Part shown: positions 1 to 56,503 of the stretch, one piece after another
How positions within the stretch are numbered: position 1 is the first letter of the stretch
Layout: each line of letters opens with the position of its first letter
Virus record (IMG/VR): IMGVR_UViG_3300037478_000558
Span: 1-56,503 of that record
Strand: one strand, 5' to 3'
DNA: 56,503 bases
Origin: a virus
Taxonomy: Duplodnaviria; Caudoviricetes
Position numbers and translations under genes: made by a program
The notes under the pieces: generated by a model
Told to the model about the DNA's origin: nothing
What the model saw: only the letters and a program-made list of their open reading frames with translations
Database searches by the model: none

Positions 1-127
1 CCGTTGCCCAGGCAATACATGTTGTCGATGCTCGGGCCGGTCGCGTCGATGTCGTCCTGGATGGCCCAGCCGGCCATGATGCCGTCGAACACGGTCGCGT
101 GGATGTGCCGCTGCATCGAGTTCAAAT
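1..127. repeat. Terminal direct repeat (circular assembly overlap), copy 1
   Basis: Bases 1-127 are identical to 56377-56503; 127 is a common assembler k-mer; an ORF reads through the junction. Confidence 0.95.
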
Positions 128-188
128 CGCCGTGGGTGAGCCCCTCGCCGTCGTTGAAGAGGATCTCTCGGGGGAGGATGTCTGCCAT
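1..188 (-). CDS. 5' part of tail fibre/baseplate-associated protein continuing across the junction into 56376..55443
   Basis: ATG at 188 (MADILPREILFNDGEGLTHGDLNSMQRH...) is in frame with ORF 55443..56501. Confidence 0.8.
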   Translation of the reverse strand, partial: MADILPREILFNDGEGLTHGDLNSMQRHIHATVFDGIMAGWAIQDDIDATGPSIDNMYCLGN

Positions 189-193
189 GTCGT

Positions 194-1774
194 TTACTCC
201 GCGAAGAAGCCGCGCACGATCTTGGCGAGCGCGAACTCGTCGATCGTGCGGATCTGGTTGCCGTATGCGATGGCGAGAAATGCCACCTGCCCATCGATCG
301 GCCCGCCAGCCGCCGCGGGCCGGCTGTCCCCGATGCGCAGGGGGTTCGCGTTCGCCAACTCAAACTGGCAGGACAGCGGCGTCGCTCGCTCGATGTGCGA
401 GGCAAAGCGCGCCTGGCACACGGAGCGGTCCACCACGGCCACGGTCGCGATCCAGGTGTCGGTGCGGTTCGTGCGCGCGGTGAGCAGCACACGCGATGCG
501 TCCGGGCCGCTGCCGGCGTCGAGCCGGAACTCGAAGACCGGATTGGACACGTCCGGCCGCACGAAGAGATTCCACCCAGGGAACTCGCCGCTATCAAGCT
601 GCTTGCCCGCGTAGGCCGAGGTCACCACAGGGAACGCGCGGAGCTTGAGCACCGAGACGATGCAAATCGAATCCGCGTCGCCGATGTCGCCGAGCGTCGT
701 GCTTGTCGCCCGGTAGGCGTCCGTGTTCGCCCCGGTGAAGTCGTATACGTCGGTGCCAAGCTGGCCCTTCAGGTTCGCGCCCGTGACGATGCTCGCCGCC
801 CCCTCCGCGGTCAGTGCATCGCCGCTCACGAGGTCGCTCAGTCCGCCCAAGTAGATATGGGAGAACGTCAGCCCGGTGAGTACGGTCAGCTTCTCCTCGG
901 TCGTCAGCGGCCGCTCGACGATGGCCTTCACGCCCGCGCCCTTCACCTGCCGGATCATCTCGCGGATCGACGCTACCGTGCCATCCCCGGCATCAGCGGG
1001 CAGGATCACGATGATCGTGACCGGTGACCGCGCGCCGATGCGGTACCCCCTCGACAGGTACGCGCGCGCGCTGGGCGTGGCCGTCGTGCGCACCTCACCC
1101 TCGAAGTATCGATCCACCCTCCAGGTCACATCCTCGTCGAGCCCGACCTGCGCACCCGCCGATGCGAAGACCGCGCCGTTCTCGTCGATGGCGGTGATCA
1201 CGCTCTCGCCGTCGTGGTCGTCGCTGCCGGTGAGCGTGATCCGATGCTCCTGCACCGGGAAGAAGAGCCGCAACGGCGCGCGCGCAAAGCTGTCCGTGGG
1301 CGTGAACACGAAGGTCCCCGCCGCCTCGCCCGCGGCGAAGGTGCCGCCGGTGCCCTCGTCTGCCTCGTACACGCCGAGGAAGATGCGATCGCGCCGGAGC
1401 TCCAGCAGTCCGACGTCACCGACCACGCCATCCGCGTCGAGGATGTCCTGGATGCCGTCGAGAAGCGCCCCGCGGGTGACCGCGTCCGGGATGCTCTGGA
1501 GCCTCGCGCGCAAGGCATCGTCGCTCTCGCCGTCCTGCCGGTTGGTCCCCTGGTCGCGCGCGTGCTGATTGAGCCAGTCGGGATCCGTGGCATTTGGTCC
1601 ATCCGCATCGCCGATGCGAAGCTGATCCAGCCAATACCGGATCGTCGTCATGGCCGCCCCGTGCTGCTTGGCCATGCCGGGGAGGATCTCGTCAGGGCCG
1701 GTGCCACGAAGCCACGAGGGAAGCGACGCGCGCGCGAACTCGAGCAGCTCCTCTTCTTCCGCGGTCAGGGCCAT
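194..1774 (-). CDS. Baseplate wedge/tail protein (P2 gpI-like N-terminus) with C-terminal LamG/ConA-like domain
   Basis: Follows baseplate J; motif WLNQHARDQG..RQDGESDDALRARL; beta-rich C-terminus ending LRIG..GPIDGQVAFLAI. Confidence 0.65.
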   Translation of the reverse strand: MALTAEEEELLEFARASLPSWLRGTGPDEILPGMAKQHGAAMTTIRYWLDQLRIGDADGPNATDPDWLNQHARDQGTNRQDGESDDALRARLQSIPDAVTRGALLDGIQDILDADGVVGDVGLLELRRDRIFLGVYEADEGTGGTFAAGEAAGTFVFTPTDSFARAPLRLFFPVQEHRITLTGSDDHDGESVITAIDENGAVFASAGAQVGLDEDVTWRVDRYFEGEVRTTATPSARAYLSRGYRIGARSPVTIIVILPADAGDGTVASIREMIRQVKGAGVKAIVERPLTTEEKLTVLTGLTFSHIYLGGLSDLVSGDALTAEGAASIVTGANLKGQLGTDVYDFTGANTDAYRATSTTLGDIGDADSICIVSVLKLRAFPVVTSAYAGKQLDSGEFPGWNLFVRPDVSNPVFEFRLDAGSGPDASRVLLTARTNRTDTWIATVAVVDRSVCQARFASHIERATPLSCQFELANANPLRIGDSRPAAAGGPIDGQVAFLAIAYGNQIRTIDEFALAKIVRGFFAE

Positions 1775-1783
1775 GCGCGCATC

Positions 1784-2881
1784 CTACCCGATCGTGAGCG
1801 TGCCCGGGCGCAAGACCTGCCCGAGACTTGGTTCGATGTCGCCGATCGCTTGGGTCACCCCGTCCACGGTGATAGCGGTGAAGGCCACCTCGAAGATGTC
1901 ATCCGGCGCGATGTCGATCAGCGAGTGCACGAGCATGTCGAGGAACAGCGTCTGGCCGGCGCGCAGGCGCCCCACGCGCGCCGCGAACGCTGCTTGTAGG
2001 TCGGGCTCCCGGGCCATGATGTCGAACCCTCCCCGTACCTGGAAGGTCGCCGTCACGTCCACCACGGAGCGCACGCCACCGACCACGGTCACCGGGATCC
2101 CGGCGCATCGCCAGTTCTCCAGCTCCGCGTCGACGTCAGCGATCATCTGCGCCGTCGAATTGCCATCGGCATCCGAGACCAAGATGCTCACGTTGAAAAC
2201 CTCGTCCTCTTCGACCACGGCCACGGACACCGAGGCCACCGTCAGCGCCCCGGTCTCCAGCGCCTCGATGGTCCCCCTGCGCAGGTTGCGCCGGCTCGCC
2301 CGCGCCCGCGCGCGGAGCTGCTCATCGGTCTCGCGCACCTGCCCCCCGCCCGCGGTCAGCGGATTGGTCACGGTGAAGGTGTCGAAGAGGGTGTCGAGCA
2401 CCACCACGATGGTCCCCGCATCCGCGTTTCCATCCGGCCCCGACACATCAGCCGTTGCCGATGCCTCGAACGGCCCCAGCTCGCCGATGCCCACCGCAAC
2501 CGCGCCATCCAGGGTGAAGGTCACCCGGCGCCCCGTGGCGTCGAATGCCGTGGCGATCCGCGTGCCCGCGTCGATGGTCCCCGCCGTCAAGCTCGTCGCC
2601 CGGGTGAACTCGACCGTGACCTGGGCGAACGTCGCCGCCTTGCGCTGGATCTGGTACCGATCGTTCACCAGCTCGGTGAGCGCGTCCCCCGATGCACCGT
2701 CGAGGAAGTTGTCGCGCACGCCCTGCGCCGCGAACCGGATCGCCACGTCCGCCATGGCCCCGCCACCGCGCAGCAGCAGGTCGGCAATGTCGCCTTCGCG
2801 GAGCTTGTACTTCGGATTGCGCGCCAGAACTTCTGCTTGGGCCTGTGCGAGGAGATCTTGGAAGCTGGGAGCTACGGGCAT
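1784..2881 (-). CDS. Baseplate J-like wedge protein
   Basis: ASGDALTEL..RKAATFA, GTIDAGT, NPLTAGGGQVRETDEQLRAR motifs; synteny. Confidence 0.88.
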   Translation of the reverse strand: MPVAPSFQDLLAQAQAEVLARNPKYKLREGDIADLLLRGGGAMADVAIRFAAQGVRDNFLDGASGDALTELVNDRYQIQRKAATFAQVTVEFTRATSLTAGTIDAGTRIATAFDATGRRVTFTLDGAVAVGIGELGPFEASATADVSGPDGNADAGTIVVVLDTLFDTFTVTNPLTAGGGQVRETDEQLRARARASRRNLRRGTIEALETGALTVASVSVAVVEEDEVFNVSILVSDADGNSTAQMIADVDAELENWRCAGIPVTVVGGVRSVVDVTATFQVRGGFDIMAREPDLQAAFAARVGRLRAGQTLFLDMLVHSLIDIAPDDIFEVAFTAITVDGVTQAIGDIEPSLGQVLRPGTLTIG

Positions 2882-3327
2882 CAGGACACCTCGACCGTGG
2901 CCACAAGGGGCTCGTTGCGTTGCGTGAGACCGACCGGCACGAACACCGGCTTGATGCGCAGCACGCCGTCATCCGTGCGCGTCACCTCGACCGAGGTCAC
3001 CGACGCGATCCGGTCGTCGCGAAGGAGCTGCGTCCGCACCCGGGCCGTAAGCTCGTCGATCGCTGCCCGGGTCATCAGCGCCTTGACGAACAGCCGCGCG
3101 CCGGCGCCGTAGTCGGGCAGCGTGGCCACGTCGCCCGGGTTCGTGATGATCATGTGCCGCACGCTCTGGAGTAGCGCGCGGATCTTGGAGATCTCGACGA
3201 GTTCGCCGGAGGCGTTGAGCACGCACCCGCCGTCGTCTGCGGTCACGTCGAAGTAGACGTCGAGGCCGAACAGCTCGGCGAGCTGGCCGTCGAGATCCTC
3301 GGGGGCTATGTCGCTGATGCCGGTCAT
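2881..3327 (-). CDS. Baseplate wedge gp25/gpW-like protein
   Basis: TNPGD...PDYGAG and LLRDDRIASV motifs; lies upstream of baseplate J. Confidence 0.82.
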   Translation of the reverse strand: MTGISDIAPEDLDGQLAELFGLDVYFDVTADDGGCVLNASGELVEISKIRALLQSVRHMIITNPGDVATLPDYGAGARLFVKALMTRAAIDELTARVRTQLLRDDRIASVTSVEVTRTDDGVLRIKPVFVPVGLTQRNEPLVATVEVS

Positions 3328-3330
3328 GGG

Positions 3331-3858
3331 CTACAGGTTGTCGGTGACGTAGTCGGGGACATTGCCAGAAAACGGATCCAGTGCACCATCCTGATCCGCA
3401 TCGACCGCCACCTCTGTGCCACAGAAAACCACATATATTCCTGTTCCCGTCCTGCTTATCAATGCAGTTGTGCACGATACATTCAGGGATTCACCTTCTT
3501 GCATGCAGCCATCCCGGTTTCCGCACCCCAGCCACTGATACGGCGTGTCAGAGCACGCCAATAATGGGCCGTCCGGATACTCGTTGCCGAGGAATGCGAC
3601 CCAGGTTCGATATGCCACCGAGGGAACCCCGTCAGGCGTGTAATACGTCATCGTCGCATCGATTTCACACGGCACCGCGCCGATCGGCATAGGACCCGCA
3701 TCGTTCGCGCCGTTACCCGCATCGAGAACGACCCGTGCATCTTCGCCTATCACAGCCCCTGCATCCGCAACCTCTCTGCCTGCATCATTGGTGTAGCCGG
3801 CCTCGCCGCATGCCATCATTGCCGCAAAGATCGTCAAGATCTCGTATCGCATTGTCAT
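3331..3858 (-). CDS. Putative lipoprotein (moron) with DAG repeats
   Basis: Hydrophobic signal ending ..AAMMA-C (atypical lipobox); repeated DAG linker; several Cys; AT-richer than flanks. Confidence 0.65.
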   Translation of the reverse strand: MTMRYEILTIFAAMMACGEAGYTNDAGREVADAGAVIGEDARVVLDAGNGANDAGPMPIGAVPCEIDATMTYYTPDGVPSVAYRTWVAFLGNEYPDGPLLACSDTPYQWLGCGNRDGCMQEGESLNVSCTTALISRTGTGIYVVFCGTEVAVDADQDGALDPFSGNVPDYVTDNL

Positions 3859-3867
3859 CGTCCTTCG

Positions 3868-4467
3868 TTACTTGGATTTTAATATCGTAGTACCATTGAC
3901 ATCTATCGATACAATTGGAGTTGTGCCTGCGGGTCCTTCGAGTGGCCCTGTTGTCGGGAATGGCGGGGCCGGGCCTGGGCCGTGAACATGTCCAATGAAC
4001 TCATCCCGCACGCGCTCAACGTCGGACTTCTTCGCCACGGGCTCAGCTTCTCCGGGATCGCCATCGTAGATCAGTACCTCGCCGCTCACGATGATGGTCC
4101 GCCCCTCCTGGATGCCCGCGGGCACCGCGCCCGACGAGAGCACCGAGACGATCGTCGGCTGGAAGTCGATGCGGCCGCTCGGGACCATGACGAGCACCTC
4201 GGAGCCGACCGGGGGAACGTCCCAGATGCCCCGCCCTGCCCCGCCGAACGCGGAGCCCAGCCGGCAGGTCATATCGAGCTGGTCGGGCACGGTCTCCACT
4301 TCGACGAGCACGTCGCCTTCCTCGATCGAGTAGTGCTGCTGGCCGGCCGGCGCATACACGATGCCGAGCACGCCCCAGATGCGGTTATCGGCAACCAGCT
4401 TGCGCAGGTCGGACATATCGAGCTTCTTCGAGCCCATGCTGCGCCGCTTTGGCGATCGCGTCCTCAT
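3868..4467 (-). CDS. Baseplate spike (gpV/gp5-like OB fold)
   Basis: GAGRGIWDVPPVGSEVLV motif; C-terminal HVH metal-binding apex motif. Confidence 0.8.
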   Translation of the reverse strand: MRTRSPKRRSMGSKKLDMSDLRKLVADNRIWGVLGIVYAPAGQQHYSIEEGDVLVEVETVPDQLDMTCRLGSAFGGAGRGIWDVPPVGSEVLVMVPSGRIDFQPTIVSVLSSGAVPAGIQEGRTIIVSGEVLIYDGDPGEAEPVAKKSDVERVRDEFIGHVHGPGPAPPFPTTGPLEGPAGTTPIVSIDVNGTTILKSK

Positions 4468-6011
4468 CCGCCCTTCTCCTTGACCACCGCGCGCTCGATG
4501 CGCCCGGGGTAGCCGATGCGTGAGCCGTCCGAGCGAAGCATGCCACGCTCGCGCTTCTCCGCGCGGGTCTCGCGCTCGTCCGGCGCGCGCACCCCGTCGA
4601 CGATCACGAAGTCGACAAGCTCCATCTCGATGCTAACGCCCTGATCGGCCGAATATTCGATCGTCGCCTCGCGCACGCGCAGGGGTCGCGAGAGCACCGA
4701 TAGGATCGCCTGCCCGCGCGCGATGGCCCGGGCGATTGCCTCGTTGAATCCGCGGCGCACAAGATATGCGTATCGCTCGCTCTCGGACAGCTTCGCCAGG
4801 CTCTCGCCGTTGAATTCCTCGATGTCCACGACGAAGGCGTCGCCCGCGGCGATCGAGAGCAGATCCACATCGCGCATGTCGCGGAGATCGCGCGTGGTCA
4901 TCCGCACCATGCGCTCACTCCTGCCGAGCAGGGTGTGCAGAGACCGGGCCGCGTTGCGCAGGGCATCCCGATCGGTGATGCCGTAGACCGTGTGGATCTG
5001 ATACTCCTCGGTCTTGCCGATCGATGATTTGCTGGCCTGGGCCCTGCGCTGCTTGATCTTGGTGAAGCTGCCCTCGGGCCAATCAACCTCGATAGTCTCG
5101 CGCCGCACCGGGTCGTAGCTCTTGACCACGATCGTGGGCACCGCCTCTTTCGACAGGCGCCGAGATAGCTCCAGGTTGGTCAGATTGCGCCCCCAGGCCA
5201 TGCGCCTGATGCGCCCGCCCGCCTGCTCGTCCAGGTTCTTCGGCAGCGCCAGGACCACGTCGAGCCCCCTGACGAACAGGATGAAGCCGTGCCGGGTGGC
5301 GAGCTTGTACATCACGTCCCAATAGCTCGTCTCCTGCTGCACCGGAATGCCGCGGGTGTTCGACCGCACCTCGGATGCGCCCACGGTCGGCAAGCGCTCG
5401 ACGCGCTCCCCCTCGACCACGAGCTGGAGCCGCCCCTCCTGATCCGCTTCGGCGAGTAGATCAGCGAGCAGCAGATCAATCCGCTTGCCCGTGGGGATTC
5501 TGCGCGCGCGCCCTTCAGGTGTCGGGGGCCACTGCTTCTTGATCAGGAAGTCGGTGTAGTCCTGGCCCGTGATCGTCACCCACTTTCCCGACTCGTCCAT
5601 CACGATCGAGTGGTCGTCGAAGAGGCCGGCGATCTGCGGCTCGTTGCCCAGGGTGAAGGCTTGCACCGCACTCGCCAGCCCCAGCTCTTCCTTGCGTGCC
5701 TCTGCCGGGCTGCGCTGGGCCGCCGCGTCCAGATTGGGCAGCGACTGCCTGTTGTCGAAGCCGCCATCGACCGCGCTCTGCACATGGAACAGGAAGATCT
5801 CGATGGCCCCCGCGCGCACCGTGGCCGGGTCGATCGGCAGGTCGAGCAGGTCGAAGGTCACCTCGAACGAGTCAGCCTGCCGGTAACTGTTCCGCTGGAT
5901 CCGCACTTCCTTCGGAATCAGCGGGATCACGATCGGGTCCGCATCGCCATCACCGAAGCTCTCCGGGATGACCTGCAAGATCGCGCGTGCCTGGGGGTAG
6001 AAGGTGCCCAT
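4464..6011 (-). CDS. Baseplate hub (gpD/gp27-like)
   Basis: Between LysM protein and spike; ADSFEVT, ITGQDYT, ETSYWDVMYKLA motifs. Confidence 0.72.
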   Translation of the reverse strand: MGTFYPQARAILQVIPESFGDGDADPIVIPLIPKEVRIQRNSYRQADSFEVTFDLLDLPIDPATVRAGAIEIFLFHVQSAVDGGFDNRQSLPNLDAAAQRSPAEARKEELGLASAVQAFTLGNEPQIAGLFDDHSIVMDESGKWVTITGQDYTDFLIKKQWPPTPEGRARRIPTGKRIDLLLADLLAEADQEGRLQLVVEGERVERLPTVGASEVRSNTRGIPVQQETSYWDVMYKLATRHGFILFVRGLDVVLALPKNLDEQAGGRIRRMAWGRNLTNLELSRRLSKEAVPTIVVKSYDPVRRETIEVDWPEGSFTKIKQRRAQASKSSIGKTEEYQIHTVYGITDRDALRNAARSLHTLLGRSERMVRMTTRDLRDMRDVDLLSIAAGDAFVVDIEEFNGESLAKLSESERYAYLVRRGFNEAIARAIARGQAILSVLSRPLRVREATIEYSADQGVSIEMELVDFVIVDGVRAPDERETRAEKRERGMLRSDGSRIGYPGRIERAVVKEKGG

Positions 6012-7090
6012 CACAGCCTCGGGATGACGAGCAATTCCTCACCGGTGAGCGTGAGCCCGATGAGCCTATTGCGCTTGCGTATTTCGTCCCAGGCAAACGG
6101 GGTGCCGTAGAAGCGCCGCGATATCGAGTACAGCGACTCCCCCTGCCGTGGCCGGTAGAAGGTCACCGCGCCCGGGTCGTCGCGCCGGATCAGGTCATCC
6201 GATGCGCGCGCGCTCGACAGGCCGATGATGCGCGCATTGAATCGCACCGTGCGGATCCAGCTCTCGAAGTTGAGCACCGATACTGCGGTGCGCACGCCCA
6301 TATCCACATCCGACCGGGCCACGATGGTCTCGTCGACGAGGTCCAGCGCACGAGAGCGCGCTTCCAGGAATTGCGACGAGATGCGCCGCAATGGTGATGC
6401 CTGGAACGCTTCGAGTTCGTTCTGATCGAGCGTCGATGCGATCTCGTCGCGCTGCTCGATGATGCCGACGAGCTGCTCGTCGGTGCGGTCAGCAAGGTCG
6501 GTCTGGAGCTCGCCCCGGGGGGCGTCGAGCTGGGCGTCTTCGGCGCCCTGGACCATGATGTCGAGCTCGTCGAAGGACTCCGCGGGCGAGCGCGTCGCTG
6601 CTGGCAGGGCCGCGTCGATCTGCGCGTCCTCAGCGCGCTGGATGACATCGACTTGGAATTCATAATCGATATGCCACGACCGGCGATAGCTCGGATTGAA
6701 ATCCGAGATGATCCCCTCGAAGACCTGGTTGCCGTACTGGAACCGCGCCACGTTCCCGCGCGAGACCAGCCCCTCGAACCGGCGCAACTCCTGCTCGGCA
6801 TAGCCGATGAAGTTGTAGCGATCATCCCAGCGCCCGCGGAGCACGAACGGCTTGCGCGCGGGCCCGAGCACCTGGTGCGAAGGCTTGCGCCCGCCCGGGT
6901 AGTCGGTGCGCACCATGCGCTGGGAAAGACCCATGGTCCAGGGCTGAAGGGGTGCTGCGCGTCCGCCTCCGAGCGTGGGATCTGGGGGCGTGCGGTCACT
7001 CGTCCAGACGAAGCGCTCGCCCTCCTCGGTCTCGATCGTTGCCGCCCCGGTCCGCTTCAGCTCGGTGATTGTGAATGCGCCTTCTGCCAT
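6011..7090 (-). CDS. Tail tube initiator with C-terminal LysM domain (gpU/gpX-like)
   Basis: C-terminal YRPRQGESLYSISRRFYG..W..I..RN LysM motif; N-terminal YPGGRKPSHQVLGP. Confidence 0.8.
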   Translation of the reverse strand: MAEGAFTITELKRTGAATIETEEGERFVWTSDRTPPDPTLGGGRAAPLQPWTMGLSQRMVRTDYPGGRKPSHQVLGPARKPFVLRGRWDDRYNFIGYAEQELRRFEGLVSRGNVARFQYGNQVFEGIISDFNPSYRRSWHIDYEFQVDVIQRAEDAQIDAALPAATRSPAESFDELDIMVQGAEDAQLDAPRGELQTDLADRTDEQLVGIIEQRDEIASTLDQNELEAFQASPLRRISSQFLEARSRALDLVDETIVARSDVDMGVRTAVSVLNFESWIRTVRFNARIIGLSSARASDDLIRRDDPGAVTFYRPRQGESLYSISRRFYGTPFAWDEIRKRNRLIGLTLTGEELLVIPRL

Positions 7091-7152
7091 CGGTACCGCG
7101 CATGATTCTACCTGCTACGGTTCCGATCTCACAACGAAAGGAGCCACCGACC

Positions 7153-7239
7153 ATGTCATGCGCACGATGCCCGATCTGCTTCTTCCGTCTCCGCTGCGGC
7201 CGCGTCACGCTCGCCCTTGCCCTTGCCGCACCGGGCTGA
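7153..7239 (+). CDS. Putative 28-aa Cys-rich peptide (MSCARCPICFFRLRCGRVTLALALAAPG)
   Basis: Strong RBS GAAAGGAGCCAC, also seen before the genes at 39406 and 47738; below ORF-track cutoff. Confidence 0.35.
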   Translation: MSCARCPICFFRLRCGRVTLALALAAPG

Positions 7240-7278
7240 CTTGTTGCCTTTGCCTTATGGGACCGCCACCATGAGGGC

Positions 7279-7542
7279 ATGAAGTCACAGCCACCGGATC
7301 TTCACGATCTCATCGCCCAGGCGCCCGTCGAGCAGGCCAGAACGGTCGCGGGAGCGCTGTCGATCTATGTCCGCGTCCACGAGTGGATGGAGGATCCCGC
7401 GAAGCGTGAGCGGCTCGTCGCTACCGGGTTCGTGCCCGGGTGCTACAGACCGGACATCACCGCGCAGGAGATCCGCGCGCTTGCCGAGCCCGTGGACGAG
7501 GTCGTCGATCGGATGATACGGGGACAGGAGTTCGACGCATGA
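7279..7542 (+). CDS. Hypothetical protein (counter-oriented moron)
   Basis: Preceded by TTGCCT-N17-CACCAT-N6-ATG; coupled to next gene. Confidence 0.6.
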   Translation: MKSQPPDLHDLIAQAPVEQARTVAGALSIYVRVHEWMEDPAKRERLVATGFVPGCYRPDITAQEIRALAEPVDEVVDRMIRGQEFDA

Positions 7543-7757
7543 GCGATCCCAGGCAATCTGAACTACTCCGCGCCCATCGCATGCTGGAGCGCGTCCTTGC
7601 TGGACTGCAATCGTCGATCGTGTCGACGGATCCATCGACCATGTCCGCGATCGTCGATGACCTCGAATCCGAGGTGGTCAACTTCCTGTCCGGGATGCCG
7701 GTGCCGTCGATCGATGATGAACCAGAGGAGGATTGCCCGGATGTCTCTCGTCACTGA
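7539..7757 (+). CDS. Hypothetical acidic protein
   Basis: RBS AGGAG; ATGA overlap with previous gene. Confidence 0.55.
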   Translation: MSDPRQSELLRAHRMLERVLAGLQSSIVSTDPSTMSAIVDDLESEVVNFLSGMPVPSIDDEPEEDCPDVSRH

Positions 7758-8274
7758 AACCGCCACCGATGGCTCGCTGGCCATCTTCAGCGAGTGCATG
7801 AAATACCGATATTGGCTGGAGCGTCCGCTCGGCGCCGGTGAGGGCACTCTCGCATTCGTGATGCTGAACCCGAGCACCGCGGATGCTTTCCGAGACGATC
7901 CGACCGTGGCCAGGTGTCGCCGTCGCGCGCAGGAGAACGGCGTTTCCCGGCTGGTCGTCGTCAACCTCTTCGCTCTGCGCTCGCCCGATCCGCGCGATCT
8001 CGTCGCGGCGCACCGGCGCGGCCAGTGCCCGATCGGCACCGATAACGATCGCTTCATCTCGCGCGCCGCGCACTATTCAACGATCATCGTGTGCGGGTGG
8101 GGCGCTTCCGTGCCGAGCATTTTCCGGCGCAGGCCGGGGCGCGTGCTGAGCGTGCTGCAAGGTGGCGGTGAACTGCGGTGTCTCGGCACCACGAAGAGCG
8201 GCGCACCTCGTCACCCGCTGTATATCCCCTCTGCGGCCCCGCTGGAGCCGTTTCCGCCGCTCACCCCTCTCTGA
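7741..8274 (+). CDS. DUF1643 family protein
   Basis: YRYWLER, FVMLNPSTAD..DDPT, VVNLFALRSPDP, CGWG and TKSGAPRHPLY motifs. Confidence 0.88.
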   Translation: MSLVTETATDGSLAIFSECMKYRYWLERPLGAGEGTLAFVMLNPSTADAFRDDPTVARCRRRAQENGVSRLVVVNLFALRSPDPRDLVAAHRRGQCPIGTDNDRFISRAAHYSTIIVCGWGASVPSIFRRRPGRVLSVLQGGGELRCLGTTKSGAPRHPLYIPSAAPLEPFPPLTPL

Positions 8275-10213
8275 ACGTATCCATCGCGCTCGACGGGTTC
8301 TTGGCCGCGTCCTGGAAGGCTGAGACCATGCCGAACACGAAGCGATCCGGGTCGTCGGACTGCACCTCGATGCGCTGGATGGTGACGTTCACCTTCGGCT
8401 TGCTCGTCATGCTATCCGGCATCGCCCGGGGGATGAGCATGTCGTCCTCATCACCCTGGCCATACTTGAGGCCGAAGAGATCGCGGATATCGATCGTGCC
8501 GCGCTGAAGCTCGCGCTCCATGCTGAATATCTGAGAAGCAACCCGCGACCATTCATCGCTGGTCAACTCCATGCGATCGCGGATCTCTTTCTGGAATCTC
8601 ACCGCATCGATCGACCACCGCCCCCGATTCTCGCTGATCAGTTTCTCATCCACCGCAAACTTGAGCAGCGCGCGCTGGGCGTCGATCAGGTCTCGGTCGG
8701 TTTCCTCGAGCACCTTCTGCGCGAGCTCGACGCGCACGCGGCCGAATGGCGACAGCCTATCCAGTTCACCGGCGCGCAATGGCGCCGCGCCCTCCATGGT
8801 GCCCGCTCGCTCGCCGGGGCGCGTGAATCCTTGCAGCTTTGCCCGCTCGAGCGGACCGATCGCATCGGATACCGCGGATCCGGTGAGCTGCTCGATCTGC
8901 GCCTTTGACAGCGCTCCAGTCAGCTCTCCCTTTGCCCGCAACGCGCTCTCTCGCCGCTGCTGCACGTCGAGCATCTGCTTCGTGGCCGTGTCCAAGGCCA
9001 TGCGCTTGCGCGCCGTCTCCTCATCTTGCCGCGACTTCTTCCACCACGCATAGATGCCCTCGAACGCGACCACGGCGAGGCCGATGCCGGGCAGCAGCCG
9101 CGATGCGATCGTCGAACCGAGCGATGCCAATGATGCGCCGGCAGATGCCGCCTTGATCCCCATGGTATCGAAGCCCTTCGAGAGCAACCCGCCACCCATG
9201 CGCTGGAGCAGGTTTCCTCCGCTGGCGAGCCCCCCTCCAAGTAAACCGCCAATCGCCTTCCCCGCGCGCACCGTGGCCCAGACCTTCGCGAGCGTCGTCA
9301 GGGTGCCCGCGTTGTCGACCATGAAGCCGACAGCGTCCTTGACCACGCCGAAGACCTCGCTCAGGCCAGTTCCGAGTTCGGTTACGAGTCGCTGGACCGT
9401 GTCTTGGTTTCCGTCGATCCAGGTATTCCAGCGCTGGATCTCTTCGCCAATGGCCTTGAATAGCGGCAAGCCGGCCTTGCCGAATGTCATCTGGAGATTG
9501 TCCTGGAGCGTCGAAAAAATGCCGTCGAACGTCTGCTCCTGGGCTTTGGCGAGGTTGGACAGTGCGTCCTGCGATAGCGCCTCTGAGAGCACGCGCATGC
9601 GCGCAGCCCCCTCCATCTCGTTGAATCTCTTTCTCCCCTCTTCGCCCTGGAAGCCCTTCGAGCCGAGGATTGCCCCGGTGAATTGGTCCTGCGAATTGAA
9701 GACACCGCGCAACGCTTGCCCCACGTCGCGCGCCGCGGTTTCCGCTTCAATCCCAAGCGCCTTGGATCCCACCACGCTCGCCGCCGTCAGATTCTCCAGA
9801 TCGGCCATTGCCCCGCCCGCCGATAGAATCGGCTGGGTAAGCATCTGGGCCATCTTGACGAATTCCTGCGTTGTCCCGACCGACGCCTTCGCCTTCTCCT
9901 GGAGCTTGCCGACCATGTCGCCGGCCATCTTGAAGCTGTCCGTCCAGCCCGTATCGCTCGAGAGCTGGATCATCCCGGCCATGGTCGTGACCATCTGTTC
10001 CATGTCGGAATTGAACGAGATAAACGCTTTGCGGCCAGCATTCGCAAGCATCCCGACCCCGACCACGCCAGCGAGCTTGCCGAGACCAGCAGATAGCAAG
10101 CCAGCCGACTTGCTCGTCTTGTCGAGCTGGCGCTCCATGCGTCCCAGTCCACCCGTTGCCCGGTCTTCGAGCAGGTAGCGGAGCCGCACGTCGTATACCG
10201 TCGATGTGGCCAT
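8261..10213 (-). CDS. Tape measure protein
   Basis: 650 aa, Ala/Gly-rich and helical, downstream of tail chaperone; TFDGIFSTLQDN motif. Confidence 0.85.
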   Translation of the reverse strand: MATSTVYDVRLRYLLEDRATGGLGRMERQLDKTSKSAGLLSAGLGKLAGVVGVGMLANAGRKAFISFNSDMEQMVTTMAGMIQLSSDTGWTDSFKMAGDMVGKLQEKAKASVGTTQEFVKMAQMLTQPILSAGGAMADLENLTAASVVGSKALGIEAETAARDVGQALRGVFNSQDQFTGAILGSKGFQGEEGRKRFNEMEGAARMRVLSEALSQDALSNLAKAQEQTFDGIFSTLQDNLQMTFGKAGLPLFKAIGEEIQRWNTWIDGNQDTVQRLVTELGTGLSEVFGVVKDAVGFMVDNAGTLTTLAKVWATVRAGKAIGGLLGGGLASGGNLLQRMGGGLLSKGFDTMGIKAASAGASLASLGSTIASRLLPGIGLAVVAFEGIYAWWKKSRQDEETARKRMALDTATKQMLDVQQRRESALRAKGELTGALSKAQIEQLTGSAVSDAIGPLERAKLQGFTRPGERAGTMEGAAPLRAGELDRLSPFGRVRVELAQKVLEETDRDLIDAQRALLKFAVDEKLISENRGRWSIDAVRFQKEIRDRMELTSDEWSRVASQIFSMERELQRGTIDIRDLFGLKYGQGDEDDMLIPRAMPDSMTSKPKVNVTIQRIEVQSDDPDRFVFGMVSAFQDAAKNPSSAMDTFREG

Positions 10214-10781
10214 CAGCGCATGTCTTTCGGGCGCGTTCCTTCGGTGCGATCAATCAGATCCGTGAGCTCCGTGTGCTGTATCCACCGCTCGCGGATCGTC
10301 CACTGCATGAAGGTGTCGAGATCGGGCTGGCTCAGATGCCAGGCGAGCCGTTGCCACTCTCGGACGAGTCGGCGACGGACTTCATCGACGAGTCGAACAT
10401 GCTCTCGACGGGCATCCTGCGCGCGTCGAGAGTTACCGCCTTTCCCGTGGTCTTCGCCGCCTCGAGCTCATCAGAGGTAACCCCGTTGAGCTCGCCGTAG
10501 AAGGCCATCAGATACCGCTTGGTCTTCAGGTTCCATCGATCCATCTCGCGGTAGGCGACGCCGTCCAGGTTGACGAGCTTGTCGTCCACTGCGACGACGG
10601 ACACCCGGATAGACTCGAATTGCTCCTGGCCCATCAGAGCCACCGTGTTCTTTTTCAGCACCGGCGCGATGTGCTTCTCTGCCCAGACAGCCGCCTGGAT
10701 CTCATCGTTGCCGTCGATCTCGCGCATGGTGATTGACCGGCAATTGCAGCCGGCCGGGAGCTCGAATCTCGTTGCTTGCAT
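10213..10781 (-). CDS. Tail assembly chaperone, -1 frameshifted long form (GT-like)
   Basis: G GGA AAG slippery heptamer at 10446-10440; -1 frame open to a TGA overlapping the tape measure ATG. Confidence 0.8.
10332..10781 (-). CDS. Tail assembly chaperone (G-like)
   Basis: Between tube and tape measure genes; contains slippery site. Confidence 0.8.
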   Translation of the reverse strand: MQATRFELPAGCNCRSITMREIDGNDEIQAAVWAEKHIAPVLKKNTVALMGQEQFESIRVSVVAVDDKLVNLDGVAYREMDRWNLKTKRYLMAFYGELNGVTSDELEAAKTTGKAVTLDARRMPVESMFDSSMKSVADSSESGNGSPGI

Positions 10782-10811
10782 GGGTGGTCTTCTTTCCGAT
10801 CTTGCCGATCG

Positions 10812-11255
10812 TTACAGGGCGATCTGCGAGCGCTTCTTGCATTTCAGCTCGAACGAGCTGGTGACGTATTCCTTGCGGCTGGCCACGGATCGGCTGGCCA
10901 CCTTCATGAACACGTCGTGGTAGACCTCGGCCTGATCGGATGCGCCCGACTCACGGTAGGCCCAGATCACGGTGAGCGTGATGTCGGGGTGCCGTCCGCG
11001 GGTCTGCTCGCGGTTGATGATCAGGCTGAGGAAATTGAGCACGCTCTCATCCTCATCGTGCACCGAGAACGAGCCGTCGAAGCCGTGGTGCTGGATGTCG
11101 ATATCACTCTCCAGCTCCCCGATGTAGTCCTCTTCATTGAGGTCGGTACGGGGGGTGATCTCGAGGTCGGTGACGTTGAAAAACGACCCCTCCTGAATCT
11201 CTCCATCCACGGAGAGCCGGATCGTGGCCTCTTGGCCTCTCTGTCGCAGACTCAT
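10812..11255 (-). CDS. Tail tube protein
   Basis: 147 aa acidic beta-rich protein immediately after sheath. Confidence 0.75.
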   Translation of the reverse strand: MSLRQRGQEATIRLSVDGEIQEGSFFNVTDLEITPRTDLNEEDYIGELESDIDIQHHGFDGSFSVHDEDESVLNFLSLIINREQTRGRHPDITLTVIWAYRESGASDQAEVYHDVFMKVASRSVASRKEYVTSSFELKCKKRSQIAL

Positions 11256-12736
11256 TATTCACCCTCGCTGAACTCGATGATCCCGTTCGCGATCGTGGCA
11301 TCCACGACCAGGTGCAGGATGTGATTGATGAGGTTGACCTCCCACAGCAAGCGCTCTACTCCGCGCGCCCGGGTGGCCTGTGTATTCCCGCTGCTCACCA
11401 CAGAGAACGACTCGACGATGCGCTGCTGATCCTGTAGCGACTGCGAGAACGCGATCACTTCGCCGATGAGCTGGATCCGGGTCTCGACAAGGTTCTTCTC
11501 CTTGACGTAGAAGCGCAGGCGGTCCGCCGCCGAGAGCAGGAGGAAGTCCGCCGACCGGCGCCTCGTGATCTCGGTGCGTCCGGCAACGAGCGACGTGGTC
11601 TTGCCTGAACGGAAGACGAATCCATCAGGGAGCCGCTCCAGCGCGCAGATGCCAGCGTCGCGCAAGCTGATCAGGCTTGCCCGCGATAGCGTCGTCTGCT
11701 CCAGTCGCCGGATCGCTGCCGTCTGGCGCGCGGTCCGCTGGGAGCCCGGGTGGATATCGACGTCGTTCTGCGAGAGCACCGACGCCATCCACTCGTGCGG
11801 GCCGGAGAACATCTCCAGGCCGGTCCGGTCGAGCGTGTAGCCGCCGTTGTAGCACCAGACGATCCGATCGCTCCTGGTCGTGATATCAGCGGCGAGGCTG
11901 GCAATCTCGGCCGCCGGCGCCTGACTATCGACGCCAGACCAGGTGAGGAAGATGCGATCATTCACGGCCGCCGCCTGGGTGACGATCGTGCCGTTGAGCG
12001 AGGATTGATCTACAGACTCTCCCGCGAGCAGGACCACGCTGGGGCCCTGCACCGCGGCAAGGAGGTCGATCGCGGTGTTGTAGTCGGCGGCAACCAGGGT
12101 GCCGTCGTCGCCCCCGGCGAGCGCCTCATCCGCGATATTCAGCGGGCGACCATCGGCGAGCTTGGTTACCGTGATCAGCGTGGCCGGGTCATCGCCGATG
12201 ACTTCCGCGAGGTTGTTATTGCCCGCGGTGACGTCGAGGTTGCGGTAGACGGTCTCCTGGCCCTGATAGGTGACGCGGAGATTGAAATGGTCTGCGTCCT
12301 CGTCCGCGGCGTCCTCGACGCTCACGGTTGGCCCGCTGTTGGCCGCGAGCGACCATTCCCCGGCGCTGCTCGCGTCCACCTGAACGATATCGGTCGGAAC
12401 CACATCGGCCAGGTTGACCGTTCCCGCGACCGCATCGGACGCGACTACGCGCTGGATATACAACGTCCCAAAGCGCTTGTTGCGCAGCGCGCGCCAAATC
12501 TCCGATACGATCGGGCCGCCGTCGCCGTAATCGCGATCGCCGTAGATCTCCAGGAACCGCGCCGCATCGGTGATGGTCTGGATCGTCGTCGGCCCGCGCA
12601 CCGTGACCCCGGCCATGCCCACGGCGGATAGATCGCGGCCGCGGATGAACCCCTGCGGATCGCGCTCGATGACATAGAGCCCCTCGAGCTGCTCGATGTC
12701 TGCTTCGTTGCTCGTGAAATATACGTCTGGTGCCAT
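11255..12736 (-). CDS. Tail sheath protein
   Basis: GLYVIE, GMAGVTVRGP, FLEIYG and EITRRRSADF sheath motifs; 493 aa. Confidence 0.88.
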   Translation of the reverse strand: MAPDVYFTSNEADIEQLEGLYVIERDPQGFIRGRDLSAVGMAGVTVRGPTTIQTITDAARFLEIYGDRDYGDGGPIVSEIWRALRNKRFGTLYIQRVVASDAVAGTVNLADVVPTDIVQVDASSAGEWSLAANSGPTVSVEDAADEDADHFNLRVTYQGQETVYRNLDVTAGNNNLAEVIGDDPATLITVTKLADGRPLNIADEALAGGDDGTLVAADYNTAIDLLAAVQGPSVVLLAGESVDQSSLNGTIVTQAAAVNDRIFLTWSGVDSQAPAAEIASLAADITTRSDRIVWCYNGGYTLDRTGLEMFSGPHEWMASVLSQNDVDIHPGSQRTARQTAAIRRLEQTTLSRASLISLRDAGICALERLPDGFVFRSGKTTSLVAGRTEITRRRSADFLLLSAADRLRFYVKEKNLVETRIQLIGEVIAFSQSLQDQQRIVESFSVVSSGNTQATRARGVERLLWEVNLINHILHLVVDATIANGIIEFSEGE

Positions 12737-12750
12737 CGTCGCTATCTCCG

Positions 12751-13311
12751 CTACGGGATAATCGTCGTCTCCGTGATTGGTTCGCCGGTGTCGAGTTCGA
12801 CGTCGATCTCCTCAATCGTCGGTGCTACGTCGGTGCGCAATGCGGGGATCGTCCCCGATACGCTGATGCTCGAGTAGAATTGCTGGTCGCCCGCCTCGTC
12901 ATCCATCCACTCATCATCGTCGAGCTCCCACGAGCAGCGGACCACGCCCAGCTCCTCCAGCTCGAAGTCGGTGAGGATGATGCCGGGCCGTAGCTCGGTG
13001 CCGAGGAACACGTCGAGCACGCGCTGCTCGAGCTCCTCGCGTTCCCCGGTGGTGCTGGCCCCGATGCGAACCTTGATCGTGCCCTCGTGCGAGCCGCGCT
13101 CCAAGACCACGCGATCCGGCGCCGGCACTGAATAGACACGCGCCTGATCCGGGTCGTAGGTCCAGCGGATCGGGTCGATGACCAGGTGCGGGAATTCAAG
13201 CCGGTGGCCAGGGTCGGATTGCCCGACACAGATGCGATCGCGGAGCGCGGGGATCGCGCACGCGAACACCTCGGAGAAGGCCCGTAGCGCTTCTTTGCGG
13301 ATGGACGCCAT
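12751..13311 (-). CDS. Tail terminator/neck protein
   Basis: Synteny upstream of sheath. Confidence 0.55.
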   Translation of the reverse strand: MASIRKEALRAFSEVFACAIPALRDRICVGQSDPGHRLEFPHLVIDPIRWTYDPDQARVYSVPAPDRVVLERGSHEGTIKVRIGASTTGEREELEQRVLDVFLGTELRPGIILTDFELEELGVVRCSWELDDDEWMDDEAGDQQFYSSISVSGTIPALRTDVAPTIEEIDVELDTGEPITETTIIP

Positions 13312-13883
13312 CACTTGCCCCCGAGCGCCTTCTTCATGCGCTGGTCAATCTCCTGGACAGCAATGCGGGTGAACTTCTTCATGTTCTTGCGAACGATGAA
13401 TTTTCCCTTCTGTCCCTTGATGCGTAACTTCCACACGATCGCGTTTGTGACCGCGGTCAGCTTTTGGTTCGATCCGTACATGCCCGGGCGCACCTGCTGG
13501 CCCTTGCCGCCGTAGCTCGCGCGCCTGCTGCGCCCCTTGCCAGCGATCCTGAAGTTGCGACGAACCCACTGATACAGGGCTTCCTTGCCCTCTTGGTTCA
13601 CCGGATGCGGGCGGGCGCCGGCTTCGACGATGCCGGCGTGGGTGGACGTGGATTCGACCACGGCCAGCTCGAACCTCTTTCCGGTGCCCGTGCTGCGCAG
13701 CACCGGATTGCGGACCTTCCACGAGGCTTTCAGTTCGCCCTGATCGACAGGCGATTCATTCACGATGATCGCCCGCGAGCGATGGGCTGCCGCCGTCGAT
13801 GCGTGGACGATAGCCATCTTCGCGCTCTTGCTGTGCGCCTTGATCGCCTTTGCCAGCCCCGCTGGTGTGGTGTGGACGATCAC
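13311..13883 (-). CDS. HK97 gp10-like tail completion protein
   Basis: SPVDQGELKASW and HAGIVEAG motifs; basic. Confidence 0.75.
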   Translation of the reverse strand: MIVHTTPAGLAKAIKAHSKSAKMAIVHASTAAAHRSRAIIVNESPVDQGELKASWKVRNPVLRSTGTGKRFELAVVESTSTHAGIVEAGARPHPVNQEGKEALYQWVRRNFRIAGKGRSRRASYGGKGQQVRPGMYGSNQKLTAVTNAIVWKLRIKGQKGKFIVRKNMKKFTRIAVQEIDQRMKKALGGK

Positions 13884-14368
13884 GCCTTCGCCTCACGGAG
13901 CCAGAGGATCCAGCCCATATCCTTGACGCGGTCCACATACGGAGGCTTGGCATGGATGAAATACTTCTGCTCCGTGCCTTGGCCGTGCGCATCGGTGAGC
14001 TTCAGGAACCACTGCTGATTGCGTGCGAGGTTAGCCGGCCCGCGTAGCTCGGCCTTGGTATAGGTGATGCTCACCTCGCGCAGGGTGATTTGCCCGATCT
14101 CGTCCATGCCGCACGTCTTGAGGTCGAGCTGAAGCCCGGACCCGACGCCCTCCCACGGCTCGACGAGCGGCTGCGGAAGAAGCTCGACCTCGGTGTCGGT
14201 GTACGTTCCTTCGCCGGCTGCTCGCCCGGTCCACTGCCGCGACACGGTGAAGATCCGATATGCGCGCACGCCGAATGCCGGATGCAGATCGCCGCGCAAG
14301 CCGTCGATCACATCGACGACCAGGCTATCGACGAGCACATCGGGATCGAGTATCGCGCTGCCGGCCAT
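13880..14368 (-). CDS. Head closure/neck protein
   Basis: Synteny; beta-rich 162 aa. Confidence 0.5.
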   Translation of the reverse strand: MAGSAILDPDVLVDSLVVDVIDGLRGDLHPAFGVRAYRIFTVSRQWTGRAAGEGTYTDTEVELLPQPLVEPWEGVGSGLQLDLKTCGMDEIGQITLREVSITYTKAELRGPANLARNQQWFLKLTDAHGQGTEQKYFIHAKPPYVDRVKDMGWILWLREAKA

Positions 14369-14371
14369 TGG

Positions 14372-14755
14372 TTATTTGCCTACGTAGTTGGCCGGATACG
14401 AGCCGGGTAGCGGCTTCGTGTTCGCGGGAGAGAAGATGTCGTTGCGGATCTCCACGCCCAGAATGGACGCGATCCGCTTAGCGAACATGCGCCCCTCATC
14501 GCGGAGCTGATCTGGCTCTTCTTTGCGGAGGGTGATCGAGCCGACCTTATCGGCCTTGAAGCGCGAGCGGGCCGCCTCGATCTCTGCATCGATCGTGGTC
14601 AGCTTCACGAGCAGTGCAATAACTTGCGTCTCGTGCTCCGGGCGCGTCTCCAGTGCGCTCATGGCCATTTCCAGCCGTGAGTCGTATTGGAAGAAGCGAG
14701 CCGACCATCCGAGGTAGAGCCGGATGTCGGCCTTCTGCGTCTCCGTCAGGGCCAT
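14372..14755 (-). CDS. Head-tail adaptor protein
   Basis: MALTETQKADIRLYLGW N-terminus, KVGSITL motif; synteny. Confidence 0.6.
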   Translation of the reverse strand: MALTETQKADIRLYLGWSARFFQYDSRLEMAMSALETRPEHETQVIALLVKLTTIDAEIEAARSRFKADKVGSITLRKEEPDQLRDEGRMFAKRIASILGVEIRNDIFSPANTKPLPGSYPANYVGK

Positions 14756-14761
14756 CGCCGG

Positions 14762-15154
14762 TTACTTGGAGATCTTGCTCTCCTGCTCCGCGTCCTTCGT
14801 GGCCTTGCCGCCCTTAGCGCCGTTCTTGGCGTCCTGGACCGCACCCAGCGCGCCGGACTGCTTCAGCGCGCTCATGAGCAACTCGACCTGCTCCTCGAGC
14901 TTCGAGATCTTCTCGTCGCGCGGATCGGGCGGCAATTCGCGCGGCTTCTCCTGCTCGGCGCCCACGAGCGTAAGCCCCTGACGCTCCATGCTTGCGCGCA
15001 GGAGCGCGGGCATCTTCACCTTCTCCCCGGGTCGAACCTCGGTCTCGTCCACGGGCAGACCCGGGCCGTTGAACATCCTGACCGTTACCGGCTTCTCGCC
15101 CGCGTTCACGAACGTCGCCTTCCTGATCGGCGGCTGCTTGTCGAATCGTTCCAT
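14762..15154 (-). CDS. Hypothetical head-associated protein
   Basis: RBS AAGGAG; follows capsid gene. Confidence 0.6.
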   Translation of the reverse strand: MERFDKQPPIRKATFVNAGEKPVTVRMFNGPGLPVDETEVRPGEKVKMPALLRASMERQGLTLVGAEQEKPRELPPDPRDEKISKLEEQVELLMSALKQSGALGAVQDAKNGAKGGKATKDAEQESKISK

Positions 15155-15185
15155 GGTGTTGTGCTCCTTGCAGTAGCGGTGCAGG

Positions 15186-16259
15186 CTACGCGGCGAGATT
15201 GTCCAGGTAGCCCTGCGCGTTGCAGCGCTTCACCTGAACCTGGGGATAGACGAACAACGCGATTTTGAACGCATCTCCGGTAGTGGCGAGCGGCTGAATG
15301 CGCGCGGTAAGGGGCATGCGTCCCTGCCCAAAATGCTCCTCTGGCGTGCCGGCGAGCCCGACCGTTCCCATCGCGCGATTTATCGCATCGGGGCCGTCTG
15401 CGAGCTGGGAGATACCGACGTGCCTGGTCGTCAGCGCGGTGACCTTCTGCGCCGGATGCTGGACGTCCTCGATCACGGGAACGCCGTCGAATTCGAGCAC
15501 GTTGTATCCGCCGTCGAGTTTGATCACCGTGCCATCGCCCATGCGGACCTCGGACACATACCGACGCTCGGCCTGGTACGAGAGCCCGATGCGCTCGTGC
15601 TGGATCGGATCGGTGATGAAGAGATCGGGCTTCTCTCCCGACGCGCTGTAGATCGTACGGCGCAGCTCGCGCATGTAGTTGAACGACTCCTTGATTCCGT
15701 TCGCGCCGGTAGCCGACAGGTTGATGCCGGTCGCATCGACCACGTTGCCTTGCCACTGCGCAACGGACGCCCGCGAGAGCCCCGCATAGACGCCCTGGTC
15801 GCCGATCGCCTCGTTGCCCGCGGCATAGAGCCCATGGATCGTATCCACGGCCCCGGAGCCGCTGTAGACGTCTGCCGCGATGGCGCGGGCGAGCCGCTCC
15901 ACCGAGTCGCCGAGCTCGTCGGCGAAGAGCTGGGCAATCTCGGCCGGATTCCCCGCCGCGCGTGCCCCTGCCAGGGCTTTGCCGGTCAGCGAGAACGCGT
16001 CGTGATAGGTGCCATACTGGAGCACCGCAGGGAGCTTGGTGTCGTTGTTGTAGACCGTGACGTCGGCGCCGTCCGGGATGACCGCGCCGCTCGGCGTGGC
16101 ATCACCGGTCTTGACCACCCACTGGATGTTTTTCCCGGTGCCCATCTTGGCGCCGAGGATTTGGGCCAGGACCACGGCCCGGTTGATCTGGTTCTCGACC
16201 ATGTCCATGAACAGGGCCGCAAGGACCTGGTCGATCGTCGTGAATTGTACGAGAGCCAT
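15186..16259 (-). CDS. Major capsid protein (HK97 fold)
   Basis: 357 aa after scaffold; PDLFITDP and LEFDGVPVIEDV motifs. Confidence 0.85.
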   Translation of the reverse strand: MALVQFTTIDQVLAALFMDMVENQINRAVVLAQILGAKMGTGKNIQWVVKTGDATPSGAVIPDGADVTVYNNDTKLPAVLQYGTYHDAFSLTGKALAGARAAGNPAEIAQLFADELGDSVERLARAIAADVYSGSGAVDTIHGLYAAGNEAIGDQGVYAGLSRASVAQWQGNVVDATGINLSATGANGIKESFNYMRELRRTIYSASGEKPDLFITDPIQHERIGLSYQAERRYVSEVRMGDGTVIKLDGGYNVLEFDGVPVIEDVQHPAQKVTALTTRHVGISQLADGPDAINRAMGTVGLAGTPEEHFGQGRMPLTARIQPLATTGDAFKIALFVYPQVQVKRCNAQGYLDNLAA

Positions 16260-16290
16260 TGAAGGCTACCCCCTTGAGTCGCATGCCGTG

Positions 16291-16369
16291 CTGCGCAGTC
16301 CGCCGCGCTGCTTCGCGTTCCCGGATCGTGAAGATCTGGGTTTCGTCCAGCCTGCGCAGTCCGCCGCGC
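16291..16369. repeat. 18-bp direct repeat CTGCGCAGTCCGCCGCGC x2 in capsid gene leader
   Basis: Copies at 16291-16308 and 16352-16369. Confidence 0.85.
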
Positions 16370-16405
16370 GCGCGTGCGGTGAGGGGGTGCCTCTCCGTGA
16401 TCGAA

Positions 16406-16435
16406 ACTATGCCCCTATATCAGGGGCGTCGTCAA
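16406..16435 (-). promoter_or_regulatory. Putative sigma70-type promoter for capsid gene with palindromic spacer
   Basis: TTGACG-N18-CATAGT on minus strand; GCCCCT-GATAT-AGGGGC inverted repeat in spacer. Confidence 0.5.
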
Positions 16436-16443
16436 TGCGTGTT

Positions 16444-17208
16444 TCAGCCGCCGCGAGTGATGAAATTGCCCAGCGCGTTGATCAGCTCGGCGCGGCTTGG
16501 CTTGCCATCTTTGCCGATCGGCGCCCTTCCGCCCGTGTTACCGCTACCGGCAACTGGTGTCGCGGGCAGATATGCCTTGCCCTCGTCGGTCTTGAGCCAC
16601 TCATTCACGCCATCTTTGATGGGCACGAGTTCCTCGCCCCACTCCTTCTGGACGACGAAGCCGATCTTGCCGTCTTCCTCGCGTACCCGCTGCTGCTCGG
16701 TGTAGAGCAGAGCCAGCGCACCCGGGCGCCGCGCCGCATCGACGCCGGCGCGCTCCAGCTCCTTCTCCAGCTCCGCGCGCTGCTTCGCCCGCGCCTGCGC
16801 AAGTTCAGTATCCTGGCGTTGCTTTTCGCTCTCCTCGAGCTTCCTGCGGAGCGCCGCCTGCTCGGCCTCGAACTTCTTCCACTTCTTCGAGTCCTCGCCC
16901 CTGTCGCGCTTCTTCGGCTCGTCGTCGGGCTCATCGGGCTCGTCGTCGGGCTCGCCTTCCTTGTCCCCCTTGAGCTGATCCGCAATCGACTTGGCAAGCT
17001 CCGAGCGGAACGAGTTCCGGCCGAGCTGCGCCTTGACCGCGCTGTTGACCATGTTCCCGACGCCGGCAAGCTTCTCGTCGATGAGCTTCTGCACCGCATC
17101 CGCGGTGAGGGGTCCGCCGTCCTTGTCCGCGTCGTCATCCTCTGCAGAGCAGACACCGAGCACCATCGGGGCAAATACCCCGGAAAACAGATTGTGGAGC
17201 CTATGCAT
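16444..17208 (-). CDS. Capsid scaffolding protein
   Basis: Charged coiled coil with C-terminal GSGNTGG; directly upstream of capsid gene. Confidence 0.75.
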   Translation of the reverse strand: MHRLHNLFSGVFAPMVLGVCSAEDDDADKDGGPLTADAVQKLIDEKLAGVGNMVNSAVKAQLGRNSFRSELAKSIADQLKGDKEGEPDDEPDEPDDEPKKRDRGEDSKKWKKFEAEQAALRRKLEESEKQRQDTELAQARAKQRAELEKELERAGVDAARRPGALALLYTEQQRVREEDGKIGFVVQKEWGEELVPIKDGVNEWLKTDEGKAYLPATPVAGSGNTGGRAPIGKDGKPSRAELINALGNFITRGG

Positions 17209-17249
17209 ATTTTCCTCCTACTATGACCTATCCATATTTGCCAAGATCT

Positions 17250-18224
17250 TCAAGATCTCGACTTTTGCGTCCACGGTGATCGCTCGATGCGGACCGTATC
17301 CGGTGGCTTCGGGTTCTTCGTCATTCCGGGCAAATCGCCCCATTCCTTCGCCCAGGGCACGAGCACACACCGGCAATTTGGGTGCGCCGGTGGCCTCGCA
17401 TGCGTGCTCGTGAAGGTGACGGGCTTGCCTGCTCGAAGCTCCTTCCATTCGGCCTTGAACTCGCCGTCCAGCGCCACCACTGCGCCGTCCAGCGCCGCGC
17501 ACCGCGGGCAGCGCCGGTGATCCATGGCCGAGTCCCAGCGCATCAAGAGCTCGACGTCGAGCGACTCCTGCGCCTCGTGGAGCCCTTGCTTGTGGATTTC
17601 GTTGTAGCCGTTCATGACCTCGGTGCGGGCCACAAGGTGCGCGCGCCTGCGCATGCCGGTGAACACGTCCGGGATGGATCGCTCTAGCCGGTTGCCGAGC
17701 TGCTCGATGCTCTCGCCTCGAATCTTCCCGGTGGCCAGCTCGAGCGCGAGCCGCTCGCGCGCCCACGAGTCATATCGGCGCAAGCTCGCCCTGTAGTGGC
17801 TCACGAGCAGGTTATCCGCCCTGGACATGATCACCGCGGAGTCCAACGCAACCGGCTGCACCGTGCCCTCGAAGATGTCGCCGAAGTGGAGCAGCGAGCG
17901 CTCGATATGCTTCGTGGCCAGGATGCCGGCTCGGTTCGTGCCCTGTCGGATCGTCTTCTCCAGCTCCGGCCGAATGCGCCCGATCGCGTCCCCTGTTTCC
18001 CGAAGCTGCAAGAGCGCGTTGCGGTACTTCTGCGTCGTGAATCGTTCCTCGCCGTCCTGCCGGGCGAGCCACTCGCGCAAGGCCCGCTCGGTCTCTTGCT
18101 GCGCCCGGGCGATCACCGGAGCGATGCGGGCGAGCGTGTCGCTGTCGAGCGATTCCACGTCACGGACGATCGATTGCAGCAGTGAGCGGTACTCCTCCGC
18201 GATGGGGCCGCGGATGCGGGTCAT
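17250..18224 (-). CDS. Head morphogenesis protein (Mu gpF/SPP1 gp7-like)
   Basis: LVARTE, RCPRCAALDG and PPAHPNCRC motifs. Confidence 0.9.
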   Translation of the reverse strand: MTRIRGPIAEEYRSLLQSIVRDVESLDSDTLARIAPVIARAQQETERALREWLARQDGEERFTTQKYRNALLQLRETGDAIGRIRPELEKTIRQGTNRAGILATKHIERSLLHFGDIFEGTVQPVALDSAVIMSRADNLLVSHYRASLRRYDSWARERLALELATGKIRGESIEQLGNRLERSIPDVFTGMRRRAHLVARTEVMNGYNEIHKQGLHEAQESLDVELLMRWDSAMDHRRCPRCAALDGAVVALDGEFKAEWKELRAGKPVTFTSTHARPPAHPNCRCVLVPWAKEWGDLPGMTKNPKPPDTVRIERSPWTQKSRS

Positions 18225-19927
18225 GCGTCTTCCGGCTCGTCCTTCTCTTCCGGTTCATCCTCGGACCCAGGGATCGTGGTCCTGGTCTCTTCGAGCGGCT
18301 CGTAGACGACGTTGTCGTCGAGCTCCTTCTCGATGGCCTCGACCACCTCCGGCGTTGCCAGGTCGCCCAGGATCAGCTTGCAGAGCTGGAGCAGCGATAG
18401 CTTCTTGAATGTCGGGCTCGGAACGTCCAGTTCTTTGACGAGCACACCTCGCTCGACCTCGCCGTCCACGTCTGCCAGGTCGAATTTCTCGAAGCCCTGC
18501 GCGGTCCACTGCGCCACGAGTTCGACCTCGCCACGCCCCAGCGACACGAGTCGCACGATATCGAGCGCGACCTCGCGAAGGTGCTCACCCAGTGCGCGAA
18601 GGATCACGCTGGCCGCTGCCTTGTCCTGCTTCTTCGATTCGCCGCTCCTCTTGAGCGCTGCTGCCCCGTTGTCCGTGGACAGAGCCATCTGGTGCGTGAC
18701 CCGGTGCATGTCGTCGCGGATGTCGGTGCACGACTTGAGGATCTGGTCAAACGAAGCGGGATCGGGTCCGACGAAGCGCGCATCATCCTCCTTGCCGCGC
18801 ACCTGGACGTAGCCCGGGCCGCGGGTCTGGTTGATGGCCCGATCGGGATCCGATGCCATCCCTTCCTCGACTCGCACACCCGATCGCCGCTGGTTGTCCT
18901 GAAATTCGTAGAGATCCTGAAACGCGCTCTGCGTCTGGGCCCAGTGCAGACCACTCCGTAGATTCAGGTGCGCGCTGGCCATGCGCCCGAGCTTATCCAT
19001 CGCCCAGAGGCCGGCCGGCAGCACCATGCGGGCAAGGGGCACGCGCTGGAAGGTGTGCGCGCCCTCATCGATCAGCGGGATGATCTGCTCGTCGCGGATC
19101 TCCTGGTCTTCCTTGACCAGGATCTCGAACTTCGCCCAGCTCGCCGTGTCGTAATACCACCACGTGCGCCGGATCTTGTTGCGGTCGTCGAAGAGGGTCT
19201 CCCGCGGGCGATCCTCGAAGTAGAGCAGCGCCCATTTCAGTTGACCGTTGTCGTTCTCCTCCCAGTCGAGCACGCATTCCGGCGCGATCGGCACCGCATA
19301 GGCCCGTAGCGCGCCGGCCTTCTCCTGGTCGTATTGGGAGCCGAACTGCATCGGCTCGCCCTGCTCGTTGCGCATCGCTGGGAGCTCGACGATCGTCCAC
19401 GCGCAGCCGCACACCAGCGCGGTCTCGATGAGCTCTTTCAGGAGCTGGTCGATCGAAACCGTGCGCCCCCCGGCCTTGCTCACGTCCCCGAAAAACTCGT
19501 CATAGAAGGCAGGATAGGCGTCCTCGCTCTCATCGCCACCGGTGGACATGGATATGCTCTGCTCGGAGATCGCCGAGACCAGGTGCCCGATTATTTCCCC
19601 GGCATAGGGGATGTAATAGGCACGTCTGATGCGCTCCATGTAGATCGCCGGGTGCTCGTCGCGATGCCGCGGAAAAACTTCCTCGCACACCTGGGCATCC
19701 TTGAAGATCGACTCTCCGCCCTTGTACAGCGCCCGAAGACGCGCCCATTGCGCCGCGTCCCTGCTCGGATGCTCGCGGCAAAGCAACTTGTACGGCACCC
19801 CAGGGCCGCGATACTCGCTCGGCTTGCCCTGGCCACCGCCGGCGCCCTTGTGCCGCTCCTCGGCTCGCTGGATGGCCATGGTCGCAATTGTACCGGTGAG
19901 CATCTCGCCTGAATTCTGCATTGCCAT
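18221..19927 (-). CDS. Portal protein
   Basis: Follows TerL; LYKGG, PRH..E...Y..R..RA, SGESKKQD motifs. Confidence 0.82.
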   Translation of the reverse strand: MAMQNSGEMLTGTIATMAIQRAEERHKGAGGGQGKPSEYRGPGVPYKLLCREHPSRDAAQWARLRALYKGGESIFKDAQVCEEVFPRHRDEHPAIYMERIRRAYYIPYAGEIIGHLVSAISEQSISMSTGGDESEDAYPAFYDEFFGDVSKAGGRTVSIDQLLKELIETALVCGCAWTIVELPAMRNEQGEPMQFGSQYDQEKAGALRAYAVPIAPECVLDWEENDNGQLKWALLYFEDRPRETLFDDRNKIRRTWWYYDTASWAKFEILVKEDQEIRDEQIIPLIDEGAHTFQRVPLARMVLPAGLWAMDKLGRMASAHLNLRSGLHWAQTQSAFQDLYEFQDNQRRSGVRVEEGMASDPDRAINQTRGPGYVQVRGKEDDARFVGPDPASFDQILKSCTDIRDDMHRVTHQMALSTDNGAAALKRSGESKKQDKAAASVILRALGEHLREVALDIVRLVSLGRGEVELVAQWTAQGFEKFDLADVDGEVERGVLVKELDVPSPTFKKLSLLQLCKLILGDLATPEVVEAIEKELDDNVVYEPLEETRTTIPGSEDEPEEKDEPEDA

Positions 19928-19938
19928 ACGCCTTGAAG

Positions 19939-21405
19939 CTACTTCCATCGGCCCGGTGCAGCAATACCCCCGCGGACTATGCGCCCGGTCGATGGGTTGA
20001 TCAGTTCATTGAACGCATGCGCGGTGCCGTCAACCTGGTCGTCGTGCTTGTCGTTCACGCCGGTGAAGATCTGGACCTCGGTGAGGTAGTGGCGCAGCCA
20101 GGGCGCCCGGGCGGGGACGCGCAGACGGCCCTGATTCCAGAAATGGCTTGCCGGCTGGGCGCGCTGATACTTGTCGCCGAGCATCGGCGCCTCGACCACG
20201 TCGATCCCCGGGGCGATGCGCAGGAGGAGCTGTGGTACCGCCTTGAATCCTGCTACCGCCTCGACGACGATCCCCGCCCCGTACCATCGCCGCTGCAATG
20301 CGACGAGATCCTCGGCGAACTGCGGTACCGAAACCTGCTCGCGGTAGACGTCGAGGATATATGCCACCGCCTCGCGTTTGCCCGTCTCTTCGTTGCGCTC
20401 GTTCCGCACGCCCAGGACCACGGCAGCGCTGTAGTCGGACGCCGTGCTCTCCGATGCGGCCGGGTCCGCACCGATCACGATCGTCATGCCGTCGAGCTTG
20501 AGGCTCTCGGGCTCGTAGAAGGTCGGGCGCCCGAATACCTGGGTGCCGCGCGGGCGGGGAAGGCCATCGTACAGGGCAGCCCAGGACCACGGCCCGATCT
20601 GCCGCTTGATGGATTCTAGCTCATCGACCGGGAAGCGCTCGGGCCACAGCGGCGATCCTAAAGATCGGCCGAGCGGGTCATCGATGCCGGCAACGGCCGG
20701 TATGTTGATGATCTCCCAGCCCATATCACCGAGTCGACCGATCAGGTCATCCTCGTGCCAGCGGGTGTGAATCACGACCACGCTGGCGCCTTCCAGTCGG
20801 GTGATTACGACCTCGTTGAACCACTCCCAGATGGTCTCCCGGCGCGTGATGCTGTCGGCCTCCTGGCGATTCTTGAAGGGGTCATCGACGACCATCAAGC
20901 CACTGATGCCCTGCCCGGTGAGGCCGCCCCCCACGCCACCGGCGAGCAATCCACCGCCCTGGAGCGTGCGCCACTCGTCCATGCCGCGCGAGTCGCGCAG
21001 GAGCTGCACACCGGCCCGCATGGCGAGCTCTCGGGCCACCCTGGACTTGCTGCGCCCCTTGCGGTCCGAGTACGTGTAATAGCCGCACGTGTCCGCGGGC
21101 GAGTGTTTGAGCCACCATGCAAAAGCATAGAGGATGGCCGTAGTCTTCGCGTGCCTCGGAGGCCAGGACAGGCAGAAGCGGCGCCGGTTGGCCCGGGCAT
21201 CCTCAATGCGCTTGCAGAGATATCTGACGTGCGGAGGCGGGGGCAGGGTGGGGCTGATCTCGACGATGAACTCGGGGAGCGGCTGATAGCCGTACAGCTC
21301 GCGCAGCAGTAGCTCGGCTTCCGCGCGCTCCTCCGCGGGGAGATCCTCGATTGCCCTCTTGGCCTTCGTTTGCCAGAGGAGCTGCCTTATCTCCCCGTTT
21401 TGCAC
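19939..21405 (-). CDS. terL: Terminase large subunit
   Basis: PPRHAKT Walker A variant, GGLTGQG, VVDDPFKN, TRWHEDDL, C-terminal HDDQVD nuclease motif. Confidence 0.93.
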   Translation of the reverse strand: MQNGEIRQLLWQTKAKRAIEDLPAEERAEAELLLRELYGYQPLPEFIVEISPTLPPPPHVRYLCKRIEDARANRRRFCLSWPPRHAKTTAILYAFAWWLKHSPADTCGYYTYSDRKGRSKSRVARELAMRAGVQLLRDSRGMDEWRTLQGGGLLAGGVGGGLTGQGISGLMVVDDPFKNRQEADSITRRETIWEWFNEVVITRLEGASVVVIHTRWHEDDLIGRLGDMGWEIINIPAVAGIDDPLGRSLGSPLWPERFPVDELESIKRQIGPWSWAALYDGLPRPRGTQVFGRPTFYEPESLKLDGMTIVIGADPAASESTASDYSAAVVLGVRNERNEETGKREAVAYILDVYREQVSVPQFAEDLVALQRRWYGAGIVVEAVAGFKAVPQLLLRIAPGIDVVEAPMLGDKYQRAQPASHFWNQGRLRVPARAPWLRHYLTEVQIFTGVNDKHDDQVDGTAHAFNELINPSTGRIVRGGIAAPGRWK

Positions 21406-21408
21406 TGA

Positions 21409-21882
21409 CTACGTGTGATACGAGACGCCCGGAATCATGGCTGCATGCGTCCAGACGCGATTGCCGATGGTGCCGCCGCGCTTCGTCATCTCTTCGGCTT
21501 CGGCGATCGTGACCTTGCGCGCCGTGCTCGACGCTTCCACGACACGGCCGTCACCGAGAGAAATCGCGACGTGTGCGCGCTTCGGCCGCTGGCCTGCGAG
21601 TGGGTCGCCTCCGCTGAAGTAGAAAAGTAGAGCACCCCGGGTCTTCAACCCCGCGGGGACCGATATCTGATAGTCATGTTTTACGGCATGGCTGAACTGG
21701 TTCCACGATCCATCGGGCATCCGCGGCCCGACACCCGCCCGGGCGCATGCCCACTCGATCAGCTCGGAGCAGTCGATCGCCGCGGGCGAGTCATCCTTCT
21801 TACTGGTCTCGGCGCCGAAGCGGTAGGGTGTGCCGAGCAGGCTCATGGCCTCGATGATCACGTCTCTGTAGTCGATTGGCAT
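21409..21882 (-). CDS. NlpC/P60 cysteine peptidase, probable endolysin
   Basis: LGTPYRFG, IDCSELI catalytic Cys, HVAISLGDG catalytic His. Confidence 0.88.
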   Translation of the reverse strand: MPIDYRDVIIEAMSLLGTPYRFGAETSKKDDSPAAIDCSELIEWACARAGVGPRMPDGSWNQFSHAVKHDYQISVPAGLKTRGALLFYFSGGDPLAGQRPKRAHVAISLGDGRVVEASSTARKVTIAEAEEMTKRGGTIGNRVWTHAAMIPGVSYHT

Positions 21883-21997
21883 CTGGCCATACTAGATCAC
21901 TTGGCCCGGATCCACTCCCGGGCGATCTTGAAGATCGCCGAATTGGTGCCGCGGCCTGGAAGGTGACGACCTGCAATACTCGCGATAGCATGGACCC

Positions 21998-22243
21998 ATG
22001 AGCACCCATGATTCGAATCGCCATGGTCCATTGCCTTCCGATCGGATCGCATTTGGCCGCATGCATATAGATTTTCTCGAGGCTACCCGTCGCGCCATGC
22101 CGGACATGGCCACGTCCACGGCATGCCGCTGCTCCGGTGCACCGATTGGCAGGGGTGGCGCGGTGGAGTGTCTGTGCGATCTACTATTGGAGCCGGTTGC
22201 TGGCGTCGTTCCGGCCCATGCCGCGCCACGCGGGGGACGGTGA
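21998..22243 (+). CDS. Hypothetical protein
   Basis: TAGCAT-N6-ATG; first gene of an overlapping small-gene chain. Confidence 0.45.
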   Translation: MSTHDSNRHGPLPSDRIAFGRMHIDFLEATRRAMPDMATSTACRCSGAPIGRGGAVECLCDLLLEPVAGVVPAHAAPRGGR

Positions 22244-22485
22244 TGTCGCACGGAAAGACAAACGCCAGCCGAATGGGCGGCCCGAGCAACCTTGCAGAGA
22301 AATTGCTTGCTGCCGCCCGCGAGCAGGGCCGGCGCGAGGCCGTGACCATGCTGCGCCAGCGGGCGGGCCAGCTATGCCAGGGAGGCATGCCAAACGATAT
22401 CCTACGGGATTTCGAGGGCCGCGTGCTAGCAGCCGCGGCCCTCGCCATCGAGCGCGGCGACTGGAAGGCGGGCGACGATGAGTGA
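22243..22485 (+). CDS. Hypothetical protein
   Basis: TGATG coupling; helical. Confidence 0.5.
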   Translation: MSHGKTNASRMGGPSNLAEKLLAAAREQGRREAVTMLRQRAGQLCQGGMPNDILRDFEGRVLAAAALAIERGDWKAGDDE

Positions 22486-22621
22486 TGATTTGCCGTGCTG
22501 CCACCGGTGCGGATCGTGGCGGGCGAAGATGACGTTTCACGCGTTGTATATGCACCATGCCAATTGGGCGTGCGTCGATGCTACGGGGTGCCGGCGCCGC
22601 CAGCGACGGGGGCGACGATGA
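22478..22621 (+). CDS. Small Cys-rich hypothetical protein (47 aa, MSDDLPCCHRCG...)
   Basis: Coupled start and stop; CxxC motif; not in ORF track. Confidence 0.45.
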   Translation: MSDDLPCCHRCGSWRAKMTFHALYMHHANWACVDATGCRRRQRRGRR

Positions 22622-22812
22622 GCGATGAGATGGCTCGATGCCCATGGTGCCGAAAGCACATTCAGCTTCGGACGCCGGCTCGGATCATGCGCGTGCACGG
22701 GCCCAGGTATCAGCGCTGTCGCGGAAGTGGGCAGACGCCGGAGGTAGCTACCCAAGCCAAAACCGACCGCGAGAAGCGGAACAACGAGTGGAGGCGCGAC
22801 GATGAGCGATGA
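22618..22812 (+). CDS. Small Zn-finger-like protein (MSDEMARCPWC..H..C.GSG)
   Basis: CPWC...H...CRGSG motif; ATGA coupling. Confidence 0.55.
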   Translation: MSDEMARCPWCRKHIQLRTPARIMRVHGPRYQRCRGSGQTPEVATQAKTDREKRNNEWRRDDER

Positions 22813-22987
22813 GACCAAGCCCGACCTGACACCGTGGCAGAGGATCGCCAGGGCTGCACAGCGTGATACGGGCCTTCGCCTGTCAGCGGATGAGGTGTTC
22901 AAACTGAGCATGGATGACGCAATTATGCGTCGGGCGTGGCTCGACGATCTTGGCGTCGATGGCGAAGAGGAGTTGACAGATGAGTGA
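22802..22987 (+). CDS. Hypothetical protein
   Basis: RBS GGAGG; coupled to neighbours. Confidence 0.55.
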   Translation: MSDETKPDLTPWQRIARAAQRDTGLRLSADEVFKLSMDDAIMRRAWLDDLGVDGEEELTDE

Positions 22988-24329
22988 TGACACGACCAAG
23001 CCCGGCCTGCCCACGGTGGAGCAGGTGCGGGACCACGAGAAGCACGGGGGGCTGTGGCGCGTGAGGAGTGCGGATGGGCACATGTGGTTTCTGCGTGTTC
23101 GCGTCTACCATTCGGTTCAATGTGCACCACAGCTTTCGACTCAGTGGGTTGCTGATTGGCCAGAAGACACTGAGGGCGCTACGTGGACCCCCTACGACCA
23201 GCAGGGCAACCCGCTGCCCCTGGTCGAGGAAGTAGAGTTCCTTCGGTGTGGCAACCAGTCGTATCGTAATCGCCTCAAGCTGTGGATGAAGATTGCCGTG
23301 CGACGCCAAGAAGAGCGCGACGCTGCCCGCGCCGAGGTGGCGAGCGTGGCAAGCGAGCGCGACGACGTGCGCACGACCGTGATCGCCCAAGCCAACGACC
23401 TGGATGAGGCGCACGCCGAGGTGCGTGCACTGCGCGAGCAGCGAGAATCGCTTCGTGCAGGAATGGCGCAAATTAGGGTGCTGTCCGCGGCCATCGCCCG
23501 GGCAGAGGCGCCCGAGCGCGAGCGCGACGAAGCGCTCAGGACCGCAAAGGAGGAGCTCGACTGGCAGAGCCTCGCGGACTATCAGATGCTCGGCGACCCG
23601 GACATGCCCGGGGGGCAGGCTCTCCGGGCCCTGGTGCGTGCTGCGCGTGCTGCATGGCTTGGAGCCGCCCTGGATCGCGGGATCGCTGGGCCATCTACAC
23701 TAGAGATCATCATCGCCATGGACAATGACGACGCATGGGGTGATTTGTGGGAGGCAGTCCAACGGCGTGACGGTGATGCCTGTGCCCTGTTCTTGGCCGT
23801 GCTGCTGGACCGGCAGCCGCCCAAGACTCTGGGCGAGGCGATCGATGCCTGCGCTGCTGCCCCGGAGCACGATGATCTCGACACCGTAGGCAAGCGCCAC
23901 ACCCTCACCGAGGAGGGTGATTGCGTTGGCTGGTGCTCGGCGTGCCGGGAGAATCGGGCCAGCGGGCGCAACCCAGACGGCACGGCCCCGGTGACCGAGG
24001 GCCAGCCGATCGAGCCAGTCGCTTCATCCGCCGAGAATATGCGCGCCGGTTCGCCAAAGGATTGTATATTCAGCTCCACGCCTTACCCTCCATCTGCCGG
24101 GAAAGGCGAGGAGATATGCGCGGGAATATGCGCGCCGGTGACCGAGGGCAGGACGTGCGGGGGGTGTCAGCGCGGGCGTGGCTGGAATGCTAATGGCCGC
24201 GGGTATTGCATCGGCATGGGCAAGGTCCGCGCCGATGGGCGAATTCTGCCGCGCCGGGCGTTGCATCGGGACCAAATCCCGCCCGACGACTGCCCCGAGT
24301 TCGAGCCACGGGAGGGCTCTACCACATGA
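22980..24329 (+). CDS. Mosaic multi-segment hypothetical protein (coiled coil plus Cys-rich segments)
   Basis: RBS GAGGAG; 449 aa; internal APVTEG duplication. Confidence 0.6.
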   Translation: MSDDTTKPGLPTVEQVRDHEKHGGLWRVRSADGHMWFLRVRVYHSVQCAPQLSTQWVADWPEDTEGATWTPYDQQGNPLPLVEEVEFLRCGNQSYRNRLKLWMKIAVRRQEERDAARAEVASVASERDDVRTTVIAQANDLDEAHAEVRALREQRESLRAGMAQIRVLSAAIARAEAPERERDEALRTAKEELDWQSLADYQMLGDPDMPGGQALRALVRAARAAWLGAALDRGIAGPSTLEIIIAMDNDDAWGDLWEAVQRRDGDACALFLAVLLDRQPPKTLGEAIDACAAAPEHDDLDTVGKRHTLTEEGDCVGWCSACRENRASGRNPDGTAPVTEGQPIEPVASSAENMRAGSPKDCIFSSTPYPPSAGKGEEICAGICAPVTEGRTCGGCQRGRGWNANGRGYCIGMGKVRADGRILPRRALHRDQIPPDDCPEFEPREGSTT

Positions 24330-24649
24330 TCCAATACGTTCGTTGCCAGCGCCACACCGTTGACGGCGTGCGAGAAGCCTTCGCATTCTTCGATACGGTC
24401 CGAGACCGATTCGTCGTGATCGGCAGCGATCAGATCTTCGAAACCATCCAAGATCTTCTCGATGCTGCGCACTCGGAGCCGTCAATGCCTCGCCCCGTAG
24501 CTGGCCTGATTCGTCTTATCCCGCCCGAACCACCCTTATTAGCGCAAGTTTCTCTGACCGCCCGTACGAGCGATCAGTATGAGTTTCCTGCGCCGAAGAT
24601 GCCCGATCACATGCTGTATCCGCCTATCCGCAAGAAGTCGAAGCCATGA
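24326..24649 (+). CDS. Hypothetical protein
   Basis: RBS GGAGG; ATGA coupling at both ends. Confidence 0.55.
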   Translation: MIQYVRCQRHTVDGVREAFAFFDTVRDRFVVIGSDQIFETIQDLLDAAHSEPSMPRPVAGLIRLIPPEPPLLAQVSLTARTSDQYEFPAPKMPDHMLYPPIRKKSKP

Positions 24650-24996
24650 GCAATATCACCCGCACGACCCGCCGGCAGAGCCAGCGCGCCAATCATCGAG
24701 CCAAGGCCACCGCGGCCCGCGCCGAGCAGAATCGACGCATCCTGGCCATCCAGGCCGAAGCAGCCAAGCGCGGCACGCCCATCAGCCGGCGCGCCGTGCG
24801 TGCGCTGCTCGGCAAGCCTGGGGTGGGCACGCGCTTGCTGGCCACTGCGGCGGGGATGGAGCGCGAGGCTGCGCCCATCGTGATCAATGAGGATGTCGAG
24901 ATCGATCGCGCTGTCGGTGAGCCGATCTTGGAGATCGGCACGTTATCGGGCCTGATAGGTAACCATGATCCTCTCGCTATTCGACCTGTCGGGTAA
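24646..24996 (+). CDS. Hypothetical basic protein
   Basis: Coupled ORF with GC3-rich codons. Confidence 0.5.
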   Translation: MSNITRTTRRQSQRANHRAKATAARAEQNRRILAIQAEAAKRGTPISRRAVRALLGKPGVGTRLLATAAGMEREAAPIVINEDVEIDRAVGEPILEIGTLSGLIGNHDPLAIRPVG

Positions 24997-25597
24997 CTGG
25001 CCAGCCCCGTACGCGGGTCAGGGGATCCCGGTCCTATCCTGCGATATTCAGAAGGGCGTTGACGTCCTGAGCATCACGCCTGACTGGCTGGCATCAAAAG
25101 GGTTCCTGCCAGACCGTATAAAGGGCATCCTGGCCGCCCCCCCCTGCACAGAGTTTACCAAGGCCGGTGCGCACCTGTGGCCCATCAAAGACGCCACAGG
25201 GCGAACCGCTTCAAGCGTCCAACTCGTGCGCAAAACCCTGGAAATTATCTCTTGGTGCCACGGTCTTGCGTTCTGGGCTATTGAAAATCCACCTGGTCGC
25301 CTTCCTGCACTCGTCCCGGAGCTGTGTCGATACTCTCCATGGTATTTCGAGCCCTGGCACTTCGGCGATCCATGGACCAAGAAAACCGGACTCTGGGGAC
25401 GTTTCAACTATCCACGGAAAACGCCGGTTGCGCCCTCCGGTAGCTGGGTTTTCCGCTTTTCTGGCGGCACCCAACACGGCAAGAACCAGCGCTCTGTAAC
25501 CCCTCCGGGCTTCGCTCGTGCATTCGCTCTTGCCAACCCTATTATCTCATCCGGCACCCCCGATAGCGCTATCGAGCAGTCCTGCATGTCGTGGTAG
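24965..25597 (+). CDS. Compact DNA cytosine-C5 methyltransferase-like protein
   Basis: ILSLFD.SG motif I variant, AAPPCTEF motif IV, WAIENP motif VI, KKTGLWG; AT-richer. Confidence 0.75.
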   Translation: MILSLFDLSGNWPAPYAGQGIPVLSCDIQKGVDVLSITPDWLASKGFLPDRIKGILAAPPCTEFTKAGAHLWPIKDATGRTASSVQLVRKTLEIISWCHGLAFWAIENPPGRLPALVPELCRYSPWYFEPWHFGDPWTKKTGLWGRFNYPRKTPVAPSGSWVFRFSGGTQHGKNQRSVTPPGFARAFALANPIISSGTPDSAIEQSCMSW

Positions 25598-25609
25598 AAT
25601 CCGCCGCGT

Positions 25610-26527
25610 ATGGCACACACCTCCGAATTCCTATTCGTGCCGGTCAGCGTCGCTGCCGGATCCGCAGTCATCGTCAACCCCCGGTCGGGCGTTCTCTTCG
25701 CGCTCTCGGGCACCTTCACCGCCTCGGTCAAGTTCCAGTATTCGCCGCTCAAGAGCGGTGACGTCTGGTTCGACGTGGGCGGCACGCTCACCGCTGCCGG
25801 CCTCGTGCGCTTGCCCCCGGGCCGCGCCCAGCGGGTGCGCGCGAACACGACCGCGTACACCTCCGGCGATCCGGCCGCGACGATTCTTCACGATCGCGCG
25901 CTCCAGGCCCTCCGCACGGAGATGACCTTTGCCGAGCTGGATGTCGCGGTCCCCGCGGAGGTTGCCGCGGGCGATGCGTCCGAGCTGCCCGATGCCGAGT
26001 CCACCCTATTCTCGCTGTCGGGCACCTTCGTCGGCACGGTCCAGCTCCAGGTCAGCCCCGCCACGAGCGGGAACATCTGGTTCAACTGGGGGCCGGCGCT
26101 GACCGCCCCCGCCGTTGTCTGGGTGCCCGTGGGAACCGCGATGCGCATCCGGGCCAATACCACCGCGTATACCTCCGGCACGCCCGTGGGCAAGGCCATC
26201 AAAGGCTTCCTGCAGGAGCAGAACGCGGACGGCGAGAGCATCGAGACCGTCACCAGCGGCGCCCTGTCCCTGCTCGCGCGCACGAGCCTGATCTCGGTGA
26301 CCGACACCGCCGCCTACACGATCGGCGACGGCTGGATCGAGGGGCAGCGCAAGAGCCTCCGCGTCACCGTGGCCGGAGGCACCCCGGACGGCACGCTGAC
26401 GCCGGACACCTTCGCCGACGGGACTTCGCTCGACCTGGACGCAGTCAACGAGTCCGTCGAGCTGGAGTGGCACCAGGCCGATGGCTGGAATGTCGTCCAC
26501 ATCGTCGGCGCCACGATCACCGCGTAG
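25610..26527 (+). CDS. Putative virion decoration/fibre protein with two repeated beta-sandwich domains
   Basis: Duplicated LFxLSGTF..V..Q.SP..SG..WF...LTA......RANTTAYTSG unit; Thr/Gly-rich. Confidence 0.6.
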   Translation: MAHTSEFLFVPVSVAAGSAVIVNPRSGVLFALSGTFTASVKFQYSPLKSGDVWFDVGGTLTAAGLVRLPPGRAQRVRANTTAYTSGDPAATILHDRALQALRTEMTFAELDVAVPAEVAAGDASELPDAESTLFSLSGTFVGTVQLQVSPATSGNIWFNWGPALTAPAVVWVPVGTAMRIRANTTAYTSGTPVGKAIKGFLQEQNADGESIETVTSGALSLLARTSLISVTDTAAYTIGDGWIEGQRKSLRVTVAGGTPDGTLTPDTFADGTSLDLDAVNESVELEWHQADGWNVVHIVGATITA

Positions 26528-26576
26528 CCGTTCCCTTCCTCGACCGGATTCCCGTACAGCGCTATAACATCGCTCT

Positions 26577-27050
26577 ATGCATTGGGAATTCATCACTTCG
26601 AATCTGGCACTGGAAATCCTTCTGTTGCTCCTGGGCGCGATCGGCGCCCTGGGCGGCAAGCTCGTGCACCGGCACATTCGCTGGAAGCGAGCCACCGACG
26701 TCCTCGACCGGCTCGGGCAGCACGTGCACCGGGCCGTGCTCTCGACATACCAGACCTACGTGCGATCCATTCGCGAGGGTCGTGAGGATGGCGTTCTCAC
26801 CAACGCGGAGAAGGATCGCGCAAAGCAGCTCGCCGTCGAGGCGGCGAAGAGCTATTGCGGATGGGATGATCTCGTGTGGATCCTCGGTCTCGACGGTGCG
26901 AACAGCGCCATAGACGACAGCGTCGAGGAGACCGTCGCCCTCCTCAAGCACTGGGAGTTGATGCCCGCCACCAAGGGCGACGAGCAGCGCATCACGGTGC
27001 CACTCCCCCCTCCGATGGGGCCGATGGGGTCGAGCTCCCTCCGGTCCTGA
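26577..27050 (+). CDS. Holin-like single-TM protein
   Basis: N-terminal TM followed by AVLSTYQTYV..DG.LT..EK..AK..A holin-like motif. Confidence 0.6.
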   Translation: MHWEFITSNLALEILLLLLGAIGALGGKLVHRHIRWKRATDVLDRLGQHVHRAVLSTYQTYVRSIREGREDGVLTNAEKDRAKQLAVEAAKSYCGWDDLVWILGLDGANSAIDDSVEETVALLKHWELMPATKGDEQRITVPLPPPMGPMGSSSLRS

Positions 27051-27333
27051 TCAGCCCGCTCAAGCTCTCCTCGCGGCTCGATGCCGTGGAGCGCGCGGGC
27101 GAGGGGACGCGGCTCCAGCTCGGGCTCGACATCCGGCCGCATATCATCGGTGGGCGCCTCTCCCTCGAGCACTACCGGCGCGCGCCCATCCACACCACGG
27201 CATTCTTCGACGCCTACGCATCCAGGATCCCCCGCTCGCCCATCGACTACGGCATCCTGGCCGGCCTGCGGATGCGCTTCTGACCTGCCAGTTACCGCCT
27301 TCCATATCCGCCCTGCCCGGGTATATTTCGGGC

Positions 27334-28434
27334 ATGCCACCCTACCTTGACGAGCGCGCCAAGCGCTGGCGCTGGCGCTGCCGTATCACCCTGCCCGCCG
27401 GCGAAGAGAAGCGGCCGAGCGGTACGCCGAAGCGCAACACCAAGCGAGCAGCAGAAGAGGACGAGCGGCTCACGGTCGAGGCGATGATGCGCGCATCGCT
27501 CTACCCCACCAGACCACCGGCGCCCACGCTCGCCGAATTCGCCCCGCGGTTCCTCGAGTGGTCCGCAGCCCGGGCAAAGGGCGGCGCTGACGGACGCACG
27601 CACACGAACCGAGCAATTGCCCTCCGACTGCATATCCTCCCCGCACTCGGCCGCCTACTGCTCGACCGGATAGGCACCGAGGCTCTCGACCGCTACACCT
27701 CGCAGATATCCGCAACGCCAAGCCTGACCCGCCCAGACCGCACGCTCAGCGCGGGCACCGTTAACCTCCACCTGGCCACGATCTCGGCCATGCTTCGCCT
27801 TGCCGAACGCTGGCAGGTGATCGAGCGCGCGCCTGTGGTCCAGGCGATCCGGCACAAGCCTGCCGTCGTCTGGCTCACCGAGGAGCAGCTCGATGCGATG
27901 ATCGCCGCAGCCCCTACCGACCAGCTCCGCGCCATGATCATCGTTGCCGCCCGCGCCGGCCTGCGCCGCGGTGAGCTCCTGGGCCTGCGCTGGCGCGATA
28001 TCCAGGGCGACACGCTCCTCGTCTCCCAGCAGATCACGCCCACCGGCGCGATCACGAGCACCAAAAGCGGAAAGGTGCGCCCGGTGCCGATTCTCCCCTC
28101 AGTGGGCGATGCGCTGGCGCGCCTGCCCCGCGTCGATGAACTGGTCTTTCCCCATCGCCACGGCGGGGCGCAGCTCGTCCGATCGGCCGACAAGCGGCTC
28201 GCAGTGCTGGCCAAGAGCGCCAAGGTCCATTGCCCCGGCTGGCACGTCCTCCGGCACACCTTCGGCGCGCAACTTGCGCAGCGCGGATGCCCTCTGCCCG
28301 TGATCCAAGAGATGCTCGGACACGCCGATATCCGCACCACGATGATCTACGCGAGCCTCGCACCAACCAGCGCCGCGCACTGGATCCGCGTTCTGGCCAA
28401 CCCACGGCCAACGGAACCCGGACAAGATCGCTAG
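27334..28434 (+). CDS. int: Tyrosine integrase
   Basis: GLRRGELLGLRW (R), TKSGK (K), HVLRH (HxxR), LGH and TMIY (Y). Confidence 0.93.
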   Translation: MPPYLDERAKRWRWRCRITLPAGEEKRPSGTPKRNTKRAAEEDERLTVEAMMRASLYPTRPPAPTLAEFAPRFLEWSAARAKGGADGRTHTNRAIALRLHILPALGRLLLDRIGTEALDRYTSQISATPSLTRPDRTLSAGTVNLHLATISAMLRLAERWQVIERAPVVQAIRHKPAVVWLTEEQLDAMIAAAPTDQLRAMIIVAARAGLRRGELLGLRWRDIQGDTLLVSQQITPTGAITSTKSGKVRPVPILPSVGDALARLPRVDELVFPHRHGGAQLVRSADKRLAVLAKSAKVHCPGWHVLRHTFGAQLAQRGCPLPVIQEMLGHADIRTTMIYASLAPTSAAHWIRVLANPRPTEPGQDR

Positions 28435-28666
28435 ATCTCGAAGATCTTTATATTTTTAGGCGCCATTCCTACCAGTGCCTCAAGTGCGCCACTGCCCACC
28501 CGCGCAGCCGTTTGCACTTTCTTGATTGGGCGGTCATCTCAAATGTTTACTGCGAAAACCATCACAATCAGTCAGGTTATCGTTTTCCCGCACCATGGGT
28601 TAGTGGTCGCGCAATCGGCTGAATGGGCTCGTTCCCGCTGTTTGCTCTGGCCAACCAGTGGCCAAC
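28392..28666. other. Putative attP region bounded by tandem arm-type repeats
   Basis: TCTGGCCAAC-N4-GGCCAAC at 28392-28412 and 28646-28666 flanking an AT-rich non-coding stretch just downstream of int. Confidence 0.6.
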
Positions 28667-28823
28667 AGGCCCAGAGTCCCGTTCTTCGCGATCTCCGAAT
28701 CGAGGCCGGTGACCATAGAGAAAGAGGGCCGGCGCGCCCGGTAACCGGGAAGGAAGTCATGGCGAAGACCCCCGAGCGCGCCAGCCCACAGAAGACCCGA
28801 GGATACACCCGGGTAACGCGGTG

Positions 28824-29336
28824 TCAATTGGGTGGGCCGCCCTCGGCCTTGCCCTTGGCGTATCCGGCGATCAGAGATTCCAGCCGCCGCCGCTGATCCG
28901 CGCTGGTCATCGCGCGCACGTTTTCTGCAATGGTCGCGACATTCTTGATCTCGACCGGCGAGTAGAGCCCATCGAGCCGACAGAGCTTGTCCAGGGCCAC
29001 GATCGCGTATTTTACCTGACCTTGCGCGAGCGCTATCTGATAGGCCCGCTGAAGCGATGCACGCATGGTCGAGCGCCGGAATGGGCGGCCGACGCGCCCA
29101 TCCTCTTCGAGCCTCTCCATGGCCTCCATGATGATCTCGCGCGCCGGCTCGTCCACGAACCCATATTCTTTCTTCAGGGTGCGGAGCATCGAGCGGAGCT
29201 GCGCCTGCGACGTGATGAGCCGCTCGACGCGCTCGAGCACCACCTCGCGGCAGAGCGGGCACTGGTGCTCGATGGTCTTGTCGTGCTCGCCGCGCTCGTG
29301 GGCGAGTTCGCGCGATGTCTTTCGCTTCCGGGCCAT
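28824..29336 (-). CDS. Putative terminase small subunit
   Basis: Helical 170 aa with AIVALDKLCRLDGLY TerS-like motif; no other TerS candidate next to terL. Confidence 0.5.
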   Translation of the reverse strand: MARKRKTSRELAHERGEHDKTIEHQCPLCREVVLERVERLITSQAQLRSMLRTLKKEYGFVDEPAREIIMEAMERLEEDGRVGRPFRRSTMRASLQRAYQIALAQGQVKYAIVALDKLCRLDGLYSPVEIKNVATIAENVRAMTSADQRRRLESLIAGYAKGKAEGGPPN

Positions 29337-29345
29337 GGCTCTACC

Positions 29346-31433
29346 TCAGCGCGCGATCTCCGCCATCAGACGCCGAACAGCGGCCACGACGTGATCTCCA
29401 TCCTTGAGCCCCATGGCCTCGCGAAGTCGATCATTCACCGCCGTCCAATCGTTGACCTGTGCGGTCAGGTTGTTGAGCTTGCGCTTGACCGCTTCGTACA
29501 CGTTCTCGCCCTCACGAGCCCCAACGAACTCGCGCACACCGGGCGCCCACGCGGCATCCCCCTCGAGCTTGTCGATCTTCCGCAGATTATCCGCCCCCCA
29601 TGCCAGCCGCTTCGCGACCGCGAATGCGAGCGGGTCATCCCCATCCACCGGAAACGGCCCATAGGTCCCGAGCCGGAGCAGCCGATAGATCTCCATTTTC
29701 TGATCGTCGAGTTTCTTCACCAACCGCGCACGCTCGGTGCCGTGCTCGTCCGCGCGCCGCTTCGCCGCGTCAAACGTCCCCTCCCCATCGCGAGCCCCTA
29801 CAATCTCGCGCACGCCCGCGTACCCCTCGAGCCGCTTCAGCGTCAGTTCCAGCTCCCGACGATTCTTCGCGATATCTCGCCTCAGCGCATCGTTGGTCGA
29901 CTTGAGCCGCTCGCGCTCTTGCTCGGCCTCCGTCCTGGCCACCGCGCATCGATCCCGGCTCTCCGTCACCCGGCGCAGCTTCCCCCGGGTCTCGTCCAGA
30001 TCGAGCTTCTGGTCGTCGCGCTCGGCCTCGACCTCCTTGCGGATCCGCTCCTGATTCTCCGCGTTAAACGTGGCCACGCCCAGCTCGATCTTCAGGTCGG
30101 CGATGGCCTTCGTCGCCATCGCCCGCCCCTCCGCATCCGCGTGAATCTGCCCCGCGAACGCATCCCGCTGCTTCTGCGCATCGGCACACTGGCTCAGCGC
30201 GATCTGCCGGTTCTCCTCGTGGCGAGCGATCGTGCGCTGCACCCACGGCCGACACAGCTCACCGACCCGGGTCTCGACCCCCTCCGCGCCCGCTTTACAG
30301 ATCGCGAAGATCTCGGTGTCCCCGGACTTCACAGTTTTGTACGCTTGGCAGGCCGACGAACACCCGCCATAACCATCTCGGTCACTTACAGGAGAAATTG
30401 TAAGCTCGCTAGCGTGACGCTGCGTTACATCAGGCCCATCAATGGCGGGCTCATCGTAACAGACACTGTATTTGCTACCATCGTCAGCAGTGAACGTCAT
30501 GGCCGCCAGTCCCGGGCTGTCATTGACCGGATCGCTACTCAGCGAGCATCTGCACATGCACGTCGTCAGCGTCTCGAGCTCGCGCACGCGCGCCGCCAGT
30601 TCTACCTCGCGCGCGATCGTCTCCCGGTCGCTCCCGCGCCTACCGATCGCCACGTCGACCACCACTTTGACCGACGTTTCCTCGTCCCTGATCCCCAGTG
30701 CCCTCGCCAGCATTCCAATATAGTGCAGATCCACGTCATAGGCATCGAGCCTGCGCTTGACCTCGTCGTCGACATCGGCGCTCACCGGCAGCCCGACGAA
30801 CCCCGCGATGCGCTGCAACGCCTTGGCCTGCTGCTCCATGCCCGCGACCGCGCGCGCGCATTCCCCGAGCATCTCCCGGGCGAACCCGTCGAGCACCGGG
30901 GCATCCGCAATGGCCCCGCGCAGGACCTTCTTGACCGCACCAACGGCCCGCTCGACGACCGATCGCCCCGCCATGGGCACGGCCTCGGCAATCGCCTCGT
31001 GAAGAGCACCGTGGAGCTTCTCCGTGCTCGGCAGCGCGATCACGCCATCTTGCTCGCTAAACAGGTATTCATCGCCCTGATCCACGGTCCCGAATACGTC
31101 CAACGGGGTGAGCCCCGGATCCCGCACCAGCGCTCTCTCGAGCAGCCTGGGCAGGTACACTACGACCCCTTCCCCGACGAGCAGCTCTTGCGATTCCCCG
31201 GGCCCCTGGTGCAGTACGACCACGACGGGCCGGCCCTTATCGTTCCTGTATTGCCGTGTTTCGATCTTCATGATTTGTGACTCCTGCCGGCCACTATGCC
31301 ACAGCGCACCGCGCTTGACACTCGAGTCACCTCCGCGCACTATCCGCGGTGCAGGGTCATGGGTGGCTCCTGGTTCTGTACGGCCCCGATCGATCTTCAT
31401 TGGCTCATCGATCGGGGCTGTTTTTTTCGCCAT
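29346..31433 (-). CDS. Large coiled-coil hypothetical protein with internal repeats
   Basis: 695 aa; GVRE.VGAR.GE..(F/Y).A.KR repeated; Cys-rich AT-richer middle segment. Confidence 0.7.
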   Translation of the reverse strand: MAKKTAPIDEPMKIDRGRTEPGATHDPAPRIVRGGDSSVKRGALWHSGRQESQIMKIETRQYRNDKGRPVVVVLHQGPGESQELLVGEGVVVYLPRLLERALVRDPGLTPLDVFGTVDQGDEYLFSEQDGVIALPSTEKLHGALHEAIAEAVPMAGRSVVERAVGAVKKVLRGAIADAPVLDGFAREMLGECARAVAGMEQQAKALQRIAGFVGLPVSADVDDEVKRRLDAYDVDLHYIGMLARALGIRDEETSVKVVVDVAIGRRGSDRETIAREVELAARVRELETLTTCMCRCSLSSDPVNDSPGLAAMTFTADDGSKYSVCYDEPAIDGPDVTQRHASELTISPVSDRDGYGGCSSACQAYKTVKSGDTEIFAICKAGAEGVETRVGELCRPWVQRTIARHEENRQIALSQCADAQKQRDAFAGQIHADAEGRAMATKAIADLKIELGVATFNAENQERIRKEVEAERDDQKLDLDETRGKLRRVTESRDRCAVARTEAEQERERLKSTNDALRRDIAKNRRELELTLKRLEGYAGVREIVGARDGEGTFDAAKRRADEHGTERARLVKKLDDQKMEIYRLLRLGTYGPFPVDGDDPLAFAVAKRLAWGADNLRKIDKLEGDAAWAPGVREFVGAREGENVYEAVKRKLNNLTAQVNDWTAVNDRLREAMGLKDGDHVVAAVRRLMAEIAR

Positions 31434-31458
31434 GCGTGGTGCGTGATATCATGCGCCC

Positions 31459-31695
31459 ATGAGCAGCAATACCACCCGGCGAGGCGGCACACGCCCCGGC
31501 GCAGGCCGCCCGCGCGGCAGCACGAAGCCACGCGATGAGCGCCGCACGTCCACGTCGATCGGCCTCACGCCCGCCGAACGGGACGCGATCGAGATCTTCA
31601 AGATCGCGCGTGGTCACCGGTCATTCGGCGAGGCTGTCCGGGATCTCGTCATGCTTGGCCTCCGCACCGACCGGTCACGGCCCACCAAAAAATAA
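31459..31695 (+). CDS. AT-hook plus ribbon-helix-helix DNA-binding protein
   Basis: RGGTRPGAGRPRG followed by TSIGLT..E......SFGEAVRDLV; extended -10 TGaTATCAT 6 nt before ATG. Confidence 0.72.
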   Translation: MSSNTTRRGGTRPGAGRPRGSTKPRDERRTSTSIGLTPAERDAIEIFKIARGHRSFGEAVRDLVMLGLRTDRSRPTKK

Positions 31696-31745
31696 CCATC
31701 CTTTTGATTTTTTCAGTTGCGTTCCACGGGGCCCAAGTGTACCGT
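31689..31745 (+). promoter_or_regulatory. Early promoter module, copy 1 (UP element, TTGCGT-N17-TACCGT)
   Basis: A/T tracts, 17-bp spacer; near-identical to 32604-32658. Confidence 0.75.
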
Positions 31746-31752
31746 CTGATCC

Positions 31753-32118
31753 ATGGACGCCAGGTACACCACTCAGATCGGTCGCGCTCGCCACTCCGCC
31801 CGCCCCGGGCGTGAGAGCCTGAGCAAGCGGCTGGGCAAGGTGGCTCGCCAGATCCGCGAGCGGGACGGCCACCGCTGCCAATACTGCGCCGCCACCGCGG
31901 AGCAGAGTGGCGCGCACCTCCACCTGGACCACCTGACGCCGCGCTCGGCTGGTGGCGAGGATGCGGCGACCAATCTCGTACTTGCCTGCCGGCGCTGCAA
32001 TAGCGCCCGACAGAATATGACCCTGGCCCAGTGGGCGGCCTACGCCGCCACCAAGCTGGACCTTACTTTCTCACCCCGCGCGATCCGCGGGCAAGCCCGC
32101 CGGCGCCTGCCGGCGTAA
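31753..32118 (+). CDS. HNH endonuclease
   Basis: RDGHRCQYC, HLDHLTPRSAGG, NLVLACRRCN. Confidence 0.92.
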   Translation: MDARYTTQIGRARHSARPGRESLSKRLGKVARQIRERDGHRCQYCAATAEQSGAHLHLDHLTPRSAGGEDAATNLVLACRRCNSARQNMTLAQWAAYAATKLDLTFSPRAIRGQARRRLPA

Positions 32119-32128
32119 GGAGACGACG

Positions 32129-32407
32129 ATGAATGCGATGACGACGATTGTGCAGTTTTTGGTCCGCCACCTGAAGACGGGCGCGAACCTCGTATCGACG
32201 CTGAGCGGCGCCACGAGGCACGCTCTGGGCCTGGATGCCTACGGCTCGCGGCTGCTGGCGCTGAGCGCCTGGCTGTGGGAGCTGGAGGACTCCTCCCCGC
32301 TGCGTACCGTGCCGTGGTCAGCGCTCGCAGAGCGCTACGAGTCTATCGCCGGCCGCTACGGGGCCGAGTGGACCCCAGCGCTCCAGCTCGCCGTGTGGCC
32401 GTCGTGA
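32129..32407 (+). CDS. Hypothetical protein
   Basis: RBS AAGGAG-ACGACGATG. Confidence 0.6.
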   Translation: MNAMTTIVQFLVRHLKTGANLVSTLSGATRHALGLDAYGSRLLALSAWLWELEDSSPLRTVPWSALAERYESIAGRYGAEWTPALQLAVWPS

Positions 32408-32610
32408 CCTTCACGCTTGGCCACGAGCCGTCAGAGCGCCTGCTGGCGCTCTTGCGCGGCGCTCACGACGATGACACGGCACCGCTGGCTGTGCAGTGGG
32501 ACGCGCCCGCGCTGATCGTGCTGCGCGCGGACAGCTCGGAGCTGTCGCCGTGGGAGGAGATCGATGTGCGAGCGATCTTGGCGGCCGACGGGGTGGCCCC
32601 AATAAAATAA
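32404..32610 (+). CDS. Hypothetical protein
   Basis: GTGA coupling; stop lies inside promoter copy 2. Confidence 0.45.
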   Translation: MTFTLGHEPSERLLALLRGAHDDDTAPLAVQWDAPALIVLRADSSELSPWEEIDVRAILAADGVAPIK

Positions 32611-32658
32611 CCCTATTTGATTTTTCCAGTTGCGCTCGGCCGGGCCCGGGTGTAGAGT
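32604..32658 (+). promoter_or_regulatory. Early promoter module, copy 2 (UP element, TTGCGC-N17-TAGAGT)
   Basis: Repeat of 31689-31745; followed by 5' hairpin GGTTC..GAACC and RBS. Confidence 0.78.
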
Positions 32659-32704
32659 GGTTCTCAGGTCGGCAGTTGAGCCGGCCGGAACCGAGGAGAT
32701 GACG

Positions 32705-32956
32705 ATGACGAAGCTCACCAACGCACAGGAAACGGCTATGGCCGCGATGGCGGATGGGCCGCTTCGCGTCAGTCGCACGGCGGGAATAGGTGGGTCTGCC
32801 TGGCACGCTGAGCACGGGACGATCCTCAATCGCACGCTGGCCGCGCTGGTCGGGAAGGGCCTGGTCGTCGCCACCCACGGTGCCACTCGTATCGAGCGCG
32901 CCTACAGCGGCACGCGCACTTACCTGGTCACTGACGTGACCTACAAGCTGAGCTGA
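32705..32956 (+). CDS. Hypothetical protein, possibly winged-helix
   Basis: RBS GAGGAGATGACGATG; KLTNAQ...TLAALVGKGLV pattern. Confidence 0.6.
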   Translation: MTKLTNAQETAMAAMADGPLRVSRTAGIGGSAWHAEHGTILNRTLAALVGKGLVVATHGATRIERAYSGTRTYLVTDVTYKLS

Positions 32957-32973
32957 GCTGAAAGGATAGAGCC

Positions 32974-33168
32974 ATGGCCTTCCAAGCAAGTATTCCTGGT
33001 AGCCCAAACTCGATGATTGTTCTGAGGCCGTCCAAACATGGCTGGCAGTGCTCAGCGTGCCAGGCGGTATACCTTGATCTCCGCGGGCGAAACGCTGTCC
33101 AGGAATGCCGTTGCGGGCACGCGGTGTTTGTCCCGGTCCCAGTGTTTTCGTGCGCCGAGGTGAAGTGA
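32974..33168 (+). CDS. Small Zn-ribbon protein
   Basis: CSAC...CRCG; RBS AAGGA. Confidence 0.5.
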   Translation: MAFQASIPGSPNSMIVLRPSKHGWQCSACQAVYLDLRGRNAVQECRCGHAVFVPVPVFSCAEVK

Positions 33169-33192
33169 TGCGGCCACGCTACGTGTTTGAGA

Positions 33193-33290
33193 ACTGATCA
33201 CCGAAACCGGCCTGAGCCGGTCGCGCCGGGTGGACTCCGGCGCCTGATGACCCTACGGGGACCGCGGCATGGTGTCGCGGTGGCAGTCCA
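33193..33290 (+). ncRNA. Type II hammerhead ribozyme with loop-I pseudoknot and core insertion
   Basis: GAAA 33203-06, stem III ACCGGC/GCCGGT, GUC site (C33222), stem I GCGCCGG/CCGGCGC, CTGATGA 33244-50, stem II TCACC/GGTGG, loop I TGGACT complementary to AGTCCA. Confidence 0.72.
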
Positions 33291-33300
33291 GGAGATGACG

Positions 33301-33495
33301 ATGAACCTACGTAATACCGAGACGCACGAGACCGCACCCGCCCACGTGATCGGCACGACCACCGAAGGCGACACGCTGGTCCGCTTCGCCGATGGCTGGG
33401 AGCCCGACGACTTCAACGGCGCGCTGACCGAGGACGGCTGGGTCGTCGTGGACGACGAGGAGCCCGAGGAGAACACCCACGGGCGCGGGCTGTAG
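33301..33495 (+). CDS. Small acidic protein
   Basis: RBS AGGAGATGACGATG; 16 D/E vs 3 R in 64 aa. Confidence 0.65.
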   Translation: MNLRNTETHETAPAHVIGTTTEGDTLVRFADGWEPDDFNGALTEDGWVVVDDEEPEENTHGRGL

Positions 33496-33511
33496 CCGCT
33501 CCACTTCGCCC

Positions 33512-33564
33512 AGATGCCGACAGGCGTTTCACTTTTCACCGCGCCTCCGGGCGCAGGAGCCACG
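33512..33564 (+). repeat. Intergenic hairpin/RBS module A, copy 1
   Basis: AGATGCCG-N4-GCGTTTCACTTTT(C)ACCGCGCCT(A)CCGGGCGCAGGAGCCACG shared with 35914-35966. Confidence 0.85.
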
Positions 33565-33993
33565 ATGACTACCTATTCTGTCTACCACGGCGGAAGTCTC
33601 CACGGCACGGGCCGCTCCAGCGGCCCTCACGATACCTGGCACGAGGCAGCCATCGCCGCCCGGGAGTCGGCTCGGATGTTCGGCGCCGACCAGATGATCT
33701 GCGACGACAACGACGAGTACCGGCAGTGGCGGCTCGGCCAGTGGAGCCGCCACCCGCGCCGTATCGAGGTACTCCCGCCAGCGCCGCCCGACGACCCGGC
33801 GCCGGCGCCCAGCGAGGCGCAGCGCACCTACCAGGCGGCCTACGTGGCCGCTCAGCCCGGGCGCAGCAAGACGAGCCGCGCGGCCGCTCGGCGGGCGGCC
33901 CGGGAGGCTGTGAGCGCCGCGCACGGTCCCGCGTGGCTCGACGCGCAGGGCAATCCGCGACGTACGCTACCGCTCAGCGCAGAGGTAGCGTGA
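33565..33993 (+). CDS. Hypothetical protein
   Basis: Starts right after module A RBS. Confidence 0.6.
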   Translation: MTTYSVYHGGSLHGTGRSSGPHDTWHEAAIAARESARMFGADQMICDDNDEYRQWRLGQWSRHPRRIEVLPPAPPDDPAPAPSEAQRTYQAAYVAAQPGRSKTSRAAARRAAREAVSAAHGPAWLDAQGNPRRTLPLSAEVA

Positions 33994-34394
33994 TGGCCGC
34001 CGATCGGTGCCAGCGCTGCGGCGACGCGGTGAGTCCGGACGAGATCGCGCTCGGATGGCCCGTGTACGTCGAGCCCGAGATCCTCGTGTGTCCGTCATGC
34101 TACGGAGACGATGCGTTTTGTTCGTGCGGCGCTACCCTCCGCGGAGACTCGGACTGTGAGCGCTGCGACGACTGCGATTCCGTCGCCACGCTGCAGAGCT
34201 GGGCAGCTCAGCAGGCCGCGTATCTCGCCGAGCTGTGGGAAGGTGACGACTACGGCGACGGGGAGGACGGCGGATGCGAGTGGCTGAAGGAGGGGATCGA
34301 CCCCACCGACTGCCCGGACCCCGAGATCCGTGACGACCCGAACGCCGCCTTTGCCCTGATCGAGCCGCTCTTTGTGGCGGCGCTCGACGAGTAA
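33993..34394 (+). CDS. Cys-rich acidic hypothetical protein
   Basis: Multiple CxxC motifs, very acidic; TGATG coupling. Confidence 0.6.
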   Translation: MAADRCQRCGDAVSPDEIALGWPVYVEPEILVCPSCYGDDAFCSCGATLRGDSDCERCDDCDSVATLQSWAAQQAAYLAELWEGDDYGDGEDGGCEWLKEGIDPTDCPDPEIRDDPNAAFALIEPLFVAALDE

Positions 34395-34419
34395 TCACAC
34401 CGGCGCGGACTCGCGCCAC
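34394..34419 (+). repeat. Intergenic hairpin module B, copy 1
   Basis: ATCACACCGGCGCGG-N3-CGCGCCAC, repeated at 34714-34739. Confidence 0.85.
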
Positions 34420-34435
34420 ATAGTAGGAGGATGCG

Positions 34436-34714
34436 ATGAAATACAAATACATCACCACTGATTGGCGTCCCGGCGAGGCTACCGCTCACGTTCTGGCGCG
34501 CCACGAGAGTGAGCCGGCGTCCGATTGCTACGAGGTTCTGAAGCTTATAGCTGGGCCTGTCAGTTCCCCGCGGGAGCCGGTGGCGGGCGAGTTGCTGGCG
34601 GTCTGGGTGGACGTCTCGACGCCGTACGCCCTGTATCCGACGACGCGCGCGACGATCTCCGAGGTCTACGAGCGCTGCTCGCGTGTGGGACGGTTCCCCG
34701 CGGACCGTCCCTGA
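34436..34714 (+). CDS. Hypothetical protein bracketed by module B repeats
   Basis: RBS TAGGAGG. Confidence 0.65.
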   Translation: MKYKYITTDWRPGEATAHVLARHESEPASDCYEVLKLIAGPVSSPREPVAGELLAVWVDVSTPYALYPTTRATISEVYERCSRVGRFPADRP

Positions 34715-34739
34715 TCACACCGGCGCGGGACCGCGCCAC
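34714..34739 (+). repeat. Intergenic hairpin module B, copy 2
   Basis: Direct repeat of 34394-34419, 320 bp downstream. Confidence 0.85.
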
Positions 34740-34776
34740 TTCGGAGCCGCGCCCGTAGCGCGGATAGGAGGATGAT

Positions 34777-35148
34777 ATGGACAAGATAAAGAACTACCTG
34801 CGCCAGCAGGCAGAGATTTATGGGCTTCGGCCGCGCTTCGTCGAGGCGATCGAAGCGATCGGTACGGACACTGCTCTGGATGTGCGCTCTGGGCTTTTTG
34901 GCTACGCCACCGAGGGCCGTGGTGTGGACGCCCGGCGCGCTCGTCGGGTCGAGATGATGATCGAGGATGTGCTGCAGATCGCCGCGCTGCCCGACGGTAT
35001 CGCGGAGCGCGCAGCAGCTCGGGCCTTGGCTCACGAGGCTGGGCTGATCGCTGGCGACGCCGCCCGGGCGATGGGACGCGACCTGGACGTTTGCCAGGAC
35101 AGGGCCAGCGCGGCCCGGGATCGCGTGATCGCGCTGCTTGCCTCGTAG
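34777..35148 (+). CDS. Hypothetical protein
   Basis: RBS TAGGAGG. Confidence 0.65.
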   Translation: MDKIKNYLRQQAEIYGLRPRFVEAIEAIGTDTALDVRSGLFGYATEGRGVDARRARRVEMMIEDVLQIAALPDGIAERAAARALAHEAGLIAGDAARAMGRDLDVCQDRASAARDRVIALLAS

Positions 35149-35164
35149 TCGACCACTTCACCTA

Positions 35165-35195
35165 TTTACCGCGCCCACGGGCGCAGGAGATGACG
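35165..35195 (+). repeat. Module A, partial copy (TTTACCGCGCCCACGGGCGCAGGAG)
   Basis: Same GCGCC..GGCGC hairpin abutting AGGAG. Confidence 0.75.
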
Positions 35196-35462
35196 ATGGC
35201 GAAAACAGACGTGCTCGGCTACCTGATGTGCCCTGGTCGCGTGATATGCGCGGCCTGTGGGCACTCGGGTCTCGGGACCCCCATCGAGGATGGGTCCAAC
35301 TGGTCCGGGGACGCGCCCGCATGCCAGCGGTGCGACCGCCCGATCGGGCGGGTCGAGGCCGCCACGATCGCGGACATGCTACACACGGAGGACCACGATT
35401 GGTCCCGATCCGTGTGTGGCGGATGCTCGCAGGACTACACCGTTCTGCGAGCTATTAATTAG
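35196..35462 (+). CDS. Small Cys-rich (Zn-binding) protein
   Basis: CAAC, CQRC and CGGC motifs. Confidence 0.6.
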   Translation: MAKTDVLGYLMCPGRVICAACGHSGLGTPIEDGSNWSGDAPACQRCDRPIGRVEAATIADMLHTEDHDWSRSVCGGCSQDYTVLRAIN

Positions 35463-35489
35463 CGCCTCCGGGCGCACAGGAGATCGACG

Positions 35490-35924
35490 ATGGAACTCGA
35501 CGACCCGGAGCTGTGGCGCTCCTACCACGCAGCAGTGGCGCTCTGGGCCCCGCGCCGAGTGAGCGAGGGCCACCCGCCGCGCACGGTGCTTCTGCGCTAT
35601 CGATACGATTGGGGTGAGCTCGAGGAGATAGACGATAGACCCTGCGGGCGGTACCCATCACAGCAGGAGTGGACGATTTCGATCCCGCTTCCAGCACTCG
35701 TGCGGGGGCGCACCCGCAGTGATTGCCAGACCAAGCGCAATCACGGCTACTGCACGGACTATGGTCCGTTCTCTCTGCTGCTGTGGCCGAGTGACGACCG
35801 TATATTGGTAGTCGGACGGCAATACACCAGTCTATGCCGTTTCCTCTCGGTCACCACGCACCTGGTGGCCTATGAAATGGGCTTGGCAGAGGGCGATGTT
35901 ATTGCCCTCTCCGAGATGCCGTAA
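35490..35924 (+). CDS. Hypothetical protein
   Basis: Preceded by GCGCCTCCGGGCGC hairpin and AGGAG. Confidence 0.6.
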   Translation: MELDDPELWRSYHAAVALWAPRRVSEGHPPRTVLLRYRYDWGELEEIDDRPCGRYPSQQEWTISIPLPALVRGRTRSDCQTKRNHGYCTDYGPFSLLLWPSDDRILVVGRQYTSLCRFLSVTTHLVAYEMGLAEGDVIALSEMP

Positions 35925-35966
35925 AGCGTTTCACTTTTACCGCGCCTACCGGGCGCAGGAGCCACG
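35914..35966 (+). repeat. Intergenic hairpin/RBS module A, copy 2
   Basis: Near-identical to 33512-33564. Confidence 0.85.
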
Positions 35967-35969
35967 ACG

Positions 35970-36584
35970 ATGAATTTCGACACGATTCGTACCGTGCTGG
36001 CACTCCCAGCGATCCAGTATGAGCTGGGCACCGTCCACCCCGACGAGGTGGCCTTGCTGGCCACCCTGCTCGATCTTGACGACTCGATCGCAGAGCTTCC
36101 CTTCGCTCAGAGCCGCGCCGACCGCGACGCCTGGACGCTCCTGCTGGTGTCCCAGACGGTCGCGCGGACCGGCGGGATGGCCGAGTACCGCGAGCTGCTC
36201 CGCGCACTCCAGCCCGCGACGCCCGGGTTCGCGGACGACTCCGCGGCGTTTCAGAAAATTCGACAGGCCCGCGGCTGGGAAATTACCTGGCGTCGCACCC
36301 GGGACCTGCGCGAGGTCACGCGCGCCGAGCTGTCCGGCGCACAGCTCTGCCGCTGGTCGATCGATGGATCGTGGATATGGATCGATGCCCGGACGGGCGA
36401 GACAGAGCCCTACCAGCAGTGCCCGGGCGGCGCGGCGGAGACCCAGCGCGTCGAGGATGGCCGGCTCATCATCGAGTGGTACGGCGAGGAGAACGAGCCG
36501 GAGGCCACGGTCGAGATGGCCTCGGCCGGTGGCTGGATCGAGATCCTCACGGTGCACCGGACGTCGGACCCGGAGGAGGAGTAG
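35970..36584 (+). CDS. Hypothetical acidic protein
   Basis: Starts after module A RBS. Confidence 0.65.
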   Translation: MNFDTIRTVLALPAIQYELGTVHPDEVALLATLLDLDDSIAELPFAQSRADRDAWTLLLVSQTVARTGGMAEYRELLRALQPATPGFADDSAAFQKIRQARGWEITWRRTRDLREVTRAELSGAQLCRWSIDGSWIWIDARTGETEPYQQCPGGAAETQRVEDGRLIIEWYGEENEPEATVEMASAGGWIEILTVHRTSDPEEE

Positions 36585-37043
36585 ATGCCGCATGTCCCAT
36601 GGGCGGAGATCGACGGCCGCGACCCGGACAACGCCCGGCTATACGCGTGCTACACGCTCGCGGATGGCGGCCTCTGTTGCGTGTCCTGTGCAGTCGCGGG
36701 CCGGTGTCCACCGTCTGAGAGAAGCGGGATGTACCGGCGTGACGATAAACCCGGTCGTGCTCCCTGCGCGATCTGTGGAGGACGGATTAATTTTGGCCCG
36801 TTGAAGATCCAGTGGAGCGCGGCGATACTGGCGGAGTTGGCTATCGCCGAAAAGTGGCCGATAGACAACTGGCAGGCCAAGAGCTGCGACTACGCTCCAC
36901 CGCGTGATCCAGAGGTGGAGCGGAAAGAGCCAGAGATCGGAGGGTTTTGGTATCGCGTCGGGTGCCCCGATGGTACTTGGCGTGTCCCACCGCCTGATTA
37001 CGATGCGGTGGCCAAGATGATCTACCAGAACGCTCGCCGGTGA
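36585..37043 (+). CDS. Hypothetical protein with Zn-finger-like CxxC pairs
   Basis: ADGGLCCVSC...CAICG; RBS GAGGAG. Confidence 0.55.
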   Translation: MPHVPWAEIDGRDPDNARLYACYTLADGGLCCVSCAVAGRCPPSERSGMYRRDDKPGRAPCAICGGRINFGPLKIQWSAAILAELAIAEKWPIDNWQAKSCDYAPPRDPEVERKEPEIGGFWYRVGCPDGTWRVPPPDYDAVAKMIYQNARR

Positions 37044-37128
37044 CCTGGCCAGCGCCCGCGGTGCGACGTGGGCGCGAGCGAGACCATGAGGCTGAGTGCC
37101 TACCCGCGGCCTTGTAGCGGGCAGGAGA

Positions 37129-37668
37129 ATGGATATGGTAATCACACGACAGCTCAGCGCGGCGACCGAGCGGCTCGGCGACGTCACGCGAGACGTGGAC
37201 GGATACGAGATGCTCGGGTCGTCTGACGGCCTCGGGGTGCTGATGGCACCCTCTGGATCTCTCACCGTCGTCGGGCGGCCAGAAGATACAGACTGGGCCA
37301 CAGTGCGTGGAGCACGCCTCGGCGTGACGCTCTGCCGGATGCGCGCCCGGAAGCTGCTCGACGAGGCCCGCCAGCACGCTGTCCGGACCGGACAGATCGT
37401 CCAGTCTTGTGTTGGCCGCCGAGGATTCGTGTCCTCGGCCGAGGACGTGTGGCACGAGACGTGGCACCGCCCGGACTGGCTTTGGCTCGACCACGACCGG
37501 CACCTATTTGCAGTCGAGATTGCCGGCGGACCTATTGACGTGGTTGGTGCAGGGCGGATTACGACTGACGTGATCCGCCTCCACCTTGTCGCCTCGTTGC
37601 GCGACGCCGGCCAGCGCAACGTGTTCCAGGATCTACAGTATCCGGGCCCTTCGGTCCGGTACCAATAG
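37129..37668 (+). CDS. Hypothetical protein
   Basis: RBS AGGAG after a hairpin. Confidence 0.55.
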   Translation: MDMVITRQLSAATERLGDVTRDVDGYEMLGSSDGLGVLMAPSGSLTVVGRPEDTDWATVRGARLGVTLCRMRARKLLDEARQHAVRTGQIVQSCVGRRGFVSSAEDVWHETWHRPDWLWLDHDRHLFAVEIAGGPIDVVGAGRITTDVIRLHLVASLRDAGQRNVFQDLQYPGPSVRYQ

Positions 37669-37805
37669 CTAGTTTACGAGGGCCGCTCCCCTCTGATTTT
37701 GAGCGCACACCGGGCGGGGTGTGCGCGTCATTCCAGGCATAGCCGCCACTATGCCTTGTTCATCGCCTTTCGGCGCACTGGGCGGGGTGCGCATGGAGAT
37801 TCGAA

Positions 37806-38483
37806 GTGATTCGTATTCTGTTTCTGTGTTTGTGTTTGATTCTGTCGTTTTTGGCGGCCCCCGCGTTTGCCGGCGGCCCCGATGATGATGACCCCCCGAT
37901 GACCCCGGCCGAGCGCGCGCAGATGGAGCACGACCTTCGCGGCTTGGGGCAGGAGATCGACAAGCATCTCGAGTCGGATGGCGGCGAGAGAAACGCTCGC
38001 CTCTGGGGAGAGATCGTGCTCCAGCACGAGCTCGGACAACTCTTCAAAAAGGCTGTACCGGAGTGGTGCAGCACGCCCACGAGGCCGATCCTGGCCTTGC
38101 CTGATGGCGCGAAGGTTCCATTCCCATGGGCACGACCAGGGGAAGACGGAAAAGCGGATCTCGCCCGCGTCTTCACCTCGCTGATCCCATGGCAGACATC
38201 CGTCGTGAGCGGCGCCACCGAGTCGCACGGCGCCGCACAGATCCTGACGATCACGCCTACGATCGTCTACAACACGTGGAGGCGGGTCGCCACGTGGGCA
38301 GAAAAGGAGGCTACCACGTCGCGCTCGACAACGAATAGAACCTGTTGGCTCGGGGTCGCCGCAGGCGCGTCCTCGATCAGCGAGACGGGCACGTTCTTTA
38401 TCAAGACTGGCAAGATGATTCTCCGGGAAACACCGGAGATTGCCGCCACCATCGCCCGCGCCATCGCGGCCGGATTGCTGTGA
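37806..38483 (+). CDS. Secreted hypothetical protein
   Basis: Sec signal ending APAFA; RBS GGAG. Confidence 0.6.
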   Translation: MIRILFLCLCLILSFLAAPAFAGGPDDDDPPMTPAERAQMEHDLRGLGQEIDKHLESDGGERNARLWGEIVLQHELGQLFKKAVPEWCSTPTRPILALPDGAKVPFPWARPGEDGKADLARVFTSLIPWQTSVVSGATESHGAAQILTITPTIVYNTWRRVATWAEKEATTSRSTTNRTCWLGVAAGASSISETGTFFIKTGKMILRETPEIAATIARAIAAGLL

Positions 38484-38488
38484 TCGCC

Positions 38489-38890
38489 ATGAAGACGATC
38501 ATCGTCGCGACCATCGCCGCACTGTTAGTGGGCTGCTTGCCCTCGGTGCAACAGACGACCTGGAGCGCCCAACCCGGCGCCGTCGTGACGCTCACCGCGG
38601 AACGGGCGCCCGCGCAAGCGTGGGTGCAGCAGTGCCGCGCCCTCCGCAATGGAGGCACGCTGCCAATCATCGGTGCACTCCTCGCTGGCAGTGCGTCTGG
38701 CGCCGCTGCCGGCGCCTCCATGGCAGCCGATAGCGGCGGGACCGTGCTCAATGTCGGCGCCGCGATCGGCGCCGCTGTGACCCTCTATCTTGGCGTTCGC
38801 TCATGGTATGGCGCGCGCCTCTATAGCTCCGCGTGCATGGCCTGGGATGGCGCGGAGAAGCCTCGAACCCTTGCCACGCTCCCCCTGTAG
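38489..38890 (+). CDS. Lipoprotein with two C-terminal TM/Gly-zipper segments
   Basis: MKTIIVATIAALLVG-C lipobox. Confidence 0.65.
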   Translation: MKTIIVATIAALLVGCLPSVQQTTWSAQPGAVVTLTAERAPAQAWVQQCRALRNGGTLPIIGALLAGSASGAAAGASMAADSGGTVLNVGAAIGAAVTLYLGVRSWYGARLYSSACMAWDGAEKPRTLATLPL

Positions 38891-38973
38891 CCTGTCGCGC
38901 GCTTCGACAGCCTCACCAGTGCGATTGGTGGGGCGATCGAGGCCACGACGGCCACGAAAAAGGATCTGCTCGC

Positions 38974-39144
38974 ATGCGCCCGAAAATCGCTATTGCTGCT
39001 CTCTCGGTGGTGATGGGGGCCTGGAACTCGTTCGTCCAGATTTGCCACCCAATCGCCACCGACCACCCCGAGATCGATCAGTCGATTACCGCGATCGATG
39101 CCTTGATCCAAGATCTCGCCGAACGCCTGACGAGGCTGTTTTGA
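38974..39144 (+). CDS. Small hypothetical membrane/secreted protein
   Basis: RBS AAGGA; hydrophobic N-terminus. Confidence 0.45.
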   Translation: MRPKIAIAALSVVMGAWNSFVQICHPIATDHPEIDQSITAIDALIQDLAERLTRLF

Positions 39145-39146
39145 CC

Positions 39147-39380
39147 ATGGCGATCTTCAAGATCTACCCACTTCGCCCAACTGCGAAGCGCGTCGCCAAA
39201 TGGACCGCGATCCGCTGGCATCGATGCCGACACCGGCACCACCTCCGTGCATGGATCCGCGCCGATCCGCGCTCGCAAGAGGAGCTGATCGCTATGCTGC
39301 GCTGGCAATACCACCGCTCACGGCTCCGCGATCTTGGAGATCTTCGAGCGAAGGTGATATTGCAAGTACAGATAACCTGA
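39147..39380 (+). CDS. Hypothetical basic protein
   Basis: Fills gap in operon. Confidence 0.4.
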   Translation: MAIFKIYPLRPTAKRVAKWTAIRWHRCRHRHHLRAWIRADPRSQEELIAMLRWQYHRSRLRDLGDLRAKVILQVQIT

Positions 39381-39405
39381 TTCAACTTCTGGAAAGGAGC
39401 CACGA

Positions 39406-40386
39406 ATGGCAAAGACCACCGCACCGAAGCAGAAGCCCTCGCGCGTCGCCCGCACCGAGGCCGGAGGAAAGTCCAGGGACGGCTTCAGCCTTCCCCCTCA
39501 CCGCGTATACATCGTCGGCGTGGACACCCAGCACGGGCAGGAGCACCCGCTCTTCAAGCCCGACATCGTCGAGCTCTCCCGGCGCGGGGAATACGACGAT
39601 CTCACCCTGCGGAGCATCGACTCCGAGGGGGTATTCCAGCCGGTTCGCGTGGTCCTGGTTCGCGTCGCTACCGACGATCGCCGTTGGCCTGATGAGTGCC
39701 GCGGCAAGTCGGTGCACGTCTGTCTCGCCGGACGCCACCGCATCTATCACGCTCGCAAGGTAGTGAAGGATCGCTACGAATCCGGTCGGATCAAAGAGCT
39801 GACCGATTGGCAAGTCGACTGCATCCTGGAGACTCGTACCGACCTCAGGACGCTCACCAGGATCTCCCGTGACGAAAACCTGCTCAAGCGCAAGGTGAGC
39901 CCCATCGAGTTGGGCGTCAACGTGATCCAGGAGATCGCCACCGGCCTGACCATGGAGGCTCTAAGCGAGAGCACCGAGTATTCGGTACCCCAGCTCAAGC
40001 GCTTCATGGCCATCGCCTCCCAGGGGTGCCCGGAGCTCCACGACGCTGTCCGGGCGGGCATGTCGATCACTGCCGCTTCCAGGATCGCCATGCTCGACGA
40101 CGACGAGCAGCGCGATGTTCTCGCCGGCACCACGCCGGACGACTCGGACCACGAGATCATGCAGAAGCTCGACATCGCCAAGGGAAAGCCGGCGCGCATC
40201 AAGCCGCCGACGCCCAAGCGGTGGAAGATGGCAGCCCAGCGCATTGTCGTCCAATTCGAGGCCGACAACGAGCCAGCGTGGAGCGATCGCGAATTGGAGC
40301 TGTTCCGGATCGTCACCGGCCAGATCGCGATCGACGATGCAGGCGAGGATCTCCGTCAGCTCTTCGCCGATGGCGAGGCCGCGTGA
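39406..40386 (+). CDS. ParB/RepB/Spo0J family protein
   Basis: SI..EGVFQPV.V, LAGRHRI, ENLLKR..SPIE motifs and an HTH. Confidence 0.8.
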   Translation: MAKTTAPKQKPSRVARTEAGGKSRDGFSLPPHRVYIVGVDTQHGQEHPLFKPDIVELSRRGEYDDLTLRSIDSEGVFQPVRVVLVRVATDDRRWPDECRGKSVHVCLAGRHRIYHARKVVKDRYESGRIKELTDWQVDCILETRTDLRTLTRISRDENLLKRKVSPIELGVNVIQEIATGLTMEALSESTEYSVPQLKRFMAIASQGCPELHDAVRAGMSITAASRIAMLDDDEQRDVLAGTTPDDSDHEIMQKLDIAKGKPARIKPPTPKRWKMAAQRIVVQFEADNEPAWSDRELELFRIVTGQIAIDDAGEDLRQLFADGEAA

Positions 40387-40754
40387 TGGATATCCTCGAT
40401 GCTCCGCCGACTGTCCAGCGCCAGCGCTCGGAGATAGCCGCCAGCGCCATAGCCGAGATGCGCGTCGATACCGCATACATCCAGGCCCAGGCGGCTGGAT
40501 TCGTTCCTGCCGGCCTGCATCGCCGGGATGGACAGGATCGCGCTCTCCTGATCGGCAAGCTCGACGGCCAGTGGACACACGTGTTCGCACCGTTCGCCCG
40601 AGCAGATCGCGCGCGCATCTTCGAGCCTATCTACCTCGCCCGCCTCTGGTTCGACGAGCAGACAGACGGCCGCACGCGCGATGAGCGCAAAGGAAAGCAG
40701 ATGTCCCTGCTCGCCCGGTGCGTGCGCGCCCGGGGCCGCTCCTTGCTCGTCTGA
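40386..40754 (+). CDS. Hypothetical protein
   Basis: TGATG coupling with ParB-like gene. Confidence 0.55.
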   Translation: MDILDAPPTVQRQRSEIAASAIAEMRVDTAYIQAQAAGFVPAGLHRRDGQDRALLIGKLDGQWTHVFAPFARADRARIFEPIYLARLWFDEQTDGRTRDERKGKQMSLLARCVRARGRSLLV

Positions 40755-40770
40755 GCGGACCCGGAGCGCG

Positions 40771-41091
40771 TCAGATCTCGCTCGACTTCTCCCCCTTCCC
40801 CTTCTGCACCTGCTTCGCCTCCGGCTTACTGAGACGCGCTCCAAGGCTCTCCGCGCCCTCGAGCACCCGCTCGAACACGGACCGGATGACCGGCGCCGGA
40901 TAGCCCTTGCTGGCCGCGCTCACGCGCTCGAGCACTGCGGCTTCCTCGACCTGGTCGCGCACCGGCGATCCCATGGCCTTCAGCTCCTCGCGCACCAGCC
41001 GCGCCCTCTCATCGAGCAGGGCTACCAGCCGGCTATCCACGGTTGCGATCTTGCGGCGGGCAGCCGCCAAGCGATCATTCTGTCCACTCAT
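40771..41091 (-). CDS. AroQ-type chorismate mutase-like protein
   Basis: L...R.KI..VD..LV.LL.ER...PVRD...E..VLER...IRSVFE pattern; RBS GAGGT. Confidence 0.62.
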   Translation of the reverse strand: MSGQNDRLAAARRKIATVDSRLVALLDERARLVREELKAMGSPVRDQVEEAAVLERVSAASKGYPAPVIRSVFERVLEGAESLGARLSKPEAKQVQKGKGEKSSEI

Positions 41092-41614
41092 AATTGCACC
41101 TCGGGCAGCAATGGATTGTTTCTGGCCCCTCGCCTTCCGGGGGCTCATTCGGTTCGCTCTTGTCGTCTTCGCTGGCCAGGATACCCGCGAGCTCGCGCTC
41201 GGTGAAGAGCGCCGACAGGTCAAAACCATCCGCCACATCCGCCGCTATCACCGCCGGATCGAAGTCGAGATCCACCTGCCCGACCCGGTTGTCGGCATAG
41301 GCCAGCTCGCGGGCCTTGCCGCCCGGCTCGTCCAGGTCGAGGTCGGTACGACGCACGACCACGAGCTGACGGCCATCGGTCTCGACGATGATGGCGTCCT
41401 CGATCCCGATCTCGACAGCCTTCTGCCGGGTCTTGTTCCCCGCGATGATCCTTCCCTCGCGGTCCACAAGGATCGATCGACCTGCCCCTAGATGGCGAAG
41501 CGAGCGCTCGAGCATGGAGTCGCCCCGGGGCGTTCCCCGGTTGGCGTTCCTCTGGTCGTCCTGGAGATCTTCGAGCTTCGCCCGCTCGACCTTCGGCGCC
41601 TTCCGGCGCGTCAC
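41075..41614 (-). CDS. ParB-like N-terminal (ParB/Srx) domain protein with C-terminal CxxC
   Basis: D.RNAN, SL...GAGRSILVD.EG.IIAGN, LAYADNR and CPRC..EW motifs. Confidence 0.78.
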   Translation of the reverse strand: MTRRKAPKVERAKLEDLQDDQRNANRGTPRGDSMLERSLRHLGAGRSILVDREGRIIAGNKTRQKAVEIGIEDAIIVETDGRQLVVVRRTDLDLDEPGGKARELAYADNRVGQVDLDFDPAVIAADVADGFDLSALFTERELAGILASEDDKSEPNEPPEGEGPETIHCCPRCNYEWTE

Positions 41615-41898
41615 GAATCGATCCTCACCGGCACGTCTTCCGGCACCGCCAGCGGCTCACCGTACCCCTCTCCGTCCACAACGAAGCGGACGAACGCGGT
41701 CCCGGACACCCGGAACGCGACTCGCCCGCGCGCGATCGGCGCCTGCTCCTTATCCTGCCCATCTTGCGTCGTGGGCGGCCCAGCAAGGAACTGCACGACC
41801 TGCCCGGGCATGGCATCCGACAGCATCCCCTTGCCCGTCTTCCGCTTGCCGCGCTTGGCCGGCCTCTTATCCAGCTCTCCGCTGTCCTGCTCGTGCAT
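41611..41898 (-). CDS. Hypothetical protein
   Basis: RBS GGAGG; coupled to neighbours. Confidence 0.5.
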   Translation of the reverse strand: MHEQDSGELDKRPAKRGKRKTGKGMLSDAMPGQVVQFLAGPPTTQDGQDKEQAPIARGRVAFRVSGTAFVRFVVDGEGYGEPLAVPEDVPVRIDS

Positions 41899-42238
41899 GT
41901 GCCCTCCGTTCGTGCTCCGCGATGATGTCGCGCGAGTTGTCCGCGAGGAACGGCTCGGCCCCTCGCCACCGCTGGATCCAGCGCGCCTGCTTCTCTCCCA
42001 GGCGGCGATCCATCCCGGAGAACTCGCCACCATGGGCTACCTGGGCGAGCGTGAGCCGCTTGCCGGCCTTCTCGACCTTGATCTCGACGAGCATATCGAG
42101 ACCTTCGCGACCTATCAGAAGGTCTACCTCGCCATCCGTCCCGGCGAGACGTTGCACCGAAAATCCGTCAGCCACCAGATCGCGGACGATGTCCGGCTCG
42201 TTCGCATCTCGCCGGCTCGGCTTCGCGTTCCATCTCAT
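41867..42238 (-). CDS. VRR-NUC-like PD-(D/E)XK nuclease (putative resolvase)
   Basis: RRDANEPDIV..L, VDLLIG, LVEIK and LT.AQ motifs. Confidence 0.72.
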   Translation of the reverse strand: MRWNAKPSRRDANEPDIVRDLVADGFSVQRLAGTDGEVDLLIGREGLDMLVEIKVEKAGKRLTLAQVAHGGEFSGMDRRLGEKQARWIQRWRGAEPFLADNSRDIIAEHERRAHARAGQRRAG

Positions 42239-42263
42239 GCCATTACCTGATGGTGCTCATCAT

Positions 42264-43064
42264 TCACCTACTGAATACTGGTTGCGGGATCTGAGAAAAC
42301 CTTTCCCCATCCAGAAGAGGAAGCTCGATCTTGATACCGTTGTTGACAAACTGCTTCAGGAAGAATGCCACACCGTGCGGATGTGCAGCATCCCGCACGT
42401 CGCGGAACCACTGCCGGTCAGTTGGCCTGTGCTGTCCACGTCGGCCACTTTCCTCCCCGCCGATAATCCAGTCAAGGCTACGATTCGCCGTGCCACCCAT
42501 GCACCACGGCTCGAAGTCAACGGGACCCAGGGCCGGCTCATACGAGCAAAACCGGACCACGGCACGATAGGCAATCAGCCTCGCTAGGCGCCATTCCGTG
42601 GCCTCGTGGCCCACGGTTACGCCAAGCCAGACGTTGCGCGGGAAGCCATGCTTCACCCATTCCTTGGGCGCCTTCTGGCCGATCATGTTGGGCCGCTTCG
42701 TGAGCAGCAGCCAGTCGAGATTCGTGGTCTTCGAGATCAAGTCCCACACTCGCGCGCGCTGGGCGTCGAGCATGCGATCGATCTCCGGGTTGCGATGCTT
42801 CTCGAAGATGTCTGCCATGGATGCGCAAAACACGCGGTGCCGCTCACCTGCGCGCGCGGCTGCCCGGTCCCACTTGAGCGGCTGCTTCCAATACGCCTCG
42901 GACATCTCCAGACGCGGTGCATCCGGGCCCCAGTGCTCACCGCTGCGCCAACGGCCGTCGAGCTCACGCGCATAGCAGTTATCGCACTCGGCCGAGACCT
43001 CGACGCATCCCCACCACGGATTTAGTGTGTGATGCGTCCATCCGATCTTGCTGAATTCGCCCAC
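42264..43064 (-). CDS. DUF5131 (phage Gp37/Gp68, radical-SAM-like) protein
   Basis: IGWTHHTLNPWWGC..VS.ECDNCYA, VFCASMADIF, LLTKRP, DWIIGGEESG. Confidence 0.92.
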   Translation of the reverse strand: MGEFSKIGWTHHTLNPWWGCVEVSAECDNCYARELDGRWRSGEHWGPDAPRLEMSEAYWKQPLKWDRAAARAGERHRVFCASMADIFEKHRNPEIDRMLDAQRARVWDLISKTTNLDWLLLTKRPNMIGQKAPKEWVKHGFPRNVWLGVTVGHEATEWRLARLIAYRAVVRFCSYEPALGPVDFEPWCMGGTANRSLDWIIGGEESGRRGQHRPTDRQWFRDVRDAAHPHGVAFFLKQFVNNGIKIELPLLDGERFSQIPQPVFSR

Positions 43065-43474
43065 TATGCCCCCTCATGCTCTGCAATCGCCTTGGCAGCG
43101 GCATCCCGAACAGCCCAAAGGCCAAGCCGGCCATGACACCAGATCGGCTCTGGGAGAACATCCACGTCTTCCAGTCTCCAGCCGAACGGTCCGATCCACC
43201 ATTCCCGCTGCGATTCGTCGAGATCCACCTTGGACCGAACGATCTCCACGATCCTTGCCGTTGCCACGATCCGCCGCCTGGGCATTTCCTCCGGCAATTC
43301 GTATCCCTTGGCACGCAAGCGCCGGACGATCTCCTGATCGACTCTTCTCCCCGCATGGATCGCGATGCGTTCGCCGATCATTGCCTGCGGAGGTCTCCAG
43401 CTCCGATTCTCGATCCGCTTGCCCAGGTGACACACAGCGTGTGCCCATGGCTGCCGTAGCGTCAGCGCTTTCAT
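43064..43474 (-). CDS. ASCH domain protein
   Basis: MKALTLRQPWA...GK.IENRSW..IAIHAG. Confidence 0.88.
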   Translation of the reverse strand: MKALTLRQPWAHAVCHLGKRIENRSWRPPQAMIGERIAIHAGRRVDQEIVRRLRAKGYELPEEMPRRRIVATARIVEIVRSKVDLDESQREWWIGPFGWRLEDVDVLPEPIWCHGRLGLWAVRDAAAKAIAEHEGA

Positions 43475-44163
43475 CGGGCATCCTCCGGCGCCTGATTGCC
43501 CCAGACCGTCCACGCCTCGCTATACCGCTGGCGTGCGTACAGTTCCAGATACGGCCCCTCGAACAGCTCTTCGATGAGCGAATATTGGATATCCGGCTTG
43601 GCCGAATGATTGCCCTTGCCGCCCGCGTGCGTGCCCCGCTGGGCGATGAGCCCGGGGCCACGATCGACCACGAGCCCGGGCACGTCGTGCCGCTTCACCT
43701 TGGCCTTGCCCGCGCGGCAAAGCATCAGCCTCTCGTCCATGATCTCGACGGCCGCGCCCTTTGCCGCCGCGATGCAGGGCTCCGATACCAAGCGCGCATA
43801 GTGCCCACCGCCAAGCCGCGGCGCCCCCTTCGAATCGACCTTGATCCACGGCCACATCTGCCGTGGCTCGAAGCCCCACGCGCGCGCCACCTTGGCGCCG
43901 GTGCCGTCGAGGATGAGCGCATCCGGGCACCACAGCAGGAGGAAAGCATCCTCCGGCGTGACCGTGCGCAGGAGCGGCGCCATGCCGAGGATGTCCTCGA
44001 TGGTCTGGGTCTGGTAGATGGGTCGCTCTCGGCCCTTGCCGCGGTACTCGGGGGCGAGACGTGAGCCGGTGTCCTTGAACGGCCACGCCGGATCGGCAAG
44101 GATCGTTCTGAACTTCTTTCCGCGAAACTCGATGGCCAGCTCGACTGCCTTCAGCAACTCCAT
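43471..44163 (-). CDS. MT-A70 family N6-adenine methyltransferase
   Basis: ILADPAW, HSAKP, LELYARQ and WTVWGNQ motifs. Confidence 0.88.
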   Translation of the reverse strand: MELLKAVELAIEFRGKKFRTILADPAWPFKDTGSRLAPEYRGKGRERPIYQTQTIEDILGMAPLLRTVTPEDAFLLLWCPDALILDGTGAKVARAWGFEPRQMWPWIKVDSKGAPRLGGGHYARLVSEPCIAAAKGAAVEIMDERLMLCRAGKAKVKRHDVPGLVVDRGPGLIAQRGTHAGGKGNHSAKPDIQYSLIEELFEGPYLELYARQRYSEAWTVWGNQAPEDAR

Positions 44164-45002
44164 CACTTCCCCCTCATGCTCGGCGCGTCCGTGCTCCAGA
44201 ATGCGCCGTTCTTGTCGCGGATGCGATCGGCGATCCGCTCGCCGTACAGCCCCGGCGCCTCGCCGTCGCCGGCAATCTCCGAGAGCGTCAGGTTCGTCGT
44301 GATCAAAGTCGGCAGCTCCGCGGCATATCTGGCGTCGATGACGGTTTCGAGCAGCTTGGACAGCGCGCCCTTGCCGTCGAGGTACTCGGTGCCCAGGTCG
44401 TCGATGACGAGTTTCTCCGCACGCTCGATACCTACCATCCGCTCCTCGTCATAGCGAGAGACGCGCTCGAGCTGGGGTGCGCGGAGATACAGCGGGGGCC
44501 GGAGGTCGTCGAGCAGATAGGGCCGCTGGGCGCCCTGGGAGAGCCACCACGCCGCCGCCGTGGTCTTGCCGCACCCGACGCCCCCGGAGATGACCAGGAG
44601 CGCCCAGCCGGCCTCTCTGACGCGCACGAGCGGCTCGGTGTCGCGGAGCTCGCACCCGACGATGGCGGGAATGTCCTTGGCCGGCACCCCCATCGCGGCC
44701 AGCTTGCGGCCGAGGACCACCTCGTCGAAGCGCTCGACCGGCACGTCCGCCGCGCCCCATGCGTCGAGCTTGGCCCGCTTGGTCTTGCGCTCGCGCTCCT
44801 CTGCCCTTCTGCGCTCAAGTTCCTCGCGCGCCCGGTTCTCGGCCTCGACCCGGGCGAGCCGCTCATCGTAGCTGGCCCTTTTGGCCTTCCGGGCCGCGCG
44901 CTGCTCCTCGGTCTCCCCGAGCACCGGGACGAGCCCGATCGCGCCAAGCACCTCGCGGACGCCCTCGGCCACTGGGGCCGGCAGCTTCCTGCGCTCGCTC
45001 AT
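44163..45002 (-). CDS. DnaC/IstB-like AAA+ helicase loader
   Basis: GGVGCGKT, LVIDDLGTE, TLITTN and YGERIADRI. Confidence 0.88.
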   Translation of the reverse strand: MSERRKLPAPVAEGVREVLGAIGLVPVLGETEEQRAARKAKRASYDERLARVEAENRAREELERRRAEERERKTKRAKLDAWGAADVPVERFDEVVLGRKLAAMGVPAKDIPAIVGCELRDTEPLVRVREAGWALLVISGGVGCGKTTAAAWWLSQGAQRPYLLDDLRPPLYLRAPQLERVSRYDEERMVGIERAEKLVIDDLGTEYLDGKGALSKLLETVIDARYAAELPTLITTNLTLSEIAGDGEAPGLYGERIADRIRDKNGAFWSTDAPSMRGK

Positions 45003-46285
45003 AGCTGGTCACCCCGTGGGTACTTGCGCCCCGGGCGCAGTGGCCCGCGCGCGCCCGCCGGCGAGCCGTCGAACTTGTCGAAGTGCTGAAGCAGCGTCTG
45101 CAAGTCGCCGTTCTGCGCCGGCCACTCCCCGCGCTCGTGCATGCGGAACATCCTCCGTGCTCGTGAGAGGCACACAGCGAGCCCGTGAGCCTTCAAAAGC
45201 CTGGAGACCATGCCTCCCTGCTTCGGTCCCCACGTCGGCTTAGAGCCGCCCCTGAACGTCCTGTAGAGCTCATCGAAGGCGCCCACGAATTGCTTGTGCT
45301 CCGCGGCGAGCTTGGCCTCTGCCTCCGTGCGCTCTGCCGACTTCGCCCGGGGCTTGGCACTGGCCTTGCTCCCCGCGGGCACGCGCGCGCTCTTAGAATT
45401 ATTAGAATTTCTATTAAGATCTAGATCTTGAAGATCTGTTTCTTGATCAAGATCAGAGATCAGAGGTAAAGAGATCTGAGAGTTAAACGCGACCCGACCG
45501 AGCGATAGCGAGGGAGTGGTCGACGAGCGAAGCGAGTCATGGATAGAGGGTGTAGAGGGGGGTGTGGGGGGAGACCCGGGGGAAAGGGATTTTTCCTCGC
45601 AACCGGAATTCGCTGAATCGAATCCACTGTCGGATTCTTCCGCGATTACAGGCACTTGCGACGTGTCACGCGATGTAACGCGAGAGCCGTTGCCGTTACG
45701 CGCGGCTTCATCTACCGCGCGTTCATTCTCTAATTCTTCAGCGATTACGAGAACTTCCGGCGTGTAACGTGGTGTAACGCGAGCGCCATTACGGTTACGC
45801 TCGGTTTCGTATGCCGAATTGACGCCAGAATCTCGTTGAACTGTAATGCTGCTAACATTTCCGTCTTTTACCGGGTCCTGTACAGCCCGTTTGCGGACCT
45901 TGACGACATTGGTAATCCGCTCTGCCAGCCTTTCCCGGTCGCGCTGCCGATCGCGGTATTGCCTGGTCCGCATCCGCATCGACGACCCGGTTTTCTGCTG
46001 TGCATAGTGCTCGACCAGGAGCAGGTCACCGCCCTCCACCCAGCGGATATCCCCGTTCCTCTCCAGCTCTCCGATCGCCCGCTGGACAACGGACAACGGC
46101 ATCACCGTTATCGCAGCCACCGCGGGCACTCCGCGCCCCCGGAGCGCCACCACGCCGGCCCCATCGGCCAACCGGGCGAGGAAGAGCAGGAGCGCCCGGG
46201 CATGCCACGAGAGCACCACCCATTCCGGCACGTCGCGAACGAACACCTTGACGTACAGCTCGTTACTGTAATCGCGCGCGCTCAT
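44999..46285 (-). CDS. Phage replication initiator protein
   Basis: N-terminal wHTH-like region, R.RQYRDRQR, low-complexity linker, C-terminal helical domain; upstream of DnaC-like gene. Confidence 0.75.
   Translation of the reverse strand: MSARDYSNELYVKVFVRDVPEWVVLSWHARALLLFLARLADGAGVVALRGRGVPAVAAITVMPLSVVQRAIGELERNGDIRWVEGGDLLLVEHYAQQKTGSSMRMRTRQYRDRQRDRERLAERITNVVKVRKRAVQDPVKDGNVSSITVQRDSGVNSAYETERNRNGARVTPRYTPEVLVIAEELENERAVDEAARNGNGSRVTSRDTSQVPVIAEESDSGFDSANSGCEEKSLSPGSPPTPPSTPSIHDSLRSSTTPSLSLGRVAFNSQISLPLISDLDQETDLQDLDLNRNSNNSKSARVPAGSKASAKPRAKSAERTEAEAKLAAEHKQFVGAFDELYRTFRGGSKPTWGPKQGGMVSRLLKAHGLAVCLSRARRMFRMHERGEWPAQNGDLQTLLQHFDKFDGSPAGARGPLRPGRKYPRGDQL
45390..45805. other. Putative replication origin within initiator gene
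   Basis: AT-rich patch with 7 GATC in 45418-45477 next to two imperfect repeats bearing GTAACG/CGTTAC. Confidence 0.5.
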
Positions 46286-46503
46286 CGCCACCCTCCCGAA
46301 CCGACAAAATCATCGCTGAGGAGCTGAAGGGCGAGCCGGTGCCGGTCCCCGGGCACGCGCCCCCCCATCCAGCCATGCACGGTCGCCGGCTGCACGCCAA
46401 ACACCCTGGCGAGCACGGCCGGCTCGATTCCTCGGTCCCGCATCCATTGCTCGAGCCGCGTCCTGGCCGGCCCGCTGTGCTCCGCTTCTTGCTGCTGTTC
46501 CAT
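46282..46503 (-). CDS. Cro-like HTH transcriptional regulator
   Basis: LARVFGVQPATVHGWMGG.RVP HTH. Confidence 0.8.
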   Translation of the reverse strand: MEQQQEAEHSGPARTRLEQWMRDRGIEPAVLARVFGVQPATVHGWMGGRVPGDRHRLALQLLSDDFVGSGGWR

Positions 46504-46504
46504 T

Positions 46505-46649
46505 CCTCGACCCCTACCGGTCATCGGTGATTCTGTCTACCAGTCATCGGTGTTGCGCAGGTCATAACCTGTTGACGATACTATCCATTCGGCTCATATG
46601 CACCGGATGAGTGGTAGACAGATTATCGGATGACTGATAGGGGTCGAGG
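46505..46649. promoter_or_regulatory. Divergent promoter cassette with ~48-bp imperfect inverted arms
   Basis: 46505-46552 is nearly the reverse complement of 46601-46649; each arm has TAGACA-N17-TAGGGG and two GATGA(C/G) boxes. Confidence 0.8.
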
Positions 46650-46650
46650 C

Positions 46651-47667
46651 ATGGAGCTACTCACCACCTCGGCTGCATCGGTTTGGCGCCGGTGCCCACG
46701 CGAATATTTCTATTCCTACGTGCTCTGGAGGCGCCTGATCGCCACTTCTGAAGCACTCCGCATCGGCACGTTGATCCACGCCGGATTGGAGGCGTGGTGG
46801 AAGTCATACATGTTCAGCGTGCTTGCCGACCACCGCCCAGAGATGCCGCTGGAGCGTGCCCTTGCGGCCCTGGATGCGTGCGCCGATGATCTCGATGACC
46901 GCAATGCGATCGATGAGTACACGCTCGCGTCATGCAGGGTGCTCATCGCCGGATATCACGCCCGCTGGTCGTCTGAGATGGCCGAAATCGAAGTCCTCGG
47001 CGTCGAGAGCAGCTTCAGGGCGCCGATGGTCAACCCGGCCACCGGCCACCCGTCGCGCACCTTCGAGATCGGGGGCAAGCTCGATGCGCTGATCCTGCGC
47101 CGGGGCCGCGTCGAGATCGTCGAGCACAAGACCACCACCGAGGCGCTCGACGGGGATTCGGACTACTGGCCCCGTCTGCGCATGGACTCCCAGATCTCAA
47201 TGTATCACGACGGCGCCGCGCGCCTGGGCCACGTGCCCAGATCGTGCACCTATGACGTGATCCGCAAGCCCACGATACGGCCGTACAAGGCTACGCCGGA
47301 GCACTTGCGCAAATACACAAAGGCAGGAACCCTCTATGCCCAACAGCGCGCGGAGGATGAGACCGTCGCCGAGTACGCCGCCCGGGTGGCGGATGACGTG
47401 CTCGCGAACCCCGAGCGGTATTACCGCCGTGCATCCATCGTGCGCCTGGATCCTGAGATGGCCGGCCACCGCGCGAACGTGTGGATGGTCGGAGAGGAGA
47501 TCAAGCTCGCGCGAAAGCTCGACTACTACCGCCAAGATCCTGATTCATGTCGGAGGTTTAACCGCATGTGCGCCTACTTCGACGTGTGCACAGGGGCTGA
47601 GTCGATCGAATCCCCCAGGTTCGGCACGGTCGAGGCGCACCCGGAGCTGGCCGAGGCGATTGATTAA
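46651..47667 (+). CDS. PD-(D/E)XK exonuclease (RecE/Cas4-like)
   Basis: RCPR.Y, GTLIHAGLE, GKLD, IVEHKTT, Q..MY and C-terminal C...C....C. Confidence 0.85.
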   Translation: MELLTTSAASVWRRCPREYFYSYVLWRRLIATSEALRIGTLIHAGLEAWWKSYMFSVLADHRPEMPLERALAALDACADDLDDRNAIDEYTLASCRVLIAGYHARWSSEMAEIEVLGVESSFRAPMVNPATGHPSRTFEIGGKLDALILRRGRVEIVEHKTTTEALDGDSDYWPRLRMDSQISMYHDGAARLGHVPRSCTYDVIRKPTIRPYKATPEHLRKYTKAGTLYAQQRAEDETVAEYAARVADDVLANPERYYRRASIVRLDPEMAGHRANVWMVGEEIKLARKLDYYRQDPDSCRRFNRMCAYFDVCTGAESIESPRFGTVEAHPELAEAID

Positions 47668-47737
47668 TCCGGTGCATGTTTTCGCTTGACTTGGCGGTCG
47701 CAAGTTCTTCACGATCGCGTGAAAGGAGCCACCTTCC

Positions 47738-49303
47738 ATGAGCCGCAAAATGATCTGGAGCGATCAGCAGATCGCGATATTCGACTGGTTCAAGACCGCC
47801 GAGAAGCGCAACCTCGTGGTGCGCGCCCGGGCCGGCACCGGCAAGTCCACATCGATCATCGAGGGAATCCGCCACGCCCCCGAGGATCAGGTGCTGGTGA
47901 CGAGCTTCTCCAAGCTGTCGGTCACCGATCTGGAGAACAAGATCCGCGACACCGGATCGCGGGGGCAGGCGAAGACGCTCCACGGCGTGGGGTTCGCCTG
48001 CATCCGCCGATACTGGGATCGCGTGTCGGTCGCGCGCCCGGTTAGCGACCGTGCCGACCAGCTCACCGAGCAGGTCGTCGGGCAGGTGCCGATCACGATC
48101 AAGCGGCTGGTATCCAAGCTGCACACCAAGGGCCGCGAGATGGCCCCGTTCGCCCGCGAGCTGGGCGATCTGACTGCGCTGGCCTACGAGTTCGACTGCG
48201 CGCCTGACGAGGAGTGGGCCGAGGATGGCTATGGGCTCGACTTCGTCGAGTCGGCGGCCCTGCGCGCGATGGAGCTTGCGGCGACACAGCAGACGACGGC
48301 GATCGACTTCGCCGACATGCTGTATCTCCCCGTTCGCAATCGCTGGATGCGCAAGGAGTGGGATCTCGTGGTGGTCGATGAGGCGCAGGATATGAGCGCC
48401 ACCCAGCTCTTGCTCGCGCTCGGCGTGGCCCGCGGGCGGATCGTGCTGGTCGGTGACGATCGCCAGGCCATCTACGGCTTCCGGGGTGCCGACTCTGGAT
48501 CGCTCGACCGGCTCAAGGGCGAGCTTCAGGCCGACGAACTCGGCCTCAACTGCACCTATCGGTGCGGTACCGCGATCGTCGATCTGGCTCGCGCGCTCGT
48601 GCCGGACTACATCGCCCACGAGAGCAACGGCACCGGGCTTGTGCGCTCTGCTCCGGCCTCGACGCTGGTCAACAGCGTGGAGATGGGCGACTTTCTCCTG
48701 AGCCGAAAGAATGCCCCGCTGGTGACCGCTGCGCTGAAAATCCTGCGCGCGGGCAAGCGCTGCAAGATCCAGGGCCGCGATATCGGACAGGGCTTGATCG
48801 CTCTCGTGCGCAACCTGGCCAAGGGCAAGGCCAGGGACTCGATGCCGGCATTCCTGGCGAAGCTGACGACCTGGGAGGAGCGCGAGATCAGGCGCGCCTG
48901 GAAAGGGTCCAGAAGCGACGCGATCGCCGCTTCGCGCGAGGAGCAGATCAAGGAGCGCGCCGAGACGCTCGTCGCTCTCGCCGATGGCATGAGCAGTGTG
49001 CGTGAACTGATCGCGAGGATCGAGGATCTTTTCTCTGACGACGATCGCCAGCCGCACGTCACCGCTTCGAGCATACACCGCGCCAAGGGGCTCGAAGCTG
49101 ATCGCGTCTTCGTGCTCCGCGACACCCTGTATCCGCGTATGCCCTGCCAGTGCGGACACTGGCACAACGGCAAGGGCTGCAACCGCTGCTCGTGCGCCAC
49201 GTACCGCGTGCCTGATTCGCGGATGCAGGAGGAGGAGAACCTCGAGTACGTGGCGATCACCCGGGCTCGCCACGAGCTGGTGTGGCTCAACGGCGACCTA
49301 TAG
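47738..49303 (+). CDS. UvrD/Rep-like SF1 helicase
   Basis: ARAGTGKS, VDEAQD, VGDDRQAIYGFRGA, YRC, SIHRAKGLEA and YVAITRA. Confidence 0.92.
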   Translation: MSRKMIWSDQQIAIFDWFKTAEKRNLVVRARAGTGKSTSIIEGIRHAPEDQVLVTSFSKLSVTDLENKIRDTGSRGQAKTLHGVGFACIRRYWDRVSVARPVSDRADQLTEQVVGQVPITIKRLVSKLHTKGREMAPFARELGDLTALAYEFDCAPDEEWAEDGYGLDFVESAALRAMELAATQQTTAIDFADMLYLPVRNRWMRKEWDLVVVDEAQDMSATQLLLALGVARGRIVLVGDDRQAIYGFRGADSGSLDRLKGELQADELGLNCTYRCGTAIVDLARALVPDYIAHESNGTGLVRSAPASTLVNSVEMGDFLLSRKNAPLVTAALKILRAGKRCKIQGRDIGQGLIALVRNLAKGKARDSMPAFLAKLTTWEEREIRRAWKGSRSDAIAASREEQIKERAETLVALADGMSSVRELIARIEDLFSDDDRQPHVTASSIHRAKGLEADRVFVLRDTLYPRMPCQCGHWHNGKGCNRCSCATYRVPDSRMQEEENLEYVAITRARHELVWLNGDL

Positions 49304-49343
49304 CGCTTTCCCGGTCGGTGCGCGGGCAATCAGCACCGGTTTT

Positions 49344-49449
49344 GCCGTGGCATGGACAGCAAGAGATCGCGTTGCGTGAGCACGCGAAGGGCGTCGTTCT
49401 CCGTCCTGGGTCTCTCTTGCGCTCGGGTTCGAGCCCCGGGCACGGCACC
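49344..49449 (+). ncRNA. tRNA-like structured RNA (acceptor and T arm, no anticodon arm)
   Basis: GCCGTG/CACGGC-A-CC acceptor, CTCGGG-TTCGAGC-CCCGGG T arm, GCAAGAGA/TCTCTTGC helix enclosing two hairpins. Confidence 0.65.
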
Positions 49450-49476
49450 GCGAAAAACTTGGCGAAGGAGACCACC

Positions 49477-49770
49477 ATGGCGACGAGACGACGACGAGCG
49501 GCCGGCCTCGAAGTGCTCGGCAGCCCCCGGCGCGCCCGGGGCATCCACGACGACGAGATCAGCCCGCGCAACCTGGATCGGTTGGTCGAGGGCAAGCGCA
49601 CCGAGTGCGCACATTATCAGGGGTGCATGAACTACGCATCCGCTCTCGATTGGCCGCAATTCCATTGCAGGCAGTGCACCCAATTTGTGGAGCGCGACGA
49701 CCACGACGCGATGATCGAGGATCGCGTTTTTGCCCGAATCGGTAATCGATTCTTGGAGAACTCAATATGA
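49477..49770 (+). CDS. Small Cys4 protein (C..Y..C......W..F.C..C)
   Basis: RBS AAGGAG; Cys pattern resembles small proteins common in myxobacteria (recalled, not searched). Confidence 0.65.
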   Translation: MATRRRRAAGLEVLGSPRRARGIHDDEISPRNLDRLVEGKRTECAHYQGCMNYASALDWPQFHCRQCTQFVERDDHDAMIEDRVFARIGNRFLENSI

Positions 49771-50696
49771 AGCTGAGCGACATCAAACCGGGCCGCCTGA
49801 AAAAGGCCAACCGCCTGATCTTCTACGGCCCGCACGGCGTGGGCAAAACCACGCTTGCGGCCAATATGGACAACCCGATCTGGATCGACGCGGAGGACAG
49901 CTCTGGCGAGGTCGAGGTTGCCCGCTACCCCTTCCGGGCCGAGCCCGGGGGTCACGTGCCCAAGAGCTACGAGGAGATCCTCGGTGCGATCGATGCGCTG
50001 ACCACGGAAGAGCACTCGTTCACCGAGGTCGTGATCGACACAGCCGATCGTGTCGAGACGCTCATCTGGGATCACGTGTGCGCCCGCGATAGCCGCAAGG
50101 GCAAGCTCCTGACGAGCGTCGAGAGCTACGGCTACGGCAAGGGCTATGTCGTGGCCCTGGACGAGTGGCGCCTGCTCTGCGCTCGCTTGGACGAACTCCG
50201 CACCAAGCGCGACATGACGATCGTGATCCTCGGGCACTCCGGGGTGAAGACCTTCAAGAACCCGTCAGGAGAGGACTACGACCGGTACCAGCTCCGGCTA
50301 CAGGAGAAGGCCGCGGGATGGCTCGGCGAGTGGGCTGACGTGATCGGCTTCTGCTCGTTCGAGGAAGGCGCGTCGAAGGGCGAGAACGAGAATCGCGCGA
50401 AGGGGTGGAGCACGGGCAAGCGCCTCATCCACTTCGCCCGTGGGGCCGCCCACGACGCCAAGTCGCGCCTCTCGCTGCCCGACCTGGTCGAGATGCCCGA
50501 CACCGACCCGTTCGAGCCCCTCCGGGCCGCGCTGGCCACGTCCAAGGATCCCGGCGAGCTTGTCGGGCTGATCAACGCGGAGTTGGCGCGCATCGGCGAT
50601 GATGAGCTGACCAAGAAGGTCAAGGCCGCAGTTGCCATCGCCGGCAGCGATGCCGTTCGGCTGATGCGCTTCCTGAACTCGCTCCGGTCGCGGTAG
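49767..50696 (+). CDS. Sak4-like AAA_24 ATPase (single-strand annealing recombinase)
   Basis: YGPHGVGKTT, VVIDT.D, GYGKGY, EWADVIGF and AKSR. Confidence 0.85.
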   Translation: MKLSDIKPGRLKKANRLIFYGPHGVGKTTLAANMDNPIWIDAEDSSGEVEVARYPFRAEPGGHVPKSYEEILGAIDALTTEEHSFTEVVIDTADRVETLIWDHVCARDSRKGKLLTSVESYGYGKGYVVALDEWRLLCARLDELRTKRDMTIVILGHSGVKTFKNPSGEDYDRYQLRLQEKAAGWLGEWADVIGFCSFEEGASKGENENRAKGWSTGKRLIHFARGAAHDAKSRLSLPDLVEMPDTDPFEPLRAALATSKDPGELVGLINAELARIGDDELTKKVKAAVAIAGSDAVRLMRFLNSLRSR

Positions 50697-50701
50697 AAAC
50701 G

Positions 50702-51499
50702 ATGCCACCCATGAAGCTCACAGTAGATTCCATCCTCGCCCTGAACCCATGCGACGACTGGCCGCGTGAGCGGATCGAGGAGGTTTTCGGTAAGCGTTAC
50801 GATGCCACTTTCGCCGATCTCCTCGCCGATAAGCGCGTGCCATTCACCGATGCCCTGTGGCTGTTCTGCGCCGTGCTGAGCCGAGACGGTAACGATCGCC
50901 TCTTGCGCTGGTTCGCCTGCTGGTGCGCCTGGCAGGTAAGCCACCTGATGGAGGATGATCGCAGCGTCAACGCCGTTCGTGTGGCCCAGCGCTTTGCTCG
51001 TGGGCAAGCGACCGAGGAAGAACGGGCCGCCGGCTGGGCCGCCGGCTGGGCCGCCGCCGGCGAGGCCGCCTGGGCCGCCGCCAGGGCCGCCGCCGGCGAG
51101 GCCGCCAGAGCCGCCGCCGGCGAGGCCGCCGGCTGGGCCGCCGGCTGGGCCGCCGCCGGCGAGGCCGCCGGCTGGGCCGCCGCCGGCGAGGCCGCCTGGG
51201 CCGCCAGGGCCGCCGCCGGCGAGGCCGCCAGAGCCGCTGCCGGCGAGGCCGCCTGGGCCGCCGCCAGGGCCGCCGCCGGCGAGGCCGCCAGAGCCGCCGC
51301 CGGCGAGGCCGCCGGCTGGGCCGCCGCCGGCTGGGCCGCCGCCGGCGAGGCCGCCGGCTGGGCCGCCGCCGGCTGGGCCGCCGCCGGCGAGGCCGCCGGC
51401 TGGGCCGCCGCCGGCGAGGCCGCCTGGGCCGCCGCCTGGGCAAATCAGCGCAGGATGATGGTTCGCATTGCGGCGCGCCTCGAACGCATGACGCGATAG
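50702..51499 (+). CDS. Imm5-like helical protein with long AAGW/AAGE/AAR low-complexity repeat
   Basis: LRWFACWCA.QV.HLM.D.RS..A..VA.RFA.G.AT.EE followed by ~140 aa of repeats. Confidence 0.75.
   Translation: MPPMKLTVDSILALNPCDDWPRERIEEVFGKRYDATFADLLADKRVPFTDALWLFCAVLSRDGNDRLLRWFACWCAWQVSHLMEDDRSVNAVRVAQRFARGQATEEERAAGWAAGWAAAGEAAWAAARAAAGEAARAAAGEAAGWAAGWAAAGEAAGWAAAGEAAWAARAAAGEAARAAAGEAAWAAARAAAGEAARAAAGEAAGWAAAGWAAAGEAAGWAAAGWAAAGEAAGWAAAGEAAWAAAWANQRRMMVRIAARLERMTR
51025..51441 (+). repeat. Coding tandem repeat of GCC-GCC-(GGC)-TGG/GAG/AGG units
   Basis: Directly visible 9-15 bp units. Confidence 0.92.
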
Positions 51500-51531
51500 A
51501 TTCACCACCACACCAAGAGAGGGATATCAGT

Positions 51532-52110
51532 ATGGAAGCAGGCAAATACCGCGCACGCGCAGTCGAGCGCACCGACCCCGAGACCGGCGAGACCGCCAAG
51601 GTCTTCTTTGGGTTCTCCTCGCAGAAGGAAACGCCACAGTGCATCGTGCACTTCGAGATCGTGGAAGACGGCGACGATCTTGGCCGTGTGGTGCCCTGGT
51701 TCGGCTACTTCACCGCTAATACCAGGGAGCGCACGATCCAGAGCCTCCGGCACTGCGGTTTCCGCGGCCGCGATCTGTCGGCGATCAATGACGAGCCCCT
51801 CGACCGGGAGGTGCAACTCGTGATCGAAATGGAAGAACAAGAGGACGAAGCGGGCAACCGCTATGATCGCCCCAAGGTGCAGTGGGTGAACGCCCTCGGG
51901 GGCGGCTTCGTCTCGATGAAAAAGAAGATGGATCAGGGCGCGCTGCGCCGCTTCGCCGCGGAGATGCAGCGCTACATGGACGCCCCACCCGATCGCGCCA
52001 GCGTCCCCAGGGGCAGCTCCAGCGGCCGTAGCAGCCAGGGCCGGCGCAGCACCGCACCAGTGCGCCGTGACGACGTACCGCCACCGTCGGACGACGATAT
52101 CCCGTTCTAG
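51532..52110 (+). CDS. Phage single-stranded DNA-binding protein (DUF669-like)
   Basis: AGKYRAR OB-fold start; C-terminal DDDIPF tail; downstream of Sak4-like gene. Confidence 0.85.
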   Translation: MEAGKYRARAVERTDPETGETAKVFFGFSSQKETPQCIVHFEIVEDGDDLGRVVPWFGYFTANTRERTIQSLRHCGFRGRDLSAINDEPLDREVQLVIEMEEQEDEAGNRYDRPKVQWVNALGGGFVSMKKKMDQGALRRFAAEMQRYMDAPPDRASVPRGSSSGRSSQGRRSTAPVRRDDVPPPSDDDIPF

Positions 52111-52607
52111 CGGCGGGCCGTGATCAGGATGCGCATGCGCTGGATCGCTGCCAGATCGTCGCGCACGCGCACCTGAATGCTGTAACCGGGTAGAAGCTCT
52201 ACCGGTGAGCCCAATACGTCTGGCCAGGTCACGAACGCGGTGAGCCGGTCTGGTCCAGCAGCGGTTCCGATCACCGCTGTGCCGACCCCGGAGAAGATCT
52301 CATCGTTCCGCTTCCACGGGCTTCCGCGGGTGAAGTCGATGATCTCATCATTCGAGACATCGAACACGCCAGCGGTGAGCCCATTCGTCAGTGCCGCGAT
52401 ACCGCCGAAATTTCCCCACTGGATTCCAGTGTTCACGATATTGATCGTGAACCCATGCCAGGCGATCGGGCGCGATGTCTGATTGACGTAGGCGTAGACC
52501 TGCTCCTCGATGGAGCCGTCCACGTTCATATCGCGCAGATCTGCCGGTGGCGTGCCGACAATGTGAAGCAGAAACCCATTCGATGAGCGTCCAGGTGCGA
52601 TCGTCAT
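52107..52607 (-). CDS. Virion-associated hypothetical protein
   Basis: MNVDGS..NFGGIAALTNGL..VRDDL pattern; follows BppU-like gene. Confidence 0.55.
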   Translation of the reverse strand: MTIAPGRSSNGFLLHIVGTPPADLRDMNVDGSIEEQVYAYVNQTSRPIAWHGFTINIVNTGIQWGNFGGIAALTNGLTAGVFDVSNDEIIDFTRGSPWKRNDEIFSGVGTAVIGTAAGPDRLTAFVTWPDVLGSPVELLPGYSIQVRVRDDLAAIQRMRILITARR

Positions 52608-52616
52608 TGTTGGATC

Positions 52617-53540
52617 CTACAATGGTCCCGTTCGTATAAGTCCACAGGAAAGACTTCCGACCGTCATTGTTCGCGATTGAGCGCTATTGTGCGACACGAA
52701 GATCGCGAACTCCGATCCCGCCTCCTCTATGGCAAAGGATCCCCCCGGAGCTGCGCCGATCGGCTCGGTCATGATCGATAATTGTGCGGGAAAGTTGTAG
52801 CGACGTGTGAATACCGGCGTGCCGGCCAGATCGGTTCCCTGCCCCAAGGTCCAAGTATATGCGGTCGATTGATTGGCGTCATCGGAGAACGAGAGAACAG
52901 CGAATGCTCGATATACTCCGTTGACATCACCGGTGGCCAGGAGCACGCCGTCTGGGCTCAAGCTCCAGAACTCCGGCCGGCGCGTGAACGGCTCGCCAAG
53001 TAGCCCTGTGAGCGGCAGACGGACCACATCCCCGGCAGGGATAACCAGAGGATCCATATCCTCCGCGACGATCGCCGCCTGGAAATTCACCGGTGTGAAC
53101 GTCTCCAAGATCTGGAGCTCGGACGACACCCGGGTGGCCCGCACGTCGATGGTGCCGCGGAGCTGGATTACCTGCCCGCTGGCGAGCTCGATGAGGATGC
53201 CGAAGAACAGCTCACCCTCGGCAAGGCTCGCGGTCTCGTCAGCGGTGAGCGGCGCATCGAACTGGCCGAGCGTGTCTCCGGTCTGGGCGAGGATGGTGAT
53301 CGTCGATAGTCCGGTCGAGGTGAGCACGGTCGGCAGGGCATCACCCGGGCCGGTGATGTTCAGGACGATGTCCGCACCGGTGATATCGATCGCCGCCCCG
53401 GTCTCGTCGCGCACGGTGCCGCGCAAGGTGAGCGTCTCGCGCTGGTTGACGAAGGTGCGGAACTCGCCGCACGGTGAGCGGAGCAGCGGATCCTCGGTGT
53501 CTGCGAGGCCGACGCGGGACAGGGACGATTGGTGGATCAT
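52617..53540 (-). CDS. BppU-like N-terminal domain tail/receptor-binding protein
   Basis: V.DETGAAIDITGA...GQF...LTADETASL motif; AT-richer beta-rich C-terminus; likely start at ATG 53540, not 54128. Confidence 0.6.
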   Translation of the reverse strand: MIHQSSLSRVGLADTEDPLLRSPCGEFRTFVNQRETLTLRGTVRDETGAAIDITGADIVLNITGPGDALPTVLTSTGLSTITILAQTGDTLGQFDAPLTADETASLAEGELFFGILIELASGQVIQLRGTIDVRATRVSSELQILETFTPVNFQAAIVAEDMDPLVIPAGDVVRLPLTGLLGEPFTRRPEFWSLSPDGVLLATGDVNGVYRAFAVLSFSDDANQSTAYTWTLGQGTDLAGTPVFTRRYNFPAQLSIMTEPIGAAPGGSFAIEEAGSEFAIFVSHNSAQSRTMTVGSLSCGLIRTGPL

Positions 53541-53663
53541 GGTGACCGCATGGTAGCAGCGAGCGCTCGCGCACGGTGTGGCGGATTGCCATAGCCACGC
53601 CGGCGCAACCGTGCGGATACTCGTCGCGATCTCGTGGCCCCGGTCATGCATGACTGATCGGCC

Positions 53664-54179
53664 ATGAAGATCGCATGCATCATCATCGCCTTCGCCATGA
53701 TCGCCTGCTCCACCCACCCACCCGCCGACCTGCCCCGGCAAGCGCGGCCGGCTGCTCGACCGGTACCCGAGCGCGAAGTGCTCGCCCTGGTGCGCGACCT
53801 GGTCAGCGTTGCTGGTCGCCGTGGCTTCTCGATGACCGCGCTGATTCGCGCCCTGGACGCGGAGAACTCGGTGGACGTGTGCCGGGCTCTGGCGCTCGCT
53901 CCGGCGCCCTGCGAGGAACTGGGCGCCCGGGTGCACGCGATGGGCCTGCGCCTGGAGGCTGCTGATGGCGAGGTCATCGGCGATGCGTCCACGCCCCCGC
54001 GCGGCTGCTCGGACGAGTACAGGCCGTGCTATCAGGTCGCGATCACCCGGGCCGCGTTGACCGGCCGGTTCGCTGCGATCATCGCCGGGCAAGCCGTCTA
54101 CGGTGTCCTGCAATGTCACTGCCGGCACTGCCCGCGCGGTAGGCTTGGCCCGGTTTGTGATGTCTTGCCTGGGGCATGA
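53664..54179 (+). CDS. Putative lipoprotein, Cys-rich
   Basis: MKIACIIIAFAMIA-C signal. Confidence 0.6.
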   Translation: MKIACIIIAFAMIACSTHPPADLPRQARPAARPVPEREVLALVRDLVSVAGRRGFSMTALIRALDAENSVDVCRALALAPAPCEELGARVHAMGLRLEAADGEVIGDASTPPRGCSDEYRPCYQVAITRAALTGRFAAIIAGQAVYGVLQCHCRHCPRGRLGPVCDVLPGA

Positions 54180-54406
54180 TCACCATCCAAACCCTCACCC
54201 TGCTCCAGCTTGCGCTCGTGGGCATCGGCGTGGCCGGCCTGTGGTTCTGGCCGCACCGCGCCCGGAGCATCATCGCCGCCACCGTGGCCGCCTGCTTTGC
54301 CGCGATCGGGCTGATGGATCCGGGCGAATGGGCATCGAGCGCGGGCCCTGCGCTGGCGATCTTCGCGCTCCTGCTCGTGTCGTGGCTCGGCGAACGTCGC
54401 CGGTGA
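54176..54406 (+). CDS. Small 3-TM membrane protein
   Basis: Three hydrophobic segments, basic C-terminus (holin-like topology). Confidence 0.65.
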   Translation: MITIQTLTLLQLALVGIGVAGLWFWPHRARSIIAATVAACFAAIGLMDPGEWASSAGPALAIFALLLVSWLGERRR

Positions 54407-54446
54407 TGCCCTGGTTTCCCGCCGCGGGATCGCCTATAACCGCGGC

Positions 54447-54575
54447 ATGAAGAACATCATCGCAGCCATCGTCCTGTTCACCGCCATCGCCCTGCTTACG
54501 GGTTGCCCGCCCGTCCACACCACGCCCGCCCCTACGGCCCCGACCGAGGCACCTCCCGATCGAGCCGCCCATTGA
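54447..54575 (+). CDS. 42-aa Pro-rich lipoprotein
   Basis: MKNIIAAIVLFTAIALLTG-CPPVHTTPAPTAPTEAPPDRAAH; canonical LTGC lipobox; not in ORF track. Confidence 0.7.
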   Translation: MKNIIAAIVLFTAIALLTGCPPVHTTPAPTAPTEAPPDRAAH

Positions 54576-54855
54576 TGGCGTCGAGACGTTCGAAGAGCAT
54601 CGCGAGCTTGACGTTCGTCTCCGTGCCCACCTCGACCACGCGGGTCGCCAGCACGCCGTATGCGCTGTAGGCGGTCCCGCCGATGGTCAGCCCCACTCCG
54701 ACCAGGATACCGATCAGCCATCTCTGGAACGTGCTCTGTCTGTTGTTCTGATCTCGAAGATCTTGGATGTCGGCTTCGAGCATCGCGATCTTCTGCTCCA
54801 TGACCGCGGAGATCACGACCGGGTGCTGCCCGGTGATTGCTGTGGTGGGATCCAT
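54532..54855 (-). CDS. Coiled-coil single-TM protein (holin/XhlA-like topology)
   Basis: Coiled coil, TM (WLIGILVGVGLTIGG), coiled coil. Confidence 0.6.
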   Translation of the reverse strand: MDPTTAITGQHPVVISAVMEQKIAMLEADIQDLRDQNNRQSTFQRWLIGILVGVGLTIGGTAYSAYGVLATRVVEVGTETNVKLAMLFERLDAINGRLDREVPRSGP

Positions 54856-54906
54856 ATGGTGCAGATTACAGCGGGCGGGGGGTCGCTATCGAGGGTAAAT
54901 CGACGT

Positions 54907-55428
54907 CTACAGCACCACCGGGTAGCAGATGCGCATCTTGATCCATCCGCCCCTTACCCCCCCTTTTTTGTCCGTGATCTTTGCTTCGATCGTGTAGAGC
55001 AGCGTATTGGACAACCTCATCGGGGCCCGCAGCGTCTCCCTTGCCTGGGACTGCCCTACGCTCCTGCTCTCTGCCTCCACTTCCACGGCAACCTTTCCGT
55101 TTGCGCCGTTGATCGATTTGATCGCGACGCTGTAAAAGCCTTCTCCTGCAAAGCTGTATGCGAGCAGATGCACGAGTGCCTTTTCTGGGATGGCCGGCAT
55201 CAGTGGCGCAACCAACACCGCACCGTTTATTCCCGTCCAGATCTGTTCCTCGGTGTCGTAGACGATGCCGCCCACACCAGTGAATGCAGATGCCGGAAAG
55301 CGCGCAGTGTGCACTACGCAAGCATCTGCGCCGGCATCCTGTCCCTGTGCGTGCGCCTCATACGAGAACCCTTCAGCACATGCAATCCCGGCCAGAGCCC
55401 CTATCAGAATCCCAACGTATTTATCCAT
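54907..55428 (-). CDS. Putative lipoprotein/secreted moron protein
   Basis: MDKYVGILIGALAGIA-C, DAG linker; AT-richer. Confidence 0.6.
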   Translation of the reverse strand: MDKYVGILIGALAGIACAEGFSYEAHAQGQDAGADACVVHTARFPASAFTGVGGIVYDTEEQIWTGINGAVLVAPLMPAIPEKALVHLLAYSFAGEGFYSVAIKSINGANGKVAVEVEAESRSVGQSQARETLRAPMRLSNTLLYTIEAKITDKKGGVRGGWIKMRICYPVVL

Positions 55429-55442
55429 CTCATGTATTCCTT

Positions 55443-56503
55443 TTACCCGCAAATATAAAACCGTGACCCGATAACTCTCACAGTGTCTCCGCCTTGACTC
55501 AAGATTCGCAGTCCTGCCGATTCTGGCAGGCCGGTAATATTCGCATCGCCGGTCCCTGAAAATTGTGTCTTATCGACTGCATAACCGGCAGCATAACCGT
55601 TCGCCCATAGTGGTAACGTCGGCACGGCGATCGCCCATCCAGAGGTAGGCGTAAGATCCTCTACCGTGAACACGCCATCCAGGATTCCATCAAACTGAAT
55701 CTTGCTGTAGTCCAGTCGACACAGACGCACTGCGGGAGTTCCAGTGGTGTAGTACAGGCCGTATCCCACCGCCATCACGCGGTAACCGCCCCCCGCAACT
55801 GGACACTCCGATAACGCGATTTCACCGCTTCCGGTTACCGAGACGAGATGCAGGTAACTCTCCGTCCAGTCTGCCGGTAAGTAGCCAAAATTTCGGCCGA
55901 TCGTATGATATTCCCGAAACCCCACCGGAACCCGGTAATCCCGGATATCCAGCTTCGGATCGAACTCCGTCTCACCGAACCGCACCTGAAACGCCGCGAT
56001 CTTCACGAATCCGGCCGGGGTGGCCGGCTCGACGGGAGATACGTCTTCGGTGCCCGTGACGACCTGGATGGTCGCCTTCACCTTGCGCTTCTTGATCACG
56101 TTCGAGGTCGTCAGCTCGCGCGTGAGCGCGTCCTCGAAGTCGCGTAGCTCCTGATCGGCAGCGTCCGCGCTCTCCTGCTCCAGCTTGATGCAGACGATAT
56201 CCCAGCGCGGATCCGTCGTGACCGCGGCGAGGGTCGAGCTGTACTCGTCGTCTTCGAGGTAGTAGCTCAAGAACTGCGGGTCGGTGCCGATGGGCACGCT
56301 ATCCGCCGTGCGCTGCAAGACCAGCCCGCGCAGGTTCTTGATCGTCAGCCCGGTGTCCGCCGCATAGGGGGCGCCCCCGTTGCCCAGGCAATACATGTTG
56401 TCGATGCTCGGGCCGGTCGCGTCGATGTCGTCCTGGATGGCCCAGCCGGCCATGATGCCGTCGAACACGGTCGCGTGGATGTGCCGCTGCATCGAGTTCA
56501 AAT
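55443..56503 (-). CDS. Tail fibre/baseplate-associated protein (3' part; starts at 188)
   Basis: PRWDIVCI, VVTGTE..SP.EP.TPAGFVKIA and DIRDYR tail-fibre N-terminal motifs; AT-richer C-terminal half. Confidence 0.7.
   Translation of the reverse strand, partial: LNSMQRHIHATVFDGIMAGWAIQDDIDATGPSIDNMYCLGNGGAPYAADTGLTIKNLRGLVLQRTADSVPIGTDPQFLSYYLEDDEYSSTLAAVTTDPRWDIVCIKLEQESADAADQELRDFEDALTRELTTSNVIKKRKVKATIQVVTGTEDVSPVEPATPAGFVKIAAFQVRFGETEFDPKLDIRDYRVPVGFREYHTIGRNFGYLPADWTESYLHLVSVTGSGEIALSECPVAGGGYRVMAVGYGLYYTTGTPAVRLCRLDYSKIQFDGILDGVFTVEDLTPTSGWAIAVPTLPLWANGYAAGYAVDKTQFSGTGDANITGLPESAGLRILSQGGDTVRVIGSRFYICG
56377..56503. repeat. Terminal direct repeat (assembly overlap), copy 2
   Basis: Identical to 1-127. 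Confidence 0.95.

Follow-up and report, generated by a model that had tools for sequence, protein, structure and literature searches.

The window analysed here, 56,503 nt in length, is the whole of IMG/VR record IMGVR_UViG_3300037478_000558, a complete 56.5-kb virus genome with direct terminal repeats and a G+C content of 64.7%. Structural genes occupy the minus strand up to about 21.4 kb, and a long plus-strand block begins at about 25.6 kb. This block includes a tyrosine integrase (27334-28434; Pfam PF00589, E 9.5e-26), an HNH endonuclease (31753-32118) and many small ORFs that match no PHROG or Pfam family. The portal protein finds its best cultured-phage match at only 28% identity, and a search with it recovered relatives at seven loci: a 5.7-kb contig with 95% identity and six others with 40-43%. 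When five portal-relative records were searched with the Rfam model Hammerhead_II, the best match reached E 0.011 and 16.4 bits.

Within the plus-strand block, an ORF at 32630-32956, which is coding by its GC3 profile (the overlapping minus-strand ORF is not), is followed by an intergenic region of about 344 nt (32957-33300) with a weak GC3 coding signal. The upstream part of this region spans 32957-33197, and its last 100 nt are filled by a hammerhead element. A ribosome-binding site, AGGAG (33290-33294), lies 6 nt before the ATG at 33301, the start of a plus-strand ORF (33301-33495; GC3 0.88-0.96 in frame) for an acidic protein of 64 aa with a pI of 4.07. PHROG and Pfam searches with this ORF gave no match, and an IMG/VR search with the downstream 64-aa and 159-aa proteins found no relatives. 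A weak HTH-like gene (phrog_14387, E 0.0078) is located upstream of the element. Neither a sigma-70-like promoter nor an intrinsic terminator was found within 32300-33700, and a blastn search of 32900-33600 against 50,697 phage records returned no match. An earlier note on this DNA had assigned the element to an early transcript; the word "early" derives solely from gene order.

Architecture of the element

All parts of the element lie on the plus strand. It opens with the 5' strand of stem II, UCACC (33198-33202, in which C11.1 is 33202), followed by G12, A13 and A14 (GAA, 33203-33205), which align to the conserved GAAA of Rfam RF02276. Stem III (ACCGGC-CUGA-GCCGGU, 33206-33221) has 6 bp, namely A15.1-U16.1 (A33206-U33221) and five G-C or C-G pairs, closed by the loop CUGA. 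The next nucleotide, C17 (33222), ends a GUC that aligns to the GUC of the model and sets the predicted scissile bond at 33222/33223. Stem I (GCGCCGG/CCGGCGC, 33223-33243) has 7 bp, and its loop, GUGGACU, carries the 5' strand of a pseudoknot (33231-33236). Core positions C3 to A9, CUGAUGA (33244-33250), show posterior probability "*" throughout in the Rfam alignment. The conserved core (C3 U4 G5 A6 N7 G8 A9, G12 A13 A14, A15.1-U16.1 and H17) is complete, and blocks G (33198-33211), S (33216-33229) and C (33237-33250) stand in the order GSC of the classic type II hammerhead, in which stems I and III are the hairpins flanking the predicted cut site and the open end is at stem II. Each of the elements listed in the earlier note was recovered at the position it had given, and every base pair was verified by script; those of stem II, between UCACC and GGUGG (33279-33283, in which G10.1 is 33279), are U-G, C-G, A-U, C-G and C-G, i.e., 5 bp with one G-U.

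An Infernal comparison, which the earlier note had suggested as a check, places 33202-33250 of the native sequence on Hammerhead_II (RF02276) with 33.4 bits and E 2.8e-5 in a scan of 33100-33400 (301 nt), but this score lies below the gathering score of 37, and an Rfam search of the window at gathering thresholds returned nothing. The alignment is local, covering model positions 4-56 of 66 from GAAA through CUGAUGA and omitting stem II, and it is because stem II stays unaligned that the score falls short. Over the whole 56.5-kb record the match has an E-value of 1.2e-6 and is the only one in the genome. The bare linear hammerhead motif is not significant, as a loose pattern for it is expected 1.9 times by chance.

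The departure from the classic layout consists of 28 nt (33251-33278) between A9 and G10.1. Hairpin A (CCC-UACG-GGG, 33251-33260), of 3 bp, starts directly after A9 and is joined by the linker ACC (33261-33263) to hairpin B (GCGGCA-UGG-UGUCGC, 33264-33278), of 6 bp, whose single G-U pair can form in plus-strand RNA only. C11.1 (33202) adjoins G12, yet G10.1 (33279) lies 28 nt after A9, and the contiguity expected of a hammerhead core is broken there. Since the element both lacks this contiguity and scores below the gathering threshold, it is filed as a hammerhead-derived variant and not as a canonical member of the class. Within that assignment, the architecture proposed in the earlier note, a type II hammerhead with a two-hairpin insert between A9 and G10.1, is supported. 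The insert occurs once in the genome with up to 3 mismatches allowed, and among the fetched loci its exact sequence is present in L001 alone, the locus of the window itself.

The 3' module displaced by the insert has canonical type II hammerhead geometry. Stem II has 5 bp and is followed, after a linker of 1 nt, by the 3' strand of the pseudoknot, AGUCCA (33285-33290), which forms six Watson-Crick pairs with UGGACU (33231-33236) and has a duplex energy of -7.0 kcal/mol. Among 202 ordinary type II motifs, stem II has a mode of 3 bp and a range of 2-6, 140 have a pseudoknot of 4 bp or more, and in 132 of these the linker measures 0-1 nt. The pseudoknot between loop I and the 3' AGTCCA, as described in the earlier note, is thus borne out with all six pairs, at the position and length seen in ordinary type II hammerheads. 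Its last base (33290) is also the first base of AGGAG.

The minimum-energy fold of 33190-33300 is the hammerhead fold with both insert hairpins, stem II included. In energy the whole element does not stand out from its shuffles (z -1.37; 20 of 200 do as well), and the insert together with the stem II strand beats its shuffles (z -2.64; 4 of 200). In the centroid fold of the same region, hairpin B is extended through pairing of the linker ACC with G79 G80 U81 of the stem II 3' strand. An alternative fold with this extension and without stem II comes to -42.4 kcal/mol, vs. -41.2 kcal/mol for the hammerhead fold, and the pseudoknot is compatible with both; the predicted 3' cleavage product, folded alone, contains a 9-bp extended hairpin B. 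The inactive ACC/GGU pairing raised in the earlier note is therefore real and nearly isoenergetic in the window, but the distant locus L159, described below, has no equivalent, so a switch is not a conserved property of the layout. A search of 33100-33400 against the Rfam aptamer families, at E-values up to 10, gave no match.

Occurrence of the insert

The two-hairpin insert at A9/G10.1 is very rare. A descriptor consisting of GAA, a stem III hairpin, H17, a stem I hairpin and CUGAnGA was run over 2.57 Mb of fetched loci and yielded 205 unique type II motifs, in 182 of which stem II adjoins A9 and in 20 of which it follows a 1-nt insertion. The remaining three, with neither arrangement, are the window, L159 and L171, the latter two having entered the set through targeted searches only. 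In the 202 ordinary motifs, the gap between A9 and G10.1 never exceeds 1 nt, and the bulges of 1 nt (20 of 205 motifs) mark this junction as permissive to insertion.

Pattern scans, from which the window's own record was excluded, gave the same picture. The stem III words of the window combined with CUGAUGA recur in at least 116 stretches of IMG/VR, all of them ordinary hammerheads; in all 130 other matches within those loci, stem II comes directly after A9 or after one extra base, typically with the pseudoknot strand, a Shine-Dalgarno word and a start codon behind it. Neither in IMG/VR nor in metagenome contigs did scans find the stem III of the window together with three non-G bases behind A9. 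Another pattern scan returned 4 stretches, all read as chance, as were all those returned by the pattern GAAAC/GTC/CUGAUGA/CCC-N4-GGG in IMG/VR (3 stretches) and in genome contigs (73 stretches). A looser hairpin-A pattern matched 29 IMG/VR stretches, in which one true hammerhead (L296, with a 1-nt insertion) stood among chance matches. The position next to a ribosome-binding site, to which the earlier note had drawn attention, is confirmed by the AGGAG but is not special, because a Shine-Dalgarno-like word and a start codon occur within 60 nt after A9 in 173 of 199 sampled type II motifs, as is usual for phage type II hammerheads.

A scan of metagenomes that fixed only GAAAC, GTC, CUGAUGA and CCC-N4-GGG returned 82 stretches with 80 matches. 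True stems I and III are present in three, L159 and the mutually identical L171 and L182; the other matches have at most 8 summed stem pairs and are read as chance. In L159 (minus strand) the core is built from GGC, GAAA, a stem III of 9 bp, C17, a stem I of 6 bp with the loop UUUGAGCAU, and CUGAUGA. After A9 follow CCC-UCAC-GGG, A, UCGCC-GCGA-GGCGA and G, then GCC, which pairs with the GGC before GAAA, a single A, and GCUCA, which pairs with UGAGC of loop I; GGAG and ATG lie downstream of this pseudoknot strand. Stem II thus has 3 bp, the linker 1 nt and the pseudoknot 5 bp, and the offset is 26 nt, vs. 28 in the window. Hairpin A of L159 is not an independent observation, because the search pattern required CCC-N4-GGG; its hairpin B, stem II, linker and pseudoknot are independent, because only the core words and hairpin A were fixed.

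Both the minimum-energy and the centroid fold of L159 are the hammerhead fold (z -2.73; 2 of 200 shuffles as good). Its Hammerhead_II score is 24 bits (E 0.0062, in a scan of 221 nt), and Rfam searches of the whole of L159, L171 and L182 at E up to 0.01 returned nothing. Every helix of the layout forms in L159, and for stems I, II and III, hairpin B and the pseudoknot the sequences are not those of the window, but L159 is a single distant example. The gene upstream in L159 encodes an RFC-like AAA+ ATPase, so the two loci are unrelated in gene content. A MAFFT alignment of the window with L159 placed the GAAA out of register. L171 and L182 carry a 7-nt insert, CCCGGAA, followed by GGGCU (stem II) and CAGCU (pseudoknot). 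This insert finds a partner in the 3' strand of stem II, and rival hairpins hide both stem II strands in the minimum-energy fold; these loci are possibly a short relative of the insert-bearing layout.

Close variants of the window come from sediment and soil. Six DNA runs match part of 33000-33600, one of which may be the source of the window, and contigs of four were compared. Record 3 of run X2 is identical over 32869-33349 and record 18 of run X4 over 33104-33254. Record 9 of run X3 (550 nt) aligns to 33195-33489 with 9 differences and 1 gap; the 254 nt before the aligned part are unrelated. The six of these nine differences that are listed all fall within 33298-33419, and up to three could lie inside the ribozyme. 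This record has a C inserted behind 33290, and because of this 1-nt insertion the stretch before the ATG at 33301 is regarded as non-coding. In record 10 of the same run (618 nt), the match is confined to 33201-33290 and shows 6 differences without a gap (93% identical); both flanks are unrelated, and the record has its own GAGGAG...ATG downstream. As the match is ungapped through 33251-33290, this copy carries the insert, and the one of its six differences that is listed is C to A at 33243, where the first pair of stem I has its 3' base. A weak joint in X4 (22 letters on the shorter side) also breaks at 33290. In these comparisons, the stretch from the stem II 5' strand to the pseudoknot strand, insert included, behaves as a module whose edges fall at 33195/33201 on one side and 33290 on the other.

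Relation to known hammerheads

As type II hammerheads (RF02276) are described in Perreault 2011 (PMC3088659), the element shares with them the order of GAAA, cut site and CUGAUGA, all core bases, the loop-closed stems I and III, an open stem II, and a pseudoknot that joins loop I to the tail right behind stem II. The intergenic location just upstream of a phage or prophage gene is also typical of the class, but the stem II strand of the window, unlike theirs, is separated from CUGAUGA by 28 nt. The closest cultured-phage sequence is the hammerhead of Streptomyces phage Tefunt (NC_054665.1), at 81% identity over 33202-33253. This hammerhead is canonical; the match covers GAAA, stem III, stem I and CUGAUGA and stops 3 nt after CUGAUGA, and none of 50,697 phage records matched the insert. 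A 1-nt bulge at the same bond occurs in 20 of 205 type II hammerheads, whose stem II and pseudoknot follow normally. Such a bulge contrasts with the 26-28 structured nt of L159 and the window, with L171/L182 intermediate at 7 nt.

Natural hammerheads with extra core nucleotides are represented by the saltern ribozymes HHmeta and HHphage (Perreault 2011, PMC3088659). The core insertions described in that paper are of 1-2 nt (A6a, U13a and saltern 2a/2b), and hits that were mispaired beside the core were rejected there. The saltern insertions, of 2 nt, lie beside C3 and stem I, and these ribozymes needed very high Mg2+ or salt, cleavage at ordinary Mg2+ being strongly impaired (PMC3088659). An insertion of this type is absent from the window, in which C33243 (position 2.1) directly precedes C3 (33244). 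High salt was considered as a general explanation and set aside, since the proteins of L159 look acidic but the proteome of the window is not hyper-acidic (D+E 0.137 vs. K+R 0.124). HHphage is located 13 nt upstream of a start codon in an early transcript of a halovirus, for which a 5' end was mapped near the cut site, and clustered prophage hammerheads cleave polycistronic RNAs of about 2 kb (PMC3088659).

The non-circularly permuted SGC, CSG and GCS hammerheads (Eckert 2023, PMC10085705) likewise depart from the classic three-way-junction connectivity while keeping the core bases. The order in the window is by contrast the classic GSC, and its departure lies in the interruption of "Block C", the unit of CUGAnGA and the adjoining stem II strand that is assumed to stay whole; that block rests on the statement in the same paper that no hammerhead alignment had more than 1-2 nt between CUGAnGA and its stems. 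A long A9/G10.1 insertion is not reported in the literature consulted, and Dataset S1 and Figures S6/S7 of Perreault 2011 or the supplementary alignments of Eckert 2023 could contain one. By sequence comparison, then, the class of ribozyme and its siting beside a ribosome-binding site are known, and the two-hairpin insert at A9/G10.1 appears to be new, an arrangement not reported for hammerheads.

In engineered hammerhead aptazymes, a structured domain on the stem II side can control folding. In these aptazymes the aptamer is joined to the far end of stem II, and not inserted between A9 and G10.1. The element resembles these constructs in having an extra structured domain on the stem II side of the ribozyme, and differs from them in that no ligand is indicated for it.

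Competing readings and a possible mechanism

We lean towards regarding the element as an active type II hammerhead variant with a structured expansion at A9/G10.1, which would process a temperate-phage transcript upstream of the ribosome-binding site of a small gene. This reading draws on the intact core, the canonical tertiary partners, the second lineage and the modular spread, and an intact stem II and pseudoknot are not expected of a ribozyme killed by insertion. Further points in its favour are the 1-nt bulges tolerated at A9/G10.1, the typical phage context and the G-U pair of hairpin B. Weighing against activity are the sub-threshold score, the mere 24 bits of L159, the extreme rarity, the z of -1.37 for the whole fold, the slightly better competing fold, and comparative support that consists of one distant example plus close variants. 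The A9/G10.1 region is also a known metal-binding site, a role that counts against activity as well. So does the limit of 1-2 nt stated by Eckert 2023 (PMC10085705) for the alignments it covers.

In a rival reading, the 28-nt insertion between A9 and G10.1 of an ordinary phage hammerhead crippled or abolished cleavage and left a disabled relic, which would owe its persistence to its youth or to some other use of its hairpins, such as structure at the 5' end of the mRNA. A score below the Rfam gathering threshold, an insert that is extremely rare in the scans and an isoenergetic competing fold would all be expected of such a relic. Insertions of more than 2 nt at A9/G10.1 are moreover unknown in the published alignments as reported by Eckert 2023 (PMC10085705), and even the 2-nt saltern core insertions strongly impair cleavage at ordinary Mg2+ (Perreault 2011, PMC3088659). 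Loss of function is nevertheless rather unlikely in our view, as no core base is missing, stem II and the 6-bp pseudoknot are undamaged, the distant L159 shares the architecture and likewise has both stem II and the pseudoknot intact, and a 93%-identical copy (X3 record 10) sits in another genomic context. Two independent two-hairpin insertions at the same bond, with the tertiary partners preserved, would be improbable for junk, and the recurrence in L159 together with the modular sediment copies argues against a freshly broken ribozyme.

The insert could instead gate the hammerhead and control the formation of stem II, acting either as a folding switch or as a platform to which a protein or small ligand docks; cleavage, and with it the fate of the downstream mRNA, would then depend on conditions. 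Whether GGUGG pairs with the ACC of the insert or with the 5' strand of stem II would be settled by a factor of phage or host, by a ligand or by how fast transcription proceeds, and this choice would set the stability and translation of the downstream small gene. L159 speaks against this, because it lacks the alternative pairing and its centroid is the active fold, and so do the lack of any Rfam aptamer match in 33100-33400 at E up to 10 and the character of the hairpins, which are tiny, with stable-looking tetraloops (UACG, and GCGA in L159) that look structural and not ligand-binding. With only 3 bp to exchange, the trap would also be shallow. We therefore hold gating to be quite improbable, even though ACC (33261-33263) extends hairpin B to 9 bp and sequesters G79-U81 in a centroid fold that is 1.2 kcal/mol more stable, and, in L171/L182, the 7-nt insert pairs with the 3' strand of stem II and neither stem II strand is free in the minimum-energy fold. 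Perreault 2011 (PMC3088659) speculates, for its part, that slower phage variants may respond to signals. Hardly credible is a role outside RNA altogether, with the inverted repeats as DNA operators or recombination sites and the hammerhead words as coincidence: the element does lie at mosaic boundaries (homology breaks at 33195/33201 and 33290) with the weak HTH-like gene upstream (phrog_14387), but the genome-wide Rfam E-value is 1.2e-6, the G-U pairs of hairpin B and stem II would turn into mismatches at the level of DNA or when read from the opposite strand, and the geometry of pseudoknot and stem II matches that of ribozymes.

If the element is an active variant, as we favour, the strand would leave the stack after A9, form hairpins A and B, and re-enter as G10.1. 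The two hairpins and stem II would then make a four-way junction on the stem II side of the core, with linkers of 0, 3, 0 and 0 nt in the window and 0, 1, 1 and 0 nt in L159. In one stacking isomer of this junction, the A9-G12 pair would still carry stem II, the arrangement of normal hammerheads, and the insert would point outward from a position in the backbone where bulged nucleotides are already tolerated. Cleavage is predicted at 33222/33223 in a plus-strand transcript of the small-gene region and would free the 5' part, held by the 5-bp stem II only. The 3' product would have its 5'-OH inside the stem I hairpin and would carry the insert, the pseudoknot and the AGGAG and ATG of the 64-aa gene. 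Its role would be the one usually proposed for phage hammerheads, the processing of a long transcript just upstream of a gene.

Hammerhead descriptors and the permutation theory of 2023 assume that CUGAnGA and its stem II strand are at most 1-2 nt apart. If the RNA does not cleave, the element would be a rare disabled ribozyme whose tertiary partners have been kept in two lineages, which would itself call for an explanation. Were the insert to gate the ribozyme, whole domains would be tolerated inside "Block C", and current descriptors would miss a hidden population of ribozymes. If the RNA cleaves, a hammerhead can survive the insertion of a folded domain at the A9/G10.1 bond, and searches built on the old assumption would miss such variants, as the window, falling below the Rfam threshold, illustrates. 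The A9/G10.1 bond would then be a natural attachment site for regulation on the hammerhead.

Insertions between A9 and G10.1

The bond between A9 and G10.1, which carries the 28-nt insert in the window's ribozyme, looks like a common bulge site of phage hammerheads when sequences are compared, since a single extra base is found there in 20 of 205 unique type II motifs (from L002-L117, the loci sharing the window's stem III words, and from other loci examined). Within the sample that has the same stem III, this base is U in 13 of 14 cases and A in one, among the matches listed, and in the IMG/VR hammerhead of L296 it is C.

A longer insert, the 7-nt CCCGGAA after A9, occurs in a type II hammerhead of locus L171 (4560-4662, - strand), of which L182 holds an identical copy (1627-1720, + strand). 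In the minimum-energy fold the insert pairs with the 3' strand of stem II, while the 5' strand, GCCC, pairs with a GGGG located upstream, meaning that both stem II strands are sequestered. Judged by this predicted fold, the element may act as a switch, or it may be a copy undergoing decay.

Surroundings of the ribozymes

The approximately 240 nt located 5' of the window's ribozyme (32957-33197) display a weak coding signal, and GC3 is low in the small ORFs found there (32974-33168 and 33038-33163). A sigma-70-like promoter or a terminator was looked for in this stretch and none was found. In L159, an unrelated metagenome contig with a hammerhead of the same insert layout, a 71-aa acidic ORF (236-451, - strand) lies 5' of the hammerhead and its TAG stop falls within stem III, so that the ribozyme overlaps the 3' end of a coding sequence.

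The window's virus is probably temperate. Its genes for a tyrosine integrase (PF00589; 27334-28434, + strand) and an HNH endonuclease (31753-32118, + strand) belong to one common + strand block. The closest cultured hammerhead sequence comes from a Streptomyces phage, a match hinting that the host may be actinobacterial.

Recurrence and homology edges

More than 116 IMG/VR loci (L002-L117), very different in their G+C content, share precisely the stem III words CCGGC...GCCGG. In several of these phages two to three hammerhead copies flank single genes, and L071 contains three. Homology between the window and its variants begins or ends at the ribozyme edges, 33195/33201 and 33290, in two contigs of the DNA set X3, and one weak joint in a second set, X4, likewise breaks at a ribozyme edge. 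Hammerhead modules may be markers of the places where one phage gene cassette gives way to another, at a mosaic or a recombination boundary.

What the first reader, a model, noticed from the sequence alone, without database searches (positions are those of the whole stretch)
49304..49476. tRNA/tmRNA-like RNA lacking an anticodon arm inside the recombination operon
Seen: acceptor GCCGTG/CACGGC with discriminator A then CC; T arm CTCGGG-TTCGAGC-CCCGGG (6+6 = 12-bp minihelix, as in tRNA 7+5); stemless D-like loop GCATGGACA containing GG. In place of the anticodon arm, an 8-bp helix (GCAAGAGA/TCTCTTGC) encloses a GTGA (GNRA) hairpin and an AGGGCG/CGTCCT hairpin. This matches the topology of the tmRNA tRNA-like domain but is ~106 nt, has no tag ORF and no G3-U70. 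Inference: a tRNA mimic (decoy for SmpB, anticodon nucleases or other tRNA-sensing defences) or an RNase P/Z processing signal.
Basis: partly seen in the sequence, partly recalled or inferred. Interest (0 to 1): 0.78.

Follow-up and report, generated by a model that had tools for sequence, protein, structure and literature searches.

The report
Orphan tRNA-like fold between phage genes
A 106-base stretch between two genes of an uncultured phage can fold like the top half of a tRNA with no anticodon arm; it may be a cutting signal for tRNA-processing enzymes, but nothing here shows that it works.

Summary
The sequence features are real. At 49344-49449 (+) there is a 6-bp acceptor-like stem and a 6-bp stem closing a canonical T-loop (UUCGAGC). 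An A-CC tail follows the stem and a U precedes it. A 72-nt three-way junction sits where the D and anticodon arms would be. The element fills the 173-nt gap between a UvrD-like helicase and a 97-aa Cys-rich ORF in a complete 56.5-kb temperate phage. The combined acceptor plus T-arm motif is expected 0.06 times per window by chance. Support beyond that is thin. ARAGORN and Rfam find nothing. The fold z-score is only -1.97. The nearest-neighbour ensemble prefers an alternative to the T-arm (probability 0.005). No homologue exists outside a near-identical lineage. The only substitution inside the element (A39G) keeps its pair as G-U. The low divergence cannot be read as selection, because divergence is patchy in the flanking coding sequence too. 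It is not a tRNA or a tmRNA, it is not like any tRNA 3' end in the genomes searched, and it is not a coding extension with known relatives. My best reading (about 0.4) is a tRNA-like element inside the operon transcript that host RNase P and 3'-end enzymes recognise. The decoy idea is untested.

The parts
49311..49343 (+). GC-rich hairpin (CGGTGC 49316-49321 with GCACCG 49333-49338, 11-nt loop; CCGGT/ACCGG is an alternative register) followed by TTTT, directly upstream of the element. Possibly a weak terminator, or a 3'-end stabiliser of the helicase mRNA.
   Evidence: Read. Part of it is in the MFE. It is not listed by the terminator scan, which asks for 5 T in 8. The T run varies in relatives: 49341 T>C and 49342 T>C.
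49344..49349 (+). Acceptor-like stem, 5' strand GCCGTG, preceded by U at -1.
   Evidence: pair probabilities 0.97-1.0.
49350..49358 (+). Stemless D-like loop GCATGGACA containing GG.
   Evidence: In the MFE, UGG pairs instead with CCG of the T-stem 3' strand.
49359..49420 (+). 8-bp helix (GCAAGAGA/TCTCTTGC) closing a three-way junction. It holds a GTGA-loop hairpin (49367-49387) and an 8-nt-loop hairpin (49388-49407). This domain takes the place of the D and anticodon arms.
   Evidence: Pair probabilities are 0.86-1.0, except U29-A39 at 0.49. Position 49382 (A39) is G in runs X3, X5 and X6, which gives U-G.
49422..49440 (+). T-arm-like hairpin CTCGGG-TTCGAGC-CCCGGG. The loop fits T54-T55-C56-R57-A58, with G53-C61 closing it (numbering recalled).
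   Evidence: It is the only such motif in the window. The nearest-neighbour ensemble does not favour it (0.005 per pair).
49441..49449 (+). Acceptor-like stem, 3' strand CACGGC, then discriminator A and CC. The next base is G, so CCA is not fully encoded.
49464..49479 (+). Shine-Dalgarno GAAGGAG (49464-49470) and the ATG (49477) of the 97-aa Cys-rich ORF, which ends at 49770 and overlaps the Sak4-like gene start (ATGA).
   Evidence: Relatives are called from the same Met (P0124, P0126, P0127).

Best explanation
The element is a structured RNA made as part of the exonuclease-helicase-p97-Sak4 operon transcript. Its top half copies the acceptor/T-arm minihelix of a tRNA.

Most likely the host's tRNA-processing enzymes recognise it. 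RNase P would cut between U49343 and G49344. That would leave the helicase mRNA ending in the upstream hairpin. It would leave the downstream p97-Sak4 mRNA either starting with the folded element or freed from it by 3'-end processing after A49447 or CC. On this reading the element works like a tRNA embedded in an mRNA: a punctuation mark that uncouples the stability or translation of the two halves of the operon. It may also release a roughly 106-nt tRNA-like RNA.

What is shown: the sequence features, the intercistronic sense-strand position, and the absence of an anticodon arm. What is inferred: transcription through the site, the T-arm fold, every cleavage, and any effect on expression.
For: - The composite acceptor plus T-arm motif (12 stacked bp, loop TTCGAGC, G-C closing pair) occurs once in the window, against 0.06 expected.
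- It lies on the sense strand, in the largest gap of an otherwise tightly packed same-strand operon (gaps or overlaps of 70, 173, -4, 5 and 32 nt).
- No sigma-70-like promoter was found in 46000-52500, so co-transcription is plausible.
- The RNase P substrate determinants, as I recall them, can all be read: U at -1, G+1 paired with C, a 12-bp acceptor/T stack, a T-loop, and a 3' purine-C-C.
- All 34 proposed pairs are standard (2 G-U, one bulge). The non-T stems have ensemble probability of 0.86 or more, apart from one pair at 0.49.
- The one substitution seen inside the element in relatives (49382 A>G, in 3 of the 3 laid runs that cover it) turns U-A into U-G.
- Co-transcripts of an mRNA and a tRNA cut by RNase P are known in E. 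coli (secG-leuU; PMC2241853, title and abstract seen in the listing).
- tRNA-like 't-elements' shape mRNA ends in plant mitochondria (PMC1920247, title and abstract start seen in the listing).
Against: - ARAGORN finds nothing with default settings, with introns, or in tmRNA mode. Rfam finds nothing even at E<=10 on 801 bases.
- The T stem is not the predicted fold. Each of its pairs has probability 0.005, and the MFE is 4 kcal/mol better.
- The fold z-score is only -1.97.
- No homologue was found in 88 related loci, in 151 Polyangiaceae-family genomes (only noise), or next to distant p97 relatives.
- There is no covariation.
- The low divergence of the element in relatives is not evidence of constraint. 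In the same 4650-nt contig, 49696-49850 (coding) has 0 differences, while 49199-49300 has 15 and 49533-49695 has 14. This looks like recombination patchwork.
- No RNA data exist.
- The first stage screened very many windows, so some chance instances are expected.
Confidence: 0.4

Rival explanations
1. Chance resemblance. The gap is an ordinary GC-rich intercistronic spacer or 5' UTR whose hairpins have a generic role or none (mRNA stability, a weak terminator, spacing of the ribosome-binding site). The T-loop and acceptor likeness is coincidental.
For: - Fold z is -1.97 for the element and +0.29 for the whole gap. The minus strand folds almost as well (z -1.68).
- The thermodynamic ensemble rejects the T arm.
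- No detector and no family matches.
- No homologue and no covariation.
- At 90% of ARAGORN's threshold, a different 84-nt call at this site appears along with 5 calls inside coding regions, which is noise level.
- 6% of shuffled windows carry the composite motif somewhere, and the first stage read very many windows.
Against: The 6% is for both strands of all 56.5 kb. Landing on the sense strand of a 173-nt gap, with A-CC after the stem and U before it, is much rarer. All 34 pairs are standard. In about 600 kb of related loci, most of the other hits of the same scan lay at a real tRNA or in tRNA-like clusters (L054, L060, L055, L005). One 51-nt hit in L002 was not looked into.
Confidence: 0.3
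2. Remnant of a tRNA gene. The acceptor and T arm survive while the D and anticodon region was replaced or scrambled. It is now without function, or kept only as a transcript-end structure. A phage attachment-site copy of a host tRNA 3' end is a variant of this reading.
For: The T-loop is canonical and the stack is 12 bp. The phage is temperate, with an integrase at 27334-28434. Other phages of the helicase family carry odd tRNA genes near these modules (L060, L005, L055).
Against: - The site is 21 kb from the integrase.
- Both acceptor strands are present, whereas an attP core holds only the 3' part.
- The 20-mer from the T-loop to the discriminator has no match in any tRNA gene of 185,579 species' genomes (1 hit, in a CRISPR spacer).
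- A 23-mer with up to 3 mismatches hits 201 genomes of the order of the one candidate host lineage no more often than its reversed control (26 against about 28 by my count of the table).
- A decaying gene should show mismatches in its stems. None is seen, and the inserted domain is itself a clean three-way junction.
Confidence: 0.13
3. Trans-acting tRNA mimic. The excised roughly 106-nt RNA, CCA-tailed, binds a host tRNA-recognising protein such as SmpB, an anticodon nuclease, a tRNA-sensing defence system, a synthetase or EF-Tu, and acts as a decoy or inhibitor.
For: Same structural evidence as the best explanation. The topology resembles the tmRNA tRNA-like domain, with GG 5-6 nt after the acceptor (a recalled comparison). 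It lies among early recombination genes, where counter-defence genes often sit (general knowledge).
Against: Without an anticodon loop it cannot be a substrate-type decoy for anticodon nucleases. It has no G3-U70 for alanylation. Rfam tmRNA models and ARAGORN -m give nothing. No partner gene was found in the phage. Two literature searches for phage tRNA mimics or decoys listed no such RNA (listings only).
Confidence: 0.1
4. The gap is protein-coding, as an N-terminal extension of p97. The frame is open from GTG 49282, and one gene caller started at TTG 49417 to give 117 aa.
For: The frame of p97 is open through the whole gap. GC by codon position in that frame is 0.65/0.56/0.74, close to p97 itself at 0.63/0.47/0.73. 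A 117-aa call exists in the protein collection (P0123, P0125).
Against: - A strong GAAGGAG lies 6 nt before ATG 49477, and no such site precedes TTG 49417.
- Three relatives are called from the same Met at 97 aa.
- The 65-aa extension has no relative among 5.8 billion proteins apart from its own lineage's 117-aa call.
- The four variable sites in the gap fall on codon positions 3, 1, 2 and 2, which is not a coding pattern (my arithmetic).
Confidence: 0.04

Closest known systems
tRNA-like domain (TLD) of tmRNA
   Same: The order of parts is the same: acceptor stem, a stemless loop with GG a few bases after it, a long helix where the anticodon arm would be, then a T arm stacked on the acceptor. 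The tmRNA details are recalled.
   Different: About 106 nt rather than about 360. No tag reading frame and no pseudoknots. Position 3 is C-G, not G-U. Stems are 6+6 rather than 7+5 bp. No Rfam tmRNA match at E<=10 and no ARAGORN tmRNA call.
tRNA genes co-transcribed with protein genes and released by RNase P (E. coli secG-leuU; PMC2241853, listing)
   Same: A tRNA-shaped module inside a polycistronic mRNA, on the sense strand, next to a hairpin plus T-run.
   Different: Those are true tRNAs with anticodons that serve in translation. This element has no D or anticodon arm, and no processing has been shown.
t-elements of plant mitochondrial mRNAs (PMC1920247, listing) and the mascRNA of MALAT1 (recalled)
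   Same: tRNA-like folds that are not tRNAs. They are used as RNase P/Z cleavage signals to make mRNA or lncRNA ends.
   Different: Those are organellar or eukaryotic systems with different enzymes. No bacterial or phage counterpart appeared in my four literature searches (listings only).
Canonical tRNA (Rfam RF00005)
   Same: T-loop consensus, G-C closing pair, 12-bp acceptor/T stack, purine discriminator and CC.
   Different: No D stem and no 7-nt anticodon loop; 72 nt of other structure instead. Not detected by ARAGORN or Rfam.

Membership tests
tRNA | Cloverleaf with D arm and a 5-bp anticodon stem closing a 7-nt loop | tested here: not met
   ARAGORN finds 0 with default settings and 0 with introns. 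Rfam RF00005 gives no match at E<=10. By reading, 49350-49421 holds an 8-bp helix with a GNRA hairpin and an 8-nt-loop hairpin.
tRNA | T arm with loop T-T-C-R-A-N-N closed by G-C, stacked on the acceptor to give 12 bp | tested here: met
   Read. Found by my motif scan as the only instance in the window. Caveat: ensemble probability of the T stem is 0.005.
tmRNA | Tag-peptide reading frame with a resume codon, between the two halves of the tRNA-like domain | tested here: not met
   Only 72 nt lie between the halves, and all of it is in helices. ARAGORN -m finds 0. Rfam tmRNA families give no match.
tmRNA | G3-U70 alanine identity pair | tested here: not met
   The third acceptor pair is C49346-G49444.
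Bacterial Y RNA (YrlA-type tRNA mimic) | Match to the Rfam Y RNA families, and a nearby Ro/Rsr gene | tested here: not met
   No Rfam match of any family. No Ro-type (TROVE) domain among the 31 window proteins scanned with Pfam. Not every small ORF was scanned.
RNase P substrate (functional class, not a sequence family) | Cleavage by RNase P 5' of G+1 | not testable with these tools
   Only the sequence determinants can be read (U-1, G+1:C, 12-bp stack, T-loop, ACC). No RNA run holds the region.
Phage attP copy of a host tRNA 3' end | Identity of the T-loop-to-3'-end segment to a bacterial tRNA gene | tested here: not met
   The 20-mer has 1 hit in the genome collection, in a CRISPR spacer and not in a tRNA. 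The 23-mer with up to 3 mismatches gives 26 hits in 201 genomes against about 28 for the reversed control (the tally includes one unpublished genome, G602).

The most novel reading that the evidence does not exclude
A phage carries, inside its recombination operon, an anticodon-less tRNA mimic: an acceptor/T-arm minihelix on a three-way-junction body. Host RNase P and 3'-end enzymes excise it and it receives a CCA tail. It then either punctuates the operon mRNA, as a bacterial-virus counterpart of plant mitochondrial t-elements and mascRNA, or acts in trans on a host protein that reads the tRNA elbow and acceptor. It would be the first member of an undescribed class. Other odd acceptor/T-arm RNAs seen here in unrelated phages (L055 1431-1531; L060 407-594) might be cousins.
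Probability: 0.25. Interest if true: 0.7.

Novelty: new variant of a known kind. Interest (0 to 1): 0.38.

Why it matters
If it is real, it would show that DNA phages use tRNA shape without tRNA function. The use could be to cut and balance their own operon transcripts with the host's tRNA-maturation enzymes, or to engage tRNA-binding host factors. That would add a bacterial-virus case to a strategy known from plant RNA viruses, plant mitochondria and mammalian lncRNAs. It would also point to a class of RNAs that standard tRNA finders and Rfam miss.

If it is chance, the case is a useful caution. In 65% GC phage DNA, a perfect T-loop hairpin next to a 6-bp complement arises in about 6% of 56-kb windows.

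Tried and rejected
- **Homologues by synteny.** Sak4 relatives (8 loci) have the exonuclease directly followed by Sak4, with no helicase, element or p97. Helicase relatives (80 loci from alignment A1) have none of the neighbouring genes and no match to model R1. The best non-self hit was 23 bits, on a tRNA-like minihelix in L060.
- **Single-protein scans in IMG/VR.** The helicase and p97 gave nothing.
- **p97 alignment in JGI metagenomes.** Nothing.
- **Exact patterns.** The 28-mer gave 0 in IMG/VR. The 20-mer gave 0 in IMG/VR and 0 in metagenomes. A gapped D-loop plus T-loop pattern gave one chance hit inside a coding region.
- **Cultured phages.** BLAST of the region and tblastn of p97 found no match. 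The terminase has only relatives of 34% identity or less among those listed.
- **Sequencing runs.** 7 DNA holders and no RNA holder were listed. The four runs laid are all relatives about 95% or more alike, so they offer almost no variation.
- **Conservation as evidence of selection.** Rejected because divergence is patchy.
- **CRISPR spacer as evidence of a second, diverged copy.** Rejected. Outside the 20-nt core the flanks align no better than random 12-mers (p=0.53), and none of the other 33 spacers matches the window.
- **-1 frameshift fusing the helicase to the open frame.** Rejected by reading. There is no slippery site before the stop, and the helicase ends where its homologues end.
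- **Relaxed ARAGORN call at 49366-49449.** Noise.

Full report
**What the window is**

The window is a complete 56,503-bp virus record with direct terminal repeats and 61-69% GC. PHROGs and Pfam scans identify the following:
- large terminase, portal, major head protein, tail sheath and baseplate genes on the minus strand (194-21882);
- a tyrosine integrase (27334-28434, +);
- a plus-strand replication and recombination block.

The block reads: PD-(D/E)XK exonuclease 46630-47667, UvrD-like helicase 47738-49303, a 97-aa Cys-rich ORF (p97) 49477-49770, a Sak4-like AAA_24 protein 49767-50696, then two more ORFs.

It is a temperate, contractile-tailed phage with no cultured close relative. The terminase is at most 34% identical to the cultured phages listed.

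**The observation**

That start has a GAAGGAG ribosome-binding site 6 nt upstream.

In RNA terms the element is:
- G1-G6 paired with C98-C103;
- a 9-nt loop with GG;
- an 8-bp helix closing a three-way junction of two hairpins;
- one unpaired G;
- a 6-bp stem with the loop UUCGAGC;
- then A-C-C.

It has 34 pairs, all standard (2 G-U, one bulged U). U precedes G1.

**Is it more than chance?**

- A T-arm motif alone is not unusual: 1 seen against 0.37 expected from Markov-2 shuffles.
- T arm plus an abutting acceptor strand with a partner 50-260 nt upstream is rarer: 1 seen against 0.06 expected, and 6% of 300 shuffles had at least one. That figure covers both strands of the whole window. The real site is on the sense strand of a 173-nt gap and also has A-CC after it and U before it.
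- In about 600 kb of related phage loci the same scan hit 14 times (beside the copy of the window itself) in five loci. These were a true tRNA-Met (L054), tRNA-like clusters (L060, L055, L005) and one 51-nt hit in L002 that I did not look into.

On the other side:
- The fold is only marginally better than shuffles: z -1.97, with 11 of 200 as good. The minus strand gives z -1.68 and the whole gap +0.29.
- The ensemble keeps every stem except the T stem. The hairpin GCUCG(GGUU)CGAGC, plus pairing of the loop's UGG with CCG, is 4 kcal/mol better. Each T-stem pair therefore gets a probability of 0.005. Energy models ignore T-loop tertiary structure, so this does not kill the reading, but it is a real weakness.

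**Detectors**

- ARAGORN finds no tRNA or tmRNA with default settings, with introns allowed, or in tmRNA mode.
- At 90% of its threshold it calls a different 84-nt cloverleaf, 49366-49449, with a 4-base 'anticodon'. Five calls inside coding regions appear at the same threshold, and 118 calls appear at 80%. That is noise.
- Rfam 15 gives no match at gathering scores over the window, and none at E<=10 over 49000-49800.

**Relatives**

- *Synteny.* Five of the eight Sak4 relatives found in IMG/VR (L002-L006, at 39-53% identity) have the exonuclease directly followed by Sak4. In this phage the helicase, the element and p97 therefore sit as an insertion between them. Eighty loci with helicase relatives (27-51% identity) have none of the neighbours.
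It finds only noise in 151 genomes of the Polyangiaceae family and nothing next to distant p97 relatives.
- *p97.* It has just two clusters of relatives among 5.8 billion proteins: its own 98-100% lineage and one 77% relative, P0124. The DNA of P0124 could not be reached. That contig is the single most useful missing item.

**Near relatives in sequencing runs**

Seven DNA runs hold part of the region, and none is on record as RNA. I laid four of them.

A 4650-nt contig of X3 spans 49150-49850 with 31 differences. Only two fall in the gap: 49342 T>C in the T run, and 49382 A>G. X5 adds 49341 T>C. X6 and X7 add 49475 C>T. Inside the 106-nt element, 49382 is the only variable site. It is G in all three laid runs that cover it. 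It is position 39, the partner of U29, so the pair is kept as U-G.

I first read the low divergence as constraint and then rejected that reading. The same contig shows:

| Stretch | Differences |
|---|---|
| 49199-49300 | 15 |
| 49301-49532 | 2 |
| 49533-49695 | 14 |
| 49696-49850 (pure coding sequence) | 0 |

This patchwork is what recombination between close phages gives. The quiet stretch over the element therefore proves nothing.

**Tests of the rival readings**

1. *Host tRNA 3' end or attP copy.* The 20-mer from the T-loop to the discriminator has no match in IMG/VR or JGI metagenomes and a single match in 185,579 species' genomes. That match is not a tRNA. It lies in a spacer of a 35-repeat CRISPR array in a Polyangiaceae MAG. 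A 23-mer with up to 3 mismatches hits 201 genomes of that order 26 times, against about 28 times for its reversed control. No tRNA in the genomes searched ends like this element.
2. *The spacer as a diverged second copy.* The spacer's flanks align to the window no better than random 12-mers (p=0.53), and none of the other 33 spacers matches the window. A bare 20-nt identity is about what chance gives in 596 Gb. Its landing in a spacer is odd, and I leave it as an unexplained aside and a weak host lead.
3. *Coding extension of p97.* The frame is open from 49282, and its base composition by codon position is not clearly non-coding. But the extension has no relative in the protein collection beyond its own lineage's 117-aa call. 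The ribosome-binding site points to ATG 49477. The four variable sites fall on codon positions 3, 1, 2 and 2.
4. *Partner genes.* None of the 31 proteins scanned with Pfam or the 43 scanned with PHROGs is an RNA ligase, CCA-adding enzyme, Ro, SmpB, reverse transcriptase or synthetase.

**Most likely mechanism**

The element sits on the sense strand inside an operon with no promoter-like site nearby. It offers the features that bacterial RNase P reads in a pre-tRNA: U at -1, a G+1:C pair, a 12-bp coaxial stack capped by a T-loop, and purine-C-C at the 3' side (the determinants are recalled; the sequence is).

I therefore favour, at about 0.4, a tRNA-like punctuation element. RNase P would cut at 49343/49344. 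The helicase mRNA would end at the upstream hairpin. The p97-Sak4 mRNA would begin with, or be trimmed free of, the folded element.

Known parallels are tRNAs co-transcribed with protein genes in E. coli (PMC2241853) and plant mitochondrial t-elements (PMC1920247). I saw both only as titles and abstract openings in the search listings.

The trans-acting decoy idea is a sub-case that I cannot support. Without an anticodon loop the RNA cannot bait anticodon nucleases. It also lacks the alanine identity pair of tmRNA.

Chance resemblance (0.3) and a tRNA-gene remnant (0.13) remain live.

**Comparison and novelty**

It is not a member of the tRNA, tmRNA or Y RNA families (see the membership tests). 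It works like, or at least looks like, the tRNA-like domain of tmRNA and the t-element or mascRNA class of processing signals.

Four literature searches (listings only, no paper read in full) listed no phage or bacterial anticodon-less tRNA-like element of this kind. That is weak evidence of novelty. Supplementary files were not consulted.

I rate it a possible new variant of a known kind, an orphan at present, with moderate-to-low interest until a diverged homologue or RNA ends are in hand.

Noticed in passing
L060 330-830 (IMGVR_UViG_3300046791_000324), upstream of its helicase: A TTGACA-N17-TAAAAT promoter is followed by three tRNA-like genes that default ARAGORN misses. (a) 407-594 is called tRNA-Arg(TCG) only when introns are allowed, with a 103-nt insert at 33/34, a good D arm and an encoded ACCA. 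(b) 601-703 is a minihelix-ended RNA with T-loop TTCGTTT and ACC. (c) 712-810 scores 43 bits on Rfam tRNA with 36 unaligned nt; ARAGORN -i calls it tRNA-Val(CAC) with a 5-nt insert and a long extra arm. A 103-nt insert is too short for a group I intron.
   Followed up: partly
L055 1390-1535 and 1762-1808 (IMGVR_UViG_3300010401_000640): A TTGACA-N17-TAAAGT promoter is followed by a 101-nt RNA with a 7-bp acceptor, a T arm (TTCGAAG) and two internal hairpins but no D arm (fold z -2.53). No ARAGORN call with default settings or with introns allowed. A 47-nt mini tRNA-like-domain lookalike lies 230 nt downstream (Rfam tmRNA 12.4 bits, E 0.31).
   Followed up: partly
L005 5340-5555 (IMGVR_UViG_3300045049_000394), after the homologue of the window's 192-aa ORF: Three copies of GGTTCGACTCC lie within 215 nt of intergenic DNA. 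The last copy closes an 85-nt acceptor/T-arm fold ending GCCA that overlaps the next ATG. ARAGORN with introns calls a tRNA-Ala(GGC) with a 131-nt insert.
   Followed up: partly
L090 2430-2466 (Polyangiaceae MAG contig, CRISPR array 63-2573) versus window 49428-49447: One spacer of a 35-repeat array shares an exact 20-mer with the element, from the T-loop to the discriminator. It is the only hit of that 20-mer in 185,579 genomes. The flanks are not similar (p=0.53) and no other spacer matches the phage. It is either chance or a weak host lead to Myxococcota.
   Followed up: yes
window 47738-49770 versus L002-L006: Relatives have the exonuclease directly followed by Sak4. In this phage the helicase, the element and p97 lie between them as an inserted module. 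The helicase family elsewhere has different neighbours.
   Followed up: yes
window 49150-49850 in runs X3, X5, X6, X7: Divergence from close relatives is patchy: blocks of 9-15% alternate with blocks of 0-1%, also within coding sequence. This points to frequent recombination among co-occurring sediment phages.
   Followed up: partly
window 49477-49770 (p97): A 97-aa protein with a C-x5-C...C-x2-C pattern and no Pfam or PHROG match. Its only relatives among 5.8 billion proteins are its own lineage and one 77% relative. Weak matches to the Cys-rich core occur in 3 of 401 Myxococcota genomes sampled.
   Followed up: partly
Helicase homologues P0007, P0105; L074 2501-4831 and L075 2201-4531: Some helicase relatives are 800-870 aa long and carry intein or homing-endonuclease Pfam domains. 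In L074 and L075 the match is split by about 880 nt. These are probably intein-containing helicases.
   Followed up: no
window 42264-43064 (-): A DUF5131 protein (Pfam E 3.6e-56; phrog_2045) lies next to a ParB-like/methyltransferase gene and a DNA methyltransferase gene.
   Followed up: no
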